DNA of 15,222 nt from Thermostichus sp. DRC_bins_24. GTDB lineage: Bacteria > Cyanobacteriota > Cyanobacteriia > Thermostichales > Thermostichaceae. This document shows positions 1 to 15,222 of this stretch, piece after piece. The notes under the pieces were generated by a model, which had not been told where the DNA came from, ran no database searches, and was given only the letters and a program-made list of their open reading frames with translations. A program made the position numbers and the translations under genes. Position 1 is the first letter of the stretch. Each line of letters begins with the position of its first letter. The stretch is from contig JAUQVK010000049.1 of NCBI GenBank assembly GCA_039794845.1, forward strand, positions 1 through 15,222, in the 5' to 3' direction.

Positions 1-515
1 ACCGACAGCCCAATCGATGGAAGGTTCTTGGCCCCGTTAAAAGCCCCATCCCCCTGCCAACCCCAATGCCCACACCCAAACCGCTTACCCCTCCGATAGA
101 CCGAATTGACCGCAACAACCTTCACATCCGCCCCCAAAGCCTTGTACTCAATGAACCCCCTCAACCGGTGGAACCCCCAACTGTTACTGCGCCTACGCTC
201 GTTTGGTTGCGAGGCTGTTGGTTGGTTCTTTCCCGAAGCCCCGTTAAATCTTCCAGAGCAATGCCGGCAGACGGAGACTTAGCAGTTTCAACAATGCGTC
301 TTGAAACAGTGTCATTCACCCCACTTTGGAATCGGCGCTCACGACCGGATAACCGTTGCAGCAATCCACCCACTCGGCGGCGTGTACTGCGTGTGCCCTT
401 ACTGGCTTTGTGCTGGAGCTTGACTCTTAAGTTGGCCAAGTGGTCACGCACCTGGGTTATGGCTTGCCCATTCCGGTGCCGTCCCTCCGAAGTGTGGGCA
501 ATATCGGAACGCCAA
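1..515 (-). pseudogene. tnpB: Degraded IS200/IS605-family TnpB (RNA-guided nuclease) remnant, C-terminal half only
   Basis: Minus strand reads RSDIAHTSEG...LQHKASKGTRSTRRR...LSGRERRFQ...IALEDLTGLRERTNQQPRNQ. After a frameshift near 200 it continues ERRRSNSWGFHRLRGFIEYKA...VVAVNSVY-RRGKRFGCGHWGWQGDGAFNGAKNL. These are typical TnpB RuvC-II/RuvC-III blocks. The N-terminal half is missing, the first half of the Zn finger (TSQTC..C) is deleted and the RuvC-III Asp is lost. Runs off the left edge. Confidence 0.88.
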
Positions 516-580
516 CATGCTACGCATGGAGCGCGGGGCTCCTGCGAGTCAAGTTGAAGGATCTCGTTGGCCCTTCATCA
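516..580 (-). mobile_element. Possible truncated IS200/IS605 right-end-like structured DNA
   Basis: Minus strand GGAGCCCCGCGCTC-CATGC-GTA-GCATG resembles the GAAGCCC..hairpin motif of cyanobacterial IS605-type right ends. A second stem TGAAGG...CCTTCA lies at about 555-577. Confidence 0.35.
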
Positions 581-693
581 AGCCGCACCGCCCGAAGGGA
601 TCCCCGGCCGCAACCGAGCAACCCTACCCCCAAAGGGATAAGGCCGCTCCTTGAAACATCAAAAATCTCAATCTAACCAGAACAGGCCCAAAA

Positions 694-1893
694 TTAGCGG
701 ATATATTCCTTCAACACGCTGTTGCGATTGGGGTGACGCAGCTTGCGCAAAGCCTTAGCCTCGATCTGCCGGATGCGTTCGCGGGTGACATTAAAAATTT
801 GGCCGATCTCCTCCAGGGTTTTCATGCGGCCATCATCCAGGCCGTAGCGCAACTTCAACACATCTCGTTCGCGGGAGGTGAGGGTTTCCAAAACACTTTC
901 CAGGTCTTCTCGCAACAGCACCTTGGCCACCCGATCCTCCGGGGTTTCCCCATCCGATTCAATGAAGTCTCCCAGACGGGAATCTTCTTCCTTACCAATG
1001 GGAGTTTCTAGGGATATGGGCAACTGGGCCGACTTGGCGATAAACCGCAGCTTCTCGATGGTGATCTCCATGCGAGTGGCGATTTCTTCTTCGGTGGGTT
1101 TGCGGCCCAGCTCCTGGGAGAGTAGTTTGGTGACCTTCTTGATGCGAGAGATGGTCTCGTAGAGGTGGACAGGCAGACGAATGGTGCGGGATTGATCGGC
1201 GATGGCGCGGGTGATAGCCTGCCGGATCCACCAGGTGGCGTAGGTGGAAAACTTGTAGCCCTTCTCATGGTCGAATTTTTCTGCGGCTCGAATCAACCCC
1301 AGGGATCCCTCCTGAATCAGATCCTGAAAAGACAACCCTCGGTTCATGTATTTCTTGGCGATGGAAACCACCAAGCGTAGGTTGGACTGCACCATCTTTT
1401 CTTTGGCCCGCCGCCCCCGATGCAACCGCCGCCGAAACTCCGGCAACGCCATCTTCACTTCTTCGGCCCAGAGGGTATCCGGCACCTCTTCCGGATCCTC
1501 CCACAGGCCCATGCGGTCGAAAATCGCCTCGCGGATCCGTTCTAGCTCCAGCAGATCGGCAATTTTCCGGGCCAGCTCAATTTCTTCATCAGCCCGCAAC
1601 AGTCGAATGCGCCCTATCTCTTGCAAATAGACGCGGATTGAGTCATCGGTATAGTGCTTTTTCTTGCTGGCCGCTTTCCGCCTCGGGCGTCCCTTGACAC
1701 CCACAGCAGCCTCCCCATCCTCCTCCAGAGCCTCTTCCTCCTCCTCAAAAGCATCAGTGTCACTGGCATCCAGATCGAGCTCGATCGTATCCCCCCCATT
1801 GTCTTGATCCAGAGGGATAGAAGATCGACTTTCCAGAGTCGGTTCAAGAAGAGCCGCTTTACCAGACTTCACCAATTCCTTTGCTTGAGTCAT
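694..1893 (-). CDS. sigA: Group 1 (primary) RNA polymerase sigma-70 factor SigA/RpoD
   Basis: Acidic N-terminus; region 1.2 [16 protein letters not shown]; region 2 [27 protein letters not shown]...[30 protein letters not shown]; region 4 [30 protein letters not shown]. Cyanobacterial SigA type. Confidence 0.97.
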
Positions 1894-2530
1894 GCTGAGT
1901 TCCTCGTGATCCTGATCACAGACAACTGGAGGCGACTAAGAAATTCTAGACGCCAAAGGGAGATGAGCGAGTTCCGCCCCTACCGCAGCCCACAACGCCA
2001 GACTGAGAGAGCCAAGATCCGCAGACAAAAACTTCACTTGCGTTGCGCAAGTTTGTCCGCCTCTGAACAGCCGATCGCTCGGGTCAACCTCGAAGCAGAT
2101 GTCGCTCATAGGGTTCAATGGATTAGTGCAAAACTCGTTTTGAAAGACAGTACCTTTTGGAACGCCAACAGGACGGAACGTTCTCTTCGCCCATCCTCCG
2201 ACGCAGTGCAGGGTACTTCACTACGAGGGCAGGACATTCAGCACCTCAACAACTCGAGCAAGCAAGGGGAAAATTCCCCAACAGCAACCGGCAAATAGCT
2301 TTGAGTGAGGCCTCTGCAGGTAACTGTAGCCGTTCACACCAAAACGCCCTTCCTAAGGTAGCCCGCCCTTTGGCAAACAGCAACGGGTTAAATAAAGAAA
2401 ACATTAACTCACCGAATGATTCCCAAGGATCGGGATCCCAGCAAAGGGGAGCGCTCTGCTAGCGTAGCCCAGACAAATGGCCGAATGCTAACCTAAGTCA
2501 GGCTTTCACCCGGTTTGGAAATCAACTCCT
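1894..2530. promoter_or_regulatory. Divergent promoter region for sigA and metH (637 bp)
   Basis: Non-coding gap between head-to-head genes, with an AT-rich patch around 2388-2410 and a small hairpin GGGGAA-AA-TTCCCC at about 2266-2279. Individual promoters not assigned. Confidence 0.55.
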
Positions 2531-5500
2531 ATGACGCATCCCTTCCTGCGGCGGCTCCAGGAACATGTGATTGTCTTCGATGGGGCGATGGGATCCTCTC
2601 TGCAGGCCCAGAACCTGACGGCAGCAGATTTTGGGGGGCCGGAGCTAGAAGGCTGCAATGAGATGTTGGTGCTCACCAAGCCAGAGGCGGTGGAGAAGGT
2701 GCATCGCGGCTTTCTGGCGGTGGGGGCGGATGTGATCGAGACGGATACCTTCGGGGCCACCTCGATTGTCTTGGCGGAATATGGGATCTCGGAAAGGGCC
2801 TACGAACTGAACGTGGCGGCAGCTCGTTTGGCCAAGCAGGTGGCAGCAGAGTTTTCCACCCCCGATAAACCCCGCTTTGTGGCCGGATCCATCGGCCCCA
2901 CCACCAAATTACCCACCTTGGGGCACATCGGCTTTGACCAGATGCAGGCCAGCTTTGCCGAGCAGGTGCGAGGCTTGATGGATGGTGGCGCCGATCTGCT
3001 GATCATCGAGACCTGTCAGGATGTGCTGCAGACCAAAGCGGCCTTGGCCGCCGTGCAACAAGTCTTTGCAGAAAAGGGAGTGACAGAGAGGAATCGCCTG
3101 CCGGTGGTGGTGTCGCTCACCTTTGAGGTGCAGGGAACAATGCTGGTGGGCACCGAGATTGGAGCCGCCCTAACGATTTTGGAACCCTACCCGATCGATG
3201 TGCTGGGGCTGAACTGTGCCACCGGCCCCGACAAAATGACGGAACACATTCGCTATCTGTCCAAACATTCTCCTTTCCCCATTTCTTGCATCCCCAACGC
3301 CGGATTGCCGGAAAACATCGGTGGCCAAGCCCATTACAAACTCACCCCGGAGCAGTTGCGCTTTCATCTGCAGCATTTTGTTCAGGATCTGGGGGTGGCG
3401 GTGGTGGGGGGCTGTTGTGGCACTCGTCCAGATCACATTGCCGCTTTGGTGGAGGCGGTGCAGGGGCTACGGCCCAAACCCAGGATTATCGAACGGATCC
3501 CGGCGGCAGCCTCCATTTACAGCCCGCAGCCCTACCAGCAGGACAACTCCTTTTTGATCATTGGCGAACGGTTGAACGCCAGCGGCTCCAAAAAAATGCG
3601 GGATCTGCTTAACGCCGAAGACTGGGATGGCCTGGTGGCCCTGGCGCGGGAACAGGTGCGAGAGGGATCCCATCTGTTGGATGTGAACGTGGACTACGTG
3701 GGCCGCGACGGCGTGCGGGATATGCGCGAGTTGGTGTCGCGGTTGGTCACCCAGATCCAGATCCCCCTCATGCTCGACTCCACCGACTGGCAAAAAATGG
3801 AGGCGGGCCTCAAGGTGGCGGGGGGCAAGTGTTTGCTTAACTCCACCAACTACGAAGATGGGGAAGAACGGTTTTTGAAGGTGCTGGAACTGGCGAAACG
3901 CTACGGAGCCGGGGTGGTGGTGGGCACCATCGATGAGGAGGGCATGGCCCGTACTGCCGAGAAAAAGTTCCAGATTGCCGAGCGGGCGTACCATCAGGCC
4001 TTGGCCTTCGGGATCCCGCCCTACGAGATCTTTTTTGACCCCTTGGCGTTGCCCATTTCCACCGGCATTGAAGAAGACCGCGCCAACGGAGCCGCCACCA
4101 TCGAAGGGATCCGCCGCATCCACCAAGCCTTTCCCGAAGCCCACATCGTTTTGGGGGTCTCTAACGTCTCCTTTGGGTTATCCCCTGCCGCCCGCATGGT
4201 GTTGAACTCGGTGTTTTTGCACGAATGTCGGGAAGCGGGCATGGATGCTGCCATTGTCAGCGCCGCCAAGATCCTGCCCCTGAGCAAAATCCCCGTAGAT
4301 CAGCAGCAGGTGTGTCGGGATCTGATCTGGGATCGACGCCAGTTCAACGCTGAGGGCATTTGCACCTACGATCCTCTCGCCCGGCTGACGCAACAGTTTG
4401 AGGGCGTTTCTGGCAAAGATCTGCGCTCCGCGGGATCCCTGGCGGATTTGCCGCTGGAGGAACGGCTGCGACGGCACATCATCGATGGCGAACGGATCGG
4501 CCTAGAAGACACCTTGGCCGAGGCCCTCCAGAACTATCCCCCCCTGGAAATCATCAACACCTTCTTGCTGGATGGCATGAAGGAGGTGGGGGAACTGTTT
4601 GGATCCGGCAAGATGCAACTGCCCTTTGTCTTGCAGTCGGCAGAAACCATGAAAGCGGCGGTGAAATATCTGGAACCCTTCATGGAAAAGGTCGAAGGAG
4701 AGGGATCCAAAGGCACCTTTCTCATTGCCACCGTCAAGGGAGACGTCCACGATATCGGCAAAAACTTGGTGGATATCATCCTCACCAATAATGGCTACAA
4801 AGTCATCAATCTGGGTATCAAACAGCCGGTGGAAAACATTATCGAAGCCTATGAAAAATACCGGGCCGATTGCATTGCCATGAGCGGTCTGTTGGTGAAG
4901 TCCACCGCTTTTATGAAGGAAAACCTGGAGGTGTTTAACGAGCGGGGGATTACTGTCCCCGTCATTTTGGGAGGAGCGGCCCTCACCCGCCGCTTTGTGG
5001 AAGAAGACTGCCAAAACACCTACAAAGGCCGTGTCATTTATGGGCGAGATGCCTTTGCCGATTTGCATTTTATGGATCAGCTCATGCCCGCCAAAGCCGC
5101 CGGACAGTGGGATGATCACCTGGGCTTTTTGAATGGATCCCCGAATGGATCCCATAGCGACAGCCAAACCAATGGTCAGGTTGATTCGCAATCCTTGCAA
5201 TCTACAGAATCCGAAGCAGGGGTTCCCATCCAACCGGCCCCGGAAGTGACGGTTGGATCCACTCCCGAAGCCAGTTCAGCAGACCCTCAAGATACCCGCC
5301 GTTCCGAAGCCGTTACGCTGGAAACCGAGCGACCCCTTCCCCCCTTCTGGGGATCCAAAATCCTCAGGTCTGCCGAGATTCCCTGGTCGGAGGTGTTCTT
5401 TTACATCGACAAGCAAGCTTTGGTGGCTGGCCAATGGCAGATCCGCAAGCCCCGCGACCAATCCCCCGAAGAATTTGCCGAGTTCATGGCAACGCAGGTG

Positions 5501-6214
5501 GAGCCGGTGATCGAACGCTGGAAAGAACGGATCGTTGCTGAAGATATCCTGCACCCGGAGATCGTGTATGGCTATTTCCCGGCCCAAGCGGAAGGGAACA
5601 GCCTGATCCTTTTCGATCCGGCCAGTTTTTCGGAGCTATTCCAGTTGGATCCCGAGTCCACCACCTATTTTCAATTGCCCACCGCCGAACGGCCTCAACT
5701 CACCCCGCAAACCCAAGAGTTGGCTCGCTTCACCTTTCCCCGTCAAAAAACCGGCAACCGCTACTGTATTGCCGACTTTTTTGCGGATCGTTCCACCGGG
5801 TTGGTGGATGTGTTCCCCATGCAAGCGGTCACGGTCGGTGCCGCTGCCACCACCTATGCCCAGAACCTGTTTGCCAATAACCAATATACCGATTACCTCT
5901 ACTTCCACGGCATGGCGGTTACCCTAGCGGAAGCCTTGGCGGAATGGTGTCATGCCCGTATTCGGCGGGAGTTGGGATTTGCCCAGGAAGATAGCCCCGA
6001 TATCCGCAAGATTTTGCACCAAGGGTATCGTGGATCTCGTTATAGTTTTGGCTATCCCGCCTGTCCGCATATTCCCGACCAACGGGTTTTGTTGGATTTG
6101 CTCAAAGCCGAGCGCATTGGCCTTACCATGGACGAAAGCGATCAACTGGATCCCGAACAATCCACGACGGCCATCATCACCTACCACCCGGCTGCTCGGT
6201 ACTTTAGTGCGTGA
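2531..6214 (+). CDS. metH: Cobalamin-dependent methionine synthase
   Basis: Homocysteine-binding domain ([19 protein letters not shown]), pterin-binding domain ([13 protein letters not shown]), B12-binding motif [13 protein letters not shown]...SGLLVKS and activation domain ([10 protein letters not shown]). 1227 aa. Confidence 0.98.
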
Positions 6215-6227
6215 TCCCGTGTCCTGA

Positions 6228-6499
6228 ACGATCCCTTTTCCCATCGCCGACTTTGGCCCCGGACACATTCACATCGCGCAGCCAGGGGCGGGTCAGACTT
6301 TCGCCCAGGCCACCGGGCCCGTGATTTTTGTTTTGAATATGCTGCCGGATCCCGGTAATCGGTCGGGCAGATTTCAACTGGAAACCAGCCTAAGCTCAGA
6401 ACAAGTTGCCTCTTTCCTGGCCGGAGCCTACTACATCAACATCCATACCGAAGCCAACCTCCCGGTGAGTTGCGGGCCCAGGTGGTTTTCCCTACCTAA
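6228..6499 (+). pseudogene. CHRD-domain protein fragment (5'-truncated, frameshifted)
   Basis: Frame open from 6228: PIADFGPGHIHIAQPG...TGPVIFVL...LSSEQVASFLAGAYYINIHTEAN. Adding one C at about 6459 (aac cct ccc ggt) gives PPGELRAQVVFPT*, stop at 6497-6499. HIH...GP and Y.NIHT..NP.GE.R.Q are CHRD signatures. Confidence 0.75.
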
Positions 6500-6529
6500 A
6501 TCTTGCAGTTCAATCCTGTCGTCTTCACT

Positions 6530-6564
6530 GGGAATCCCCGTTTGTCGAGGGATCCCTATTTTTT
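6530..6564 (+). terminator. Putative intrinsic terminator built from GGGATCCC-like arms
   Basis: GGGAATCCCCG-TTTGT-CGAGGGATCCC followed by TATTTTTT, downstream of metH and the CHRD fragment. Confidence 0.5.
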
Positions 6565-6684
6565 GGCAGTGGGCGGATCGGATCCCGGAGAGATTGGCTA
6601 TTCTGTGAATGGTCCTGGCAAGTTCCCACATCCACGACAACCCCAACGTTGAAGGCAGAGTGTTAGAGCTAGGGAGAGGAACCG

Positions 6685-6822
6685 ATGGCTGACTACAACC
6701 GCGGCATCATGAAATTCAAGGGGGCAGATAGCCCAATCGTGATTTTGATCTCGGCAGTGATCGTGGCCGGTGTGGTCTCAGCCTTGATCTGGTGGGCTTT
6801 GCACTTCGCCTACGTCACTTGA
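6685..6822 (+). CDS. ndhQ: Photosynthetic complex I (NDH-1) small single-TM subunit NdhQ, 45 aa
   Basis: MADYNRGIMKFKGADSPIVILISAVIVAGVVSALIWWALHFAYVT*. NRGIMKF.GADSP plus a TM helix ending LIWWALH.AY matches cyanobacterial NdhQ as I recall it. RBS GGAGAGG at 6673-6679. Too short for the ORF track. Confidence 0.9.
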   Translation: MADYNRGIMKFKGADSPIVILISAVIVAGVVSALIWWALHFAYVT

Positions 6823-7967
6823 AATCTCAGCCAAGTTCTGCCCTAGAGCCTGAGCTTCCTCGGCTGGCTTGGAAGGAAGAGGTTTTGCGGCGCTTGCGGG
6901 AGTCTTTGCTGGGTTGGTACCGCGATCATGGGCGGGATCTGCCTTGGCGGCACACCCGGGATCCCTATGCCATTTGGGTTTCGGAGGTGATGTTGCAGCA
7001 GACCCAGGTGGCGACGGTGATCCCTTACTTTCAGCGTTGGATGCAGACATTGCCCGGGATCCCGGCTTTGGCAGCAGCCCCCCAACAGCAGGTGCTCAAG
7101 CTATGGGAGGGCTTGGGCTATTACCGACGGGCTTTGAACCTACACAAAGCGGCCCAGATTCTAATGCGGGAGCAGAATGGGCAGTTTCCCAAGCAGCTAG
7201 ACCGGGTTCTGGCCTTGCCGGGGATCGGGCGTACCACCGCCGGCGGCATCCTCAGCGCTGCCTTTGATGCACCTTTGCCGATTTTGGATGGCAATGTCAA
7301 GCGGGTGTTGGCTCGTCTGGTGGCTTTGCAGCAGCCCCCCGCCCAGTGTTTGCCCCTGCTGTGGGCCCTTTCGGAGCAAGTGTTGGATCCCGTGCAGCCG
7401 CGTGTCTTTAACCAAGCCCTGATGGATTTGGGCGCTACCGTATGCCGCCCCAAACAGCCTCGCTGTGGAGAATGTCCTTGGCAGACGGATTGCAGCGCCT
7501 ACAATCGAGGTCAACAGCAACAATTGCCTATGTCTGCGCCTCGTACCCCCCGTCCCCATAAACAAATCGCCGTTGCCGTCGTCCTGCGGGGGCAAGAAAT
7601 CCTCATCGATCGGCGGCTAGAGACCTCGATGCTGAGCGGGCTGTGGGAATTCCCCGGGGGAAAAATCGAGCCGGGAGAAACGGCTGCCGAGTGCGTGGTG
7701 CGGGAAGTGAAGGAAGAGATTGGCATTGACATCGAGGTGGTAACGGAGCTGGCCACCATCGAACACGCCTACACCCATTTCACCATTACCCTCATCGCCT
7801 TCATTTGCCGCTATTTGGGTGGAGAAGCCCAGGCACTGCAGTGTACCGAAGTGCGTTGGGTCAACCCGGCAGCGCTATCGGAGTTTCCCTTTCCGGGGGC
7901 CAATCAAAAGTTGTTTCCTTATTTACATGCTTGGTTGGCAAAACAGGGGGATCAATTGGAAACTTAA
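6819..7967 (+). CDS. mutY: A/G-specific adenine DNA glycosylase MutY with C-terminal MutT/Nudix domain
   Basis: WY..HGRDLPWR, SEVMLQQTQV, WEGLGYYRRA, HhH LPGIGRTTAG, LDGNVKRV, 4Fe-4S motif CRPKQPRCGECPWQTDC, and Nudix box GKIEPGETAAECVVREVKEEIGI. Start is uncertain: TTG at 6819 overlaps the ndhQ stop (TTGA), while the ORF track uses GTG 6792. Confidence 0.95.
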   Translation: MKSQPSSALEPELPRLAWKEEVLRRLRESLLGWYRDHGRDLPWRHTRDPYAIWVSEVMLQQTQVATVIPYFQRWMQTLPGIPALAAAPQQQVLKLWEGLGYYRRALNLHKAAQILMREQNGQFPKQLDRVLALPGIGRTTAGGILSAAFDAPLPILDGNVKRVLARLVALQQPPAQCLPLLWALSEQVLDPVQPRVFNQALMDLGATVCRPKQPRCGECPWQTDCSAYNRGQQQQLPMSAPRTPRPHKQIAVAVVLRGQEILIDRRLETSMLSGLWEFPGGKIEPGETAAECVVREVKEEIGIDIEVVTELATIEHAYTHFTITLIAFICRYLGGEAQALQCTEVRWVNPAALSEFPFPGANQKLFPYLHAWLAKQGDQLET

Positions 7968-8037
7968 GGGATACGGGATCCCGCTCTGGGAGAGGCATTA
8001 CCGGTTGCTGTTATACCAAAGTGTAATAAAGTAATGT

Positions 8038-8069
8038 AGTCAGTGTATTTTCCCAGCCAATAACTGACT
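8038..8069. promoter_or_regulatory. Inverted repeat upstream of the GGDEF/EAL gene
   Basis: AGTCAGT-G-TATT (8038-8049), 9-nt loop, AATA-ACTGACT (8059-8069), in an AT-rich intergenic patch. Confidence 0.35.
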
Positions 8070-8085
8070 GAGATTTCCTCTCTCT

Positions 8086-10704
8086 TTGCGTGTGCCACTG
8101 CTGCGTTCTGCCCTTTTGCGCCGTTGGTTATCAGTAGCGCCGGATTGTCCAGCGCGAGAAGCCAGCCGCCGGATTGTCCAGAGGGATCCCGGGCTCCCGG
8201 CCATCCTCTGGGTTGAACAAGACAAACAACTGCTTGGGAGCTTGTCTGCACTGGATTTGTTGCGGGCACTGCAGGAAGGGATCCCCGCCCAAACCTCCAT
8301 CCGAGAACTTGGCTGGTCGGATCCTGTTTGTCTCAGTGCCCCTGCGAGTTCTGAGTCTCTAGAAACCCAAGAGCTAAGCTGTTTGTTGGATGCAGCCCGT
8401 CAGCTGGCCCAACGGCAGCTAGAAGCCTTGCCTGTTTTGGATGCCAAGGGTTATCCGAAAGGGCTCCTCACCCCCTTGAGCCTTTTACAAGCTCTAAAAC
8501 CCCTGAAGCTGTTCCAGCTCAACGCCGTGGGATCTTGGGTACAGCCTTTGCCATTGCAAGCGCCTGCAGATTTGCCCCTAGGTTCTTTGTTACCTTTGTT
8601 GGTACAACATCGGGCAGAATCCGTGTTGTTACGGGATCCGCAGCGCAATACCCCAATGGGCTGGATCCTTGCCGAGCAGATTTTACCGCTAGCCCACGCA
8701 AACCCCGACTGGCCTACCTTTCCTGCCCAAGCCGTCAGCCTGCCCTGTGGAGTGCCACTACACGCTTCAGACAGTTTGGCCGTAGCTTATGAGCGAATGC
8801 TGCAGGAGCCAAGTGCCAATCTTTTGGTGGTGAACAGCCGCGCCCAGGTGTTGGGAAGGTTATGCCCCCGTCATCTGTTGCAGTTGCTTCTGCCGGAGCA
8901 GCTTTTCTTGAACCTTCGCTCTGCTGAGGTAACCGAAGATTTGCCCAGAGAATTTCTACGGCGACCTGGAGATAGCGCTACGGCACGAAACTCAGATCCA
9001 GAAGTAGCGTCCTTAGATCGGTTTAAACGCCACTGGGCAGAAGAAGCCCTGCGCAAAAGCGAAAGCCTACGCCACGCCATTTTGGCCCACATGCCGGCGG
9101 TGATCTGGTTGGTGGATCGGGAACTGCGCTACACCTACTTCTCCGGGGCCGATCTGCAAAAATTTGGCATCGACCCACAGGCGGCCCTGGGCAGAACCCT
9201 GGCCGAGGTCTACGGGGAATCGGCAGAGGGCTGGCACACTCGCCATCATCGGTTGGCCCTAGAAGGGATCCCTTGCACCTACGAAGCCCAGGTGGCGGGG
9301 GTGACCTACGAGTGTCGGGTAGATTGGTTGCCCAACCACGAAGGGGTGATCGGCATTGCCGTCGATATCAGCGAGCGCAAAGAGGCAGAAGCCCGTCTGG
9401 AACGCTTGGCCCATTACGATCCCCTCACACAACTGCCCAACCGCACCCTCTTTCAGCGCCGCTTGCAGGAGTTCTTACAGCAGCCGCATCCCTTGGCGGT
9501 GTTGTTTTTGGATCTGGATGATTTCAAAACCATCAACGATAGCCTGGGCCACAGTGCCGGGGATCGGGTTTTGCAGATGATTGCCCAGCGGTTGCATGAG
9601 CAAGTACCCGCCGGGGATCTGATGGCCCGCATGGGGGGGGATGAGTTCACGTTTATTCTCACCCATCTCGACGACCGCAAGCGGGCTCTCACCTTGGCCC
9701 AGTCTTTGCTGGATACCTTCAAGCAGCCCATCCTATTGGACAATCATGAGCTGTACGTGAGCGGCAGCATTGGCATCAGCTTCTACCCGCAAGATGCCAC
9801 CGATCTGGATAGCCTGGTGCAGTATGCCGATGCCGCCATGTATCGGGCCAAAGCTCAGTCCCGCAACAGCTATCAGGTCCATCATTCCGACCCCCAGCCA
9901 GAAGCCCTGGGTCGCCTCACGTTAGAAAGTCGTCTACGCCGCGCCATTGAACAGGATCAGCTGCAGGTGCTCTACCAGCCCCAGTGGGATGTCAATGGGC
10001 AAAAAATTGTCGGGGCGGAAGCCCTGGTGCGCTGGCATCTCTCGGAACAGGAGTTTATCTCGCCCGAACAGTTCATTCCCTTGGCAGAAGAAACCGGCTT
10101 AATTTTGCCCCTCGGAGAATGGGTCTTGCGGCGGGCCTGTACTCAAGCCCAGAGCTGGCGCAAGCAAGGTTGGTCGCAGATCAAAGTGGCAGTGAATTTA
10201 TCGATGCGCCAGTTTCAGCAACAGGATATGGTGGCGCGGCTGAAGGCCATCTTGGCGGAAACCCAGTTGCCCGCTGCGGCCTTGGAGCTGGAAATTACCG
10301 AAACCACCGCCGCCAGCAATTTTGAACAAACCCTCGAGATCCTGCACAGGCTCTATCAACTGGGGGTGAAGTTGGCCATCGACGATTTTGGTACGGGCTA
10401 CTCTTCCATCAACTACCTAAAGCGGTTCCCCTTGCACAAGCTCAAGATTGATCAGTCCTTCATCCGCGATTTGAACACGACCATGGTACCCCTGAGCCGC
10501 TACGAAAAAAGCGATATCGCCGTGGTGGCGGCCATCATCGACTTGGGCCACAGCCTCAATTTGCGGGTGGCTGCCGAAGGGGTGGAAACCCTCTCCCAGT
10601 TGGATATTTTGCAAAGCCTCGGTTGTGACGAGGTGCAAGGGTTTCTCTTGGGTCGCCCCCTCACAGCAGCGGATTTTTTGCAGCAATTGCGTGAACACTC
10701 ATAA
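8086..10704 (+). CDS. CBS-PAS-GGDEF-EAL diguanylate cyclase/phosphodiesterase
   Basis: Four degenerate CBS-like repeats (e.g. ALPVLDAKGYPKGLLT, LLVVNSRAQVLGRL); PAS/PAC (ILAHMPAVIWLVDRELRY...GIAVDISERK); HYDPLTQLPNR; FLDLDDFKTINDSLGH; ARMGGDEF; GAEALVRW; LELEITE; DDFGTGYSS; KIDQSF; AEGVET; QGF. Start codon uncertain. Confidence 0.95.
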   Translation: MRVPLLRSALLRRWLSVAPDCPAREASRRIVQRDPGLPAILWVEQDKQLLGSLSALDLLRALQEGIPAQTSIRELGWSDPVCLSAPASSESLETQELSCLLDAARQLAQRQLEALPVLDAKGYPKGLLTPLSLLQALKPLKLFQLNAVGSWVQPLPLQAPADLPLGSLLPLLVQHRAESVLLRDPQRNTPMGWILAEQILPLAHANPDWPTFPAQAVSLPCGVPLHASDSLAVAYERMLQEPSANLLVVNSRAQVLGRLCPRHLLQLLLPEQLFLNLRSAEVTEDLPREFLRRPGDSATARNSDPEVASLDRFKRHWAEEALRKSESLRHAILAHMPAVIWLVDRELRYTYFSGADLQKFGIDPQAALGRTLAEVYGESAEGWHTRHHRLALEGIPCTYEAQVAGVTYECRVDWLPNHEGVIGIAVDISERKEAEARLERLAHYDPLTQLPNRTLFQRRLQEFLQQPHPLAVLFLDLDDFKTINDSLGHSAGDRVLQMIAQRLHEQVPAGDLMARMGGDEFTFILTHLDDRKRALTLAQSLLDTFKQPILLDNHELYVSGSIGISFYPQDATDLDSLVQYADAAMYRAKAQSRNSYQVHHSDPQPEALGRLTLESRLRRAIEQDQLQVLYQPQWDVNGQKIVGAEALVRWHLSEQEFISPEQFIPLAEETGLILPLGEWVLRRACTQAQSWRKQGWSQIKVAVNLSMRQFQQQDMVARLKAILAETQLPAAALELEITETTAASNFEQTLEILHRLYQLGVKLAIDDFGTGYSSINYLKRFPLHKLKIDQSFIRDLNTTMVPLSRYEKSDIAVVAAIIDLGHSLNLRVAAEGVETLSQLDILQSLGCDEVQGFLLGRPLTAADFLQQLREHS

Positions 10705-10791
10705 TCCGCCAAATGGCCTAGGTCGTTCTAGCCCTGTTCCCCCAAGACATCCGATACGATAAGAGGTGTTCTGCTTCCGTGAGATGCGGAT

Positions 10792-11067
10792 ATGCTCATC
10801 ACTCTGGAAAAGGCTGGGGAGATTCTTGCCAAAGGCTCCCATGCTGCCATTACCACCACCGATGGCAAGATCGCCTTGGTACCCAAGGGCAAAGAGACCT
10901 TGAAGCTGACTTCCACCGAAGCTGTCAACATGATGTTTTACGTTGTCCGCTCTGCTGAGCCGGCAGAAACCGTCATGACGCAACTGGAAGAGGCAATCGC
11001 CAAAGCCCAAGCTCCCGATCCGGCGGAAGAACGGGCCAGAAGATATCGAGAAATTCGCGGCACCTAG
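10792..11067 (+). CDS. Small hypothetical protein (91 aa)
   Basis: ATG-started ORF with protein-like composition, co-oriented with neighbours and followed immediately by a strong hairpin. No family recognised. Confidence 0.6.
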   Translation: MLITLEKAGEILAKGSHAAITTTDGKIALVPKGKETLKLTSTEAVNMMFYVVRSAEPAETVMTQLEEAIAKAQAPDPAEERARRYREIRGT

Positions 11068-11098
11068 GGGATCCGGTATTGGTGGTAGGCGGATCCCC
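11067..11098. terminator. GC-rich hairpin after the 91-aa ORF (possible terminator or 3' stabiliser)
   Basis: GGGGATCCG (11067-11075) / CGGATCCCC (11090-11098), perfect 9-bp stem with no U-tract. Confidence 0.4.
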
Positions 11099-11106
11099 CA
11101 GGGTAA

Positions 11107-11225
11107 GTGATATACTCCCGACACCCATACCGATGCACAGAGTGTGGGCTTCCCAGTGACCCTTGCCATTGCATTGGGCATACCCCGAGCCTTAAGGACG
11201 GGATGACCCACCGCCCTGTTCTTAC
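11107..11225 (-). mobile_element. Putative non-autonomous IS200/IS605 mini-element (left-end-like plus right-end-like hairpins, no ORF)
   Basis: Minus strand: AAGAACAGGGCGGTGGGTCATCCCGTCCTTAAGGCTCGGGG (left-end-like hairpin), then GGGAAGCCCACACTCTGTGCATCGGTATGGGTGTCGGGAGTATATCAC (right-end-like, ending TCAC at 11107). Confidence 0.5.
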
Positions 11226-11269
11226 AGCCCTTTACGCCCAAGGCACGCCGGTGCGTTCGCCCATGGCGG

Positions 11270-11368
11270 CCCATAGGGCACCGCTCGTCATGTGTAACAA
11301 CCGTGGAAGTTGAGATCGACCCTCTGGAGGGAGCAGGAAGCACAAGCCCCGTCCTATGGGTGGATGAC
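11270..11368 (+). mobile_element. Degenerate IS200/IS605 3' end / right end
   Basis: ...GCAGGAAGCACAAGCCCCGTCCTATGGGTGGATGAC resembles the AAGCCCCGTCC...GGGGTRGTTGAC right-end motif. It ends exactly where the Rpn-like reading frame begins. Left boundary uncertain. Confidence 0.45.
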
Positions 11369-11700
11369 GCTTTAACCAGGAGCTGATGCGGCAGCTGCTG
11401 CGGGAGGATGTGATGCGGGAGTCGGTGACCTATCAGGCATTGGTGGCCGAAAGTGAGCAACGAGGGCTCATCCGAGGGATCCAAGAGGGGATCCAACAGG
11501 GTCTCACCCAAGGGATCCAACAGGGGGAGGCAGAACTAACCCTACGTCAACTCAAGCAAAAAGTGGGATCCCTGCCCGATGCATTGGAGGCTCAGATTCG
11601 CTCGTTGCCGGTGGAACGTTTGGAAGCATTGGGCCTAGCTTTGCTAGAGTTTGAGACCTTGGCTGACCTCACTACCTGGCTGGAGGGAGTCACCCCTTAA
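11368..11700 (+). pseudogene. C-terminal part of an Rpn-family (PD-(D/E)XK 'putative transposase') protein with DUF4351-like domain; possibly still expressed from an internal start
   Basis: RFNQELMRQLLREDVMRESVTYQ...GIQEGIQQG...EAELTLRQLKQKVGSLP...IRSLPVERLEALGLALLEFETLADLTTWL is the typical cyanobacterial Rpn/DUF4351 C-terminus. In-frame TGA at 11365-11367 and no nuclease domain upstream. GGAGG at 11403-11407 precedes ATG 11413. Confidence 0.85.
11476..11526 (+). repeat. 12-bp coding tandem repeat (GIQE/GIQQ/GLTQ/GIQQ)
   Basis: gggatccaagag gggatccaacag ggtctcacccaa gggatccaacag ggg. Confidence 0.8.
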
Positions 11701-12022
11701 ATACTTCTTCTTCAAACTAAGCCTTGATGCAGCACATCACAGAGGCAAATCTAAAGATTGACTCAGTGTGTTGCAGCGCACGTGCAATACATTGAAGTCG
11801 GGACTAGGATTGACCCGGGTGAAAGAGTTCAGATTGCCTCTTGGTCTTGCAGGGTGATGAATGGCCAGGATGGCTGGCTGTCTAGGGGACTGTAATTGTC
11901 CTGATTTTTGTCGTTCAACCGCAAGAGAGCTGGCTCCCTGAGGAGGTGGGGGGAGCGGTTAAATTTCCTGAGTGCTTCTGACTCGGGCCGCTTGAACCCC
12001 TTGAAACCTTTAGGGATCCCTT

Positions 12023-14338
12023 ATGAAATGGAGCATCGGCTGGAAACGGGGAATAGCTCTGCTGCTGGTGTTGATACGCCTGGCTTTGCCCCTATTGATT
12101 TACGGCTGTAGTGGAGGAGGAAGCACCGCTTCTTCCAGCTTGCCCCCGCCCAGACCCGAGCCCACTCCCGCGGCTACTCCCCCTGCACCGACTTCTCCAC
12201 CCGGGATCCCTGCCCCAACTCCATCATCCCCTCCCCTTAATCCTGAACTGCCGACCTCACCCCCTCCGGTTCTCCCCTCCGGGCCAGGGGTCATTCTGGA
12301 TGCCACCACCCTAGATGGGATCCCGCGCACCCTGGGAGAGAGCCTTTTCCTACAGGCTGCAGTCACAGGAGTGGAATGGTGGGCCAGCGAGTGTGATGGT
12401 TTCTGCAACCCCCCCCAACTTTTGGGTCGAGGAGCCAACGTCACCTACCGTGCCGAACACGTGGGCATGGTCACCCTGACGGCCCGCTTGGGAGAGCAAC
12501 AAGCCAGAGTCAGCTTCACCGTCAGCCCTGCCGACATTGCAGTGGCCCCCAGAGTCAAGGTGCTCCCCGAGGGAGTAGCAGTGTCAGGGGATCCCCAACA
12601 GGGTTCATTTCAACTGACCGATAGCCCGATTTTGCCCACCCTGTATGTCGGGGATGTGGTGATTGGGTCAAGACTGTCACCCTTACAAATTACGGCTATT
12701 CAACCCCAGGGAGAGAATTGGCTCCTACAAGGGATCCCGGCCTTACCCAAACAACTAGTTCGTCGGGGTAGTGTGCGCTTTGGGAATGTGCCGCTACAAC
12801 TGACGGCGCAGGTAGAACCCACAACGCTGGTAGAGGAACCTATTGTCGCCCGCCGGTTACAGCCTTTGCCCCGTTGGGAGAACTTCCAAACCGCTGGGGA
12901 TCCCACCCCAATCGGGATGAAGGTAGTGGCTTCTGGATCCCTGGATTGGCAAAGCACTCTGAGTGGCAGTCTCAGTTTTGATGCAGATGTCGGGGATGGC
13001 CTCAGCGGCTTTGTTCTCAACCAGCAAGCACAAGTTCAAGTCGAGCTTCAGCTCCAAGCAGAGGGGTTCTCCCGTTGGCAAGAGGATGCCCAAGGACAAT
13101 TTCTTTTGCCCCCTCAAGCGCGGGCTTTGGTTGTGCAGGTGGGGCCAGTCCCAGTTTCTATTGAGATTTTCATCAGTGAGGCCTTGGGCTATCAGGCCAA
13201 TCTCTGGCTCAATGGCAGAGCGGGGTTGACCTACGGCTTGGTGGGAGGAAGCTTAGAAGAATCCATCCGTTACGACCCTACCCAAAGTCAGCCCTGGCAG
13301 AGACAGGCCCAGATGCAAGCAGGGCAGTGGCAGGGATCTGTTGCTGCAGATATCTCCGGGGTGATGAGTGTGTTGGTGCACCCGCAAGTGGAGGTCAGCC
13401 TGTTTGGGGCCTCCAACGCGGGCGGAATGGTCATTGCCGGGGTTTTAGCCGGGGGATCCCGTGATGTCAGGGTAGAGCAGTCGCTGTCTGGCAGCCAGTT
13501 GTTGGGGCGGGTGCGGGGGCACAACAGCAGTGTCCTGGTGGGGCAACTGGGGTATGTGGATGGGGGAGGTGGGTTGACAGAGTTAGACCCTGCCAATCTG
13601 AGTCCAAGAGGGTTGGAGACCCGGTTTGAGGTGAGTGGACGCTTTCGAGAGACGGAGGCAACACTGGTTGTTCTTGGAGTATCGGTCACTGCTGCGAAGC
13701 TACCTCAAATTCTTGCTTTGATAGCGGCTCTGCTACCGCAGGTGGCGGTAGTGGCGGTGCCGGTAGCGGTGGGGTTCTTGGTACTGGCCATTTTGGATGC
13801 CGGGGTAGCCGATACTCCTGGTCTCCAAACCGGGGATCCGATTCCGCCGGATTTTGCTCTCAGACTGGAGCAAGTGCAACAGGAGATTGGCAAACTAGTT
13901 GGCGAGGAGGATGAGGAGCCACGGCCTGCTCCTTCAGGGGGCTCTGGTAATTGCCCGCCTACCCCTACACCAACTGAGCAATGCGATGGAGATGGGCCTC
14001 TAGAAGGTGAGACAGACTACCAAGTCAACAATCCGAATGATCCTTCAGACACTATTACCGACATTGATAGAATTGAAGGAGGTATTCTGTGGGAGGTGAA
14101 AACCGCTATATTTGCAATCGATATTGAAAGATGGGTTCGAGAAAAAATCCGAAATAAGTTTTACAGATATCTCAGAGCTAGACAATACCTAAGCTGCTAT
14201 GAGAACGCGCCTATTGGATTTGAGTTTCAAGGGAGCACAGGAATTGATCCAATATTTAAGTCGATGATAGAAGCCGAAGTGCAAAGGCTACGAATCGAAA
14301 ATCCAGGAGTTAATATTCTGTTGAGGTTCTTGCCATAA
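12023..14338 (+). CDS. Predicted lipoprotein with C-terminal PD-(D/E)XK (restriction-endonuclease-fold) domain; candidate polymorphic toxin
   Basis: Signal peptide MKWSIGWKRGIALLLVLIRLALPLLIYG|C (Cys29 at 12107); Ser/Gly/Pro-rich tether; Ig/PKD-like and beta-rich domains; hydrophobic helices at about 13660-13800; Pro/acidic linker; tip with TDIDRIEGGILWEVK (D...ExK) at 14057-14101 in AT-richer DNA. Confidence 0.8.
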   Translation: MKWSIGWKRGIALLLVLIRLALPLLIYGCSGGGSTASSSLPPPRPEPTPAATPPAPTSPPGIPAPTPSSPPLNPELPTSPPPVLPSGPGVILDATTLDGIPRTLGESLFLQAAVTGVEWWASECDGFCNPPQLLGRGANVTYRAEHVGMVTLTARLGEQQARVSFTVSPADIAVAPRVKVLPEGVAVSGDPQQGSFQLTDSPILPTLYVGDVVIGSRLSPLQITAIQPQGENWLLQGIPALPKQLVRRGSVRFGNVPLQLTAQVEPTTLVEEPIVARRLQPLPRWENFQTAGDPTPIGMKVVASGSLDWQSTLSGSLSFDADVGDGLSGFVLNQQAQVQVELQLQAEGFSRWQEDAQGQFLLPPQARALVVQVGPVPVSIEIFISEALGYQANLWLNGRAGLTYGLVGGSLEESIRYDPTQSQPWQRQAQMQAGQWQGSVAADISGVMSVLVHPQVEVSLFGASNAGGMVIAGVLAGGSRDVRVEQSLSGSQLLGRVRGHNSSVLVGQLGYVDGGGGLTELDPANLSPRGLETRFEVSGRFRETEATLVVLGVSVTAAKLPQILALIAALLPQVAVVAVPVAVGFLVLAILDAGVADTPGLQTGDPIPPDFALRLEQVQQEIGKLVGEEDEEPRPAPSGGSGNCPPTPTPTEQCDGDGPLEGETDYQVNNPNDPSDTITDIDRIEGGILWEVKTAIFAIDIERWVREKIRNKFYRYLRARQYLSCYENAPIGFEFQGSTGIDPIFKSMIEAEVQRLRIENPGVNILLRFLP

Positions 14339-14362
14339 TAATTGTAGTGGAGAGATTATGAG

Positions 14363-14725
14363 ATGAGTATTTATTTTAAGGACGAGTCAGGAGAAATATT
14401 ATGGAGCCCGAGTAATAATGTAGGATTTCTATTTATTGACCAGGTGAGAATCATAGAAAAGCTGCTTAGCCTTGACAGTGGGATACATTTTAGCGAAGGA
14501 GATACTCTTATGATCGATAAATCTCAGTATCAACTTTTTGTTAATTATCTCGTCACATATATATGCAGATCAAATAATGAACCCTTAAAATTACTTTTGT
14601 CAGGCTGTACATCAGTTATTATTTCTATTGCCATGAAGCTAAAGATCGATTCCGAGTTGCATCGTGAAACTATCTCAGACTTGATCGCTAAGGCTGCTGA
14701 AATAAAGGATAAACTTCCATGCTAG
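14363..14725 (+). CDS. Candidate cognate immunity protein, DUF6086-like (120 aa)
   Basis: Starts 24 bp after the toxin stop, with GGAG at 14349-14352; AT-rich. MS.YF....E.LW.PSN....LF..QV...E..L.L.SGI.....D...ID pattern recalled from DUF6086-family proteins found next to toxin genes. Confidence 0.7.
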   Translation: MSIYFKDESGEILWSPSNNVGFLFIDQVRIIEKLLSLDSGIHFSEGDTLMIDKSQYQLFVNYLVTYICRSNNEPLKLLLSGCTSVIISIAMKLKIDSELHRETISDLIAKAAEIKDKLPC

Positions 14726-14848
14726 GATACTTCTTAAAAAAGTTGAAAATATGTTTGCAGGAACAGAGAATGGAGGTAGCTTGATAAAGCTGTTATTCTT
14801 TATGCGCCAAATTATAATATCCCAGCTGGATCAGCAGGAGTGCTAGCA

Positions 14849-15222
14849 ATGGCTGTTGTCGACAGATTAAACATTAAATGCAATAAGTTTACAATACCAG
14901 AAGATGTGGTCGAAGCGGTAAAAGCTAGTCCATTATTTGCACACAAAGAAATTGAGACAGGCCCCGAGGTGTACGCTCCTGGATTTGAAAAGATGAAAGG
15001 CTGTTACCTTTTTTTTAAAGATAATGAGATAGATTATTCAATCGAAGAGGCACGTGATTTCTTTCAGAAAACAATGTTCGATTGCTATGGTTTCATTCAT
15101 TCTATTGAAATTAGCTGCCGGAAATCAACTGGGCCTTATTGGATATCATTCTTGAAGTTTGTTAACTTTCTGTTGTCAGAAGATGATGGAGATGCCGTCT
15201 TACTGGCCAATGGAGAAGATAC
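14849..15222 (+). CDS. Second candidate immunity protein, SitI3-like; partial, runs off the window end
   Basis: AGGAG RBS at 14836-14840, ATG at 14849, and no stop to the window end: MAVVDRLNIKCNKFTIPEDVVEAVKASPLFAHKEIETGPEVYAPGFEKMKGCYLFFKDNEIDYSIEEARDFFQKTMFDCYGFIHSIEISCRKSTGPYWISFLKFVNFLLSEDDGDAVLLANGED. LL....GDAVLL.NGE recalls SitI3-family immunity proteins. Not in the ORF track because it lacks a stop. Confidence 0.7.
   Translation, partial: MAVVDRLNIKCNKFTIPEDVVEAVKASPLFAHKEIETGPEVYAPGFEKMKGCYLFFKDNEIDYSIEEARDFFQKTMFDCYGFIHSIEISCRKSTGPYWISFLKFVNFLLSEDDGDAVLLANGED

Follow-up and report, generated by a model that had tools for sequence, protein, structure and literature searches.

The DNA analysed here (the window) is a stretch of 15,222 nucleotides from the cyanobacterium Thermostichus sp. 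DRC_bins_24, contig JAUQVK010000049.1. Its far end carries a gene for a long modular protein, P0001, followed by two small genes, P0002 and P0003. The features are:

12023..14338, + strand: putative carrier-toxin gene P0001 (ORF and translation, 771 aa)
12023..12109, + strand: signal sequence ending LIYG before C29, a non-canonical lipobox (translation; hydrophobic window 7-33)
12110..12307, + strand: Gly/Ser and then Pro-rich tether, residues 30-95 (35% Pro, pI 4.1)
12308..13657, + strand: beta-rich body, residues 96-545 (AF2, Foldseek, Atlas, allele identity)
13658..13822, + strand: hydrophobic segment, residues 546-600 (KD>1.6 over 548-599)
13823..13984, + strand: acidic Pro-rich linker, the tip-exchange junction (alignment, GC break)
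13985..14338, + strand: predicted toxin tip, residues 655-771, with stop codon 14336-14338 (phmmer family, AF2, GC 0.41)
14060..14101, + strand: motif D680-I-D682 ... L689-W-E691-V-K693 (alignment of 36 sequences)
14363..14725, + strand: DUF6086 gene P0002, 120 aa (Pfam PF19564)
14840..15222, + strand: AT-rich ORF P0003, at least 127 aa, running past the window end (GC 0.38)

The initial annotation, made from the letters alone, had described two co-oriented, AT-rich small genes after the carrier and no secretion gene in the window. Both observations hold: ORFs 14363-14725 and 14840-15222 have GC contents of 0.35 and 0.38, and no secretion or delivery gene was found among the other genes of the 15-kb window, which encode sigma-70, MetH, MutY-like, CBS-PAS-GGDEF-EAL, and DUF4351 proteins. 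The MetH protein falls into a 90% cluster together with MAGs or strains bearing the names Thermostichus sp. and Synechococcus sp. Nb3U1. The window also contains no traAB. Scans of the locus for Rfam families, tRNAs, repeats, and promoters or terminators gave nothing informative. Farther upstream, the ORFs at 10779-11700 were considered as a decayed Rpn-like gene and set aside; Pfam support was confined to DUF4351 in the last ORF.

Relatives of the P0001 carrier were found only in a few cyanobacterial metagenome-assembled genomes. At least two are full-length proteins from a search of 5.8 billion sequences and at least four are loci in GTDB species genomes; a fragment (P0006) and a cluster member (P0170) were also recovered, and the count of relatives is a lower bound. 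The seven carriers compared bear five distinct tips, four of which differ from that of the window: a common body is joined to unrelated tips in P0004/L001, L002, P0005/P0170, and L003. BLASTP among these tips and that of the window detected no similarity (best E 0.33), and aligning the window tip profile to P0004 and to P0005 by hhalign yielded probabilities below 1%. The P0005 tip matches Tox-REase-2 weakly (E 3.9e-4, below the cut-off). Only the fragment P0006, among the carriers compared, has the tip of the window, at 88-89% identity. Downstream ORFs of the window, L001, L002, and L003 show no mutual similarity; among those compared, P0002 pairs only with P0155. An invariant C-terminus, named in advance as the finding that would speak against a polymorphic toxin, is not what these homologues have, because they differ in both their C-termini and their downstream genes. 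The proposed layout of conserved carrier, swappable tip, and immunity-type neighbours is strongly supported.

Identity between alleles is concentrated at the amino-terminal end, where about the first 150 residues are conserved and the remainder of the body is strongly diverged. For P0170, identity is 86% in the opening 30 residues, 53-86% across residues 1-240, and 3-46% beyond. L001 and L002, which adjoin 95%-identical rlmN-like genes, have carriers with 84-94% identity confined to residues 1-150. Base composition breaks at residues ~650-660 of P0001, within the junction: GC content falls from 0.586 for the body to 0.407 for the tip; P0002 has 0.353 and P0003 0.383, against 0.55-0.59 in the other window genes. 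The same drop at the tip and small ORFs is present in L001, L002, and L003. Composition and allele comparison together show that the tip and the genes following it form one AT-rich foreign cassette, recombined at the Cys/Pro-rich junction. The junction DNA is too diverged for an alignment to define the crossover point.

The tip itself (117 aa) belongs to a widespread family. Exhaustive phmmer search found 171 proteins at E<=1e-3, of which 123 reach E<=1e-10; total lengths are 61-2625 aa, and in 130 of the 133 matches that reach the domain end, the tip ends within 10 aa of the C-terminus. A Pfam scan of carriers took in 105 of the 149 listed tip matches, and found RHS (4), PT-HINT (11), WXG100-type or T7SS-signal (8), eCIS core (2), ALF repeats (2), and Ntox1 (2); 74 of the 105 have no Pfam family at all, and none of the 105 has a Pfam family covering the tip. 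The 36 aligned tips likewise share no Pfam family at E<=10. Named bearers are mostly Actinomycetota, along with one Verrucomicrobiota RHS protein, and carrier types are interspersed in the tip tree. A tblastn search of plasmids with the tips of the window and of the actinobacterial protein P0015 gave no match. Judged from sequence, the tip is a genuine C-terminal domain of the polymorphic-toxin kind.

The C-terminal D...ExK domain reported initially lies within this tip as D680/D682...E691-V-K693. Residues D682, L689, E691, and K693 are invariant in all 36 aligned tips, and I678, T679, D680, and I681 are at least 90% conserved. The AF2 tip model (pLDDT 96.4, pTM 0.88) has the order b-b-b-a-b-a-b, and places D and ExK on adjacent strands of a predicted hairpin (strands 19-31 and 34-39). 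According to the available text of Zhang et al. 2012 (PMC3482391), all REase toxin clades retain D-[EQ]xK. No PDB or BFVD entry matched the tip model in Foldseek at E<=0.001 (best PDB E 0.1); XPF/Mus81/Hef nuclease domains appear at ranks 4, 8, 16, and 17 with TM of only 0.32-0.37, in a list that also includes GTPases, AAA ATPases, and barstar. Members of the family are acidic, with a median pI of 4.95 (range 4.1-8.4, n=36), which is unusual for a nucleic-acid binder. The earlier description of the tip as a nuclease thus has the invariant D..ExK and the order of strands and helices in its favour, but lacks a fold match. Most likely, the tip is a metal-dependent nuclease of the PD-(D/E)xK type. 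It is possibly the Tox-REase-16 of Zhao et al. 2024, a correspondence drawn from layout because the supplements give accessions and boundaries, without sequences.

P0002 matches DUF6086 (PF19564) over residues 1-119 of 120 (E 1.5e-22, 80.4 bits, cut-off 31.9). Its gene begins 24 nt after P0001, with GGAGAG ahead of the ATG, and inspection by eye revealed no signal sequence. P0155 is also a DUF6086 protein, 79% identical to P0002; P0155 and the tip-sharing fragment P0006 each lie on a single 1302-nt contig, and the source is the same, as would be the case if both were encoded on one contig. An independent pairing comes from Salinispora arenicola, for which Supplementary file 3 of PMC11062931 lists an umbC ending in HINT.2 and Tox-REase-16 (residues 1303-1416); the gene directly after it overlaps it by 4 nt and encodes a DUF6086 protein of 120 aa. 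Two members of the tip family, P0075 and P0104, have the same ALF, PT-HINT, and tip layout as this UmbC. DUF6086 is not the universal partner of the tip. Two other Tox-REase-16 umbC loci have no downstream gene listed in the available supplement (PMC11062931). None of five Streptomyces plasmids has a tip-like sequence within 4 kb of DUF6086, and on all four that are annotated the DUF6086 gene is flanked by transposases. Two tip proteins read through into the next gene, P0150 into Imm52 and P0101 into an unrelated tail; neither is DUF6086. A literature search found DUF6086 in no paper's main text. Position, composition, and the one independent occurrence make P0002 a probable cognate immunity protein. 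Leads for P0003 are weak: NCBIfam SitI3 (E 0.041, 14 bits where the cut-off is 31), and, from Atlas, unnamed clusters of ~155 aa (0.89) and a CDI immunity cluster (0.86). P0003 may be a second or orphan immunity gene.

The amino terminus of P0001, MKWSIGWKRGIALLLVLIRLALPLLIYG immediately before Cys29, consists of basic residues and then a hydrophobic core (KD window 7-33). In all five carrier N-termini seen (window, L001, L002, L004, and P0170) a Cys directly follows the hydrophobic core, and position -1 is Gly or Ser. Patterns resembling PS51257 and DOLOP both fail on P0001 (R19; Tyr at -2) and on the homologue P0004 (Lys at -2), and the P0001 lipobox is therefore plausible yet non-canonical. 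Of the proposed lipobox protein, then, the conserved Cys stands whereas the strict motif, [LVI][ASTVI][GAS]C or PS51257, does not; Cys29 probably is lipidated and anchors P0001 to the envelope. The tether is present as proposed, with Pro making up 35% of residues 30-95.

The body was correctly seen as beta-rich: the AF2 model built for residues 90-640 contains 22 strands but just 3 helices, with a mean pLDDT of 54 and values of 71-87 only for residues ~100-259. Foldseek retrieved only generic tandem Ig/Fn3 ectodomains (TM 0.08-0.12), and Atlas leads are to Big_2/PKD (scores 0.79-0.82). The one body match at E<=0.001, IL-12 p40, has a TM of just 0.12, so the body is read as beta-sandwich-like and nothing more. 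No RHS/YD, PAAR, VgrG, filamentous-haemagglutinin, or Hint family was found in the carrier, for which Pfam returned 0 families at E<=1, in agreement with the initial annotation. Its suggestion that the carrier class may be undescribed also stands, as Pfam, NCBIfam, and PDB sequences hold no match to the carrier. Searches of PDB sequences with the whole protein, the tip, profiles of the tip and body, P0002, and P0003 found nothing below E 0.09, and PADLOC (three proteins) and PHROGs gave no meaningful match.

A hydrophobic segment had been noted ahead of the tip and was located at residues 548-599. It comprises 52 residues, with KD up to 2.6 and room for two helices. An equivalent segment occupies the corresponding place in P0004, L002, P0005, and P0006, so that all five carriers extending into this region, P0001 included, have one; it is missing from L003; its length accommodates one or two helices across relatives, and only one in P0005, P0006, and L002. 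A segment of this length and hydrophobicity normally halts Sec transfer and leads to retention in the inner membrane, and a stop-transfer role sits badly with an outer-membrane lipoprotein. The linker that follows holds EEDEEP and a loop, C644-PPTPTPTEQ-C654, with E629, P633, P646, P648, P650, and C654 conserved in the alignment. CxnC loops occur in the linkers of the window, P0004, L002, and P0006.

Taken whole, with its predicted steps, this locus is likely to be a polymorphic toxin-immunity system of a Thermostichus-like cyanobacterium. P0001 would be exported via the Sec pathway by its N-terminal signal, held on the cell envelope by a lipidated Cys29, and displayed by the Pro-rich tether and the beta-rich, partly Ig-like body. 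The tip would work as a nuclease in the cytoplasm of a neighbour without immunity, and P0002, in the cytoplasm, would block it inside the producer. Speculatively, the hydrophobic segment and Cys-bracketed acidic linker could serve tip release and passage across the target membrane. A more far-reaching version would give mat-forming Thermostichales their own lipid-anchored toxin exchange (docking, receptor recognition, and self-translocation), an independent counterpart of the outer-membrane exchange of myxobacteria. Docking to the envelope would then fall to the conserved N-terminal 150-240 residues, and binding of a receptor on kin or non-kin cells to the hypervariable middle of the body. A hydrophobic hairpin plus disulfide-bracketed acidic loop, likened to the T-domain and the nicked loop in AB toxins, would form a self-contained translocation and release device that takes the nuclease tip into the neighbour's cytoplasm and needs no dedicated secretion machine. 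We give this combination a small chance of being right.

Failure of the strict lipobox patterns, with Tyr or Lys at -2, leaves a modest chance that P0001 is no lipoprotein. Its signal would be cleaved or would persist as an uncleaved anchor, and the protein would be a bacteriocin-like toxin, released or in the inner membrane, whose tip is freed by linker proteolysis and spreads by diffusion or in vesicles. The strong hydrophobic segment at 548-599 would serve as a stop-transfer anchor here, and Sec-only ("T2SS") polymorphic toxins with lineage-specific N-termini are described in the available text of Zhang et al. 2012 (PMC3482391). However, all five N-termini keep the core followed by Cys, have Gly or Ser at -1, and continue into a disordered stretch of Gly, Ser, and Pro, as expected for lipidation. 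If the segment forms one helix, which is all it can hold in P0005, P0006, and L002, a Sec signal plus a single TM helix would keep the tip on the cytoplasmic side, in the same compartment as P0002, which has no signal. An intracellular, membrane-anchored defence or toxin-antitoxin module can be built on this topology, with the body as an outward sensor and P0002 controlling a tip that kills its own producer, for instance when a phage attacks. It is improbable: the three proteins have no meaningful PADLOC match, the tip otherwise rides on export-type carriers (RHS, PT-HINT, WXG100/T7SS, eCIS, and ALF), and the swapping of tip and downstream gene between near-identical backgrounds is what marks interbacterial toxins. 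Since the body resembles only Ig-like surface proteins, and the fold search gives no proof that the tip is an enzyme, P0001 might even be a variable surface adhesin or envelope protein with a non-toxic C-terminal domain and unrelated foreign genes behind it. The invariant D, E, and K, and the strictly C-terminal position of the tip on 130 of 133 proteins, RHS and pretoxin-HINT carriers included, make this very improbable indeed.

Polymorphic toxins determine which strains coexist, and the coexistence of closely related ecotypes has a classic model in the cyanobacterial mats of hot springs. A literature search found no paper on a polymorphic toxin system in such mats; the locus is a candidate that can be put to the test there, for antagonism between strains or for kin discrimination. 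Its carrier represents a family without described relatives, in which the hydrophobic segment and Cys-bracketed junction may reveal by what means a toxin exported through Sec passes the membrane of its target. DUF6086 gains a first functional lead, as candidate immunity protein of a D..ExK toxin family. The tip links actinobacterial umbrella, T7SS, and RHS toxins with a cyanobacterial carrier, and so illustrates the reach of these cassettes.

Among known systems, the Sec-exported polymorphic toxins MafB-N, Microscilla-N, and Amoebophilus APD1/APD2, as presented in the available text of Zhang et al. 2012 (PMC3482391), likewise have a lineage-restricted N-terminal region, variable C-terminal toxins, downstream immunity genes, and cassette recombination; APD1/APD2 are preceded by a lipobox. 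In contrast, the P0001 body matches none of them in Pfam and is itself strongly diverged in its middle, the tip is preceded by a hydrophobic segment and Cys-bracketed linker, and the host is a cyanobacterium. The tip resembles the PD-(D/E)xK toxin domains Tox-REase-1 to -10, which have the restriction-endonuclease fold, in having D ... ExK on neighbouring strands and a C-terminal place on RHS, HINT, and WXG carriers, but none of 36 tip members matches those Pfam models at E<=10, and the AF2 tip model is without their N-terminal helix.

The myxobacterial lipoprotein toxin SitA, in the available portions of its descriptions (PMC5562445, PMC8546572), has a layout like that proposed for P0001: a lipobox (non-canonical in P0001), a disordered stretch, a conserved domain of several hundred residues, a modular C-terminal nuclease-type toxin, and an operon immunity gene, as well as frequent location on mobile DNA. 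Those portions mention no hydrophobic segment, unlike P0001, and state that delivery requires TraAB outer-membrane exchange. The six SitA families are reported there only from Myxococcales with traAB, and the authors found no homologues outside that order (PMC5562445). The genes of the window do not speak to SitA-like outer-membrane exchange or to the vesicle delivery inferred initially. The P0001 carrier has no Pfam or NCBIfam family match that would relate it to SitA. UmbC proteins with Tox-REase-16 (Zhao et al. 2024, PMC11062931), in the supplementary material available, end, as P0001 does, in a tip of ~110-117 aa, and some rows list a TM segment before it, comparable to the hydrophobic segment of P0001; carrier and particle are entirely different. 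The polymorphic toxin class is well known, and the carrier protein is the new part.

The last three genes of the window form a polymorphic toxin-immunity locus, a reading that is well supported. They follow housekeeping or signalling genes, in chromosomal DNA whose GC content is 0.55-0.60 as far as about position 14000 and 0.30-0.42 downstream of it. The window MetH shares a 90%-identity cluster with proteins from a Thermostichus sp. MAG and from Synechococcus sp. Nb3U1, which makes the source a Thermostichus-like cyanobacterium; Thermostichus is a genus of the Thermostichales. Thermostichus-like cyanobacteria are thermophiles. The genes of the window are as follows.

694-1893, minus strand: sigma-70 factor
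2531-6214: MetH
6792-7967: MutY-like glycosylase
8086-10704: CBS-PAS-GGDEF-EAL protein
10699-11520, minus strand: ORF of 273 aa without any family
11386-11700: small ORF of 104 aa with a full DUF4351 domain (E 2e-21)
12023-14338, plus strand: carrier-toxin, 771 aa
14363-14725, plus strand: P0002, 120 aa
14840-15222, plus strand: P0003, cut by the window end

The DUF4351 ORF overlaps the 3' part of the minus-strand ORF 10699-11520, and one of the two probably is not a gene.

The carrier-toxin divides into six parts.

Residues 1-28: signal sequence that has basic residues and a hydrophobic core and closes with LIYG ahead of Cys29
Residues 30-95: tether, Gly/Ser-rich, then 35% proline
Residues 96-545: beta-rich body
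Residues 548-599: hydrophobic segment (KD up to 2.6), with room for two helices
Residues 601-654: linker, acidic (EEDEEP) and Pro-rich, with loop C644-x9-C654
Residues 655-771: tip

The N-terminus is of the Sec type. A Cys behind the hydrophobic core, preceded by Gly or Ser, is kept in all five N-termini seen; strict lipobox patterns do not match the window protein (Arg19; Tyr at -2) or its relative P0004 (Lys at -2). Judging from sequence, Cys29 is probably lipidated. For the body, AF2, given only five sequences, modelled residues 90-640 with 22 strands and three helices; the pLDDT is 71-87 at about residues 100-259 and below 50 from residue ~443 (mean 54). Foldseek matched this model only to generic tandem Ig/Fn3 ectodomains (TM 0.08-0.12), and these matches were given no weight. 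Atlas leads to Big_2 and PKD, at 0.79-0.82, point in the same direction but lie under the evidence level.

Carrier relatives are few: P0004, P0005, the fragment P0006, P0170 (a full-length member of the P0005 cluster), and four loci in species-representative genomes (L001-L004), all cyanobacterial MAGs. This count is a lower bound, and the carrier is common to a small cyanobacterial clade. The initial annotation asked whether carrier homologues end in different C-termini followed by different genes, and they do: BLASTP found no similarity between their tips and the window tip, or among them (best E 0.33), except for P0006, whose tip is 88% identical to that of the window; and the downstream ORFs are unrelated among the window, L001, L002, and L003. 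When the tip-family profile was compared with P0004 and P0005, the probabilities stayed below 1%. The P0005 tip weakly resembles Tox-REase-2 (E 3.9e-4, under the Pfam cut-off).

Variation is not confined to the tip. P0170 is 86% identical to the window protein in the first 30 residues and 53-86% over residues 1-240, falling thereafter to 3-46%. L001 and L002, which both adjoin rlmN-like genes (95% identical to each other), encode carriers whose identity reaches 84-94% only within residues 1-150 and is 22-40% beyond them. In these comparisons, identity is kept over the first 150-240 residues and falls to 20-45% in mid-body, so the middle of the body is a variable module too, diversified like the receptor-binding regions of other contact-dependent toxins. 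A hydrophobic segment precedes the junction in all five carriers that reach this region (19-52 residues, or one or two helices), and four of the five have Cys-bracketed Pro-rich loops.

The L003 carrier is aberrant. This paralogous gene (5536-7203) encodes a CBM_2 cellulose-binding domain (E 7.5e-25) where other carriers have lipobox and tether; its similarity to them is lost past about residue 430, and it is AT-rich already from about residue 350. An overlapping ORF in another frame, 7182-7889, may be its frameshifted continuation. L004:4-429 is what remains of a further carrier copy: 141 aa of N-terminus (signal, LLKSC, tether, and first Ig-like domain). It lies in the same MAG as L001; thus one genome can have more than one carrier locus, and such loci decay.

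The tip and its downstream genes were acquired as one foreign cassette. In GC content, carrier residues 1-654 stand at 0.586 (GC3 0.58), the tip at 0.407 (GC3 0.356), P0002 at 0.353, and P0003 at 0.383. The change comes at residues ~650-660, precisely at the conserved junction. L001, L002, and L003 show a similar drop across the tip and small ORFs, recovering afterwards. Directly after the carrier and small-ORF cassette, L001 and L003 encode a VWD-domain lipoprotein-like protein with a GDPH motif:

L001, 7840-8964, continuing 10129-11289: VWD protein (Pfam VWD E 3.8e-9)
L003, 8655-11069: VWD protein (Pfam VWD E 1.7e-9; also LRR_4)

The L001 gene apparently is interrupted by a transposase-like ORF (8941-10008, minus strand). 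This protein may be an accessory part of the toxin system; the window stops before the equivalent position.

Elsewhere the tip is an exchangeable C-terminal module on RHS, HINT, T7SS, eCIS, and umbrella carriers. Searching 1.84 billion representatives exhaustively with HMMER gave 171 proteins at E<=1e-3, of which 123 pass E<=1e-10; they range from 61 to 2625 aa. Local re-scoring of 152 proteins gave 133 matches that reach the domain end, 130 of which finish within 10 residues of the protein C-terminus. A Pfam scan covered 105 of the 149 listed matches, the 44 shortest being left out. Pretoxin HINT domains occur in 11 of these 105, WXG100-type or T7SS-signal domains in eight, RHS repeats in four (one also with SpvB/TcdB-type domains), and eCIS core domains, ALF repeats, and Ntox1 in two each; 74 have no Pfam family. 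For the tip itself Pfam offers no family, even when all 36 aligned tips are scanned at E<=10. Named bearers are Glycomyces, Streptosporangiaceae, Spirillospora, Actinomadura, Mycolicibacterium/Mycobacterium, and Kitasatospora, along with one Nibricoccus RHS protein. A tree was built from 109 tips (the 111 of 152 matches spanning positions <=12 to >=105, minus two cluster duplicates). Carrier types are intermixed across it, and the window tip pairs with P0006 (100/100) at the end of a long stem within an unresolved polytomy.

Two other tip proteins, P0150 and P0101, lack the final third of the tip, and their reading frames run into what seems to be a neighboring gene. P0150 continues into an Imm52 domain (E 1.8e-15), P0101 into a 160-aa tail with no family assigned. 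The tip family thus pairs with several immunity families. A short P/G-LEG motif lies ahead of the tip in the window (13985-14005) and P0006, as it does for most tips borne by other carriers. The L002 junction, with its unrelated tip, has the motif as well. It may be left over from an earlier tip, or it may mark a site of processing or recombination.

What does the tip do? The initial annotation read it as a D...ExK nuclease. The motif holds: D682, L689, E691, and K693 are invariant in 36 aligned tips (the window plus 35 matches picked for shortness), and conservation is 90% or more at I678, T679, D680, I681, A695, W704, K712, A719, R720, A729, and P761. All restriction-endonuclease-fold toxin clades of Zhang et al. 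2012 keep D-[EQ]xK (PMC3482391). An AF2 model from the 36-tip alignment (pLDDT 96.4, pTM 0.88) has the order strand-strand-strand-helix-strand-helix-strand and places D680/D682 and E691/K693 on opposite arms of one hairpin, a predicted layout as expected for a PD-(D/E)xK site. The fold search, however, did not bear the reading out: Foldseek of the model against PDB and BFVD returned nothing at E<=0.001, with Hef, XPF, and Mus81 nuclease domains at ranks 4, 8, 16, and 17 (TM 0.32-0.37) amid GTPases, AAA ATPases, and barstar. The family also is acidic (median pI 4.95). Weighing motif layout against the weak Foldseek result and the acidic pI, a metal-dependent nuclease acting through D682, E691, and K693 is therefore the most likely reading, favored with modest confidence, rather than an established one.

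The gene that follows encodes P0002, the probable immunity protein. P0002 is a DUF6086 protein from end to end (E 1.5e-22), and its gene starts 24 nt past the toxin stop, preceded by GGAGAG. Its single close relative, P0155 (79% identical), and P0006, which has the same tip on a different body, each come from one 1302-nt contig of the same source; presumably a single contig carries both tip and DUF6086. The main text of the literature searched does not mention DUF6086, but a supplement does. In Salinispora arenicola DSM 45545, umbC ends TM+HINT.2+Tox-REase-16 (residues 1303-1416 of 1417; PMC11062931, Supplementary file 3), and the next gene, overlapping by 4 nt, encodes a 120-aa DUF6086 protein (Zhao et al. 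2024, PMC11062931). Supplementary Table 2 of that paper gives Tox-REase-16, borne by 17 UmbC proteins, as a new toxin of the restriction-endonuclease fold; in Supplementary file 3 it spans 109-133 aa and is always terminal. For two other Tox-REase-16 loci, that paper lists no downstream gene. Two tip bearers, P0075 and P0104, have ALF+PT-HINT+tip, a layout as in Tox-REase-16 UmbC. The tip probably is Tox-REase-16, an assignment resting on layout, as the supplements hold no sequences (PMC11062931).

DUF6086 genes also occur on five Streptomyces plasmids with no tip near. On the four annotated plasmids (L005-L008), they are flanked by transposases where annotated, including the ISL3 family. These may be orphan immunity genes or insertion-sequence passengers. 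The plasmid genes, the two Tox-REase-16 loci with no downstream gene listed, and the read-throughs of P0150 and P0101 speak against a tip that is always paired with DUF6086. For P0003 the leads are only weak: a match to SitI3 with E 0.041, and scores of 0.86-0.89 against clusters that are unnamed or of CDI-immunity type.

These features suggest a mechanism in which lipidation at Cys29 would place the carrier on the envelope and the tip would act as a nuclease through its D682, E691, and K693 residues. P0002, the DUF6086 protein, would neutralize the tip in the producer's cytoplasm, and neighbors without it would be killed or arrested. More speculatively, the hydrophobic segment and the acidic Cys-bracketed loop might mediate insertion into the target cytoplasmic membrane and release of the tip. 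The segment at 548-599 is also a difficulty, because stop-transfer is expected during Sec export; with one helix, the tip would be left in the producer's cytoplasm. This keeps alive two membrane-linked rivals: a bacteriocin-like form that is released or sits in the inner membrane, and an effector anchored in the membrane and directed at the producer itself. A polymorphic toxin-immunity locus remains the well-supported description.

Among known systems, SitA is closest in layout: a lipobox, a disordered stretch, a conserved escort domain of ~375 aa, and a modular C-terminal nuclease (PMC8546572). The carrier was rejected as a SitA member: it matched no family, and reports of SitA are confined to Myxococcales carrying traAB in the account consulted (PMC5562445). 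Our literature search returned no paper on such a toxin system in cyanobacterial mats. The locus falls among the polymorphic toxins that are exported through Sec and have lineage-specific N-terminal domains, in some cases behind a lipobox (APD1/APD2; PMC3482391). Its carrier family is previously undescribed, and the locus provides a first functional context for DUF6086.
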